Shown: positions 1 to 64,000 of the stretch, piece after piece
Position numbering within the stretch: position 1 is the first letter of the stretch
Layout: every line of letters begins with the position of its first letter
From: Cyanophora paradoxa CCMP329
Lineage: Eukaryota > Plantae > Glaucophyta
Direction: 5' to 3'
DNA: 64,000 nt
Assembly: GCA_004431415.1 (NCBI GenBank)
Contig: QPMI01000451.1
Span: 66,091-130,090 of the forward strand
The notes under the pieces: model-generated
Told to the model about the DNA's origin: nothing
Seen by the model: only the letters and a program-made list of their open reading frames with translations
Databases searched by the model: none
Made by a program: the position numbers and the translations under genes

Positions 1-154
1 GCGATCTGCTGCCACAGATCTCGATCTAGAGTAGCCAGTACTAGAAGAGCTCGCTAGCGCTAGGGGCGGTTCACTCTCAAGACGTCGCGTGTCGCGCCAA
101 AAATGCATCGATATCATGTTCCGTGTCTTTATTCTGGGTTGGCTAGCTCGAGAT

Positions 155-3100
155 CTAGAGGGCGCCGGCGGTAGCAAAGAGCTGCTCCTCGACCGAGCGG
201 ACACTCTGATGCAGCGAGATGGCGTCCGCCCCAACCGCCTCCGCCACCTGCCCGCGCGCTCCGCTCGCCCCGTCTGTCGTGCGAAGGCCGGCGGGGAGTC
301 CGCACCGCGTCGAGTGTGATCGCGTAGGAGCGGTGGAAGACGCCACCGGCCGTCTGCCCGTACATCACATACCCCCGCCCCAGCCGCGGTCCCGCCCCCG
401 CGCCCTGCCCCTCCACGCGCTCCGGCGGCGCCAGCTCGGGTGGTTGGGCGGGGTCGCCGGGCGGGGCGGCGGGGGCGGCGCGGGCGAGGCGCTCGAGGAG
501 GTGCGCCACGTCCTGAATCGCTGCGAACCGCGTCGGGCGCCCACGCCCGCACGCCCCGCCGGGGCCCTCGCACCCCGCGTAACGTGCGTCGCCGTCTCGC
601 CCGCCGGGGGAGGCCCCTCGGCGCTCGGGGCCGGGGCGTCGGGGTCGCTGGGCGGCGGAGCGGCCTCGTCGCGGGGCGGGGGGAGGACGTGCTCCAGGCA
701 GAAGCGGACGTACGCCGGCACCTCGTGCGGCTCCAGGGCCCTCGCCTCCCTGCCGCCCCCTCGCAACGCCGCCGGCCCTCTCGGGGGCAGGCGCGCACGC
801 GGGAGACCACGGGATGCGCCCTGGCGGGTCGGGCCGCGCCCACCGCGCGAGCTGCCCGCTGGCCCAGGTCGCCCAGGGGGAGAGGTGGAGCTGGCCAAGC
901 TGCGGGAGGGTGAGGGCGGCGGGGCAGGGACGAGGAGAGGTGCGCGCGGGTGCGGGGCGGGCGAGGGCGGCGGGGTCGTCGTCGAGGGCGTAGATGAGCT
1001 TCGCGGCAACCTGGGCTCCCTCAGCCCCCCCCCCCCCCCCCCCCCTCCCCTCCCCTCTCGAGGGCCTGCGCCGCGCACCAGCAGCGCCGCTGCCACGCCC
1101 CACCCGCGGCACGTCTCCTCCCGCGGCGGCTCGGCGCCGGCAGCCGCCTCCGCCGCACTCTCTTCGAGGCCCGCGGCCGACGGCTGCTTGCCCTTGCGCG
1201 GTGGCGGGGGCGGCGGTGCCGGGGCCGGCGGGGCGGCGAAGCGGATGAAGGCCTCGAGCTGCGGGCCGTCGCCCGTAGCGGGAAGGCGGGTCGGGGCGGG
1301 GCGCGCCTGGGGTCGCTTCGTGTTGGGCGGGAGGCGAAGGTCGACGAGGTCGAGCAGCTTGGCCGCCACCGCCGCCACCGCCCCTGCCGCCCGTCGCCCC
1401 GCCGCCCGCGCCGGCCGGCGGAGCGCGGCGCGCACCGGGGAGGCGCGTGGTGTGGGCGAGGCGGAAGAGGAGCGGGAGGGCGGGGTCGGGGGAGCGCGAG
1501 GCCGCAGAGATCGCGCAGCACGCCCAGCGCGTTCTCCAGCTGCCGCACCCCGGGCACGCCCTGCCGGCCCCTCGCGCCCCGCCCGCGCGCCCCGCCGGGA
1601 GCCAGCTCGTACCAGGGGCCGCAGGGGCGACGCGGCGGGGTCGTTGAGGAGACAGCGCCCGACACGGAGGCCGGCGGGGAGGCGGCGGTACGCGGCGAGG
1701 TACGGCAGCTCGCCTGCCCGCGCCCACCTGCAGCCCCACTCGCCGCCCGCCCCGGCGCGCCCGGCGGCGGCGCGGGGCGCGGCGCGCACCGGACGAAGTC
1801 GATGGGGAGAAGGGGCTCACGCAGCCAGGCGCAGGCCGCGAAGCAGATGGCGAGCGTCCACGCCGGCCTGCCGCCCCATCGCCCCCGAGCGCGGCGCGAC
1901 GCGGCGCAGCAGCGGGCGGCGTGGAGCGCGCCCATGCAGGAAGTGCCGGGCGCGCCGCGCCTCCTTCCCCGTCCTGCCCCGCTGCTGCGCGCCCCTCTTC
2001 TGCGCAGCACGCCATTAAGCAGGGGGGCGGGGGCAGCGGCAACGGCGGCGGCAGCAGCGGCTTCGGTGGCGTGCCCGGGGCCGGAGGGCGCGGGGCCCGT
2101 AGACCGCGACGGCGAGCTGCTCGGGCGCCACGTCGAGCGCCGCCGCAGCCGCCCCTGCCGGCACCGCCGCCTCCTCCTCGTCGCCGCCCCCCTCGCCGCG
2201 CCCCGCGAGCGCCCTGGCAGCCTCCTCCTCCACGCCCTCGCTGTCCCCAGCCTCCGCACTGGCGCCGCGGGCGCCGCGCTTGCGCTTCCGGCCGCCCCGG
2301 CCGCTGAATTTGCTGCCGACAGCGTCGGCGAGGGCGCGGGCAGTAGCGGGGTTGGCGCACGCGATTGCACGGCGCTGCGACCGAGCGAAGCGGCCGGTCT
2401 CGGGGGCCGGTCCCCGCAGGCGGGCGGCGGGCGCCTCGCCGGCCTCGTCCTCCTGCACGGCGAGCGCGGCCTCTTCGCCGCTGCCGGCCGCATCTCCGGC
2501 CTCCCCCGCCTCGTGCTCCCCGTCCTCGCGCTCTTCCTCGGCGGCGCCTTCGGCGGGCACCGCCGTGGGCAGCTCCTCGCCATCCCGCTCGCCGCCGTCC
2601 TCTACCGCCTCACCCTCCTCATCGACGGCGGCGGTGTCATCCTCGCCGCCCTCCTCCCCATCCCCCTCCCCCTCCTCGCCGCGGCGGGCGGAGCGCCGGT
2701 GCGGCCGCGCAGAGCCGACTCGGTACATGTTCGACTTGTCGTCCACGAGGTGGATGATGTCGGACAGGCGCGCCCCGTGCCCCGCCGACACCTCGAGGTA
2801 CCGGAACCATATGTCCCCCGCGCACTCCCGCACTGCCTCCGGCACCTGCGCCCCCGGCTCGTCGCGCGCGGGAGCGGACGGGGGCGTTACGCCGCGCACG
2901 TTGAAGCGCTGCACGAGCGCGTCCAGCTGCATCTTCATAATGAGCTGGAATCCCTCGTTGTACATCCGCGCGTCCTCCTCCGGCGACGTTTCCGGCAGCG
3001 AGTTCTCCGCGTCCCGCTGTGCCGCGATCTCTGCGGGAGGCGTCAGCCCCTGCTTGCGCGGCGCAACGCTGTGCGCGCCTTTGAGTTTCTGTCGAATCTC

Positions 3101-3353
3101 TTCGCTCTGTCGCGGCTCGCGCCGCTGCGTCTTCTGGCCTCCGATCGAGAGCACGCCCTTCGCCTGCTCGGTCTGCTCATCGCGAAAGTCCTGCGCGTAC
3201 GACTAAGCGAGCGCCAGCCTGCAACTTGCTGTGCGTACGCACATGGGATTGGAAGCCGCACACGCTGCAGACGAGGAGGCCCTGCTCCTCCTTGAACTCG
3301 AACGTACCGACCTGCCGACATATGCGGCACGGCGGCTGGGCCGCGGTGGCCAT
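155..3353 (-). CDS. TAF1B: RNA polymerase I initiation factor TAF1B/RRN7 homolog (multi-exon)
   Basis: N-terminal zinc ribbon MATAAQPPCRICRQ...GLLVCSVCGFQ (ATG 3353); then EGFQLIMKMQLDALVQRF / VPEAVRECAGDIWFRYL, typical of RRN7/TAF1B; C-terminal YVMY...FHRSYAITLDA / VAEAVGADAISLHQSVRSVEEQLF with stop at 155-157. Confidence 0.8.
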
Positions 3354-3486
3354 ACCGGGACGCTCCCGGCCGCCTAAACGAGCAGCTTTCAAGAGCTGCC
3401 ACAGGCGTCACGAGCGGGCCGAGGGGAGCAAGGGCCAGCTGGAGGGGTAGAGCGCCACAGGGTAGAGCGCCGGTTCGGTTTCGAGC

Positions 3487-6400
3487 ATGTTGACGCTTAG
3501 AAAGAGCATGTTCGAATTCGTGCTTGTCGGCTCCGCGAGCGCAGTCCCTGCAATGACGGCGCCTGGCCATGGGCGCTCGTCCCGGCGGCGCTCAAGCGCC
3601 TGGGTGCCGGGTGCATTGGATCTGCGTGCCCGGGCGCGCTTCCTCGAGCTAGCGAGCGAGCCATGCGAACACTCAGCTGCCGAGCGGGTGAGTATTGCAT
3701 CCCGCACGACGGTGCAGGCGTCAATCTCTGCGCAGCCGGCGACCGCGGCGGCGAAGGTACGAAACATGATCGGAGAGGATCTCGGGCTCCGCGTCCCCCT
3801 GGAGGTAAGGCGCGGCGCCGGTGGCGCTCTCCACATCTTGTCGCTGCAGCAGCAGGGCCGGGCCGCTCTGACGCTGGGCGCTTGAAGATGATCTCGCGCG
3901 CCACGGGCACGGTCGCCCTGGAGACGCATCTCCTCTTCGTGCGCGAGGTCGCCGTCGCCTTTTTGGGGATGTTCCTGTGCTCCGCTCCCTTAATCCTCCT
4001 CTACGCATCCGGCCCTGTGCGGCCCGCCCGCCCCCGCCCCCGCCCGCTCCGCCTCATCGGTGCCACGCTCTAGGGGGACCCCGTCGAGGGGCCTCTGCCT
4101 GGCGCCGCTGCGACGACACTCGGCAACCTCGGGACCGGTACGCGCCGGCGGGGGCGGCACCGGCCGCACGCACTCTCGCCGGCGACTGGGCGGCGCGCAG
4201 GGCGGGCGAACAGAACGTCGGGCGCGGGGGGGCCGGAGCGCGACGTGGTCTTCGCCCTCGGCCGCGTGCCCCTCCCGCGCGCCTCGTGCGCACGCGCGGC
4301 GATGCCGGCGGGCGGCCTGGGGCTGACGGCGGGGCAGCGTGGCGCTGCTGGCGGCCGGCGTGGACGCACTGGCGACCCTCTGCGGGGTGGCCGCACTCCT
4401 CCGCCTGCCCCGCCGCGTCCGCCCCGCCCCGCAAGCGCTCGGGGCGGCCGCTCATGGCCGGCAGCTCCGCGCCCTCGTCCGCGAGCGCACCGGCTGCATT
4501 GCGACCCTCGGTGCGGGTGGGGCGCGTGGGCGGGGCGCAGTGCGGGGGCGAGCTCGAGGGGCGGCAGGCTCGTACGGGGTGGAGGTGCGGGGCCTGCCGG
4601 CGGACGCGCGCGAGGGCGAGCTCCGCGCCTACTTCGAGGCCCTCCTCCCCGCCGCCGTCGTCGCCGAGGCCCGCCCCGCCCCGCACCGCCCTCGGCCCCG
4701 CGCGCCGGCGCAGAGGCGGCGCAGGTCGTCCTCGTGCGCGACAGCGCGCGCCTCGTCGACCTCTACCGCCGCCGCGCCGCCGCCCTCCGCCGCGTGCGCC
4801 CGCCCCGCCCCGCCCCGCCCCTGTCCGATGCCGCGCAGCTCGCCGCCGCCGAGGACCTCGTCCGCCGCAGCGGCGGCCGCCGCGGCGAGGCCGCCTTCCG
4901 TGCGCCCCGCGCCCTGGCCGCGCGGGGCGCGCCGGGGGCGCTGAGGCGGCGGGGCAGTGGGGGCGAACAGGAGACTCTTCAAGGCGAACCGGCGGATCGA
5001 GGAGGCGGCGGGGGAGGGGGCGCTCGCCGGCCAGCGCGTCCTGCTCGCCTACCTCACCTTCGAGAGGGCCGCCCACCAGCGCGACGCCATCGCCGCCTTC
5101 CGTTCCCTCTGGCCCCGCCACCGCCCCCCCGGTCCCGCCCCCGCCCGCCCCTCCCGCACGCCCCCCGGGCCGCGACGCGCCCCAGGTTGCGCGGCTGCGC
5201 CCTCCGCGTCTCGGCGGCGCCGGGTCCGTCGCCCAGCCGTCGCGGGCCCCGGCGCGCTGACCTCTCGCAGAGCCCGGCAGCATCCTGTGGGAGAACGTGC
5301 ACGTGGCCGGCTGGTCGGCGGTCGGGCGCCGCCTCCTCGCAACGCTCGCCACAGCCCTCATCATCGGCGTGGCATTCGCTCTAGCCGCCGCGCTCTCATC
5401 CTCGTTCCCCCGCACCGCGGCCCCGGCGGCGGGGCCGTGCCCGGACGCGGCGGCGGCGGCTGAGGTGCTGGAGGCGGACGCGCGATGCAGGGCGGCGTAC
5501 TGCGCGCAGCTCGGGCCGGCCGGCCTCGTCCGCGAGGCGGCGCGCTGCGGCCCCTTCGCCGCCGGCCCCGCCAGCACCGCCTCCTGGGCCGCCCTCACCG
5601 CCCTTCTCAGCTTCGCCGTCAACGCGCTCCTGCCGCCCCTCATCCGCCGTGCAGCCCGCCGGTCCCGCCCGGGCGCGCCGCCCCCGCCGACGGGGCGCAG
5701 GGCTGGTGCGCGTGGAGCGGCACGCGTCGCGGGCGGCCCTGAACGACTCGCTCGCCTGGAAGCGCGCCGCCCGGGCCCGGGGCGGGGCGGGGCGGGGGCT
5801 GACGGCGCGCAGGCTGCTGCTGGCGTCGTTGGCGAACACGGGCCTCGTAGCGCTGCTCGCCAATGCGCGCCTCGCCGGCGACGCCTGGGCCGATGCAGGC
5901 TGGGCGCCCCTCCTCCGCGGCGCCTTCCCCGACTTCACCCCGCGCTGGTACGCCGCGCTGGGCCCCAGCCTGGTGCGGGAGCCGGCTTCCCCTCCCCGCG
6001 GAGCGCCGCGGCGGCGTGACGGCGCGCAGATCGCTTCCGTGTGGCTCGCCGCCGCCGCGTGGCCCCTCCGCCTCCTCCTCCTCCGCCTCTGGCGCCTTGC
6101 CTCCGACCGCCTCGCGCGGCGCCGCGGCCGGCGCGCCGGGCCGGCGCAGGAGGGGGCGGGGCCCGGGGCGGAGGTGGAGGGGGCGGAGGGCGGGGCGGCG
6201 CTGGTGGGGGCGGCGGCGGTGGCGCTGCTCTTCTCGGGGGGATGCCGCTGGTTCTCGGGGCGTCGCCGCCGCCGCATCCGCCCACTACTTCGTCGAGAAG
6301 GCCGCCGCCCTCGCCTGGCGCCCCGCCCCCGCCCCTCCCTCCTCCCCGCCCCGCCCCTCTGCCCCCGCGCCGCCCTCATCGCCCCGCTCCTCCACCTCCC

Positions 6401-7289
6401 GCTCGGTGCCCCCGTCGCCGCCCCGCACCCGCGCCTTGAGATCGCGCGGCGCGGCGCTGACGGGGCGCGCGGCAGCGGCGTGGCAGCTCTCCGCGCCCTC
6501 GCTCTTTCCGTCGGACGTTGTGGCGGCGGGGGAGGTCCCGCAGGCCCTCACGGGGGGCGCCTGGGGCGGGGCCGCCGAGGGGTCGCCCCTGGGGGCGGCG
6601 CCGCGCCTGGGGCGCCTCGCCGTGCTGCCCCTCGTCCTCCTCTTCTGCATCGGCGCCTCCCTCCTCCTCCTGCACATCGCCCTCTCCCTCCTCTCCCTCT
6701 CCCTGCCCAGCCTCCTCCGCCGCGCCACCGCCGCCCTCCTCGCCCCGGCCCCCGAGCCCCTCGACGAGACCCTCCGCCCCTCCGACCTGCCCCCCCTCCG
6801 CACCAGTGCGCAGCGCTCTCGCGAGGGGGCGAGGCGGGGCGCTGACGGGCGGGTGTGCAGCGGTGCGGGAGCTGGAGGCGCGCGGATGGCTCACGTCGTA
6901 CCGCATTGACGCGAACCCCGCCTACGCGGGGCGCCTGCAGCTGCCGCCCGACTCCCGCCCCGCCTTCTACGCCCGGCGCGGCGCCTGCTGCGCCCTGCCC
7001 TGCCCGCCCGACGCCGCCGCGGCACCCGGGGCCCTGGACCTCTTCCCCGCGCGGGTCGCCCCGCGGCGGCTCTCGCTGCTGCTGCTGGGCCCCGCGGGGG
7101 CCTCGGATGGGGAGGGGAGCGGGGGCGAGGGCTGGGGCGAGGGCGGCTCGGGCGGCTCGGGGGCGTCGGGGGCGTCGGGCCGGAGAGCGCGGGGAGCGCA
7201 AGCGACGCCGAGTTCGCCGCCCTCGTCGCCGCCCGCGCCAGCGGCCCCGCCTCCGTCACGGAGCTCCCCGCAGCCCCCCACGCTCTTAG
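3487..7289 (+). CDS. OSCA/TMEM63(CSC1)/TMC-superfamily multi-pass channel-like protein (multi-exon; 3' end approximate)
   Basis: Spliced pieces YGVEVRGLP...ELRAYFE, AYLTFE, LRVSAAP-EPGSILWEN followed by TM helices, DFTPRWYAALG, and C-terminal SYRIDANPAY. These resemble protist OSCA/TMC-like proteins. Confidence 0.65.
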
Positions 7290-7367
7290 CTGCTCTCGCT
7301 GAAATCCGCTGTTTTATATTCTCGTCCGGGGGCTTCTACGGGAAGGGTCGGGCTGGTGGGAGGGTCG

Positions 7368-7399
<32 letters not shown>

Positions 7400-7432
7400 G
7401 GGTCGCGGGGGGGGGGGGGGGGGGCGCCGGGC

Positions 7433-9005
7433 CTAGAGGAGGCGGGCGAGCTTGAGGGCGGCGAGGGCGAGGGCGACGAAGGCGGCCATGGCGCCCCACT
7501 GCCACCAGAAGAGGACGATCTCGCCCTGCGCGGCGCCCGTCGCCGGGTTGCTCTCCATCGGGACGGGCACGTTCATGCCGAAGAGGGCCGGCAGGAGGCT
7601 CGGGGGCAGCAGGACGGCCATCACCATGGAGAGGTTCTTGACGATCTCGTCCGACTTGGTCTGCGCGCGCGCCATCTCCAACATCGCCCGCGCGCTGTGC
7701 GTCGCCTGCACCGACGCCAGCACCTCCCGCGCCGTCTCCGCCTGCTGCACCGCCGTCACCACGTGGTCCTCGATGTCCGTCAGGTACTGCCCCGCCCGTC
7801 AGGCCCGCCCCCGCCCCGCCCCCGCCCCGCCCCGCCGGCGCCCCGCCCCGCCCCGCACCGCCCGCATGTGGCGGCCCCGGAAGAGCTCGTCCCCCGCCTC
7901 GGGCGCCTGCCCGCCCGCCGCGCCTCCCCCGCCACCCCCAACCGCAGCAGCGCCCGCCGCTTCCGCTGCTGCCCGTCAGCCGCGCCTCGCCCCCGGCGGG
8001 CCCGACGCACGTCGAGGATGGGTTGCAGCCGAGCCAGACGCTCCCGCGCGCTGGCGACCCTCTGCGACGCCGTGAGGTGCCGGGGGCGCGGGGCGCGGGG
8101 CGCGGGCGGACCTGCTCGATGGGGCGCGGGCGGGGGAGCGCGGGGCGGGGCGGGCGCCGGGGCGGCCTCGAGCTCGAGGACCTCGGACTCCATGCCCTCG
8201 ACCTGGGGGCGCGTCGGGCGCGGCGGCGGCGGCGGCGCGGGGGCGCACGAGGCGGACGATGCACTGGACGTGAGCGTAGAGGGCGTCCGTGATCGCGTCC
8301 ATCGCCGCGTGCGCCGCCCAGTCGCCCCCGCAGCGCCCCCCCGCCCGCGCCCGCTTCGCCGCCGCCGCGAGGGCGGGGGCGGGGCGCGCGTGGAAGGTCG
8401 CCAGGAGGTCCGGGAAGACGACCATCACGCACGCCACCAGCGCCGTCTCCCCGGCCCCTGCCCCCCCCACGCCGCTCGCACCCGTCCGCGGGAGAGCCGA
8501 GAGCGCGCACGCGCGCGCGCGCCGCGCACGCAGGCTCTCGTCCACCATCATCACCACGAGGCTCACGTAGTTCCCCATCCGCGACACCGAGTCCGCCGCC
8601 GCGTCCAGCGCCAGGCACGCCTTCGTCGTCAGCGGGTGCAGGCAGAACCTGCCGACAGCGTCGACGTTGGCGCGGCCCGGAAGCCCGCGGAAAGAAGGCG
8701 CACAGAGCCTGCAGCCACTGCAGGTCCTCCTCGTGCGGCCCCTCGACGTCGATCCAGGCCGGCTGCGTGTCTGTCGGCATGACGACAGCGCGCGATGGAT
8801 GCAAACGCACCATGTCAGGGGAGCGGCGTGCGATGGCGTCGCACAGTGCCGGGAGGGATGCGTGCTCCGTCGGGAGTCCCTGCGGGTCGTACGTGACGAC
8901 CCTGCTCGACCGCAGGTCCACCTGCCCGGCGATTGAGTCTGCACGCGCCGAATGCACCGCAGAAGCCCGCTCTGAGCGCACCGGAGGTAGCGAGCGTGCG
9001 TCCAT
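7433..9005 (-). CDS. CorA-family Mg2+/divalent cation transporter (multi-exon)
   Basis: WIDVEGP...LQWL, FCLHPLT, AMDAITDALY, and C-terminal IVKNLSMVMAVLLPPSLLPALFGMNVPVP (GMN signature) plus a final TM helix; stop at 7433. Confidence 0.85.
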
Positions 9006-9127
9006 CCGTAAACTTTCACAAACACTGATCGTCGCGCGTTCGATCGCCGCTCGGAGACTTCATTTGTCTGGCCGCGCCAAGGACCAGGACGAGGCAGCTG
9101 TACCCCTGTCTAGAAGATCAAATCCCA

Positions 9128-11130
9128 TGGAGGCGTCGTTCTCCACCGCGCCCGTCATCTTAGAAGCGGGGAAAACATCGCATTGGTGCGGCAAAGAAGC
9201 TACGTGGCGCTGCCATGCACAGGTGCAGCTCTCAAAAACATTAGGGCGGGGGTTGCGCGCCGCCCACCCAGACGCTCACGTGCGTCGCCCAACAACAGAA
9301 CAGAGCGCCCAACAACAATATATCAGCTGCGCGCGCGCAAGCTCGGCGGTCTACGCGCGCAGCTTTCTTCGGTCATCAGCGCCCAGCCCTGCGCATCTGC
9401 ACCGGCGGGGCATCTATCCCGCGCCTTCATTGTCAGCGGCTGCAGGCGGCATTGTGCGCACCCCCCGCAAGTGATTGCTGCCAGGCTGACCCTCGCAGCG
9501 AGACCGGAAGACAAATTGCGCCCTGCGGGTCCCGAACGCGCCAGCTGGAAAGCCTTCACCGCGCTATCGAGTACCAGGCGGTTCAAATAACTAACTCCCT
9601 CAGCGTGCGTTCGTTTCCTCGCGCTCGGTTGGGATGCTAAGCGGCTTCGTGCGCAGGCGCTGGAGCACGCGCTGCACGCCTTTGCCGTTGCGGAGGACGT
9701 GGATGTGATGGTCCGCGACGCGCCCGGCCGTCCGCCGCGGTAGCACCTTTGACCGTCGACAGGCGGCGGCCTCGCGCCAAGTTCTGTCGATTGCGGGGCA
9801 TCATAGCCACAGGCGGAGCGTCGCGCGGCTGCGAGAGCTGCGGGCCGAGGCGGAGGATGTGGCCCGGGGCGCCGCAGAGGAGGAGCGCGAGCGAGCTCAG
9901 GCGCTCCTCTCCCGCATCTCCGAGCTGATCGAGTCCGGTCCGTTGCCTGCGCCACCAAGCCTTCCCGCGCTGAGGAGCCCGCAGGGAGGAAGGAGAGCGG
10001 CGCGGGGGCCGGGGCGGAGCGGTTGAAGCGGCGGATAGAGTGGCGGCTGCAGCAGCTGCAACGCGGGGGCGCGCTCGGCACTCTCAGCAGGGCCTTCGGC
10101 CCTGGACCGGCGATAGCGCCGCTGCCGTCCCCGGACCCGTATGCGGACAGGTACGAGCTGGGGCGGACGGCAGAGCTGCCGGAGGAGTACCTCGCCGCCC
10201 GCCGCGCCACCGACCCCGAGCCGGTGCGCGCGCCCCTGCCCCACCCCCCGCCCCGCCCTCACCCTCCGCCCCAGCGCTCGCCAGGGCAGCAGGGGCGGCA
10301 GCTGCTGCCGCTGCACGCGCTTCCAGCACGCGCTGCCGCGTTCTTCACGGCGGACTCTTACGGGAAGATGGGGCTCCTCGCGCGAGCTCATGCGGTATCC
10401 CGTCGCGCCACCCCCTCCCTGCATACATAGCACAGCTCATGCGTGGCTTTTTGGCTCAGGTGCGCGAGCGGCTCGAGGGCGCACGGGCTCTTGCGACCCT
10501 CGCCGCCGCCCTCCTCGCCGCCGCCGCGGCTGTAGCAGCCCGCGCCATCTCCTACTATCTCGCGTGCGCACCCCCTCATGGATCCACCCGCCTCTCACAC
10601 ATCATGGACGCGTTATCATATAGTATATGTGTTCCTTCGCTGTAGTGCCGCTCGGCCGCGCCCCCCGCGCCCCTCCGCCGCGCGCTGCCTCGACCGACGT
10701 CGACGCGCGCGGCAGGGACGCGCTGCGGCGGGACGCGCTCTTCCTCGCGCGGGGCGGGGCGGTGGGGCCGGTGGGCCCGCTGCTGCTGCGAGCGGCCCTG
10801 CAGGCCGTGCTCGCGTCGCCCCTGCTGCGCCCCGCGGTGGCCCTCTTCGTCGCCTGGGAGGGCGAGGGGCCGCTGCGCGCCGGCCTCGGCCCCGCACGCG
10901 CCAACGCCGCCCGCGTGCGCGAGGCGAGCGCCGACACGGTCGAGCTGCTGCCGAGCGGCCGCGTGCTGCGCGCCCTGCTGGACGCCGCCGCCGCCGCCGC
11001 CGCCTTCGCCCGCGCCCGCTGGGGCGCCCTCGTGCGGCGGCCTCCGCCCGGCACGCAGGAGCGCGAGGAGCGCGAGCTGGGTGGGGGCGACCCCTCCGCA
11101 TCCGACGGCAGCGAGCCCCGCGGCCACTGA
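9128..11130 (+). CDS. Hypothetical multi-exon protein
   Basis: Protein-like exon blocks (ALEHALHAFAVAEDVDVM; DPYADRYELGRTAELPEEYL; final exon ending EPRGH* at 11130) separated by intron-like GT/GC...CAG segments. No family recognised; start uncertain. Confidence 0.45.
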
Positions 11131-12290
11131 TCATCATGGCATGACCTGAGTGCTTAAGCTTTGATTTTGATTTGGCCGATTTGGCCGAAGAGCTCTGTAG
11201 TCGGGCCTTTGATCGATATCACGAGCTAGGGCTCTGCAGTTGATCATGATCATCCGATCATGTGCATGCCTCCGGGATCCTCGTCTTTCAAGCCTCCGAG
11301 GCTCTAGATCTCTTGATAGCTCCTTTTTCAAAATATCTAGTGATTTATAGCCGCTGAGCGGTTCCGTAGTACAGTCTTAATTATAAGCTTCTTGGTATTT
11401 TCTTGGTGTCGTCTCGATGTTTCGGCGCTTCCGCTGCATAAAATATTTCAAGTTTTGGCGAGACACGCGATGTCGCCTGTAGAGTCCGACGGTCACTCAC
11501 TGAGTCCATGCTACATAGTAGATTAACCCATGTTCCCCTTGGAAGAAAATTCCGTTTAGTACTACGGCAGACTCAAACTGCCAGCATTGAGAGCGGTGCG
11601 AACAGTCAAAGTCACTGACTGGACTGTGCTCCATGGGTGGTCCAGCCTGGGCTGCCAACAGTCGTGCCAGCATGTTTGGTAAGTGGGGAACTTGTGAATC
11701 GCAGGCCAGTGGTTGAGTTGTCGCTCTCATTGGTATACTCAATTCGATATGCACTTGAAGGCTGCCAGTGCTGCCTTGACTCACTGTGGTCACTGAGACA
11801 GGCTCCACATGAGAAGGAAAAGTCACTGAGTGATGTATGACTCTGTGACTTCTTAAAAAAAGTAGCGGCAGCCGCTGCCCTTGCCAGTGAGCTTGGAAGT
11901 ATGAAGTGGGAAGATCTGCCACAGAGTGGAGTTTTGTGGCTGAAATTGGGTATCCGGCAGTTCTGTCAATGGAAAGTCCCTTTAGTGCTGTGGTGCACTT
12001 GATTGCTCAGTGCCGATTCAGAACCAGTTCGATTCTTGGCAAACAATAAATAATACATTAAACATCTTGGCATGTACAACAAAAAGAAAAGCATATGTTC
12101 CACAATGTACAAACAACAAAACAAGACAAAAAACAAAAAAACACAACACTAACACAACGTTCACACATTCACAACAAACAAAACAGAAACTTGCCAAATT
12201 GAAATTGAAGAGATTGTACTTGCATTGTTTGTTTAACATCTAGATCAGTGGCATCTAGATCTTTACATTGATCATGATGCATGCATTATT

Positions 12291-13553
12291 GGGGAAGGGT
12301 AAAACACTTCCCCTGTCCCTGTCCCTTGGGTCCAACCCTACCCCAAATCCCATTTCCCCGACCTCCGCAAAACCGGGGCCGCGCGGTACACCCTGAAAGC
12401 GCATCCCCAGGGGACCCCGAAACCATGTCTCCCGGTCCCGTCCGACCAAAGGGTGATCCAGGAACAGGCACCAACACCCGGGACAAAAATGGGTCCAGCG
12501 ACGCACAGGGAGCAGATATACGGGCCAGACCAGTTCGAGGTCGTTGCGCGCATCATGTTCGACATTCCGTACTGCGAGAGCGAGGCCGGGCGCGAACGCG
12601 GTCGCGTGGGAGGACGCCGCGCGCGCTAGCCAATCACATTGGAGAGTGCGAACTTACCCTGAGAAAACCTCTTAAAGTACCCCCCGGCCGCTTTCTCCCC
12701 CGGGCGCCGCAGCTCGGCTCGGCTCAACAATGGTTACGCCTCTCGCCCGCGCGGCAGCTTGCTGTGGCTCAGCGGCTAGCCGCGCCAGCCGCGCACGCTT
12801 CACCCGCGCCAACCGCGCCCCGACGCAATTGCACAAGCCGGCCGCAAGCCGGCCGCACTTGGCGGGCTATGCCACTTCCAACAAGCCGATGCCAGCGCGG
12901 CGCGCGTGCTGCGCGACGCAGAGCCCCCGCGCGCGCGCGATGCGCATGCCTGCTGCGCATGCAGCCGGCGCCGCTGATCATGAGCTGGCCCGCTGCGCCG
13001 CTTTTTGAGCGGAACGTGAGCTTGAGCAGCGTCCCCGTGCCCGCGCCCAGATCGCGCGGAGGCCGAGGCGCCGGCCAGCCCCTAGCTATGTAGCCACGCC
13101 GTGACGCACGTGCACCCGCAGCACATGCGCACTCGTGCACCCGCCACGCCTCCGCGCGCGACGGCCACGGGGCATGCGCAGCCTGGCAGCTGCAGGAGCT
13201 GGAGCACGTCCATGGCCAGACAAGGTTCCCTCCCCCTTCTCAAGGCCCGCGCCTTACATAGCTAGAGCTAGCTCGCTAGGCCCCGATCATGAGGCCTACC
13301 TCTAAGAGGACAGCTCGCCTCGATCGCGAGGACAGCTGCAGCCGCTGAGCTCGCCTGGCATGGCCAGCCTCAGCCGGAGCCGGCCCAGCGGCTCGCCCGG
13401 CCACCGTGCGCGCGCCTTCTTAAGCTTAATTAAGCGCTAGTTTAAGTCCCTGCAGCTGCCCTCTGCATGCGCGCATCTAGATCTTGGATTCGCCGAGGTT
13501 AAATGCCCTTCCCCGGACCCAACTGACGCGCGCGGCAAGTCAGTGGCCCTTTT
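12291..13553 (+). mobile_element. Non-autonomous Helentron/Helitron2-like element (HINE-type)
   Basis: 5' palindrome GGGGAAG-ggtaaaaca-CTTCCCC (12291-12313) after TT; matching 3' subterminal IR CCCTTCCCC (13506-13514), then stem-loop ACTGAC...GTCAGT (13522-13544) and TTT. No TSD, no coding capacity. Confidence 0.6.
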
Positions 13554-15699
13554 ATTCATCATGGCATCATTGCATGCATAAAATATTGTTGCGTGTTACA
13601 TGCATGAAATAAAATGATCAATGATTGACTTGTTCATGATCAATTCTTCTACAACCTTGCCAGGTTGTTTTTGCCAAGTTGCCAATTGAAGTGTTCAATT
13701 CTTAAGCTTCTTGCAATTGTTCATGATCAGTGCCGCAATGTGTTGCCAGGCTAGATAGCTGGCAAGGTGGTGTATTGGGGGTACAGGCAGACTGAGGTAC
13801 AGGGGTACAAAGCTACAGGGACTTCGACAGTATATCACTGATGCAATACATGTTAACGTTCAAGCTTCTTGCCCACTTTCCTGCTAAGGATTGCCCTTGC
13901 TTTGCCAGCCATGGCCAGTATTTAACACCAAAACTCGATGTTCGATGACAGATCTAGAACATAAATGATCAAAACTTTGAAATACGTATACATTGCATGT
14001 GCTTCTTTTGTATTGTTTTGTGATCACTTCATTGTTTCTGGATCTGTTCTGAAATGCTCTCTTCTTCAGTGCTTCAGCTTCATTTTCGTTCTTTGTAATA
14101 CGATTGATCATGAACCACAAGAGATTCATGTGTGCAATTTCAAACTTCTTGCAATTGTTCAGTGCTTTAGCTCTTCTTCTCATCTTCCTGGCTAAAGCTA
14201 TAGCTATAGCTAAGAATATCAAATCGCCCTTTAATTTCTTTGCCAGCCAAGAATTAAACACCAATTGCAAAGCACTGTGTTTCATGACAAACCATAAATG
14301 ATGAAGCCTCGCTTTGGACTACATTGCATCTCGTGCATTGTTTCCAGATTACATGATCAGTGTTTAATTTCTACATCTTCCATGCACTCACATCTGTGTT
14401 CTTTATGTTCAGTGCTTCAGCTTCTTCTGTTCTGTCTTTACAACTTTAGTACTTCATTCTCATTCTTTGTTCAATTAATAAGTAGTAGTAGTAGAAGTAG
14501 TACGTAGAAGAAGAAGAATAGACCACAAGAAATCAAAGACTCCTAAATAACACTGGTATCAGGGACACAAGAGCGCATTCTGCTAGAAAGATAATTGCAT
14601 AACTCGGTTGGGGAGTGTGTGTTGTGCTATGGCGGGGCGAGGGGGGGAGCGCGCTACGCGCCAGCTGGCATAATTAAAGAGGCCCTTACATAGAGCAGTT
14701 CGCAAGTGGTGGCGTCTAGCGCCGTTACCATCAATTTTCGACCACTGCGGGCGCGGGATTCGCGGCGCGGGATCGGCAAGACAGCTACACGAGTGCTAGG
14801 GAATCGGCGCGCATAGGTCCTTTTTGCTAGCGGATCCGCGCTGCGCGCCCGCGCGCCAAGGTCCCGCGCGCCCGCTTGCGGAGGGGGGGGACAGCGATTC
14901 CGTCATGCAGTCCGCGCTGCTAGCGCTCTGGTCGCGTTATGCATGCGCGGTACAGCGCAACGATTGCGCTGTGTACCGCTTCGGGTCCTCCGCGCTGCCG
15001 CCGCCGCGCCAGCGCCGGTTTTGGGGCTGCCCAAAACCGGGGGGGACAGCGTTACGAGGCACCAGCTCCAGCCACACATCGCCCGGTGTGCGAAACGCTC
15101 GAGCGCGTCGCACTCCCCAGGCGCCGCCGCTATATCTGGCGCCTCCATCTGGCCCCACTCGCCGCCGCAGTACACGGCGACTACGCGCCGCACATCGCGG
15201 CACATGTACAGCTACTGTTATAGGTCCGTGGCTCACTTTGCATCGTGCTCGGTTCGCTCACCGCGGGCGATCCGGCGCGGCGCATCTGGCGGTTCGTCGC
15301 CCTCGCGCCGCCGCCGCATGTCAACGCGATCCCGTGCGCGCTCCATCACGAGCCGAAAAGCCGGCGCTGAGGTCTGCACACGCCCGCGCCGCCCCCTGCG
15401 CCGAGCGCCGACCGCGGCCTGCCCGCGCTCATTTGCGCAGGGCGATCTCCGTTACCGCGCGTGCTCTGGGGGCACCTCGCCGTCGACGCATGGGACTCAA
15501 TGGCTGCTGGCGTCTTGCGCAGTCAGAGCCAGGATCGCCGACGAGCTGCAGCATGCCGCCCCCATGCCCTGCGCGCGCGCGCTTCGCCACAACCACGTAT
15601 CCGCGGTGCGCGGGCCAGCCGCCTTTGCCCGCTCTTTGATATTCAATCGGAGGGTCTTTTTGAGCGTGGCGTCAGCCACGCTGGACGCTGCTCGCGCAG

Positions 15700-17640
15700 G
15701 GATCCCGCCCCCCGCCGCCCCGCCAACCACGTACCCCGGTACGAGGCCCGGCCCGCGCCCCCGGCCCTGGCTCTGCCCGCCGGGGCTCCAGTGCCGCGCC
15801 CGGTGGGCCGCCGAATCGCTTGGGAGGCGGCGCTGAACGCTGCTCCCGCAGGGCCCCCGCCCCCCGCCTCCCCGCCCCCCCGCCAACCACGTACCCCGGT
15901 ACGAGGCCCGGCCCGCGCCCCCGGCCCTGGATCTGCCGGGCGGGGCCCTAGTACCGCGCCCAGACGGCCGCCAAATCGCTTGGGAGACGGCGCTGAACGC
16001 TGCTTCCGCAGAGCCCCCGCCCCCCGCCTCCCCGCCCCCCCGCCAACCACGTACCCCGGTGCGAGGCCCGGCCCGCGCCCCCGGCCCTGGCTCTGCCGGG
16101 CGGGGCCCTAGTATCGCGCCCAGACGGCCGCCGAATCGCTTGGGAGGCGACGCTGAACGCTGCTCCCGCAGAGCCCCCGCCCCACACCCCGGCTCTCCGT
16201 CGCCCCGCCAACCACGTACCCCGGTATGAGGCCCGGCCCCCGCCCCCGGCCCTGGTTCTGCCGGGCGGGGCTCTAGTGCCGCGCCCGGTGGGCCGCCGAA
16301 TCGCTTGGGAGGCGGCGCTGAACGCGGTTTCCGCAGGGACCCCGCCCCCCGCCCCCCGCCCCCCCGCCAACCACGTACCCCGGTGCGAGGCCCGGCCCGC
16401 GCCCCCGGCCCTGGCTCTGCCGGGCGGGGCCCTAGTATCGCGCCCAGACGGCCGCCAAATCGCTTGGGAGGCGGCGCTGAACGCGGTTTCCGCAGGGACC
16501 CCGCCCCCCGCCTCCCCGCCCCCCCGCCAACCACGTACCCCGGTATGAGGCCCGGCCCGCGCCCCCGGCCCTGGCTCTGCCGGGCGGGGCCCTAGTGCCG
16601 CGCCCGGTGGGCCGCCGAATCGCTTGGGAGGCGACGCTGAACGCTGCTCCCGCAGGGCCCCCGCCCCACACCCCGGCTCTCCGTCGCCCCGCCAACCACG
16701 TACCCCGGTATGAGGCCCGGCCCCCGCCCCCGGCCCTGGTTCTGCCGGGCGGGGCTCTAGTGCCGCGCCCGGTGGGCCGCCGAATCGCTTGGGAGGCGGC
16801 GCTGAACGCTGCTCCCGCAGAGCCCCCGCCCCCCGCCTCCCCGCCCCCCCGCCAACCACGTACCCCGGTGCGAGGCCCGGCCCGCGCCCCCGGCCCTGGC
16901 TCTGCCGGGCGGGGCCCTAGTATCGCGCCCAGACGGCCGCCGAATCGCTTGGGAGGCGACGCTGAACGCTGCTCCCGTAGGGCCCCCGCCCCACACCCTG
17001 GCTCTCCGTCGCCCCGCCAACCACGTACCCCGGTATGAGGCCCGGCCCCCGCCCCCGGCCCTGGCTCTGCCGGGCGGGGCTCTAGTGCCGCGCCCGGTGG
17101 GCCGCCGAATCGCTTGGGAGGCGGCGCTGAACGCGGTTTCCGCAGGGACCCCGCCCCCCGCCCCCCGCCCCCCCGCCAACCACGTACCCCGGTATGAGGC
17201 CCGGCCCCCGCCCCCGGCCCTGGTTCTGCCGGGCGGGGCTCTAGTGCCGCGCCCGGTGGGCCGCCGAATCGCTTGGGAGGCGGCGCTGAACGCGGTTTCC
17301 GCAGGGACCCCGCCCCCCGCCCCCCGCCCCCCCGCCAACCACGTACCCCGGTGCGAGGCCCGGCCCCCGCCCCCGGCCCTGGCTCTGCCCGCCGGGGCTC
17401 TAGTGCCGCGCCCGGAGGGCCGCCGAATCGCTTGGGAGGCGGCGCTGAACGCTGCTCCCGCAGAGCCCCCGCCCCCCGCCTCCCCGCCCCCCCGCCAACC
17501 ACGTACCCCGGTACGAGGCCCGGCCCCCGCCCCCGGCCCTGGCTCTGCCGGGCGGGGCCCTAGTACCGCGCCCGGAGGGCTGCCGAATGGCTTGGGAGGC
17601 GGCGCTGAACGCGGTTTCCGCAGGGACCCCGCCCCCCGCC
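15700..17640. repeat. Tandem array, about 160-bp unit, 12 copies (left arm)
   Basis: Anchor CCAACCACGTACCCCGGT recurs at about 15723, 15883, 16043, 16208, 16367, 16527, 16692, 16852, 17017, 17176, 17335 and 17495. Confidence 0.95.
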
Positions 17641-18719
17641 CAGGTTTGGGCGCCCCCAAAACCGGGGGCTGACGCTGTGACGGGCGCGCGGAGCGCATGC
17701 AGCGGCCTTTCATAGCCATCGTGGCACTGCGTGGCAGCGGCCTGCAGCGGCCTTTCATAGCCATTAGTCGAGAACTTCGGAAGCGTGGCACTGCGACATG
17801 TTTATTGAGGTTTTAATTTGTACCAAGCTCTCGATTTATTGCAAGGGGGGGTACCCCTCCCTTGCTCCCCTGGTGAATTGGTGCGGCGCACTTTCTGTGT
17901 TAGCAATTTTTGTAAGATGAGATTCTTTGCATGCGCTCTCGTATAGGTGGGATCGCATCGTAGCCGCTGCGAGCGGCGGAAAAAAATGCAAGGGCGGGGC
18001 TGCGCAAACATGTCGAAGCCGCTCCTCACCTGCTATTGCTATATGCGCCGGACCACGTGCTCCTGAATGCTCTCAATGCGCTCTACAAACTCTGTCATAC
18101 ATGCCTGGGCTCGAGAAGCGGCGCGTGGCGCGCTAGGCCGCCTCAAGTACCTGTTGTACCGGGCGCCGGAAAAAAGTGCTCCTGAGAGTTTCGGCCAATC
18201 GCGTTACAGTACCCGGACTTCGTTCTGCGTAGGCGGAGCGGCGTGCCGAGCTCGAGGCGGATCGGAGCGGCGACGGAGCGGCGGAGCGGCGCGCCCGCAA
18301 CGTCGCGTTCCGGTGCGCTTCCGGCTGCGGCCTCGGCGGCGACACCAGCACCGTGCGGGCACAGCCGCGGATGCGCTCCTGGTGGCGAATGCGGGCACAG
18401 CCGCTCCTGGTGGCGGAGAGCGCCGCGAGAGTGCAGGAAGAAGGCGCCTGAGACGCCGCGACGCCGGCTGTGTGCGCGCCCGCGGCCGCGGCGTTTTGCC
18501 AACGCTCTCGGTTTCTGACGGACTCCGATTCGTGATCAAGCAGACTCCAGCTCGATGTTGTCAAGCCCTTCAAGCGCAGTTCAAGCACGGGGCGGGTCGC
18601 CACTTGCACGCCTCGGCCCCACGTATGCGTGGCTTGAACCGCGGCCGGCGTTCCGTAGCAGAGTGTGGCGGCCGCGGCGTCGCAGCATTCGCAGCTGCTC
18701 CTAGTACGTCGCGCCGGGC

Positions 18720-19430
18720 TAGGCCCCGCCCCTGCGCCGCGGCTGTCCGGGGCGAGCTGACGCCTCGGCCCTGCGCAGGCTATGCGCAGGGCCCGGCGCC
18801 ACCTGCCCCTCCGCCCGCTTCCTCGCCCGCCGCCTCGCCGGCTGCTTCAGCGTCGTCGACTCCAGGTTCGCCCCGCCGCTGCTGCCGCGCACCTGGCCCG
18901 GCCGCCCCCGCTGGGCCCCGCCCCCGCACGGCCGCTGTCCGGGGCGAGCTGACGCCTCAGCTCTGCGTATGTGCAGGCTATGCGCAGGGCCCGGCGCCAC
19001 CTGCCCCTCCGCCCGCTTCCCCGCCCGCCGCCTCGCCGGCTGCTTCAGCGTCGTCGACTCCAGGTTCGCCCCGCCGCTGCTGCCGCGCACCTGGCCCGGC
19101 CGCCCCCGCTGGGCCCCGCCCCCGCACGGCCGCTGTCCGGGGCGAGCTGATGCCTCAGCTCTGCGTATGTGCAGGCTATGCGCAGGGCACGGCGCCACCT
19201 GCCCCTCCGCCCGCTTCCCCGCCCGCCGCCTCGCCGGCTGCTTCAGCGTCGTCGACTCCAGGTTCGCCCCGCCGCTGCTGCCGCGCACCTGGCCCGGCCG
19301 CCCCCGCTGGGCCCCGCCCCCGCACGGCCGCTGTCCGGGGCGAGCTGATGCCTCAGCTCTGCGTATGTGCAGGCTATGCGCAGGGCACGGCGCCACCTGC
19401 CCCTCCGCCCGCTTCCCCGCCCGCCGCCGC
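18720..19430 (+). repeat. 198-bp tandem repeat, about 3.5 copies (exon+intron-like unit)
   Basis: Anchor GCTGTCCGGGGCGAGCTGA at 18742, 18934, 19132 and 19330. Confidence 0.9.
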
Positions 19431-19457
19431 CTTCGCCTGCCTGCCTGCCTGGTGCCG

Positions 19458-19463
19458 CCCCCC

Positions 19464-19494
<31 letters not shown>

Positions 19495-19505
19495 ACACAC
19501 ACACC
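19458..19505. repeat. poly-C followed by a (CA)n microsatellite
   Basis: Directly visible. Confidence 0.95.
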
Positions 19506-20004
19506 CTAAGTACCCTGCAATGTGTACCAGTACCCCCCCTTGCACCTCCGCGCGCGGCCCGCACTTGCCGATCTTGCACAGGGCCGGGCGCGGTCTGCTA
19601 GTATTCACAGCCCCCGGTGGGCACTCGTGCAGTACTAGTTTGTTGACATACTATGATACTTGCAAGGATGGCTATGTATTGCAAGGATGAGTGCAAGCTT
19701 ACTTGTCGGATATCGATGTCGACATACTTGCAAGCTTAAGGGGCCCGCGGCCGGGCCTGGCCATGGGGTTCGGCGCGGGCTTTAGATCTTGATCATGATC
19801 TGATGATCGATATCTTGTAATATTCAATGATTGATTGATCTTGAACTGCCGCAGTGCGTGATAAATAAGCTTTAAGGCTTCAAACTTCAACGCTTCAACG
19901 CTGCGCTCAGCGGCTGATTTTTTGTATCATGATCATTTACTCATGATCATGATCATGATCACTCACTGAACATGAAACGCCTGCCGTTCAACGGTTGATC
20001 CCTC

Positions 20005-20275
20005 AATGCCGCCTATTGCCGCGACTCAGTGACTTGCCGCGAGTTCTGAGTTGCCGCGAGTTGCCGCGATAAATCGCGGATAATCGGATTGCCGCGATTT
20101 CTCGCGGAAACCGCGAGTTGCCGCGGGATGCCGCGGGATGCCGCGGGATGCCGCGGAATGCCGCGGGATGCCGCGGAATGCCGCGGAATGCCGCGGAATG
20201 CCGCGAGTTGCCGCGAGATGCCGCGAAGAGCCGCGAATCATTCGATTGGCGCGAGATGCCGCAAAATACCGCGGC
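20005..20275. repeat. 10-bp minisatellite (WTGCCGCGRR)
   Basis: ATGCCGCGGG/ATGCCGCGGA/TTGCCGCGAG units; near-perfect 20110-20230 with degenerate flanks. Confidence 0.9.
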
Positions 20276-20949
20276 GATATTAAGCAATTGCAATGCCGGG
20301 CCGGAAATACCCAAATAGCGCATGATATTGTATTAATTATATAACATTGAATAATTTCATCATGATCATGATGATAATCATTGAATCGGACTCTCCGGGA
20401 TATCCATCATCGGATCAATCACTTGAATGGTCAGACTCTGAGAACTAGTGCCGCAGTGCACGTGTGCTTGATCATGATGTAAACTTGAATTCGAAACAGC
20501 TGAAGCCTTGAAGTGAGCTTCATGATCGATATCAGGCTTGAAGATCTGAAAACATGTACAGCTAATCATGAGCTGTCATGATCAGCCGCTGAGCTGGGCA
20601 GCAGTATACGTACAGCTGTACAGGCGCTGGCCATGGCTGTACAGCCTGGCAGCTCTTTCACTGATCATGATCATGATCATGACTCGTGAAGATCACGTCA
20701 CGGCGTGTACCTAGGAATTATTAACTCGCCGACTCGGCGAGTCGATAGCCCCGGGGCCCGCGCATGCCAGGCCCTACTGACATTTAAGACGTGCGGGCCC
20801 TGGATCATCGATATTGGTTACTTCGACGGCGAGCTCGAGATTCAATTTACCGACCGTAGTGCTAGCGCGACCGTCGGACCACTACAATTCATGTTCTCAC
20901 ACGCACACGTGCAGCGTCAGCCCCGGTTTTGGGGGCGCCCAAACCAGGG

Positions 20950-22075
20950 CGGGGGGCGGGGTCCCTGCGGAAACCGCGTTCAGCGCCGCCTCCCGAGCCA
21001 TTCCGCAGCCCTACGGGCGCGATATAAGGGCCCCGCCAGGCAGCGCCAGGGCCGGGGGCGGGGGCCGGGCCTCGTACCGGGGTACGTGGTTGGCGGGGCG
21101 ACGGAGAGCCGGGGTGTGGGGCGGGGTCCCTGCGGGAGCAGCGTTCAGCGCCGCCTCCCAAGCGATTCGGCGGCCCACCGGGCGCGGCACTAGAGCCCCG
21201 CCCGGCAGAGCCAGGGCCGGGGCGCGGGCCGGGCCTCATACCGGGGTACGTGGTTGGCGGGGGCGGGAGGCGGGGGCGGGGCCCTGCGGAAGCAGCGTTA
21301 GCGCCGTCTCCCAAGCGATTTGGCGGCCGTCTGGGCGCGATACTAGGGCCCCGCCCGGCAGAGCCAGGGCCGGGGCGCGGCCGGGCCTCGCACCGGGTAC
21401 GTGGTTGGCGGGGGGCGGGGGCGGGGGCGGGGTCCCTGCGGAAACCGCGTTCAGCGCCGCCTCCCAAGCGATTCGGCGGCCCACCGGGCGCGGCACTAGA
21501 GCCCCGCCGGCAGAACCAGGGCCGGGGCGGGGCCGGGCCTCATACCGGGGTACGTGGTTGGCGGGGCGACGGAGAGCCGGGGTGTGGGGCGGGGGCTCTG
21601 CGGGAGCAGCGTTCAGCGCCGCCTCCCAAGCGATTCGGCGGCCGTCTGGGCGCGATACTAGGGCCCCGCCCGGCAGAGCCAGGGCCGGGGGCGCGGGCCG
21701 GGCCTCGCACCGGGGTACGTGGTTGGCGGGGGGGCGGGGAGGCGGGGGGCGGGGGCTCTGCGGAAGCAGCGTTCAGCGCCGTCTCCCAAGCGATTTGGCG
21801 GCCGTCTGGGCGCGGTACTAGGGCCCCGCCCGGCAGAGCCAGGGCCGGGGGCGGGGGCCGGGCCTCGTACCGGGGTACGTGGTTGGCGGGGGGCGGGAGG
21901 CGGGGGCGGGGCCCTGCGGGAGCAGCGTTCAGCGCCGCCTCCCAAGCGATTCGGCGGCCCACCGGGCGCGGCACTGGAGCCCGGCGGGCAGAGCCAGGGC
22001 CGGGGCGCGGGCCGGGCCTCGTACCGGGTACGTGGTTGGCGGGGCGGCGGGGGGCGGGATCCCTGCGCGAGCAGC
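20950..22075. repeat. Same 160-bp tandem array in inverted orientation, 7 copies (right arm)
   Basis: Anchor ACCGGG(G)TACGTGGTTGG at about 21076, 21240, 21392, 21544, 21709, 21868 and 22023. Confidence 0.95.
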
Positions 22076-23472
22076 GTCCAGCGTGGCTGACGCCACGCTC
22101 AAAAAGACCCTCCGATTGAATATCAAAGAGCGGGCAAAGGCGGCTGGCCCGCGCACCGCGGATACGTGGTTGTGGCGAAGCGCGCGCGCGCAGGGCATGG
22201 GGGCGGCATGCTGCAGCTCGTCGGCGATCCTGGCTCTGACTGCGCAAGACGCCAGCAGCCATTGAGTCCCATGCGTCGACGGCGAGGTGCCCCCAGAGCA
22301 CGTGCGGTAACGGAGATCGCCCTGCGCAAATGAGCGCGGGCAGGCCGCGGTCGGCGCTCGGCGCAGGGGGCGGCGCGGGCGTGTGCAGACCTCAGCGCCG
22401 GCTTTTCGGCTCGTGATGGAGCGCGCACGGGATCGCGTTGACATGCGGCGGCGGCGCGAGGGCGACGAACCGCCAGATGCGCCGCGCCGGATCGCCCGCG
22501 GTGAGCGAACCGAGCACGATGCAAAGTGAGCCACGGACCTATAACAGTAGCTGTACATGTGCCGCGATGTGCGGCGTGTAGTCGCCGTGTACTGCGGCGG
22601 CGAGCGGGGCCAGATGGAGGCGCCAGATATAGCGGCGGCGCCTGGGAGTGCGACGCGCTCGAGCGTTTCGCACACCGGGCGATGTGTGGCTGGAGCTGGT
22701 GCCTCGTAACGCTGTCCCCCCGGTTTTGGGCAGCCCCAAAACCGGCGCTGGCGCGGCGGCGGCAGCGCGGAGGACCCGAAGCGGTACACAGCGCAATCGT
22801 TGCGCTGTACCGCGCATGCATAACGCGACCAGAGCGCTAGCAGCGCGGACTGCATGACGGAATCGCTGTCCCCCCCCTCCGCAAGCGGGCGCGCGGGACC
22901 TTGGCGCGCGGGCGCGCAGCGCGGATCCGCTAGCAAAAAGGACCTATGCGCGCCGATTCCCTAGCACTCGTGTAGCTGTCTTGCCGATCCCGCGCCGCGA
23001 ATCCCGCGCCCGCAGTGGTCGAAAATCGATGGTAACGGCGCTAGACGCCACCACTTGCGAACTGCTCTATGTAAGGGCCTCTTTAATTATGCCAGCTGGC
23101 GCGTAGCGCGCTCCCCCCCTCGCCCCGCCATGCCACAACACACACTCCCCAACCGAGTTATGCAATTAACTTTCTGGGTAGTATGCGCACCTAGGTCCCT
23201 AGCAACTGGGGGGGTGCGGGGGGGCGGAGCCCCCCTGCTTGTGCATTTGACGAGACACGTGCACGTGACGACAGTGATGTCCGCTATAGCGCTAGCCAGC
23301 AGCCGCTGAGCCTCGGAGCTACACACACTAGTACAGTCACTGAGTATCCGTACGTTAGCTTACAGGCCCTGATCATGAGGCTAGTACTACAGTAGTAACA
23401 GCACATCATCATGGCATCATGCCATGATGCCAGGCCATGATCATCGGATGGCACTGCGGCATATGGGCCTGA

Positions 23473-25378
23473 TTGCTAGGGACCTAGGTGCGCATACTAC
23501 CCAGAAAGTTAATTGCATCACTCGGTTGGGGAGTGTGTGTTGTGCTATGGCGGGGCGAGGGGGGGAGCGCGCTACGCGCCAGCTGGCATAAATAAAGAGA
23601 CCCTTACATAGAGCAGTTCGCAAGTGGTGGCGTCGACGTCTAGCGCCGCTACCATCGATTTTCGACCACTGCGGGCGCGGGATTCGCGGCGCGCGATCGG
23701 CAAGACAGCTACACGAGTGCTAGGGAATCGGCGCGCATAGGTCCTTTTTGCTAGCGGATCCCCGCTGCGCGCCCGCGCGCCAAGGTCCCGCGCGCCCGCT
23801 TGCGGAGGGGGGGGACAGCGATTCCGTCATGCAGTCCGCGCTGCTAGCGCTCTGGTCGCGTTATGCATGCGCGGTACAGCGCAACGATTGCGCTGTGTAC
23901 CGCTTCGGGTTCGCTGTCCCCCCCGGTTTTGGGCAGCCCCAAAACCGGCGCTGGCGCGGCGGCGGCAGCGCGGAGGACCCGAAGCGGTACACAGCGCAAT
24001 CGTTGCGCTGTACCGCGCATGCATAACGCGACCAGAGCGCTAGCAGCGCGGACTGCATGACGGAACAAGCGAGTCCCTGCGGAGCAGGAGTGGCCTTGGG
24101 TCTTGGGGCTTCGAATTCAAGGCGTGAGGGTGGGAGCTCTTTGTTTTTAAACGGGGGCCCGCAACCGCGCGCGGTTACGGGGGAGGGGGGAGGAGAAACA
24201 GGGGGGTCCACTCGGCAAGGGTACACACTCAAGTAAAGAGGGTACAGAATTGTGCCGCAAGGGTACAGAGATCGATGCGGGGCCCAATCGGCCGCAGTTG
24301 TACCGAGCACAGGCCCCGAGGGGCCCATTGGTCGTTTCCGAAGTTCAGCTGAATGGAAACGACTTTCGGCGCTTTTTGGAGGTGGTTAATAATTATCTAT
24401 GAATCATTTGAATGTAATTCGCAGTAATATTTTTTTTTAAAGATCTACGGTGGGCGTGCCCACTCGTAGTACACAACGAGGATACAAGTCACGGTATCGG
24501 GAATCACAAGGATTCGAAGTACAACGTAGCGGAAACAGCAGGAACCGAACCCGGGAATCCGGGAGGTCGTAGCACGACCTTAATTCGCAGTAATAAGGCT
24601 CTGTCTAAATTGTTTATTTCAAATATCTTTCAATCAACGCATCAAATACTTTTAAATCCCACATCGTGGCACACTGCGACCCTGTCTCATACAAATTTGC
24701 AGGCCGACATCGTGGCGCCCCGTTAATTTGGACACTAATTCCTAGCGAATGGGATGCGGTCTCTTGAAATTAATAATTTTCAAATTTCGACTTGGAAGGC
24801 CAATGTGATTTGCGCTTTGAGTTTTTTTCCGGGAAAATGCTTTTCGACGCTTCTCGACGTGCTGTTAGTGCTTGTTAGAGGTGTCGCATTTGAAAAGTAG
24901 CGCCGCCATCGTGCTCCCTAGGGTCGAAAATGGGTACCTAGGTCTAAAAATTTTGTCTATAAAATCAATTTGAAGTTTGCCACACTGTGACAAGATACGC
25001 ACAGACCTAAGGGCCTCTCCTTTCCCCAAGGCCGATCGCTGTCCCCCCCCTCCGCAAGCGGGCGCGCGGGACCTTGGCGCGCGGGCGCGCAGCGGGGATC
25101 CGCTAGCAAAAAGGACCTATGCGCGCCGATTCCCTAGCACTCGTGTAGCTGTCTTGCCGATCGCGCGCCGCGAATCCCGCGCCCGCAGTGGTCGAAAACC
25201 GATGGTAACGGGGCTAGACGCCGCATAACGTATGATGATCAGCATCCCCCAATCTTTATTTATGCCAGCTGGCGCGTAGCGCGCTTCCCCCCTCGCCCCG
25301 CCATCGCACAACACACACTCCCCAACCGAGTGGTGCAATTAATTTTCTAGCAGAATGCGCTCTTGTGTCCCTGATACC
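23473..25378. mobile_element. Internally deleted, palindromic sister copy of the foldback element in opposite orientation, interrupted by an insertion
   Basis: Begins with the B-type end (TTGCTAGGGACCTAGG) and ends with the A-type end (CTTGTGTCCCTGATACC). The arms meet in an 89-bp perfect IR at 23822-23910/23977-24065. Confidence 0.85.
24066..25034 (-). mobile_element. About 970-bp non-autonomous Helentron-like insertion
   Basis: Splits GACGGAATCGCTG (intact at about 22857) at the AA (TT on minus) with one extra A and no longer TSD. Asymmetric IR GGCCTTGGG (24092-24100)/CCCAAGGCC (25025-25033), with hairpin CCTGC-GGA-GCAGG outside the IR. Confidence 0.75.
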
Positions 25379-25604
25379 TGATGATATGGCACGCCTTGAC
25401 GGTCTACGTTTACTAAGTTACGCGAGTAGAGTACTGTCAATCGAGTGACATGTACGTACACAGTGATCATGACCCCTCCCCCTCCCATTCAAGATTGTAA
25501 TCATGATCATTGAATCCGAATTCCCTCTCAGAGTCTTCCCTCCGAGGCTCGCCACTAGTACTATATATAAAACTTGAATCGAACTGTAAGTTCGTCTGAA
25601 CTGT

Positions 25605-28600
25605 ATAAGTTCGTCAGATCTACTAGGCTAGAGCCTAGATTAGAGGCTCCCTGATCATGAGGTCCCGGAGCTCGAGTCCCGGTCGAGCCTTTAATTTAAT
25701 TTATGCATCTGGTCCAGGGTTTGAAACTTGATTTCATGCTTCATGACCGCCGGGGCAGCTGCAGGGCCTAATTATAAATATAAGCGCTCCGGATCCGAAA
25801 ATCAGCCTCATTCGAATTCACTGAGTCATGATTGAAAACTTCCGAATTCGAATTCAAGCAAGATGATCCAGGGCCGTATACGTAGCTGGATTACTAGCGT
25901 ATCGCTGTGTAAGTTCGTCAGATCTACTAGGCTAGAGCCTAGATTAGAGGCTCCCTGATCATGAGGTCCCGGAGCTCGAGTCCCGGTCGAGCCTTTGCGC
26001 TGAGCGGGATGCGCTAAGCAGTTGGCTAGGCCCAGAGGCGCCCCAAGCAGAGAGGGACAGGCCCGTACGGCACCGTAGGGCGGCGGCAAGCGGGTGCCAT
26101 TACGTACACAGCAGGCGCAGAGCCAGCGTAAGACAGAGAGAACAAGAGAACAAGGACGTCGACAGACAGCAAGCGAGCGCCGCGCAGGGCAAGCGAGGGC
26201 CCAGGGCTAAAATAAGCGGGCCAGTTGGCAACAACGTGGCACCAGGAATAGCAGGCTACAAAGGTACAAGGCAAGGCAAGCTGCCGGCTTAGAGCCGACG
26301 ACCAGGGCTAGCTGGGAGTCGGAAAGTGGGCGGCACACGCTTCCCGCTACAAAAAGCCGTCCTCGGCGCTACGAGCTAAAGGCTGAACTAAAGCTGCGTA
26401 GGCGAGGCTGAACGGACTACGAGCCAAAAGCCGGCTACCGTCCCTGCACAGAAAGCCGTCCTCGGCGCCACAGCGGGCGGGCCAGAGGGGCAAATTAAAA
26501 TCCATCAGGCCGTCGGCACCAGTATGAGGAACTGGGCCCAACAAGGGAAGTTGGGTGAGGGACCCACGACCTGACGCCAGAGCGCGCGGAGCGCCGCCAG
26601 CCAACCGGGGCAAACCCTCTAAATCCCGCCGGAAGGGAAAACGAGTGCTAGCGCTAGCACTAAGCTCGAATTCGAAGCCGCGCCGCGCCACACGAGCCGC
26701 CGGGCCGCGGCGGCGCCGGGTCGAAAGTTCCACAGTGTAGAAGGTACTTGACGTAGAGTGTAGTAGTGTAGGACCGCAGGCTCGATCAGCAGAGCCGCAG
26801 CGGTAGAGTACGCGTTGCGGGCCAAGCTCGGCGCAGCTTGCCGCATTGCGTTGCCAAGTGACTCGGCCGGCGGAGTCACAAGGCGGGGCGATCGGTCAGC
26901 ACAGTAGAGTGTGCAGCCGCGTACGCGTAGAGCAGGCAAGCCATGAAGAGTAGAGGCGGCGAGCCAGTCGTACGGGGTCAGGCTCCGCAGCAGCAGCAGG
27001 CCACTGGTCGCATCAAACAGACCCATCGCCAAGGATCCTCCGCGATCAGACGGGATGGCAAACCACGGATACAGCCATCGAGTCCGCCGGCGTACGCAGA
27101 TGCAGCGCGTAGCCGGGGCTTAGGCAGGCCACCATCGCGGGACAGGAGACAGCATCAGCGCGGCCCGGAATGATCATCGGTGCTCGCGTGATAGTCGTAG
27201 GCAAGACGTATGGACCTCTCAGCAGCGGAGAGTCGCAAGCGGAGGCTTGGTCGGAATCACCCGGACTAGAGCGCCGGTGCGTGCTGGCTTGGTCAGCGTG
27301 GAATCACCCACAGCTAAGCAGACCGAAACAGCGCTGGCGTCCAGCTGGCATCACCCAGCTGCCAGGTTCAACCGATGCACGGGAATCACCCGACGGGCCG
27401 ACGCAGTCGACGCGCGAACGTGAAGACTGGTCGCGGGGCATCACCCAGTGCTGCTTGCTGACGCTCCTCAACAGACAGGTCCGCTGTCCGCCGTCCAACT
27501 TTAGCTATGGCTGCTCACGTCGTCGTAGGACGTTCCAGAGCGCATCCTTTACGCTTCTGTTGACCTCCGCCCGCCGGACAGGCCTCGGTCAGACCTCCGC
27601 CCGCTGAACAGGCCTCGGTCGCTGATCAAACGCCCACGACAGGAAGAAAACGACAGTTCGCACACGCTTGAGATGTGCGTGAAGCGACTGACATCTGGCT
27701 TGACGAGCTGGACGTCCCGGAGAAGGGCAGCTACGTCGTCGGAGCCAGGGCAAGGTCTTGGCATCTTGTCTGCCGACTAGGTGCGACAGTGCGCCCGGTA
27801 GGCTTGACAACAGATAGATGCGCTTCCTCGCATAGAGATCGCTGTCAAGTGGAGCTGCGCCGGCTTCCACTGACGCGTACGCAACCCGCAGAGCCGAGAG
27901 AGACGCGGAGCCGCACGTCCTCTGGATGCAGGGTGGAGTCAAGTGGAGTGATCCTCACGAGGGATGCCACTCGCCGCCGCTGAGCGTGCCTCGGGAGGTC
28001 CGCAGGCGCCACTGCAGCCGTCGTAGGTGAGACCTCGGGCGCGTACTGGGCCTTGTTATCCCAGGGGCTTTCACGTCGCAGCGGTTTGACTCCATGCGTT
28101 CTTCAGATACACTCGCCACCATTGAGCGTGCCTCGGGCTAGCCGGAGGTGCCATCGCAGCCGTCGTAGGTGAGACCTCGGGCGCGTACTGGGGCCATGTT
28201 ATCCCAGGGCATTCACGTCTTGGCGGGCTGACTCTGTACTTTCTGCAGAGAGAAAAGATTGATTGACCGGCGCTTCATAGCTGCCTTGCGAGCCTGGCAT
28301 GTCACGAGCATGCGGGCAACTCGACAAAACAAGACGACGACGAAAAGAAGGTATGTTTGTGAAGAATACTCAGTCAGACAGCTTTAATCATCATACGTCT
28401 CACTGCACGTGGACCAGAGAAGAAACGACAGGAAGAACGACGTTCAGCCTCGCCTACGTAGCTTTAGTTCAGCCTTTAGCTCGTAGCGCCGAGGACGGCA
28501 GCAGCCCCCATGCGCTGAGCGGGATGCGCTAAGCAGTTGGCTAGGCCCAGAGGCGCCCCAAGCAGAGAGGGACAGGCCCGTACGGCACCGTAGGGCGGCG

Positions 28601-31600
28601 GCAAGCGGGTGCCATTACGTACACAGCAGGCGCAGAGCCAGCGTAAGACAGATAGTAAGACAGAGAGAACAAAGACAGATCTGGCAAGGACAGCAAGCGA
28701 GCGCCGCGCGGGGCAAGCGAGGGCCCAGGGCTAAAATAAGCGGGCCAGTTGGCAACAACGTGGCACCAGGAATAGCAGGCTACAAAGGGTACAAGGCAAG
28801 GCAAGCTGCCGGCTTAGAACCGACGACCAGGGCTAGCTGGGATCGGAGTCGGAAAGTGGGCGGCACACGCTTCCCGCTACAAAAAGCCGTCCTCGGCGCT
28901 ACGAGCTAAAGGCTGAACTAAAGCTACGTAGGCGAGGCTGAACGTTAACGGACTACGAAAGGGACAGGCCCGTACAGCACCGTAGGGCGACGGCAAGCGG
29001 GTGCCATTACGTAGACAGCAGGCGCAGAGCCGGCGTAAGACAGCAAGTACAGAGAACAGGGACGTCGACAGACAGCAAGCGAGCGCCGCGCAGGGCAAGC
29101 GAGGGCCCAGGGCTAAAATAAGCGGGCCAGTTGGCAACAACGTGGCACCAGGAATAGCAGGCTACAAAGGGTACAAGGCAAGGCAAGCTGCCGGCTTAGA
29201 GCCGACGACCAGGGCTAGCTGGGAGTCGGAAAGTGGGCGGCACACGCTTCCCGCTACAAAAAGCCGTCCTCGGCGCTACGAGCTAAAGGCTGAACTAAAG
29301 CTGCGTAGGCGAGGCTGAACGGACTACGAGCCAAAAGCCGGCTACCGTCCCTGCACAGAAAGCCGTCCTCGGCGCCACAGCGGCGGGCCAGAGGGGCAAA
29401 TTAAAATCCATCAGGCCGTCGGCACCAGTATGAGGAACTGGGCCCAACAAGGGAAGTTGGGTGAGGGACCCACGACCTGACGCCAGAGCGCGCGGAGCGC
29501 CGCCAGCCAACCGGGGCAAACCCTCTAAATCCCGCCGGAAGGGAAAACGAGTGCTAGCGCTAGCACTAAGCTCGAATTCGAAGCCGGCGCCGCGCCACAC
29601 GAGCCGCCGGGCCGCGGCGGCGCCGGGTCGAAAGTTCCACAGTGTAGAAGGTACTTGACGTAGAGTGTAGTAGTGTAGGACCGCAGGCTCGATCAGCAGA
29701 GCCGCAGCGGTAGAGTACGCGTTGCGGCCAAGCTCGGCGCAGCTTGCCGCATTGCGTTGCCAAGTGACTCGGCCGGCGGAGTCACAAGGCGGGCGATCGG
29801 TCAGCACAGTAGAGTGTGCAGCCGCGTACGCGTAGAGCAGGCAAGCCATGAAGAGTAGAGGCGGCGAGCCAGTCGTACGGGGTCAGGCTCCGCAGCAGCA
29901 GCAGGCCACTGGTCGCATCAAACAGACCCATCGCCAAGGATCCTCCGCGATCAGACGGGATGGCAAACCACGGATACAGCCATCGAGTCCGCCGGCGTAC
30001 GCAGATGCAGCGCGTAGCCGGGGCTTAGGCAGGCCACCATCGCGGGACAGGAGACAGCATCAGCGCGGCCCGGAATGATCATCGGTGCTCGCGTGATAGT
30101 CGTAGGCAAGACGTATGGACCTCTCAGCAGCGGAGAGTCGCAAGCGGAGGCTTGGTCGGAATCACCCGGACTAGAGCGCCGGTGCGTGCTGGCTTGGTCA
30201 GCGTGGAATCACCCACAGCTAAGCAGACCGAAACAGCGCTGGCGTCCAGCTGGCATCACCCAGCTGCCAGGTTCAACCGATGCACGGGAATCACCCGACG
30301 GGCCGACGCAGTCGACGCGCGAACGTGAAGACTGGTCGCGGGGCATCACCCAGTGCTGCTTGCTGACGCTCCTCAACAGACAGGTCCGCTGTCCGCCGTC
30401 CAACTTTAGCTATGGCTGCTCATGTCGTCGTAGGACGTTCCAGAGCGCATCCTTTACGCTTCTGTTGACCTCCGCCCGCCGGACAGGCCTCGGTCAGACC
30501 TCCGCCCGCTGAACAGGCCTCGGTCGCTGATCAAACGCCCACGACAGGAAGAAAACGACAGTTCGCACACGCTTGAGATGTGCGTGAAGCGACTGACATC
30601 TGGCTTGACGAGCTGGACGTCCCGGAGAAGGGCAGCTACGTCGTCGGAGCCAGGGCAAGGTCTTGGCATCTTGTCTGCCGACTAGGTGCGACAGTGCGCC
30701 CGGTAGGCTTGACAACAGATAGATGCGCTTCCTCGCATAGAGATCGCTGTCAAGTGGAGCTGCGCCGGCTTCCACTGACGCGTACGCAACCCGCAGAGCC
30801 GAGAGAGACGCGGAGCCGCACGTCCTCTGGATGCAGGGTGGAGTCAAGTGGAGTGATCCTCACGAGGGATGCCACTCGCCGCCGCTGAGCGTGCCTCGGA
30901 CGGTCCGCAGGCGCCACCGCAGCCGTCGTAGGTGAGACCTCGGGCGCGTACTGGGGCCATGTTATCCCAGGGGCTTTCACGTCGCAGCGGTTTGACTCCA
31001 TGCGTTCTTCAGATACACTCGCCACCATTGAGCGTGCCTCGGGCTAGCCGGAGGTGCCATCGCAGCCGTCGTAGGTGAGACCTCGGGCGCGGACTGGGGC
31101 CATGTTATCCCAGGGCATTCACGTCTTGGCGGGCTGACTCTGTACTTTCTGCAGAGAGCAAAGATTGGTTGACTGGCGCTTCATAGCTGCCTTGCGAGCC
31201 TGGCATGTCACGAGCATGCGGGCAACTCGACAAAACAAGACGACGACGAAAAGAAGGTATGTTTGTGAAGAATACTCAGTCAGACAGCTTTAATCATCAT
31301 ACGTCTCACTGCACGTGGACCAGAGAAGAAACGACATGCCACGACGACAAGAAGATCATCATTCGATCGGCGTCAACACGCAATTCGATCGGATGACAAC
31401 ATGTGTAGATGTAGATGTAGCTGGTGTTGCTCCACATACAATACAATACAGTTTCACTCGACATGCGCGCGGGCTGCATCAGCATTTGCTCTTGAGCGCA
31501 GCAACGGCACGTTTAGATGACTGCGAGCGCATGCGGCTCAATAGACGGGTTGGCGGACGCTTCCCACTACAGAAAGAGTGGCGCGCCAGGTCCGTAAGCA

Positions 31601-33080
31601 AGAAAAGGCGCAGTGGCGGGTGGAAAGGCATGAACCATGCGGTTCGTATTGCTAAGCTCTGCCGCATAGGCGCTTCCCACTACAAGAGAGTGGAGGCCGT
31701 ACGCGCAAGCCGAGGCAAACGATGGCATGCTTGTCCAGGGGTTCGGGCAAGAGCGCAGCGTTCGTCCCCAGGCATACGAGCTAAAAAGTCGAAGCCCAAC
31801 GCAGCAGCCCCCATGCGCTGAGCGGGATGCGCTAAGCAGTTGGCTAGGCCCAGAGGCGCCCCAAGCAGAAAGGGACAGGCCCGTACAGCACCGTAGGGCG
31901 ACGGCAAGCGGGTGCCATTACGTAGACAGCAGGCGCAGAGCCGGCGTAAGACAGCAAGTACAGAGAACAGGGACGTCGACAGACAGCAAGCGAGCGCCGC
32001 GCAGGGCAAGCGAGGGCCCAGGGCTAAAATAAGCGGGCCAGTTGGCAACAACGTGGCACCAGGAATAGCAGGCTACAAAGGGTACAAGGCAAGGCAAGCT
32101 GCCGGCTTAGAGCCGACGACCAGGGCTAGCTGGGAGTCGGAAAGTGGGCGGCACAGTTCGGGCAAGAGCGCAGCGTTCGTCCCCAGGCATACGAGCTAAA
32201 AAGTCGAAGCCCAACGCAGCAGCCCCCATGCGCTGAGCGGGATGCGCTAAGCAGTTGGCTAGGCCCAGAGGCGCCCCAAGCAGAGAGGGACAGGCCCGTA
32301 CGGCACCGTAGGGCGGCGGCAAGCGGGTGCCATTACGTACACAGCAGGCGCAGAGCCAGCGTAAGACAGAGAGAACAAGAGAACAAGGACGTCGACAGAC
32401 AGCAAGCGAGCGCCGCGCAGGGCAAGCGAGGGCCCAGGGCTAAAATAAGCGGGCCAGTTGGCAACAACGTGGCACCAGGAATAGCAGGCTACAAAGGGTA
32501 CAAGGCAAGGCAAGCTGCCGGCTTAGAGCCGACGACCAGGGCTAGCTGGGAGTCGGAAAGTGGGCGGCACACCTTTAATTTAATTTATGCATCTGGTCCA
32601 GGGTTTGAAACTTGATTTCATGCTTCATGACCGCCGGGGCAGCTGCAGGGCCTAATTATAAATATAAGCGCTCCGGCCCCCCGGCGGATCCGAAAATCAG
32701 CCTCATTCGAATTCATGATTGAAAACTTCCGAATTCGAATTCAAGCAAGATGATCCAGGGCCGTATACGTAGCTGGATTACTAGCGTATCGCTGTGTAAG
32801 TTCGTCAGATCTACTAGGCTAGAGCCTCAGGGGCCTAGATTAGAGGCTCCCTGATCATGAGGTCCCGGAGCTCGAGTCCCGGTCGAGCCTTTAATTTAAT
32901 TTATGCATCTGGTCCAGGGTTTGAAACTTGATTTCATGCTTCATGACCGCCGGGGCAGCTGCAGGGCCTAATTATAAATATAAGCGCTCCGGATCCGAAA
33001 ATCAGCCTCATTCGAATTCATGATTGAAAACTTCCGAATTCGAATTCAAGCAAGATGATCCAGGGCCGTATACGTAGCTT
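25605..33080. repeat. About 300-bp tandem repeat, 3 copies; copy 2 is split by the LTR element
   Basis: TAAGTTCGTCAGATCTACTAGG starts at about 25606, 25910 and 32797. Copy 2 breaks at 25995 and resumes at 32572. Confidence 0.9.
25996..32571 (-). mobile_element. Non-autonomous LTR retrotransposon complex (TRIM/LARD-like), five LTR copies
   Basis: TG...CA LTRs of about 342 bp at 25996-26337, 28511-28867, about 28957-29244 (partial), 31814-32155 and 32229-32571. 4-bp TSD CCTT (25992-25995/32572-32575). Minus-strand PBS-like TGGGGGCT directly after the LTR; purine-rich GTAGCGGGAAGCG before the other LTR. Internal region duplicated (26338-28428 vs 29245-31333). No RT or integrase motifs seen. Confidence 0.9.
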
Positions 33081-33229
33081 GTCATCAGCCCTTGGCGGCA
33101 CGTGTGGCCGACCGTCGGACCTGACTCCGCGTACACGTGAGCTGCATCGGCGCACGCGGGCGCGGAGCCCTTGGCGGCACCGGCCGCAGGCCGCATGCAC
33201 AGGCGCAGGCAGCCGGCACGCGGACGCGC

Positions 33230-33700
33230 CGAAAGCCATACGGGAAGCCCGCCGGTCAAGGGGACGACGCTGACGGCTCCGATCCAGCACGCGCTCGAAG
33301 ACGCGCGCGCTCAACGCTGAACACAATGTCCCCATGGCCCTCCTGCGGCGCAAGTGCGAGCGGCTGCGCGGCTCGAGGAACCCCGGCAATTGAAAGCTTA
33401 AGTCGGTCCGGGCGATGCGCCCCTTTCCAGCCCGCGATACGCGGTCCAGGAGATTTCGCACGCCGGAACGTTCGCGTCGCCAGTGATCTTGGTCGCCTGC
33501 GCAAGGCTGCCACACCGCTGCAGGAGCAAAAGCTCCTGCACACGATCGCGAGGGAGATCAGTTTAAGGGGGCGCGCATCTCTAGCGCGACTCGCCTCGCC
33601 GTGGCCGCCGTATTCCCCTCGGATGAGAACGGCCGGATCCGAGTCGACGCAAAGCGGGACGCCGGCGTCGCAGCACGCCTGCCGGAGCCGCAGGCCCGCA
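33230..33700 (+). pseudogene. Degenerate copy of the sequence at about 42860-43370
   Basis: Shared blocks such as CCAGCACGCGCTCGAAGACGCG, CTCAACGCTGAACACAATGTCCCCATGGCCCTCCT and CCAGGAGATTTCGCACGCCGGAACG, with indels. Confidence 0.5.
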
Positions 33701-33730
33701 GCCAAGCGGAGCGCAGCCATGGCCAAGCTT

Positions 33731-33815
33731 AAGAGGCGAAGTCGCGCGCAGCGGAGCCAAGAGGCGAAGTCGCGCGCAGCGGAGCCAAGAGGCGAAGTCG
33801 CGCGCAGCGGAGCCA
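33731..33815. repeat. 28-bp tandem repeat x3
   Basis: AAGAGGCGAAGTCGCGCGCAGCGGAGCC repeated three times. Confidence 0.9.
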
Positions 33816-34117
33816 GTTTTGGGGCCTGCCGCTTGAGTGGCCAGCTCGGCCAGGAGGGTCGGCCAGCAGGCAACGACGTCGACCCGGCGAAACGGACTTG
33901 AACGTTCCCCCCCCCCCCTCCCCCCCCCCCCCCCCCCCGTGCTTTACGGCTCGTGCTTTTACGGCTCGCTGGAGCCTTGCTGGAGCTAAGGATTGGGCGA
34001 TCGTCTCTATCCGATATTCGCGGACAGCGCTTGCCGCGCCAACGAACGACCGTTGAAGTTTGGTCCGGGCCGCGCCCACTCGACGAGCCTGGAGCCCTCG
34101 CTCTCCGGATAGCCAGG

Positions 34118-36675
34118 ATGCCGATGCGACGTCCACCCGAGCCTGCGCCGCCCGGCCAGCCTGCTGCGCAGCCTGAAGCCGTTCAGCCTGAACCAGTAAC
34201 AGCTCCAGAACCTGAGCTGGCACCGGTGCTGGAGCCAGTAGCCGTGCCCGCAGCCATAGAGCCCGTGCCGGACCTAAGCCCGACGCATGCGCACCCCGAG
34301 CCCGTGCCAGCGCCGGCATACGAGCCAGAGTTGCAGAAATTATTCGTGGAGGCTCCGGACTATGGAGATGCGCCGCCTGCAGTAGTCGTCTCGAAGGAAC
34401 CCGTGAGACACTGGCGGGACTCCGATGGCGGCGAGGAGGGCTCATCGCGGGGAGGGGAGACGGCCGCGCGGTCGGTGGATGAAGATATAGCGGCGGAAGC
34501 GGCGAAGCAGCAGCTCCCAGGCCACCAGTTCTTCACGCTGGGCGGCGGGGCGGCGGCTGTCGAGTTCCGCGTCGCCCAGTCGGACACCGGCCTCGAGCCG
34601 AGCCCCGCCCCCGCGCCGGTCGAGCCAGCCGCGCCGCCTGCGCCCCTCGCGCTCGCCGTCTCGGACTTCAACCGGGGCTCGGGGGGCGTCCTCAGCGGCG
34701 TGCCCGACGAAGTGCCGCCCCTCCCCTCCTACGCCGACCTTCCGGAGCAGGAGGACCCGGGCACCCCGGGGCCGCCTGCCGCTCTCACGCCAGAGCAAAT
34801 GCGGCCCGAAGCGCCGCCGCCTCCTCCGGCGGCGGTGGCGTTGGAGGACGTGGGGGCGACCGGAGAGGGGGATGGAGCCGGCGAGGTGGTGGGGTTGCTC
34901 GGGGCGGGGGCGGGGGGCGGGGGGTGCCGGCGGTGCTGGAGGTGGCGGTGGGGGGCGGGGCGGGGGCGGCGGGCGAGGAGTGGGTGCTCATGGGCGCCGA
35001 GCCCGAGACGGAGCTCTACGAGGGCCCCCCCGAGCTCGAGGCCCCCGCCTTCCAGTCCCCGCCCGCCGTCTCCGCCTCCCTGCCCCCGTCCCCCTCCCCG
35101 TCCCCGACGCCCAGTCCGCCCGCCCCCGCCCCCGCCCCGACCCCGCTCACGCCGGCGCAGGCGAGCCGGAGCACGGGCGCGGCATCCTCCGGCCCGACGC
35201 GTGGACCCCCGACGCCGTGGTCGCTGCCCCCGCCCTCCCGCCCCTCCCGCTCCCACCGCATGCGGCGGTACCGCCGGCGGCACTTGCGCGGCCGGTGGCG
35301 GCCGCGCCGGCGGTCTCGTCGCCTGCGGGGATCGAGTGGGCGAGCGAGCGCAGCCCCGACTACATCACGTGCGCCGGCCCCGCCCCGCGCCCCGCCCGTG
35401 GCCCTCAGCCGTCCCGCAGCTACAGCATCGGCGGCTCCGAGAGCGTCGCGCTGCCCCCCGCTCCCGCTCCGGCCCTCCCCGCCGCCGTCAGCGGGACGGC
35501 GGCGGACTGGCGGGGACCCCCCGCGCCTCGCGTCTACGCAGCGCCCTCAACTTACGGGCCCCCTACGCCGAGCGCTTCCGACCCGCACGCGCCCGCCCTC
35601 CACGCCCCCGCGACGCCCGCCCCCTATGCCGCCCCGGCGCCTTCTTCGCACGCTCCGTCGGCGTCCGGTCCACACGCCCCCGCCCCGCCCACTCCGGCGC
35701 CGACCCCCTTCCCTCCGCCGTCACCGAACACCCCTCCGACGCCCGCCCAGTGTTCCCCGCCTGCCCCCTCCTACCCTCCCCAAGCGCCCACCCACTTGGC
35801 TCCCTCGGCGGCCGCCTCCTACGGGCCACCTTCGCCCGCCCCTTCGGCCGCGGCTCCGCCTACCGCCCCCAAGCCCGCCGCACCCCCCGTCCATTCAGTA
35901 ACGAAAGCGATTGCCTCGGCAGCCGCCTATCACCCCCCCGAGCAAGCCGCCCTTTCGAGCGGCCTCGGCACCTCCATCCCGCCCTCCGCTTCCATGCATC
36001 CGCTCGCAGGGCCGCCTCCTTCGGCGCCGGCACCTCAGCTGCAGCCGCAGCAGCCTGCAACCGTGAGCTTTGGCGGCAGCGCTGCGCCGCCGGCGGCTCC
36101 TGCGGTCTCTCTGGAGCCGGCGGTTGTGGGCGGCGCGTTGGGCAGGGCGGCGGCGGCGCCGGCCCCGGAAGGGGGCGGCAGTGGGGGCATCACGCTGATG
36201 GTGAGCGACGATCAGCGTGATGCCCACGGCTTCCAGCACCGCCCTCCCGCGCCAAGCGCTTTCGGCCCTCCGGGGGCGCGCCTCGCGCTGCTGGCGAAGG
36301 GCGCTGCGCTGGCGGGCGCGAGCGAGAGGGCGGAGAGCAGGCCGCCGGCGAGCGCGGCCGAGAAGGCGGCGGTGCCGGCGGCGCTGGCGGTGAGCGCGGG
36401 CGGGGCGGTCTTCGAGGAGGAGGAGCCGCGGGTGGTGGCGGCGGGGCCGCCCGGGGCCGATGGCCCGGACGCGGACGCGGAGCTCGAGGATCTTCTCTTC
36501 CGCGCACCACGCGCCCTCACCGCCGCTGGCCCCGGCCCCGGCCCCGACGACGACGGCCCCGCCCTCGTGCCGCCCCCGCCCCGCCCCGCCCCCGCCCGAT
36601 CTCACCGTCCCGCAGGATGGCGACGAGCCTTTCGCCGCCGAAGCCGCCCTCGACCACCCCCTCTGGCATTTCTGA
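34118..36675 (+). CDS. Pro/Ala/Glu-rich, probably disordered hypothetical protein (multi-exon; start uncertain)
   Basis: Long low-complexity exons (EPVTAPEPELAPVLEP; PSYPPQAP); last exon DGDEPFAAEAALDHPLWHF*. An apparent frame change lies in the G-runs near 34910. Confidence 0.5.
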
Positions 36676-36779
36676 CACCCCCCGACCCCGCCCCCCACCG
36701 CCCCTTTTCGCATCGTAATAATATGCCGGCAAAGAAACTGTGCAGGGAGTATGATACAGCCTGCAGGCTGGAGCCTAAC

Positions 36780-37645
36780 TTAAAGCTTCCGCTTCGTAGA
36801 GGTCTTCAGAACCTGAGCGGAAGTTAAACTTGGCGCTGGCGGAGAGAGGCTGCGTGCCAGGAAGCAGGTCCAGAAGAGGGAGACGATGTTGCAGAAAAGA
36901 ACGCGAAGCTGCACCGGGACATACTTGTAGTTGATCAAGTTGGCGAGCGGCCAGACGCGCCAATTCGCCTGAACGATAAAATCAGAGGCCGCATATGCGG
37001 CCGGGGTAAGAGAGACCGCAGGGGGGCGGGGTGGGCGTCATCACCTTGAGCACGGAGAGGAGAGTGCGCTTCAGCACCACGCCGGTCTCCCAAACACCAC
37101 GTTTCTCGATCCACGACATGCAGACGATGAACGCTGCGCACACGTGAGCGGCAGATGCGGTACTTTGCGCTGCTCCTGGTGCTGCACCAGCGTTCACTGC
37201 ATTTCAGATAGAAAGCTTAGCACTTCAGCGAGCCGCAAGCTTAAGAGAACTCGAGCGCGCACTGAAAGGAGCGAAGACCGTCTGATCCACGATAACCTTC
37301 TCCAAAGCCAGCGTCTTCGACCTCCGGCCGCGGAAGAGACGTTCGATGATCTGTGCTCATGTCAGGGGCCGCGCGCGCCCGCGCCGCAGAGCCAACCTGC
37401 TGCCAGAAGTGCCCCGCAGGCCCGCTCACAACGAAGCCGAAGAGGAAGAGCTTCAGCGTGCGGTGGAGAACGTACGCCCGCTTTCCAGCGAGAGTCTGTG
37501 CGAGGGCATCCGAAAGCGCCGCGATGGATGCGCTTGTCACGGCTTTTGTCGCTAGCGGGCGGCGCTGCAGCTGCCGCATGTACCACTGCGCGGCCGAGCG
37601 CAAGCTTTCTCCGGCGCTGCAAGGCGGCGGCGCACTTGTTGACAT
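36780..37645 (-). CDS. Mpv17/PMP22 (PXMP2) family membrane protein
   Basis: WYMRQLQRRPLATKAVTS, RTLKLFLFGFVVSGPAGHFW, KVIVDQTVFAP, and last exon ANWRVWPLANLINYKYVPVQLRVLFCNIVSLFWTCFL; stop at 36780-36782. Confidence 0.9.
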
Positions 37646-37906
37646 CTACACGTTTACACGTTTTACAGGAGCCTAGCAGGAAGCGGAAAAAGACTAAAGC
37701 TATTGAAGAAGCGTCGGTGTTGATGCAAGACGGCAACACTTCCCTCTACGTATACCCGGGGGAAACCGGTACCCAAGCCCTCTCGCAGAGGCGAGATCTA
37801 GAGAGTCGCCGGGCACGTAGATAAGCTTTTAATAGCCTTTTATAGGCAGCGGAAATGCATTTCTAGGCAGCGAGACCACAAAAAAGCTGTGAAGCCGGTC
37901 GGCGCG

Positions 37907-40900
37907 ATGTCCGGTGAGCACGCGCGTGCATTCGAAAGCCGCAACGCGCTGGGCCGAACGCATTCGGCAGCAGGCGCGCAGAGTCGCGTCTCGCCGACGC
38001 ACCCGGCCGCCGGCACCAGCCGAATCATCGTACGGCGTGAGATCGACGCGCCCGACGACCTGGACAAGGTATCTCCGCGCCCCGCTCGCTCGACGAGCCC
38101 AGCAGGCCGGCGCTGACCCCCGCGCAGGAATGGAGCGAGCAGCACAGGATCTTCAGCGAGCTCATATCGAGCTGCAGCGGCGAGACGGAGATAGTCTCCG
38201 TCCTGCAGGAGAGGGTGCGAGCGCCACCCCGCCCAGCCTCGGCCCGCCGGGGCTGCGACCCGGGGGCAGGTGGCGGAGAGCCCGGAGCGGCATAGGGAGG
38301 TGACGATGGCGCTGTTGTACGGGATGATCGCGGATGCAGCGCAAGCCCCCGCGGTGCTCGGCGGCGGCGGCGGCGCGCCTGCGGCGGCCCCCCGCCTGAG
38401 ACCCGCGCAGTTGCTGCGGTACCTGACGCTGGCGGTGCGGGACGGGTACCAAGCGTGCATCGGGCAGCTGCACCGGGTGATCCTGGAGAAGCTGCCGCGG
38501 CTGACGGAGGGTGCGAGGGCCCAGGTCCTCTGGCTGGCCCGCCAGCTCGTCGCCCTCGACGTCCCCGACATCGAGTCCGTCCTCGCCTCCCTCTGCCGCC
38601 AGGCCCGCCCCCCGGCCCCCCGGCCCCGCCCCCGCCGCCCCCGAGGCCGCCGCAGGTCGCCGGCGGCAACGTCTCGGCCCCGAACGTCGCGCTCGCCTCG
38701 GGCCTCCTCAGCCTTCTCTCCGAGCACCGCGCCTGGCTCGCCGCCCACCCCAAGCTCGTCCCCATGGCCCGCCCCCGCCCGCCCCCGCCGGCGCCGCGGC
38801 CGGCGACGGGGCGGCAGGTGTTCTACACGTTCGCGCGGGTGGCGGCGGACCACAGCGGGAGCGCGCGCCTGCTGGAGCTGCGGCAACGGGAGGCCATCTT
38901 CGCGCTGCAGCTGTGGCGGGAGCGCGCTGGCGACTGCGCTGTCATCGGGCGGGACCTCGTGCGCGTCCTCCAGGACGTCGCCAAGGTCCCCGAGTTCGAG
39001 GAGGCGCCGGCCCCGCCCCCGCCCCGCCCCCCGCCGGCCCCGAGCGGCGCGCAGGTGTGGGCGTCGCTGCTGGGGGCGCCGGCGCCGGCCGGGGTGCAGC
39101 AGGCGGCGGTGCCGGAGCTGGAGGCGCTGCTGGCGACGCGGACGCCGCGCGCCTTCCTGCAGTCGCGCGTCACCCCCGACATGGAGGCCCACCTCCGCTT
39201 CCTCATGAGCCACGTCCGCTCCGGCCAGCAGAAGCGCTACCAGGTCCGCCCCCCGGCGCGCCCGGCGCGGGGCGGGGCGGGGCCGACGGGGCGCAGGCGT
39301 GGTTCGCGGGGCGGTACCTGGCGGGGCCGGAGTCGGACTCGCTGGTGCCGGACCTGGTGCGCTTCGTGTGCGGCGTCTTCCACCCGAGCAACGAGATGCT
39401 CGCCCGCAACCTCGTCCCCCGCTACGCCCTCATCGGCTGGCTCCTCCGCGCCGTCCGCGTGCGCCCGCACCCTCGCCCCGCCCCGCCCCGCCCCGTCCCG
39501 CGCCGCCGCCGGCGCGGGGCGACGGGGCGCAGACGGCGCACGCGGCGGCGAACGTGAAGCTGGCGCTCTTCTTCGACTGGCTGCACTACGAGCCGGCGCG
39601 CGACAACCTCATGAACCTCGAGCCCGGCCTCCTCCTCATGGTCCACTCCCTCCCCAAGTACTCCCCATCACGTGCGCCCGCCCCGCCCCGCCCCGCCCCG
39701 CCCCGGCGCGAGGGGGCGGCGGGCGGCAGGGCGGCGCTGCTCGAGTTCGTGGTGCTGGCGGTGGAGGCGTACGACCCGCCGCGCCGCGCCCGCATCGCCG
39801 CCTCCGTCACCGCCTCCTTCCGCACCCTCACCTCCCGCGGCGTCCTCCCGTCCGCCCCCGCCCGCCCCCGCCGGGGCGCCCCTCACGGGGCGGCAGGGAC
39901 CTGGCGCCGCTCGCCAACTGCGACGCCCTCGAGCTCCTCCTCCGCGACCGCCTACGCGCCCTCGCCCCCGGCATGTGCGGCTCCGACTCCGCCGCCCCCG
40001 ACGCCGGCCCCGCCCCCGTGCGCCGCCCCGCCCCGCCCCCGCCGCCTGCCATGGCGCCGCCGACGAGCCCCGCAGCGGAGGGCGAGGGGAGGAGGGGAGG
40101 CCGCCCTCGCTGGCCTCCGGTGCGCGGGCCGGCGCTGGGCCGCGGGCCGGCGCTGACGGGTCGCAGCGGAGGGCGAGGACGACGAGGTCATGGGGATCGC
40201 CTGGGGGTTCCCGCCCCGCCCCGCCGCCCCTCGGCCCCCGCCCACCGGCGCCGGCAGGGGCGAGGGGAGCGGCTCGGGGCCGGCGAGGCGGGGCGCGTGG
40301 AGCCGGACAGCGTGCTCGGGGTGGCCCTCGCGCAGCTCGCCGACGCGACCGCCGCGCGCCAGGCGCGCCCCGCCCCGCCTGCGCGAGCGGGGCGGGGGGT
40401 GACGGGGCGCAGGGGCGGGGGGAGGCGTCGAGCGGGGGCCGCCTTGAGGCCGCCCTCGAGTCGGTCCTCGGCGCCTTCATCGCCCTGGCGCGCCGCCCGC
40501 ACGCCCGCCCCGCCCCGCCCGCCCCCGAGCGCCCCCGCAGGAGGCCCCGCAGGCCACCGCGAGCGCCCCGAGGCCGCCGCTGCCGTCGCGCGCGCCCTCG
40601 CCGCCGCCGAGCCCCCGGCGCCCGCATCGAGCCCGGACCCGCCCCAGGGCCTCCACGCCGCCGTGCGCCCCGCCGCCCCGCCGCCGTCTCGGCGCCCCTG
40701 ACGGCGGCCGCAGCTCTTCCGCCGCTGCGCCCTCTCGCAGCGCTGCATCCTCCTCCTCCGCCACCTCCAGGCCCGGCCCCCACTCCCCGGGGCCCCCTCT
40801 CGCCTCACGGGCGCCGGCGCAGGGCCTGGAGCCGGCGACGGGATACCGTTTCCTGCACCACCTCCTCGCCTCGAATCGCCTCCTCCCCGCGGAGCTGCTG

Positions 40901-42288
40901 CCGGGGGCCGGCGCGGCGGCTGGGGGCGGGCGGGGCGCGGGGCGGGCGCGGGCGGCGCTGCAGCCGTACGAGCACCTCGTCGAGTCGTTCGGGGAGCTCG
41001 CCCCCGCCGACGCCCTCGCCCGCGACCTCGCCGTCCGCCCCCGCCCCGCCCCGGCCCCCCACCCCCCGAGCCGTCCGGCGGCAGGCGTGCGGGGAGGAGA
41101 GCGTGGCGGGGCGGTGGCGCTGGCAGCGGGGGCGCTGGAGCACCTGCCGGAGCTCGCCGTCGGCTCGGCGGCCGTGGCGCACCTGGTGGCGCACGGGCGG
41201 ACCCCAGCAGGCCCTCCTCCTGGGCGCCCGCCTCGCCCTCGCCGAGCTCCGCCTCGCCGGGGGCGCCGAGGAGGCCGCCGCCCTCGCCGCCGCCGCCCTC
41301 GACTGGCCCGCCCCGCCCGCCCCGCCCCGCCCCGCCCGCCTGTTCTGCGGCTGAGGGGGCGCAGGGAGTCCGGGGCGCAGCGGGTGCTGTGGGAGCTGCT
41401 GGGGCGGAGTTCGGGGCGCGCCCCGCCGACGCCCTCTCCCTCGCCTCCGCCGCCCTCCGCCTCCCTGGCCTCTGCCCCTCCCGCGCGCCCCGCCCCGCCC
41501 CGCCCCCTCCCACCCGCTGAGGCGGCCGGCGCAGGGCACGGGGAGGCGCTCGCGGGTGCGGCGGCGCTGCTGCGGGGCCTCTCGGACGTGCCCCCGGCCG
41601 CCACTGACCTCCTCCTCCCCTCGCCCCGCCCCGGCCCCGCCGGCCGCCGCCGGCCCCGCCCCGCATCCCACCCTCGCCCGCCTCGCCGCCAGCATCCTCG
41701 CCTATTGGGCCTCGGCCCGCCCCGGCTACCTCCCTTCCCTCCTCCCGCCCGCCCCGCGGCGCCGAGCTCGGCCGCTGCCAAGGAGCTGCGCCAGCGCGCC
41801 GAGCGCGCCGCTCGCCTCCTCGCCGCCCTCGCGCGCCTCGCCCCGCCGGCCCCGGCCCCGCCTCCTCCCCGGCGCCCTCGTCGCCCCTCCCCGTGGGGGC
41901 GGCGCGGAGCGTGCTGGATCTGCCGGGTGCGCGCGGCGGGGCGGGGCGGGGCGGGGCGCGGGCTGAGGCGCGGGGCGCAGCGGGGGCGGCGCTGTACGCG
42001 CACGAGGAGGTCCGCCGCGCCATCACCCGCCTCGGCCTCGCCGGCGCCTTCGCCCCCGAGCCCGACCCCGGCCCCAAGCGCCCCGCAAGCGACCGCGACG
42101 AGCCCGGCGAGGGCAAGGGCGCCAAGCGCGCCGCCCAGGGGCCCGACGAGGGCGGCGAGGAGGTGCCCCCGCCCCCGCCACGGCCGCCCCCGACGCCGCG
42201 CTCACGGGCGGCGCAGGAGGGCGAGGCCGGCCCCGACGACGAGAGCCCCGGCAAGCGCCGCAGCAAGCGCCTGCGCAAGGGCTCCTAG
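37907..42288 (+). CDS. INTS3: Integrator complex subunit 3 / SOSS-A
   Basis: [90 protein letters not shown]...[13 protein letters not shown]. Confidence 0.92.
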
Positions 42289-42597
42289 CTATAGCCTCCT
42301 CCTCCACCCCGGCCCTTCCGCTCCACCATCCCCGATCCGCCACTTCGCAAGTTGGCCATGGCCCCCTCCCCGTCCCATCCCCTTCTTCTTCAATGAGTCT
42401 TGCGACAGAATCAGAAATTCTCCAACAATGATCTGAGCGCTGCAGCCTCGCAGGGGGAGACAGCATACGGGGGCCGAAAAAACGCGCCCAAGAGAGACGG
42501 GACGGCGCATACAGTGACAGCTTCACTGGCTGGACGTCGACCGTGGCTGGACCGGACTCGGGACGGGTGCAAGCTAGCTGACGTCGCGTGTCGCAAA

Positions 42598-43690
42598 ATG
42601 CAATCTACCTGCGTGGCCTGCCTGCTTCTGGTGGCTGCCCTCGCCGTGCCCCGGGCCACTCCGCCGGGCCGGCGCCGGCCCAAGCGCCCTCTAGATCTCG
42701 GTGACAGAAGCTCACGGCCCGGCGGAGGATCGACGCCGCCGCAGGACTGGCTGGCAGCTGGCCGCGGCGGCGTGCGCGTGCTCGAACGGAAGAACGCAGC
42801 AGACGGCTCCAGCAATCGCGGCGGCGGCGACCGTCCCGCGGACCGCCGCTTTACGTGAGCCGTACGAGACGCCCGCCGGTTAAGGGGCTGACGCGGATGG
42901 CTCCAGCACGCGCTCGAAGACGCGCTCAACGCTGAACACAATGTCCCCATGGCCCTCCTACGGCGCAAGTGAGGCGAGCGGCTGCGCGGCTCGAGGAACC
43001 CGGTGCAACCCACCCAGACGAAGCGGAGCTCATCATTCTCCGGCATAGCTCCAGAAGTCCACTCCGGCAATTGAAAGTCGGTCCTGGCGATGCGCCCCTT
43101 TCCAGCCCGCGATACGCGGTCGAACATCCAGGAGATTTCGCACGCCGGAACGTTAGCGTCGCCAGTGATCTTGGTCGCCTGCGTAAGGCTGCCACACCGC
43201 TGCAGGAGCAATAGCTCCTGCGCACGAGGGAGCTTAGTTTAGGGCGGCACGCAGCTCTAGCACGACTTGCCTCGCCGTGGCCGCCGTATTCCCCTCGGAT
43301 GAGGACGGCTGGATCCGAGTCAACGCGAAGCGGCAAGCCGGCGTCGCAGCACGCCTGCCGGAGCCGCGCGCGCGCTGGGTTCGTCCCCAATGCAGCGCAC
43401 GCCATCGACAGCGTTTCGTGCTGCGCCGCCATTCGCTGACTGCAATTGAACAAACACGGCCTGTGACACGCGTCTACGGGTACAGCACACACTACGGTAT
43501 ACGGCACGACTTCGACGCTGTGAACAAAGGGCCGGGAGAGTCCTGGGGAACGGAGCCCCTCTATCCGGTATGGCCACCACGAACGGTATCGCTGCTAGAT
43601 CCTCGCAAGACCCCGACTTCGCTGTTCACATTCCGTACCCCCTTTAGGATCACCGGGTACTTCAAAACTTTACGGACCCACCACCCTTAA
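42598..43690 (+). pseudogene. Possible secreted-protein gene or pseudogene of an unknown multicopy family
   Basis: Signal-peptide-like MQSTCVACLLLVAALAVP, intron-like segments and in-frame stops; diverged paralogous fragment at 33230-33700. Confidence 0.35.
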
Positions 43691-43727
43691 CAACATTGCA
43701 ATTGGCGTTCCCTTCGCGGCGTTCAGC

Positions 43728-44989
43728 ATGGCCGCGAGCGGCTCGAAAGGAATTGAGGCCGTCGTCCAGAAGTTGGAGAAGAGCGTCGATGACGGCGACT
43801 TCTACACGGCGCAACAGAGCTACAAGTCGTTGTACTTCCGGTTCGCGCCGCCCCCGCCGCGGTAGCTCCGCGCGTCGACCGCTGCGCAGGTACTGCGGGC
43901 AGAAGAAGTTCGACGACGCGCGGCAGCTGCTCATGTCCGGCGCGAGGCTGATGCAGAAGCACAAGCAGTTCCAGTGCGCGACGGAGCTCGCGACGCTGCT
44001 CGTCGAGCTCTTCCAGAAGGCGGATGTGAAAGTGGCGCCCGACTCCATCGGTGAGCGCGCGCCACCGCTCCAACGCCCCGGCCGCCTAAGAGCCGCCGTA
44101 CAGACGCGCTGTTGAAGACCTTTGAGGGGTTCGGCGAGGACAACAGCAACGGGCCGGTGCAGTTTCTCAAGGCGGCTATCAAGTGCGCTCCCCCGGGTAG
44201 CTGCGCGCGAGCGACGGCCGCGAGCGCTCACGAGGCTACAGGTGGTCGGCGGGGGCGGGGGCGGGCAAATTCGGATCGCCGGAGTTGAACGCGGCGATGG
44301 GGCGGCACCTGTGGAAGCAGGGCGACTACGGCGGGGCGCAGCGGTACTTCGTGCGGGGCAACGACCCGCGCTCCCTTGCCCGCATGCTCCTCGAGTGGAG
44401 CGGCAAGGGCTACCCCGCGGAGGTTGACCTCTTCCTCGCCCGCGCCGTCCTCCAGTGCGCCGGGGCCTGGCGCCGCGCCCCACGCGCGCCGACGCGGGGC
44501 GCAGGCTGCTGTGCGTGCAGAACCTGCGGGACGCGAACGTGGTGTTCGACACGTTCCTGCGGACGGCGCCAGGCGGGCCGCCGCGGACGCCGCTGGTGAA
44601 CTTCCTGCGCTTCCTGCTGGCGACCCTGGAGCGGGACGCGGCGCCGCTGCTCGCCGTCCTGCGCTCCAAGTACCGCCCCTCCATCGCCCGCGACCCCTCC
44701 TTCCCCAACGTCCGTCCCGCTCCCCGCCCCTCGCCACCCGCTCCCCGCGCGCGCAACCGGCGGGCGGGGCCGACGCGGCGGCGCAGTACCTCGACCACAT
44801 AGCGAACAAGTTCTACAACGTCCCCATACCAACCTCCGGCCTGCAGGGTGCGCCACCTCACACCCCTCCCCCCCCCCCCCCCCCCCCCCTCCCCCGCTTC
44901 CCCGTCGCCGACGCGGGGCAGGCATCATGGACATGCTCAACGGCTTCCTCGGCGGGGGCGACGACGACGCATCGCCCATGGCCCAATAG
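43728..44989 (+). CDS. GET4: Golgi-to-ER traffic protein 4 (GET4/TRC35), 7 exons
   Basis: KLEKSVDDGDFYTAQQSYKSLYFRY, EVDLFLARAVLQLL, TPLVNFLRFLLATLE, LRSKYRPSIARDPSF, YLDHIANKFY, GIMDMLNGFL. Confidence 0.93.
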
Positions 44990-45323
44990 CCCGCCCCGGC
45001 CCCGGGCGCTTAGATCGAGATCTTCCCGCCGGTCTGTGGGATCGAGCGTTTAGACCAGCGTCCACGTGCTCAGTCGACGTCGAGCGCGAGCACCGGCACC
45101 AGAACTAGCCCGCAAACACTGGACATGCGCCACGCACAACGCTGCCAGATAGTGCACGCTTCTGCACGCCTAGCAACGGCACTGCGGCAACTAGCACATG
45201 CACAGGCTGTTCGTCGTCGTCTCGACCGACTGGTCGCCGAGAGCGAGGGGGGTAGGGTGTGTTAGGTCGCAGGGTGCCGGCGCCTGGTCAACGTTCAGAG
45301 GCGCACGCTAAAGGGGCAGCGAC

Positions 45324-48300
45324 ATGCCGCTGTGGTGCGCAGCTTCGCTAAGCTTTATCCGGCCGCTTGCTTCAAGGCTTGGGCCGCGCCCCTTGCATCC
45401 GGCCGCACCGGCCGGCGGCAGTTACGCGCTGCAGATAACGCTTGCGCAGCTCGGGGAGCTGCGTGCAGAAGCGCAAGGCCGCCGGAGACATCGCAGCCGC
45501 CATACCGGAAGGTACGCATCCGCATCTGGTGTCCGGCGGTCAAACCGCCGTGCGCCTGCGCCGCGGCGGCGGGCCCCACGCGGTGGCCGGCACCGTTGTA
45601 GCGACAAGCAGTTCGTTGCCAGGCCCTTAGCGCGGCCTCAGCAGCGGCAGCAACCTCCGTCGCGGGACTCAATTCGAACGTTGGACAGACGGAGCCTCGG
45701 AGGCGCGCTGGGCCTTGACGGCCTCCCGCAGAGCTGCACACCGCGGCAGCGCTTCCTAGCATGGAAAGCACGATAAGTAGTGCATAACGCCCGCTGGGCT
45801 GGGGGCCGCGTCCGCTAGGCGGCTGGGAGCCCAGTGGGAGGCCGTCCCTCGGGGCAGACTCGCCGCGGCGCGCGCTGACGGGCCGGCGCGTAGAGGAGCT
45901 GGTGGTGGAAGAGTACGTGAAAGGGGTCAGCAAGAGCGCGTGCACGTATGAGGAGTTCAGCTGGGGCCACGGGTGCCGGACGGTGCACGTGTGCGGGAGC
46001 TTCACGACGAACGCGTGGAAGGAGCGCGTGCAGTTGTTGCGCGACGAGAGCTCCCCGGGCACCCTTTTCCGCCGCACCATCCTCCTGCCCCCCGGGTGCG
46101 CACCCCCGCCCCGCCTCCGCCCCCGGCGCGCGGCGGCGCCGAGCCCGGGCGCGAGGCAGCGAACACCAGTTCAAATTCGTTGTCCTCAACGCGAACGGGC
46201 GCGAGGTCCGTGCGGGGGCGCCCTGGGGGGTCGCCGCCCGCCCAGCGTGGCCCTCACCGCCCCCGCCAGGAGTGGCTCCTCGACGACAAGCTCCCCAAGG
46301 CGCGCCCGGCGCAGCGAGCCCCGCCGGCGCCGGGGCGAGCCGCTGAGGCGGCGCAGGTGAACGACGGGCGCGGCAACTGGAACAACCTCGTCTCGGTCCC
46401 GGAGAAGGGGCTCTGGGACCGCCTCACCGCCTTCCTCTTCCCCCCGACGCCCCCGGCCCCGCCCCGGCCCCGCGACCTCCCCTCCCTGCCGGCCCCCGGC
46501 GCCGGCCTGCCCCCGGCGCGCCCCAGCCCGCCCCCGCCCGAGCAGGAGGCCCCGCTACCCGGTGCGCGCCGCCACGCATCGCGTGGCGGCGCGGGGCGTG
46601 ACGGGGCGCAGGGGCGCTGGGGGCGGCGCGGGGCAAGCGGGACGGGCGGGTGCGGTTCCGGCGGAGCCCGGGGAAGGCGTCGCCGCTGGGGGCGCGGGTG
46701 CGGCGGACGGGGGAGGGGGCGGTGTCGGCGAACTTCGCGGTGCACACGGACGGGCGGGTGACGGCCCTCTCCGTGCTCCTCTGGGTCGAGCAGGAGCCCG
46801 ACGTCAGCGACGACCCCCTCTACGACGGCTCCCCCTTCCTCCTCCTCCCCCTCGACTCCCCCCTCGCCCCCGCGTCGCCCCGCAACGCCCCCGGCTGGCT
46901 CTCCCACTCCGTCGCCTCCCTGCTCGCCGGCCTCGCCGGGGGCGACCCCAGCGTGCCCGACCACGTGCTCGAGCTCGACCGGCGGGCGAACCGCACGGCG
47001 GAGCAGGGCGGGGAGGGCTTCGTGTGGCACGTCGAGGTCGCCGACCTCCCGCTCAGCGACGGCGAGTGCCTCCTCTACGCCCTCCTCCCCTCCACCAGCC
47101 CCGTCCCCGTCATCGACCCCTACGCCCGCCTCCTCGACACCCCGAGGCCCGCCCCGCCCCGCCCCGCCCCCCCCCCGCCCCGCGCCGTGGGGCGGGGGCG
47201 GGGGCTGAGGGCGGGGGCAGCTTCACGGGGTGGGGCCGGGGCCTGGGCGAGCTGGTGCGGTGCGTGCCGGAGCCCGTGGAGGCGCACTTCGACTGGCAGG
47301 GGGTCGCGCCCCCCAACATCCCCTTCTCCGACCTCGTCATCTACGAGGCGCCCCCGCCCCCGCCCCGGGGGGCCCCCGCCGGCTGACGCCCCGCAGATGC
47401 ACGTCGCGGGGTTCACGGCGCACCCGAGCAGCGGCACGCGGGCGCCGCGGGGCACCTTCCGCGCAATGATCGAGCGGATCCCGCACTTGGTCGAGGTGCG
47501 CCGGCAGCGGCGTTTGGTCGGAAGGGCGGCGCGGGGGGCGGGGCCGAGTGCGGGGGCAGCTGGGGGTGAACTGCGTGGAGCTGATGCCGGTCTTCGAGTG
47601 GGACGAGCGGGAGCACGTCAAGCGGCACCCCGCCACGCAGCGCCCCCTCCACAACTACTGGTCCCCGCGCCCCCGCGCGCCCCGCCCGCCCCCGGGGCGC
47701 CGAGGCGGGGGCGCAGGGGCTACTCGCACGTGTCGTTCATGGCGGGGATGGGGCGGTTCGCGGGGCGGCGGCTGGCGGCGCTGCGGGAGGCGAAGACGCT
47801 GGTGCGGGAGCTGCACCGCGCCGGCATCGAGGTCATCCTCGACGTCGTGCGCCCCGCCCCGCCCCGACCCGCCCCGCCCCGCCCCTCCCTTCGCTCGAGC
47901 GGGGGCGGGGCCGGCAGGTCTACAACCACACCGGCGGCACCGCCTTCGAGGCCCTCGCCCGCGACGTCCGGCCCCGCCCCCGCCCCCGTCCTCCCCCAGC
48001 CGCCGCCCCCGGCGCTCACCACGCCGGCGCGCAGCACTACTACATTCTCTCGGGCGCGCAGCATCACCACACGAACTACACGGGGTGCGGGAACACGGTC
48101 AACGCGAGCCACCCAGCGACCCTCGAGCTCATCCTCGAGAGCCTCCGGTGCGCCCGGCGCCGCGGGGCGCCCCGCCCGCGGCCGCGGCGGCCCGTGACGG
48201 CGCGCGGCAGCTTCTGGGCGGAGGAGGTCCAGGTCGACGGCTTCCGGTGCCCCCTGGCGCCCCCGCGCAGCGCCCCGCGGCCCCTGACGGGCGCAGGTTC

Positions 48301-49904
48301 GACCTCGCCCCCGTGCTCGCCCGCGGGGCCGACGGGAAGCACCAGCACCAGCCCGTGGTCGGCCCGCCCCCCGCCCGCCCGCGCAGCGCCCCGCGGGGGC
48401 TCACGGGCCCGGGGGTCGCCTGCGGCAGTTCTGGCGGCGGGTGCACGAGATGTTCACGCAGCGGCCGCAGCTGCGCGGCAAGAAGCTGATCGTGGAGACG
48501 TGGGAGCTGGACTCGAGCCGCATGGGCTGCTTCTGGTTCGGGGGCGCCATCCACGAGTGGAACGGGCGCTTCAAGGAGAGCGTGCGGGCCTTCGTGCGGG
48601 GCGCCGCCTCCAACGAGGACTTCGCCACGCGCCTCGCCGGCTCCGCCGACTACTACCAGGGCAAGCACAAGGGCGTCCCCGCCGAGGCCCGCGACGCCCC
48701 CGAGTTCTCCATCAACTTCGTGGTCGGATCCATCCCCGCCGCCTCCCTCTCGAGGGCGGCACGTGACGGCGGCCGCCGGGCGCAGACGTGCCACGACGGC
48801 TTCACCATGCGCGACCTGGTCTCGTACGCGGTGAAGCACAACGAGGGGAACGGGGAGGCGAACCGCGACGGGGCGAACGACAACCAGAGCTGGAACTGCG
48901 GGGTGGAGGGACCGAGCAAGGACCCCGCGGTGGGGGCGCTGCGGGGGCGCCAGATGAAGAACTTTGCGGTGGCGCTCCTCGTCGCCCGCGGCGTCCCCAT
49001 GCTCCTCTCCGGCGACGAGTCCGCCCGCCCCCCGCCCCCGCCGGGCCCGCAGCGCTCGGCGCGAGGCGGGGCGGGGCAGGTACGGGCACAGCAAGGGGGG
49101 GAACAACAACACGTGGAACCAGGACAACGAGCTGAACTGGTTCGACTGGGGCGCCCTCGCCGAGCAGCGCGGCTCCGAGTGCGACCTCTTCCGCTTCTGG
49201 TCCCGCATGATCGCCCTCCGCCGCGTGCCCCCGCCCCGCCCCGCCCGGCCCCCGCCATGCCCCCGCCCCCGCCGAGGCCGGTGCGCTGGCCGCAGGGGCA
49301 CCCGGCGCTGAGGAGGAACGCGTTCTTCGGGGGCCCCGGGTTCGCGTGGCACGCGGCGGACGGCTCGCACTCGCCCTTCGGCGGGGAGAGCCGCTTCCTG
49401 GCCTTCTCGCTGCACGAGCCCGAGACGCGCGCCGCCCTCTACGTCGCCTTCAACTCCTCCGCCGCCCCCGCCCCCGCCGCCCCCCCCCCCCGCCTCTCCA
49501 CCGCCGCCGGGCAGCCGGCGGCGCTGGGCCCCTGGCGGCGCCTCGCTGACACGGCCCTCCGCTCCCCCGACGACTTCGCCGGTGCGAGCGCGCCCCGCCC
49601 CCGCCCCGCCCCCGTCCCCGGCCGCCCACGCGCCGCGCAGCCGACGAGGCGCACGCGCCGCCGCTCCCCGCGGGGCCCTACGCCATGGCGCCCCACAGCG
49701 CCATAATCCTAGTCGCCTTCGTGCGCCCCGCCCCTCCGCCCCGCCCGCCCCGCTCACGGCGCGCAGGAGGAGGGGGCGGCCCCGGGGGCGGCGGGGGGGG
49801 CAGCGCTGCCGCACGCGCACTCGGCGAAGGAGGCCGCCTCGCCGCGCCTCAACGGCGGTGAGCCGCACAGGAGCCCCCCGCCTCGCCAGTTCAGCGCTTT
49901 CTGA
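45324..49904 (+). CDS. Isoamylase / GlgX-type GH13 debranching enzyme with an additional N-terminal AMPK-beta-type CBM48 (start uncertain)
   Basis: VIYE-MHV, VELMPVFE, NYWGYS, DVVYNHT, NYTGCGNTVN, VDGFRFDLA, INFVTCHDGFTMRDLVSY, NQSWNCGVEG, GVPMLLSGDEYGHSKGGNNN; CBM48 FSWGHG..VHVCGSF...HQFKFVV...WLLD...DGRGNWNN. Confidence 0.93.
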
Positions 49905-50254
49905 GCGGCCCCGCCCCACGGAGATCGCACGCGCCGCAGTGCCGTTCCCGTGTAGCTCGCAAGCGCAAGCGGCGCATTGCAGTCTCTGCTTATGTCAGCC
50001 AGGGTGCTCAGCGGCGCCAGCAGCAATCGCACGATGTGATGAAGCACGAACACGGCAAACAGTGACAAAAACTAAGAGCGTCGATTAGGTTCATACCTCC
50101 ATAAGCTGGTCGAGGAGAAGCAAGTAAAGGGGCCTATAGCTACCTACTAGACTACTGGCACTAATTTGCCCGTTCGATGGCCGAACTGCGGGTGCACTGG
50201 CCGGGAGCATAAGAGGGCGCCCCGTGTGAGGGGCCGCGGGTGCGGGGCTCGGGG

Positions 50255-51687
50255 TCAGGGTCGGGCGAGGGCGAAGGGGAGGAGGAGGGCGAGGGCGGCG
50301 GCGGCGAGGGCGGCGAGGGGCGCTGCGCGCGGGGCGAAGGCGGCGCTGGGCGTATTGAAGCACGACTCGATGCGGAAGGAGAGGGCCGAGAAGATGGGGA
50401 GCCCGAAGGTCCCCACGGCGTCTGCCGCCCCGTCACCACCGCCCCGCGCCGCGCGGGCGGGGCCAGCGGGGCGGCGCACGCTGGAACTTGGCGAACTCGG
50501 AGGAGCGGATGCAGGTTCCCGGCTGCGCGTAGTCGAACGGCACCGCGGGGCCCGTGCAGTTCGGCGACGTCGGGAAGAGCTCCGCTGCCGCCCCGCCCCG
50601 CCCCGTCGCGCCCCGCCGCCGCCGCGCCCGCGGGGCGGGGCGGGGGCGGACCCTTGATGCGCTGCGTGGCGGCCATGTCGCAGCTGACGCGCAGCGAGCG
50701 GACGGCGCCGCCGGCCGTGAGGGTCGTGCAGCTGCCGGCCATCAGCGCGGGCGCCTCGCGGGGGCGCCGGCGGGGGCCGGACCTCTTGGAGAAGGCGCTG
50801 TAGGGGGTCGGCTGGCCCGAGCACTGTGCCGCCCCGGGGTGAGCGGCGGGGCGCGGCGCGCGCGGGGGCGGCGGTGCGGCCCACCGAGCTGTCGTTCTTG
50901 GTGTAGAGCGTCACCTCATACTCCAGCGTCTGCCCCCGCCGCCCGTCAGCGGGGCGCCGGGGGCGGGGGGGGCGGGGGGGGGCGCCTGGGTGCCGGGCGG
51001 GTAGCAGGTGGCGGCCTTGCCGCGGCCCGGGTTCCAGCACGTCGGCGTCGGCGTCGGCGTCCCGCCGCCGCCCCGGCGTCGCCCCCAGCGGCGCCCCCGG
51101 CGGCGCCCCCGGCGGCCGGCAGGGGTGTCGGCTTGGGGCAGCCGGCGGTGTCGATCTTGATGAACCACTGGCCGAACTTGATGCAGTTAAGCATCGGTGG
51201 CAAAGCGAGGCTGCGGGGCGGCTCAGGGCGAAGCGGGGCGGCGGGGCGGGGTGGGCGGACGACAGGGAGGAGATGCCGCTGAGTGAGGTGGGGATGGTGC
51301 ACGTGTCGTCCGTGTGCGGCTTGAGCACGATTTCCTTCGTGTCGCTCAGGCACTGCGCCGTCCCCACCACCTGCGGGCTCACCCGGAAGCACCTGCGCCG
51401 CCCCGCTGAGCTTCCCCGGGCCTGCTGCAGTCACCCCCGCGCACAGGCGCACCCGCCGTCAGGACCGGTGACGACGATGGGCTCGCTGAGGTTCCCGACG
51501 GGCGTGGTGCACTCGTTCGTCGTGTACTGGCCCGTGATCGTAAAGGTCAGGTTCTGCGCCTGCGCGCCGCCGGCTGCGATGGCCAGCAACGCCACGGCCA
51601 GCCCTGCGGTGCGCGACGAAGATAAGCGAGCGTATGTGCATGAGATGAGCTGTTCGTCTTGGGACGCTTGCCTATCCTTAGGAGCAT
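50255..51687 (-). CDS. Secreted Cys-rich, probably GPI-anchored protein of unknown family
   Basis: Spliced signal peptide MLLRIGLAVALLAIAAGGAQA, spaced Cys, a TPTP linker and a hydrophobic C-terminal tail [21 protein letters not shown]. Confidence 0.6.
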
Positions 51688-52037
51688 TTTTGGGACCGCC
51701 TCCTGCGGAGCCCCGAGGCGCCGCCCAAACTGCTCCGCCGCCTGCGAAGCGTTTGTGATATACTTCACATCCTACGGTCTGGCGCTCCGCCTAGGCACCA
51801 GCGGCTCACCATAGAGATGATCAGGGGATTGGGTCTGAACCGGCCAGCGGGAGGCGAGTGTCAATTGTTCAATTTTCCGTTCCCGCTTTGTTTGCCGATG
51901 ATAGCCTGCCACCGGTACCGCAGTCGTTGCCGCGAACCGCTCCCCCAATCGAGCCCGATAAGTGTCCCCCCCCCCCCCCCCCCCCCCAACTCCCTCAGCG
52001 CGGCCTGGTTCGGCCTTAGCCTGGAGGCCGCAAAGCG

Positions 52038-53432
52038 ATGGCGCCGAAGCAAACAGGCAGCTCCAAAGATGAGGGAAAGGGCCCGCGCTGGCTCTCCAGC
52101 AATCCGAGCAAGCGTTTTGGCGAGCTCTTCGTCCTGGCGTACACGCCACTCTGGATTGGCGCGGTCGCCGTGCTTGTCGCGTCGCGCCAATACGAGGCGC
52201 GCGCAGCACCCAGCTTGCCGCGGGCGGGCCCCGTTTCGGTCTGGCGCGGTCTGACGCGCGCCGCAGAACTTCAAGGAGTTCGAGTACTTCGTCTTCGGTT
52301 TCGCGCTGATGGTTCCGTGCTTCATCGGGCCGGTCATTTTTGCAAATCAGGCCGAGCGCTCCATCCCGCTCCTCAAGCGCTACTCCACCAAGGTCATCGG
52401 CGCCCAGTTCACGGCGCAGCGCTTCCGCTGACCCCGCGTGCAGTCGAATGTGTGGATCTTCATCATGAGCTGGATCGGTGCGGCCCGCTGCGTGCGCGCG
52501 GCGCGCGCGCGGGTGACCGACCCGCAGGAAACTACTTCTGGACGCACTACTTCTACAACCTGCTCGGCGCCAAGTACACGTTCCCCTCGTACCGCATCAA
52601 CGACGTCCGCCCGCCCGCCGGCCGGCCGCCCGCGCGCCGCGAGCCGCGGGGCGACGCGAGCGGGCCGGGGACAGGTGCCGCTGGTGTGCATCTGGCTCAC
52701 ACACGCGTACTTCCAAACGTACCACGTCTTCACGAACATGGCCCTACGGCGCGGCGGCCCCGCCGCTGCGAGGCGAGCGGGCGGGGCTGACGGGGCGCAG
52801 GCGGTGGTACACGTCGGGGGCGTACCGGGCGGTGCCGGGGCTGGTGGCGACGGCGGGGACGTGGGTGCTGGTGGGGGCGATGGCGTACTTCACGGCCTTC
52901 ATGGAGACGTGGACCATCTCCGAGTTCCCCTACTACTCCTTCGTCAACCGCGACCTCATGTACAAGGCCCGCCCCGCCCCCCGCCCCCCGCCCCTGCCCC
53001 GCCCCGCGGCGCCGGCGCGAGGCGCCTCTCGCAGGTCGGTTCGGCCTTCTACGCCATCTACTTCATCGTCTCCTTCCCCATGTTCATCCGGTGCGCCCCC
53101 GGCCCCCTCCCCGACCCTGTTCGCCGGCCTCCGCGAGCGGGGCGCAGGCTCGACGAGCGGCCGGGCGAGTGCTGGACTATCTCGCAGACGGCGATCGACT
53201 CCTTCGCCTGGTGCGCGGCGCGTGGGCGGCAGGCGGGGGCGGTGTGGGGAGGCGGGGGCGGGGCCGACGGGGCCGGCCGCAGCTGCATGATCGTGACCTG
53301 CATCCTCGACGCCTGGCGCCTCGTCGTCGGCGGCATCGTCCCCTCCGTGCCGCCCCCGCACCCCGCTCCGGCCCCCGAGCCCTTCTCACCCCCCCGCAGG
53401 CTAGGATCAAGCACTGCCTTCCCTTCGTCTAG
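52038..53432 (+). CDS. CPI1: Cycloeucalenol cycloisomerase (cyclopropylsterol isomerase), 10 exons
   Basis: WLSSNPSKRFGELFVLAYTP, NVWIFIMSWIGNYFWTHYFY, AYFTAFMETWTI, GSAFYAIYFIVSFPMF, MIVTCILDAWRL. Confidence 0.95.
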
Positions 53433-53909
53433 CACTGCAGCCCTCGCGCGCGCTCGCGTCGATGTCGATCGATATCGATATCGCGACGTCCGCGCGCCAG
53501 CCAATCGAAAGGCTCGAGTAGGAAACCTTGAGCTCGCTTCCGCTTCGATCACCGTGGCACTTGAACAGCCAGGCATGCGCGCGAAGCAACTGGCAATGCT
53601 AAGCTAGATCATGAGCTGCATGGGTCAATCCCCCGCCCGGGCACATGCAACGAATCGCTCAAAGAATTTGGGTCATGTGCGATGCTTGCAATTGCATCTG
53701 CATGTGATCGCTCAGAATTTGATTTGCCTCTACCCGTTCCGTACTTCTCCCCCGACACGAAAGTTTGCCGCAGCGTGGTCCTCCCACACCTCTGTGATTG
53801 TTTCAGCGTTCAGCGTACCACTTTTGCCGCTTTGCGGGCTAGCTCGCTTGTTCCCGGAATAGTACCGGGATGGGTCGGCCGTGATTCGGGCTGCAAGCTG
53901 CCGCACAGC

Positions 53910-56900
53910 ATGAGACCAGCTCAAAAAATTGTGCTGGTTGCGCTGGCGCTGCTCGCCTTGCGCGCGGCGGCCTACCCGGTGCCGATTGTGACCTTCGGGT
54001 CCACCGGCAACGCGCTGTACGAGGGCGAACGTGCGTGAAGCTTAGCTGCCGCCCAGCGCGAGCATATCCACTCCCTGAGCCCCGCTGCGCGCAGCTGTGA
54101 CCATCGACGCCTCGCGCTCGTTCGACGACGCCGGCGGATCGCTGCTCTTCACGTACGACTTCGGCGATGGGACGAGGAAAGGGCCGACGAGCGAGAGCAC
54201 GTGCGCTGGCCGCTCGCTCCCCGCCGCCCGTGCCGAGCCTGGGCGACGGGGCCGGCAGCGCGGTGCACACGTACAAGCGGGCCGGGGCGTACGAGCTGCA
54301 GGTGGCTGTGAGCGACCGGGCGGGGGGCGGGCTGCTTTCGGGGGACGGGCGGCCGGCGCCTGTGGCGCGCCTCGCGGTGGTGGTCGACCCGCACGTCGAC
54401 GGCGGTGCGCGGGGCCGCCGGGCGGGGGGCGCCGCCGGAGCCGACGCGCCGCAGGCTGCTACGATTTCTACCTGACGGCCGACCTCGCCGCCGAGCCCCA
54501 GCGCGGCGCCCCCGTCCTCCTCCCCGCCGCCCGCACCTCCACCCTCTACCTCCAGGCCCGCCCGGCGCCCCGCCGCTCCCGCCGCGCCCCTCCCGCTTGA
54601 CTCGGCGCAGGTGGTGGACTGGCGGGAGCCCGGGCGGGCGGCGCGGGAGCGGCTGACGCGGCTCTTCGACCTCGGGGGCGAGCGGCCGAGCGTCGCCCTC
54701 TCCAACCACTCCCTCGCCGTCGTCGCCCAGCCGGGCCTCAACGTCGTCCGCCCGCCCCCCGCACCCGTCCCCGCCGGGGCGCGTGCCGACGCGGGGCAGG
54801 AGGAGGGTGCGGGGGCGTGGGTGGTGGAGGTGGCGGCGGGGCCGGTGGTGGAGGACGTGGTGGCGAGCGTCGCCCCGCGCGGCGTCTCGCTCCTCGGCTG
54901 CCGCGTCCAGGCCACCCGCATCGTCCTCGCCGTCGACCGCCTCCCCCGCCCCTTCGAGACCGCCCTCGGCCCCGCCGTACGCCCCCCGGCCCGCCCCGGC
55001 CCCCGCCCGCCCCTCACCCCCCGCAGGAGTGGCGCTCCCTCGCGGAGGAGGCGCGCGCGGCGGCCGCGGGGGCGCGGGCGGCGGGCGGGCGCCGGAGGGG
55101 GCGCTGCGGGTGGAGCAGGACGCGTGCTCGCCGTCGGCGGCGGTGGCTCTGCTGCCGCTGGGCGCGGGCGCGGGGGCCGCGGCGGCGCTGGTGACGGCGG
55201 ACGGCTTCGGGCGGCGCTCGCGGCTGGTGCGGCTGCGGCCCGGCGAGGCCGTCCACGAGGCGCGCCTCCTCGCCGGCCGCCTCCTCCTCCTCGCCGCCTC
55301 CGGCCTCTACGCCTCCCAGGAGCCCGCCGCCGCCCCCGCCGACGCCCCCGTCGCCCTCACCGCGCTCGAGGGCCCCTGGGGCGGGGCGGCGCCAGCGAGC
55401 TTCGGGCCGGAGCGGGCGCGGGTGTTCGGGGCGACGGCGTGCCGGAGCCCCGTGCTAGAGGATCAGACAAGCTTCCTCTTTGCGGCGTGGACGCCCCCCG
55501 GGGCGCCGGCGGGCGCGCTGACGGCGCTGGCGTACGCGCCGGTGCTGCCGGCCGCGGGGAGCCCCGCGTGGAGCACGGTCTCCTTCCCCGCCTCCGTCGC
55601 CGCCCGCTTCCCCGCCGGCTACCGGTGCCCGCCCCGCCCCGGCCCCGCGCCGCCCGCGCAGGGGCGACGGGGCGCAGGGTGTGGGGCGCGGTGCGGCTGC
55701 GGGACCGGCGGGCGAACCTCTACCTCGTCGCCGACCAGGCCGGCCTGTCCGCCCTCGCCGTCACCCACACCCCTCCTCCCCGTCCGCCCCGCCCCCGCCC
55801 CCGCCCCCGCGCCCCCCGCGGGGAGCCCGACGGGGGGCTGGGCGCGCAGCGGACGACGGAGCGGTTCAGCGTGTTCGCGTTCCCCGCGGGGCGGGCGGTG
55901 ACGCACCTCGCGCTCCACGCCGCCGGCTTCGTCGCCCTCGCCGCCGGCCCCGGCGGCCTCTGGCAGTCCTCCTCCGCCGCCGCCTTCCGCCCCGCCGGGC
56001 CCGTCGGCGCCCCCGTGCGCGCCCTCGTGTCGACCCCGGCGGCGCTGGGGTACGCGCTGCTGCTCGAGGGCGGGGCGGTGCTCTACGGGCGGGCGGGGTG
56101 TCCAGCGTGGCCCTGCTCCAGCGCGGCTTCGCGGAGAAGCTCGGGCGCCCCGGGGCGCGGCGGCTGCCCCGGGGGCCCTCGCCTTCGACGCCCTCGGCAC
56201 CCTCCGCCTCCTCGAGCTCGACCTCGACGGTCCCCGCCCGCCCCGCCCGCACCCGCCCCGCACCCCGCCCCGCCCCGCCCCGACCCGCCCCGCGCAGCCT
56301 CCGAGCCCTGGGGGGCGGTGCGGAGCTGGCCCCTGCCGGTGGAGTCGCTGCTGCACACGCCGAGCGTCGCGGGGCGCGTCGCCCTCACCCCTCCTTCCTC
56401 TCCGGCTCCGTCCAGGCCGCCCGCCCCCGCCCCCCGCCCCGCCCGCGCGCCCCGGCGGCCTGACGCGGCGGCAGCTCTTCCCCGAGGGGGCCCTCTCCTC
56501 GCGCTACGCCGCTGCGGGGGCGGGGGCGGGGCGGGGGCCGCGACGGCTGCCTTCGGGGAGTCGGAGGCGGGGGCGCGGCTGGTGGGCGCGGGGGGCGCCT
56601 CGCTGCTGCTCACCGCCGTGGAGGCGGCCACGGGGGTCGCCACGGGGAGCGTCCAGGGGAGCCTCCCCTCGTGCCGCCCCGCCGAGTGCCCCGCCCTCCT
56701 CTCCCCGCTCCTCCCCGCGGCGACCTCGCCCGCCCCGGCGCCCTCGTCGCCCTCGCCCTCGCCAGCCCCGCCCCGGGCTGGCTCCCCTCCGACGTCGGTC
56801 CGCCCGCCCCGCCCGCCCCGCCGCGGCGGCTGAGGCGGGGCCCGGGGCAGGGCGGAGCGTGCTGGCGTGGGGGGCGGCGCTGCGGGTGACGGCCTTCGTG

Positions 56901-58994
56901 GGCCCCGCGCAGGCCGAGGCGGTCGTCGTGCAGGCGCCGCCCTTCGCCCTCCAGGCCGCCCTCGCCCCCGCCCTCAACGGCACCCTCGCCCCGCTCCCCG
57001 CCGGCCAATGGCACCTCGTCGACCTGCGCGGCTACCGCGAGGAGGCGGCGAGCGGGACGCAGAACCTGACCCTCGCGGGGGCCGGCCCCGCCCTCACCGC
57101 CTCCCTCCCCGCCGGCTTCTTCGCCTTCCGCCCCGCCGGTGCGCCCCCGGCCGGCGCCCCGCCCCGGCCCACTCCCCGACGAGGCCGGCGCAGACGTGGG
57201 CAAGGTGCTCGCCGCCGGGGGCGGCTGGGGCGTGGTGGTGGAGTGGCGGAGCGGGCGCGAGGTGGGCGTGGCGGCGTGGCAGGCGATGGCGGCGGGGAGC
57301 TACCGCCCCGGCAACTGGAGCATGTACCGCCTCGACTTCGGCGCCGACTTCGCGCCCCTGCCGCACGCGTGCGCCACCCCCGGCCCCGCGGCCGGCGCAG
57401 GGGCGGGGGCGACGGGGCGGCAGGGAGCGGGAGGCGGTGTGGCGGGTGGAGGCGGGCCCGTGCCCGTACGCGGCGCTCCGGGACGAGGCCGGCCCCGTGC
57501 GCTACCTCGACATCGGCGAGCGCACCAACTTCACCGCCTTCGCCGCCCCCGCCCCGTCGAGCTCCTCCTCGGGCCCGCCCCAGCCCCGCCCGCCCCGCCC
57601 CGCCGCCCCGCGGCGAGCGCTGAGACGGGGCGGGCGGGCAGGGTCTCGAACCCCGGGGACTTCGCGGTGGAGACGCGGGCGGTGCGGGGCGTCGCGGGGG
57701 GCCTCCCCGGCCGCCTCCTCGCCGTCTCCGTCGCCGAGCGCGGGCCCTCCGCCCTCGGCGCCGCCGCCTTCGCGGTGGGCCCGCGCGGGCCACCCTCCGC
57801 TGCCCGCGCCGGCCGCCGCCGTGCACGTCGTCGCGGGGTGCGACCCGAGCAAGCGGCTGCAGCAGACGCCCTTCGCCCGCGACGTGCGCGCCCGGGGCCG
57901 GGCCGGGGCGGGGCGGCGGGGCGGGGCGGGGCGTGAGGCGGGCGCAGGCGGCGCTGCGGCTCTCGGAGGAGGACTTCCTGGAGGGAGCGCGCAGGCGGAC
58001 GGCGTCGCCCTCGTCGAGCGCCTCCCCGCCAACTACCGGCCCCCCTCCAAGCTCGGCCGCGGCATCCCCACCAACGACCACCTCTACGCCGCCGACCCCT
58101 CCAAGCCCCGCTACTTCGACGTCTACGAGGTCAGCCGCTCCTCCGGCCGCCTCAAGCAGTGCGCCGGCAAGGCGAGCCGCGCCGAGTGCGGCTGCACCCG
58201 CGCCATGCGCCTCTCCCAGCGCGCCGCCTTCTCCGACTGCATCGACCGCGTGCGCCCCCCGCCCGCCCCCCCACCCCCCCCCCCCCCACCCCCCGGCGCG
58301 GCGCCATGCGGCCGAGCGGCGGGCGGGGCGCAGGTGCTGCGGGTCTTCCAGGGCGGCGAGTTCGTCCCGAAGCTGGAGCTCTACACGGACGCCGCCGGCG
58401 TCCAGCCCCTCCGCCTCGTCTACCAGGCCCGCCCCCCCACCCCCCCGCCCCGCCGCCCCGGCGGCCCCGGGCGAGCCGGGGCGCAGCTGACGGAGCTGAA
58501 CGGCCGCGACGACTGGACGGTCAAGGGTGGCGCCGACGGTGCGGCGCACCGGCCCCGCGGGGGCGGGGCGCGCCTCACGGGCGGGCAGTGTCGCTCTCGG
58601 ACGCGAGGAACTACGACCCGCTGGGGTCGCCCCTGCTCACCCCCAACTCCACCGCCATCACCTTCAAGGCCCGCCCCGCCCCTCGCTCCCACCTGGCCCC
58701 GCCCCGGGGGCCGACGGGGCGCAGGGGATCGAGCTGTACCACTTCCGGGCGCGGGTGGCGGGCCCCACGAACTGCCACCTCACCACCGAGTTCATGGCGC
58801 GTGGCCGCCCCGCCCCGCCCCGCCGGGGGCAGCGCGGGGCGGGGGCGAGCGGGGCGCAGGTATGGTCGTACGGGGCGCAGCTGCAGTCGAGCCTGGGGTG
58901 GGTGACGATCTCGGTGACGGGCGTCGCCATCGCCCTCCTCCTCTTCGGCGTCTACCTCTACCACGTCCGCATCCACGGCGCCCGCTTCGTCTGA
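53910..58994 (+). CDS. CATSPERB: CatSper channel auxiliary subunit beta homolog with N-terminal PKD domain (type I membrane protein)
   Basis: Signal peptide; PKD motif IDASRSFD...TYDFGDG...HTY; VVAGCDPSKRL; LPANYRPPSKLGRGIPTNDHLYAADPSKPR...GRLKQCAGKASRAECGCT...AFSDC; ELYHFRARV...CHLTTEF; single C-terminal TM helix. Confidence 0.85.
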
Positions 58995-59576
58995 CCCCGG
59001 CCCCTCTTCCCCCGCCTCCCCAACACGAATCGTGATGATCCATGAACGCAATAGCACGGGAAAGCTGAGAGGGCGAGGGGCCCTGGGGGGATCCCGGAGG
59101 AGGGGGGAGTGTGTGTGTGCTCCGGTACCCCTAGGGGCCCGGTTTATAGTCGTCCCCCTCACTCCTTCCCCGGTTTGACCCGGGCCCCTACGGCGTGAAA
59201 GCCAACAGGGGGGAGCTCCTCCCACATGTAGGAGGCGGGGGAAGACTTCGCAGCTAGCTTATAGCTTAGGCTGCAAGTTAGGCAGGTTACCTGTGGGGCA
59301 TAAGCACTGGTAGCTCTCATGTTTTCAGCAGCCTTTCCACCGTGGCACTGCAATGTGTACGTGCGTTCCAGATCTAGAGGGCTGTTTCTGGGGGTGGGTT
59401 GTTCCAGCACACGTGTGCTTGCTCGTCATCATTCGGCGTCAGTTTCCCCCTGCACTGCGGCATATCCTGCATCGCGAGTGACCACTGTTATTTTTGAGCT
59501 CCTTAGCCTCCTCCAGTGCTCAGCCAGCTAGCTATAGGAAGCCCTGGAGGGGGGCCAGGGGGGTAGAGGCTGAGCA

Positions 59577-60597
59577 ATGTTCGTCGCGGCTGCAGGCCTT
59601 CGAATTCCCGGGAGTCTGCACACGCGCTCGCGCGAGCAATTGCAGTGCTTTTCTGTAGCGATTCGTGATCTAGAGCCTGGTCGACGGGCCGGCGCGCTGG
59701 ATCAAGTTGCCCGCTGCCAACGTTCAGAGGTCCGATACAAAGCCTCCTCCGCCTGCTTTCCTGACCCGTGGAAAGTTCCTCGGCTCGACGCACTCTCTTG
59801 TACGGCGCTTCTCGAGCGAGTGCCGTGGCACGCCGGCACCAGCACTGCGGGAAATGACAGTCCAGGCGGCAAACGGCGCTTCCGTGCCGCTGAAAGCTGG
59901 TGCGACCCGCGCGGCCGCCCTTCACCAAAGAGCCTAAAGGCGCCGCCCCCGGCCCACGATCCGTAAAAGCTAGCTAGCTGACCTCGCGCCAAAATGCAGT
60001 CCCCGCAACAGAAGAAAACTTCGCTCCGTACGGGCAGGTGCTCAGCTTATCTTGTCCTGATGCATACGCACCTGAAATGCAACGCGCTGTACAGCTCATC
60101 GCAGTCGGCGGCGATGAAGCGGCGCTCGATCTGTCCGCTGGGAAACCCCGCCTGTGGCTCATGCGGATTGACGGATCTCGCGGAATGAATTTCAACAAGA
60201 TCACACACCACGCGCGCGTTACACAGGTGCGGTCGAGGGCCGCGCGCGTGCACGTATACGTACTGCGGCGGTCCTTAAGCGTCTCTGGGGCAGTGCCTGG
60301 GCTCGACGGACGGGCGGCCCTGGTACATGGCGGTCGTCCCGCCGGGGGAGCATCCGACGCACGAGAACCTGCGAGCCTTCCGCATTCCGGGCGGAGCGTT
60401 CATCAAGCTCGAGCGGGGGACGTGGCACGCCGGGCCACACCTCACGGGGGACGCCATCGTCTTCTACAATCTAGAGCTGGAGGACACGGTCCGTTCTAGT
60501 TCGTGCTGCTCCGGTCTAGATCGATCTGACAATGTATCAGAATGATAACGACCACACGACCGTCGAGCTGGGTGCTGATTTCGAGATCCTGGAGTAA
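59577..60597 (+). CDS. Ureidoglycolate lyase/hydrolase-like cupin (plant/cyanobacterial type) with transit-peptide-like leader, 5 exons
   Basis: Spliced VPATEENFAPYGQLI, LDLSAGKPRLWLM, ITHHARVTQCLG, AFRIPGGAFIKLERGTWHAGP, FYNLELEDTNDNDH; stop at 60595-60597. Confidence 0.85.
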
Positions 60598-60911
60598 AAT
60601 GCACTACACGCGTGTAGTACTTGTATACGTAGCTGTAGGTATACTTGTAGATAGTACTGCTCAGCACTCGAGCTCAGCACTTGTACTGCGCGCGCATGCG
60701 CATGCGGCGCCGCGGCCGCGGCTAGCGCTAGCGCTGCGCGGTGGGCGCCACGGCGCCGGCGCTGGCGCAGCGCCGGCGCCCGCAGGGTCAGGGGCACCAG
60801 CTAGCAGGCTCGAGGATATCGATCCGGAGCTCGTTCTCTGCCGTCCGACGGTCGCTTCCGGGCCTCTCAGGCGAGCGCTAGCTCGAGGTCCTCGGGGAGC
60901 GTGCAGCGTCA

Positions 60912-60914
<3 letters not shown>

Positions 60915-60994
<80 letters not shown>
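60915..60994. repeat. (AT)40 microsatellite
   Basis: Directly visible. Confidence 0.98.
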
Positions 60995-60999
<5 letters not shown>

Positions 61000-63900
61000 A
61001 GGGTGTCCGGTACCCCGGAAAATTGAGCGAAGGCCCGCGAGCGAGTAAGCCGGCGCAGTGGGGCTTCCCAAACGCGGGTGCCTGCTAGCACTGCACGTGG
61101 CCGGTCCCAAAACTCGCGCGGCCGACGCTCTGTAGCTTAGTCCAACCGAACACGAGCTGCAGCCTCCCCCAGCCGCCCAGCCGCCTTCCCATGGCGGCAA
61201 GCTCCGCCAAAGAGGCGGCGACCACGTCGGAAGCGCTCCAGGACGCCCCGACGCCCCGCCCCCTCCTCACGGTCGCATTTTTGAATGTCGAAAGCCTCGC
61301 AGGCATCTCTCGCCGCATCTGGCTCGCAGGCTGGCTCAAACGCACCAAAGTAGACATCCTGGGCATCATAGACCACCGCCTCCGACCGCGCCAAATCGCG
61401 AACTTCGCCCAGCGCATCGAATCCACCTGGCGCGTGCTCATTCCGCCAGCAGCAGAGCTCAAACCCAACGTCTGGAGCAGAGGAACGGGTTTCCTCGTCC
61501 GTAAGACCATCCCGGCTCTCCCGGGAGCGACCGCGGCGCTCGTCCCCCTCCCCTCCACGCCAGGCGTCGCGCCGCACGACATCACAGTCCTGCGCCTAGA
61601 GAGCGACACAAACGCGTACCACATCGTCTGCCTATACGCGCCCAACGACGCTGCCTCGCAGAAACGCCTTGCGGAGGGCGCAGCCCTAGCGATCGAATCA
61701 CTGGAGATCCCCCCAGACGACGCCCTCATCCTCGGAGGCGACCTCAATGCCTACGCACTCCCACATCTAGAAAGCCGGCGCCGCGCCGGCGCCCCGCCCC
61801 CGTTCGGGCACTGGAAAACCCTCCTCGCAGACCTGAACCTGTTCGATGAGCACCGGCGCCGGCGTCCCCGCGACCGCATCTACACGCGCTGGCACCGCAA
61901 GACAAACCGCTTCGACCAGAATGCGGCGCGCCTCGACCACGTCTTCCTCTCGGCTGATCTGTGCGTAGCCGCAGACCGCGTCGGCATCCTCCGCACGGCG
62001 GGCGCGGCCCCACGCCCCGACCACGACGCCGTCTACGCGCGCCTGCATACCGACGCGGTCCTGGAGCCCCGCAAGTCCCGCTTTCGGCTCCTCGACAGCG
62101 TCCTCCGCCTGCCCGACTTCCAGAGGGAAGTCCGCAAGCTCACGGTAGCCGCGCTCCCGCGCCAACCGGCCCGCAACACACCAGATTGGCAACGCTGGCT
62201 CGACGACCTCTTCGCCGAGTACAGGGAGCTCGCCCGCCGGACCCGCCCGCAAGCTGACTCGGCCCGCCGCGAAGCGCGCGATACGATCGCAGGCCTCTGG
62301 CGCGACGCGGAACAGGCGCTCCAAGACGCCGAGCTCGATACGACTGAAGAAGACTACGCCATCGCCGACATGGGCTACCTCGCCGTCCAGGAAGCCGCGC
62401 TCGACGCCGCCGACGCCGCTCTTAGCTCGCGCAAGCACCTAGAGCGCTCCCTAGCGCACGCGCACACCGTCCCCCCGGACCTAGCCCGCCACATCAAGTA
62501 CTCGTCGGCTGACAACCGCATGCGCTCTCTGCAGCCGTACCCCCCCAGCGAGGGTACCCCCGCGGCGACGACGGAGGAGGACATGGCAGCCTACGCCTGC
62601 GCATACTACGCCGAGCTTCTCACGGCCCAGCGTCCGCTCCCCCCCGACCTCCCGGCGGCCCCGCCGCAGCCCTCGCCGCTGCGGTCGGGTCCGCCGGCTC
62701 CGCCAGATCTACGGGCGCAAGAGCAGTCCAATGCTCGCCCAGCTACACCCGCGGGGTCTGAGCCAGATGGCGCTCGCTCGCACGCATCGGGGTCTGAGCC
62801 GGACGACGCTCGCCCGAGAACGAACACAGGGCCCTCGGGCCCGGTGGACGTGACCCCGGAAGCCGCCGAGGCCTTCCCGGTGGTGGTGGCCAAGCTCCGC
62901 GCGGCCTACCTCCTCACGCCTGAGGACCCCCTCTCCCACGAGGAGGCGGAGCTCCTCTCCCGCTGCACTGACACAGCGCCCCCGCACTTGTACCCCCCGA
63001 TGCGCGCCCCCTATACGGTCGGCGAAGTCGAGACATGCCTTAAAGACATGAATAAGTCCACGGCGCCGGGCGAGGACGGCCTCACCGTTAAATTCTATCT
63101 TACGTTCTGGGACATCCTCGGCCCGATAGTCACGGAAAGCTATAACTGCGCACGGGCCCTGGGTACCCTCTCCGAGCGCCAGCGCACGGGCCTGATCCAA
63201 CTGCTATATAAGAAGGGCGACCGCGATAAGATACAGAACTGGCGCCCGATCACCCTCCTGCAAATCGACCGCCGCCTCCTAGGGGCGGTCCTAGCCAAGC
63301 GCATTGCACCCGCATGCCAGCACACGATCAGCTCCGTGCAGACGGGCTTTATGCAGGACCGCTGTGGCTCAGACAATGTCTGGCAGATGCAAGCTGTTAT
63401 CCGTCATGCGGACCGACAGGGCATGCACGTAGTCATCCTGAACACCGACTTCGAAAAAGCGTATGACCGCGTGGAGCACCTCTATGCACTCCGCGTCCTC
63501 GCGGTGCAGGGATTCCCACTGGAGTTCCTAGCCGATGTCCGCGCCGTCACTAAAGGCGCGCGATCAAAACTGATGATCAACGGGACCATCTTCCCCATCA
63601 TCCTCCCAGTGACACGCAGCGCGCTACAGGGCGACCCCTTTGCATGCATGTTCTTCAACACGCAGCAGGAGCCCACCACACGCGACATCCTCGCCGACCC
63701 GGAAATCACCGGTGTACCCGCCCCCCGGGTCCCCCGGATCGAATCCAAGCTAGTCCAATATGCAGACGACGCAGCGCACTCGCTCAAGATAGATCACCGC
63801 AGCCCAGATCCGGGCCGCCCGGTCAAGAAGACCATAGCTAAGTATCAGAAAGCGGGGAAATACAACGGCTCATCGCTCAACCTGGGTAAAACCGAGGGCA

Positions 63901-64000
63901 TGCTGGCGGGCGCAGCAGCACCAGCAAAGCGACCCGGCCAGCCAACGGCGCTCCCGGCATGGACCCAGTCAATCCCGATCCGCTGGGTCAAGACGACGTC
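60995..64000 (+). mobile_element. Non-LTR retrotransposon (L1/Tx1-like LINE), running off the window end
   Basis: About 195-nt leader, then an intronless APE+RT ORF. Confidence 0.92.
61191..64000 (+). CDS. LINE polyprotein: AP endonuclease + reverse transcriptase (3' incomplete)
   Basis: ATG at 61191; FLNVESL, CLYAPN, GGDLN, RLDHVF, PDHDAV (APE); APGEDGL..FYLTFW, NWRPITLL, QTGF, DFEKAYDRV, QGDP, YADD at 63759 in the same frame. Missing from the ORF track, consistent with no stop before the window end. Confidence 0.93.
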   Translation, partial: MAASSAKEAATTSEALQDAPTPRPLLTVAFLNVESLAGISRRIWLAGWLKRTKVDILGIIDHRLRPRQIANFAQRIESTWRVLIPPAAELKPNVWSRGTGFLVRKTIPALPGATAALVPLPSTPGVAPHDITVLRLESDTNAYHIVCLYAPNDAASQKRLAEGAALAIESLEIPPDDALILGGDLNAYALPHLESRRRAGAPPPFGHWKTLLADLNLFDEHRRRRPRDRIYTRWHRKTNRFDQNAARLDHVFLSADLCVAADRVGILRTAGAAPRPDHDAVYARLHTDAVLEPRKSRFRLLDSVLRLPDFQREVRKLTVAALPRQPARNTPDWQRWLDDLFAEYRELARRTRPQADSARREARDTIAGLWRDAEQALQDAELDTTEEDYAIADMGYLAVQEAALDAADAALSSRKHLERSLAHAHTVPPDLARHIKYSSADNRMRSLQPYPPSEGTPAATTEEDMAAYACAYYAELLTAQRPLPPDLPAAPPQPSPLRSGPPAPPDLRAQEQSNARPATPAGSEPDGARSHASGSEPDDARPRTNTGPSGPVDVTPEAAEAFPVVVAKLRAAYLLTPEDPLSHEEAELLSRCTDTAPPHLYPPMRAPYTVGEVETCLKDMNKSTAPGEDGLTVKFYLTFWDILGPIVTESYNCARALGTLSERQRTGLIQLLYKKGDRDKIQNWRPITLLQIDRRLLGAVLAKRIAPACQHTISSVQTGFMQDRCGSDNVWQMQAVIRHADRQGMHVVILNTDFEKAYDRVEHLYALRVLAVQGFPLEFLADVRAVTKGARSKLMINGTIFPIILPVTRSALQGDPFACMFFNTQQEPTTRDILADPEITGVPAPRVPRIESKLVQYADDAAHSLKIDHRSPDPGRPVKKTIAKYQKAGKYNGSSLNLGKTEGMLAGAAAPAKRPGQPTALPAWTQSIPIRWVKTT

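What the first reader, a model, noticed from the sequence alone, without database searches (positions are those of the whole stretch)
53910..58994. Homolog of the sperm channel subunit CatSper-beta in an alga-like protist, with a PKD domain
The block LPANYRPPS.LG..IP..D..Y.ADPSKP...G..KQCA....R.EC.CT....S...AFSDC (about 58020-58250), ELYHFR...C.L..EF and the terminal TM helix match the CATSPERB C-terminal ectodomain as I recall it. CatSper parts are known from a few flagellated unicells, so presence alone is not wholly new. However, a full-length beta subunit next to plant-type genes implies an ancient multi-subunit flagellar Ca2+ channel. The N-terminal PKD/Ig module (about 54095-54320) is not part of the animal subunit as I know it, and may add an adhesion or sensing role.
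Basis: partly seen in the sequence, partly recalled or inferred. Interest (0 to 1): 0.8.

Follow-up and report, generated by a model that had tools for sequence, protein, structure and literature searches.

The report
CatSper-beta gene in a glaucophyte alga
The freshwater alga Cyanophora paradoxa transcribes an intact, full-length relative of CatSper-beta, a helper subunit of the animal sperm calcium channel, and similar genes occur in many distant single-celled eukaryotes, so this "sperm" protein is far older than animals.

Summary

- **Gene:** window 53910-58994 (+) holds one 21-exon gene. Spliced RNA-type contigs from two studies cover it in one piece, so the PKD exons and the CATSPERB_C exons are on one transcript.
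- **Product:** about 1,302 aa. The order is signal peptide, PKD, CATSPERB 1st domain, beta-propeller, head, Ig-like, stem (CATSPERB_C), one TM helix and a 10-aa tail.
- **Homology:** Pfam CATSPERB_C scores E 5e-32 on exon 16 alone and 6e-48 on the public model. The family profile aligns with animal CatSper-beta over 962 columns (E 8e-82). An AlphaFold model matches mouse CATSPER-beta of the CatSpermasome best (Foldseek E 4e-44).
- **Frameshifts:** the apparent frameshifts are homopolymer undercalls of the assembly, not gene decay.
- **Public model:** EukProt Cyanophora_paradoxa P013612 is distorted by those errors and fused to the next gene.
- **PKD domain:** it is absent from the animal proteins compared here. 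It is shared by relatives in a malawimonad, Diphylleia, an ichthyosporean, a chytrid, Provora and Carpediemonas, so it looks ancestral.
- **Not tested:** pore subunits, complex formation and flagellar location. The scan noted other CatSper-like genes elsewhere in this genome (gamma, epsilon, tau, ARMH2, CATSPER2-like); these are unchecked first-reader notes.

Verdict: a new member of a known kind.

The parts
53749..59069 (+). Whole transcript as covered by spliced RNA-type contigs (5' UTR from at least 53749, 3' UTR to about 59069)
   Evidence: X1 record 1 is 4,145 nt. Its pieces run from 53749, and bookkeeping of record positions puts the end near 59069; 161 nt 5' UTR + 3,909 nt CDS + 75 nt 3' UTR = 4,145 nt.
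53910..54030 (+). Exon 1: start codon, signal peptide (about aa 1-21, 53910-53972) and the first PKD strand
   Evidence: hydrophobic stretch, Kyte-Doolittle 1.99. GT..AG intron 54031-54094 is seen in three RNA contigs.
54095..54404 (+). Exons 2-3 (54095-54200, 54259-54404): core of the PKD domain
   Evidence: One search gives two complementary half-matches (profile 21-46 and 37-74). PKD 2.5e-10 and PKD_4 6.7e-12 on P0031 aa 31-99. PKD domains of clostridial collagenases, E 2e-4 to 1e-3; family HMM 22-47 and 54-96.
54455..54976 (+). Exons 4-6 (54455-54555, 54611-54745, 54800-54976): linker and the counterpart of the CATSPERB 1st domain
   Evidence: P0031 aa 167-265 aligns with Latimeria beta aa 80-165; colinear HMM hits 104-211. 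Exon lengths sum to the 559 nt required by the contig.
55027..56415 (+). Exons 7-10 (55027-55624, 55678-55781, 55850-56229, 56298-56415): beta-propeller (counterpart of CATSPERB 2nd domain) and linker
   Evidence: aligned with animal beta aa 165-497; exon 7 piece E 5.6e-14 and exon 9 piece E 4.8e-6, both colinear; all-beta secondary structure.
56475..57368 (+). Exons 11-13 (56475-56797, 56851-57138, 57194-57368): counterpart of the CATSPERB head domain
   Evidence: P0031 aa about 640-885 aligns with Latimeria aa 520-695. E 7.2e-13 and 1.7e-9. Weak Pfam CATSPERB_head hits in the Chlorokybus, Diphylleia and Chromosphaera relatives.
57424..57883 (+). Exons 14-15 (57424-57572, 57642-57883): counterpart of the CATSPERB Ig-like domain and the start of the stem
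   Evidence: aligned with Latimeria aa 685-830; weak colinear BLASTP hits to animal beta. HMM 876-914 and 979-1008.
57948..58796 (+). Exons 16-20 (57948-58249, 58334-58426, 58487-58538, 58589-58668, 58725-58796): stem, i.e. the CATSPERB_C domain with the LPxNYRPPS motif and four invariant cysteines
   Evidence: E 5.4e-32. E 5.9e-48; 7eeb_E and 9ubw_E, E 3.6e-31; invariant columns. E 4.3e-49 for exon 16.
58860..58994 (+). Exon 21: end of the stem, single TM helix, 10-residue cytosolic tail, stop codon
   Evidence: Kyte-Doolittle 2.27. HMM 1208-1249, E 2.4e-8. The contig runs on into the 3' UTR.

Best explanation
The locus is the Cyanophora paradoxa ortholog of CATSPER-beta. It encodes a type I membrane protein of about 1,302 residues.

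In mouse, the single TM helix of beta anchors it to the pore subunit CATSPER4. Its ectodomain joins delta and gamma in an extracellular canopy that is needed to assemble the channel. Its propeller links neighbouring channels (PMC13484710, PMC12799140).

The most likely reading is that the algal protein does the same job for a CatSper-type Ca2+ channel in the membrane of this biflagellate's flagella. The N-terminal PKD domain would then be an extra module on the ectodomain.

Shown here: gene structure, transcription and splicing, full-length sequence and fold homology, and wide distribution across eukaryotes. Inferred: membership of a channel complex, flagellar location and control of flagellar beat.
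For: - **Expression:** spliced contigs in three runs of two studies cover all 21 exons. The CDS is an exact multiple of three once the reported single-base insertions are counted.
- **Domain match:** CATSPERB_C scores far above Pfam's cutoff. By sequence it matches the solved mouse beta chains 7eeb_E and 9ubw_E at E 3.6e-31.
- **Full length:** profile-profile alignment with animal beta gives probability 100, E 8.1e-82, 962 columns. Of 31 unaltered exon pieces, 23 hit a family HMM built without the Cyanophora row, in strictly colinear order.
- **Fold:** the AlphaFold2 model has pLDDT 77.6 and pTM 0.73. Foldseek ranks beta first (9ubw_E 3.5e-45, 7eeb_E 3.8e-44, TM 0.52-0.59). The other three large 7EEB chains follow far behind (H 4.7e-23, G 2.3e-12, F 2.8e-10).
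- **Native gene:** 50-84 nt GC-rich introns, six of them GC-AG, and a deep, unresolved position in the tree outside animals.
- **Leads, unchecked:** first-reader notes report gamma-like (two), epsilon-like, tau-like, ARMH2-like and four CATSPER2-like genes elsewhere in this genome.
Against: - No pore subunit and no other canopy subunit of Cyanophora was examined here. The notes on them are unchecked.
- There are no localisation, proteomic or physiological data.
- The structure was predicted from the public model P0031, which carries about 150 wrong residues. Those stretches have pLDDT below 50.
- The runs are labelled RNA only as a guess. The argument that they are RNA rests on the removed introns.
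- Outside the stem, identity to animal beta is low (Foldseek alignments 14%, hhalign 17-20%).
Confidence: 0.6

Rival explanations
1. It is a true CATSPERB-family protein that works without a CatSper pore in this alga. It could be a surface receptor or adhesion protein using its PKD and propeller ectodomain, or a helper of another channel type.
For: Only the beta subunit was verified here. PKD domains commonly mediate extracellular protein or carbohydrate contacts; the closest solved PKD domains are in collagenases and an endoglucanase. Earlier notes of the scan report other Cyanophora channels with large ectodomains (unchecked).
Against: The TM helix and the stem, which contact the channel in mouse, are the best conserved parts. 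First-reader notes list several other CatSper components in the same genome.
Confidence: 0.3
2. It is a decaying pseudogene: the window shows about a dozen frame changes inside the coding region.
For: In the window the reading frame changes at 12 places within 3.9 kb of exon sequence.
Against: - All nine located sites lie at the edge of a run of two to four of the same base (C or G).
- All three RNA-type runs carry the extra base at each of those sites.
- At the two sites spanned by a listed contig of the older run X17, that contig carries the extra base too.
- With these bases the CDS is 3,909 nt with no stop, and conserved residues such as the C...CDPSK pair reappear.
Confidence: 0.03
3. It is animal contamination or a recent transfer from an animal, suggested by 57-59% identity of exon 16 to fish and brachiopod beta.
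For: The best single-exon hits are animal proteins.
Against: - GC3 is near 1.0, the introns are typical of this genome, and the neighbours are native genes.
- Outside the stem, the nearest relative is a malawimonad protein that shares the PKD domain.
- Animals form their own starred clade without it.
- The high identity is confined to the nearly invariant stem motif.
Confidence: 0.02

Closest known systems
Mouse CATSPER-beta (chain E of PDB 7EEB and 9UBW, the CatSpermasome)
   Same: - Same order of domains from the 1st domain through propeller, head, Ig-like and stem to one C-terminal TM helix and a short tail.
- The stem motif and its cysteines are conserved.
- It is the best structural and sequence match.
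   Different: - The algal protein has a cleavable-looking signal peptide and an extra N-terminal PKD domain.
- Identity is low outside the stem (Foldseek alignments 14%, hhalign 17-20%).
- It is expressed in a unicellular alga in which, to my knowledge, no sex has been described.
- Its partners are unknown.
PKD-bearing CatSper-beta homologs of protists and early fungi: Gefionella okellyi P0066, Diphylleia rotans P0081, Chromosphaera perkinsii P0055, Carpediemonas membranifera P0070, Provora TZLM1/TZLM3, Polyrhizophydium stewartii
   Same: Same overall layout, PKD plus CATSPERB ectodomain plus TM helix, at about 1,300 aa. N-terminal similarity to the Cyanophora protein reaches E 2.5e-16.
   Different: They are only 20-29% identical. 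Some carry automatic names (the Carpediemonas and Hondaea proteins as CatSper beta, the Polyrhizophydium one as 'PKD domain-containing protein'). I found no paper in the held library on any of them.
Chlorokybus atmophyticus Chrsp12S02047 (P0086)
   Same: It is the only other Archaeplastida member I could name. It has CATSPERB_C at E 2.2e-31, a weak head match and a weak PKD-like N-terminus.
   Different: It is 26% identical to the Cyanophora protein, its PKD is degenerate, and the two do not group together with support in the tree.
CATSPER gamma, delta and epsilon (the other canopy subunits; taken to be 7EEB chains F, G, H from their lengths)
   Same: Same general plan of propeller, Ig-like domain, stem and TM helix. 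They are significant but much weaker fold matches.
   Different: Foldseek E-values are 20 to 35 orders of magnitude worse than for beta. P0031 has no Pfam CATSPERD-E_C hit.

Membership tests
CATSPERB (CatSper auxiliary subunit beta) | CATSPERB_C (PF15149) above Pfam's gathering score | tested here: met
   111.6 bits on exon 16 alone and 163.9 bits on P0031, against a cutoff of 27.
CATSPERB (CatSper auxiliary subunit beta) | Stem motif LPxNYRPPS and the conserved cysteines (KQC...C.C...SDC) | tested here: met
   N, Y, P, P and one Cys are invariant across 70 family members including this protein; R, S and the other three Cys are nearly invariant there and invariant in the 17-sequence protist alignment. 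The motif is read directly in exon 16.
CATSPERB (CatSper auxiliary subunit beta) | Full-length colinear ectodomain: 1st domain, propeller, head, Ig-like, stem | tested here: met
   hhalign probability 100, E 8.1e-82, 962 columns. The mapping covers P0031 aa 167-1245 against Latimeria aa 80-1061. Exon pieces are colinear on a family HMM built without this protein. Pfam's own models for the four N-terminal domains do not reach significance on this protein.
CATSPERB (CatSper auxiliary subunit beta) | Fold closer to beta than to gamma, delta or epsilon | tested here: met
   Foldseek gives 9ubw_E 3.5e-45 and 7eeb_E 3.8e-44, against 7eeb_H 4.7e-23, G 2.3e-12 and F 2.8e-10. The model was built from the imperfect public protein P0031.
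CATSPERB (CatSper auxiliary subunit beta) | Single C-terminal TM helix with a short cytosolic tail | tested here: met
   The hydrophobic stretch VTISVTGVAIALLLFGVYL is followed by about 11 residues and the stop codon. It aligns with the TM region of the mouse chain.
CATSPERB (CatSper auxiliary subunit beta) | Physical association with CatSper1-4 pore subunits and the other canopy subunits | not testable with these tools
   No tool here can search the rest of this genome, and none gave me a pore-subunit query. Only unchecked first-reader notes exist.
CATSPERB (CatSper auxiliary subunit beta) | Location in the flagellar membrane | not testable with these tools
   This needs proteomics or tagging.
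PKD domain (PF00801 / PF18911) | Pfam score above the gathering score | tested here: met
   On P0031 aa 31-99: PKD 40.6 bits (cutoff 23.5) and PKD_4 45.7 bits (cutoff 27). Single exons score below the cutoffs at 16-19 bits. The AlphaFold model has pLDDT about 80-93 over this part.

The most novel reading that the evidence does not exclude
Vegetative cells of an alga with no known sex express a near-complete CatSper-type complex: beta plus the gamma, epsilon, tau, ARMH2 and four pore-like genes noted elsewhere in this genome. CatSper would then be a general flagellar Ca2+ channel dating to the last common ancestor of eukaryotes. It would not be a sperm channel that arose near the animal-fungal lineage. 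Its ancestral beta subunit would have carried an outward-facing PKD domain that animals lost.
Probability: 0.45. Interest if true: 0.65.

Novelty: new member of a known kind. Interest (0 to 1): 0.45.

Why it matters
- **Origin of the channel:** reviews differ. One places CatSper in the ancestor of apusozoans, animals and fungi (PMC7935092). Another places it at the root of eukaryotes (PMC5362262, citing Cai et al. 2014, which I could not read). Beta homologs in a glaucophyte, a streptophyte alga, a malawimonad, a metamonad, CRuMs, Provora and thraustochytrids favour the older origin.
- **Literature gap:** I found no paper in the held library that links CatSper with Cyanophora, glaucophytes or Chlorokybus.
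- **Practical use:** CatSper has resisted heterologous expression (PMC5362262). A culturable flagellate that transcribes the gene in ordinary cultures could be a source of native complex and a system for studying what the canopy does.
- **Annotation:** the public protein model for this gene is wrong in several stretches and fused to its neighbour.

Tried and rejected
- **Pfam on raw open frames of the middle region:** no hit. The homology there shows only with family profiles.
- **Word search with the 785-aa open frame 54476-56830:** nothing, probably because out-of-frame GC-rich words swamped it.
- **Word search with the Chlorokybus stem:** only itself. I therefore make no claim about other green algae or land plants.
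- **First splice-chain enumeration:** no solution, because the read tool had cut pieces at repeats, not at introns. A second enumeration timed out. I solved it by hand from splice sites, frame and exon-length bookkeeping.
- **Tree with the mixture model:** did not finish. The LG+G4 quick tree was used instead. Its deep branches are unresolved, so I draw no sister-group conclusion.
- **The look-up of encoding contigs for two unnamed relatives:** gave accessions but no organism.
- **Cai et al. 2014 (PMC4169769):** not held.
- **Explanations rejected:** pseudogene, contamination and animal transfer (see rivals).
- **Not attempted:** Complex prediction, because no partner sequence was available.
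- **Joined protein:** Searches were done exon by exon by reference, and the public model P0031, returned by a tool, stood in for the joined protein.
Full report
**Organism and setting.** The window is extremely GC-rich, about 80% across the gene. Earlier notes of the scan named the genome as Cyanophora paradoxa. I confirmed this. Exon 16 is 100% identical to EukProt EP00741_Cyanophora_paradoxa_P013612, gene tig00020703_g13141.t1, here P0031.

**The observation.**
- The ATG is at 53910 and is followed by a signal-peptide-like stretch.
- A PKD-like module lies in 54095-54404.
- The LPANYRPPS...KQCAGK...CGCT...SDC block lies in 57983-58249.
- ELYHFR...C.L..EF lies in 58725-58796.
- A terminal hydrophobic helix precedes the stop at 58992-58994.
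- Pfam gives CATSPERB_C at E 5.4e-32 for the exon 16 frame alone. The two PKD halves give weak, complementary matches.

**Gene model from reads.** I laid contigs of four public runs on 53700-59200, 5,501 letters, within the limit the operators set.
- Runs X1, X3 and X6 come from two studies. Their contigs lack the introns, so they must derive from spliced RNA, although the tool labels them RNA only as a guess.
- X1 has a single 4,145-nt contig that starts at 53749 and runs through every exon into the 3' UTR.
- The tool listed only part of the joints. It had also cut pieces at three repeats. I completed the model from splice sites, reading frame and the requirement that exon lengths add up to the contig positions.
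- Result: 21 coding exons and 20 introns of 50-84 nt, 14 GT-AG and 6 GC-AG.

**The frameshifts are assembly errors.** The RNA contigs carry nine single-base insertions relative to the window.
- Each insertion sits at the edge of a run of two to four of the same base (C or G).
- At the two sites spanned by a listed contig of the older run X17 (behind 56094 and 57982), that contig carries the extra base too.
- Three more extra bases are required by the contig length. Two are in exon 8 and one is in 56475-56547. All three lie in stretches the tool skipped as repeats.
- The sum is 3,897 + 9 + 3 = 3,909 nt, which is 1,302 codons plus a stop. With 161 nt of 5' UTR and 75 nt of 3' UTR this equals the 4,145-nt contig.
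- The frame changes are therefore homopolymer undercalls of the assembly, not gene decay.

**The public protein model is flawed.** P0031 (1,426 aa) agrees with my exons 1-6 and most later exons.
- It works around the assembly errors by skipping coding sequence or reading introns and wrong frames.
- It replaces the true C-terminus with the next gene, a ureidoglycolate-lyase-like protein at 59776-60594.
- The stretches that AlphaFold left at pLDDT below 50 coincide with these wrong parts.

I searched the exons by reference. I used P0031, a sequence returned by a tool, where a joined protein was needed.

**Family membership.**
- On P0031, CATSPERB_C scores E 5.9e-48, PKD 2.5e-10 and PKD_4 6.7e-12, all above Pfam's cutoffs.
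- By sequence, the solved structures that match are mouse beta chains 7eeb_E and 9ubw_E, E 3.6e-31 over the stem and TM region. Clostridial collagenase PKD domains match the N-terminus.
- An exhaustive phmmer search of 1.84 billion cluster representatives with exon 16 found only 163 proteins at E up to 0.001. This is a small family.
- Source names for 30 of these hits, together with the animal hits, show the following spread:
  - animals;
  - the ichthyosporean Chromosphaera;
  - chytrid, blastocladian and monoblepharid fungi and Rozella;
  - Thecamonas;
  - Diphylleia (CRuMs);
  - the malawimonad Gefionella;
  - the metamonad Carpediemonas;
  - two Provora species;
  - the thraustochytrid Hondaea;
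  - the streptophyte alga Chlorokybus.

**Is it full length?**
- A 17-sequence non-animal alignment headed by the Cyanophora protein aligns with a 15-sequence vertebrate alignment at probability 100, E 8.1e-82, over 962 columns.
- With coordinates of the first rows, P0031 aa 167-1245 matches Latimeria beta aa 80-1061. This runs from the 1st domain through propeller, head and Ig-like domain to the stem and TM helix.
- To avoid circularity and the faults of P0031, I built a family HMM without the Cyanophora row. I searched it against 31 unaltered exon pieces of the window. Twenty-three hit, in strictly colinear order from HMM position 22 to 1249 of 1278. Those E-values refer to that tiny set of 31 pieces.
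- An AlphaFold2 model of P0031 aa 22-1215, made with a 70-sequence alignment, reached pLDDT 77.6 and pTM 0.73.
- Foldseek against the PDB ranks mouse beta first: 9ubw_E 3.5e-45 and 7eeb_E 3.8e-44, TM 0.52-0.59 over more than 1,000 residues. The other three large chains of 7EEB follow far behind.
- It is therefore beta, not merely a member of the wider canopy-subunit group.

**The PKD domain.** The first roughly 160 columns of the non-animal profile, covering the signal peptide and the PKD domain, have no counterpart in the animal profile.
- Pfam finds the same domain at the same place in Gefionella, Diphylleia, Chromosphaera and an unnamed metagenome protein.
- In Chromosphaera it precedes recognisable CATSPERB 1st, 2nd and head domains.
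- An HMM of this module also finds it in Provora, Carpediemonas, chytrids and, weakly, Chlorokybus.
- The simplest reading is that it is ancestral and was lost on the animal line. Its function is unknown.

**Origin.** A quick maximum-likelihood tree recovers animals, fungi and thraustochytrids as starred groups. The Cyanophora protein sits on its own deep, unresolved branch, closest by path to Gefionella. Together with the native intron type and codon bias, this excludes contamination or recent transfer from animals.

**Mechanism.** In mouse, beta binds delta and gamma at the canopy roof and anchors to CATSPER4 through its TM helix. The beta-delta contact is needed for the whole channel to assemble (PMC13484710). 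Loops of the beta propeller form the beta-beta contact of the zigzag arrays (PMC12799140). The stem and TM region are the best conserved parts of the algal protein. I therefore think the same role in a CatSper-type channel of the flagellar membrane is the most likely function (about 0.6).

This is inference. I could not search the rest of the genome, and I had no pore-subunit query. First-reader notes of this scan report gamma-like, epsilon-like, tau-like, ARMH2-like and four CATSPER2-like genes on other pieces of the genome. None has been checked.

**What is known.**
- CatSper subunits outside animals have been published. Allomyces, Thecamonas and Aurantiochytrium were screened by Chung et al. 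(PMC5362262, citing Cai et al. 2014).
- Databases already name the Carpediemonas and Hondaea proteins CatSper beta.
- The Cyanophora gene is in the public annotation, although badly modelled.
- A review places the origin of CatSper in the ancestor of apusozoans, animals and fungi (PMC7935092). The distribution found here argues for an older origin.
- I found no paper in the held library that connects CatSper with Cyanophora, glaucophytes or Chlorokybus, apart from a channel survey that merely searched the Cyanophora genome.

**Verdict.** It is a new member of a known family in a new major lineage, with an ancestral PKD module and a corrected gene model. The claim of a working multi-subunit channel remains open.

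Noticed in passing
window 55082, 56094, 56166, 56387, 56712, 57551, 57779, 57808, 57982, plus three unlocated sites in 55748-55823 and 56475-56547: The assembly lacks one base at each of about 12 short C or G runs (two to four bases) within 3.9 kb of coding sequence. RNA-type contigs carry the extra base at all nine located sites; a listed contig of the older run X17 carries it at two of them. Apparent frameshifts elsewhere in this genome may be the same artefact.
   Followed up: yes
window 59776-60594: The downstream gene is ureidoglycolate-lyase-like (Pfam PF04115, E 2.2e-8). In the public protein model P0031 it is wrongly fused to the CatSper-beta gene in place of the true C-terminus.
   Followed up: partly
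window introns 54556-54610, 56416-56474, 57573-57641, 58427-58486, 58669-58724, 58797-58859: Six of the 20 introns are GC-AG, mostly with the donor GCCCGCCC. All introns are 50-84 nt and very GC-rich. This agrees with the first-reader note on frequent GC-AG introns in this window.
   Followed up: partly
window 54339: A contig of the older run X17 carries an extra G in a G run inside exon 3. The RNA contigs and the window lack it, and it would break the frame. It is probably an error of that run.
   Followed up: no
window 58116-58299: The summed contig depth of run X17 jumps to about 11,600 in this bin. The bin covers the 3' part of exon 16 and the start of the C-rich intron 16 (58250-58333). 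This suggests a widely repeated low-complexity motif.
   Followed up: no
window 52438-53607: The upstream open frames on the + strand contain hydrophobic, membrane-protein-like stretches, but gave no Pfam match as raw frames.
   Followed up: partly
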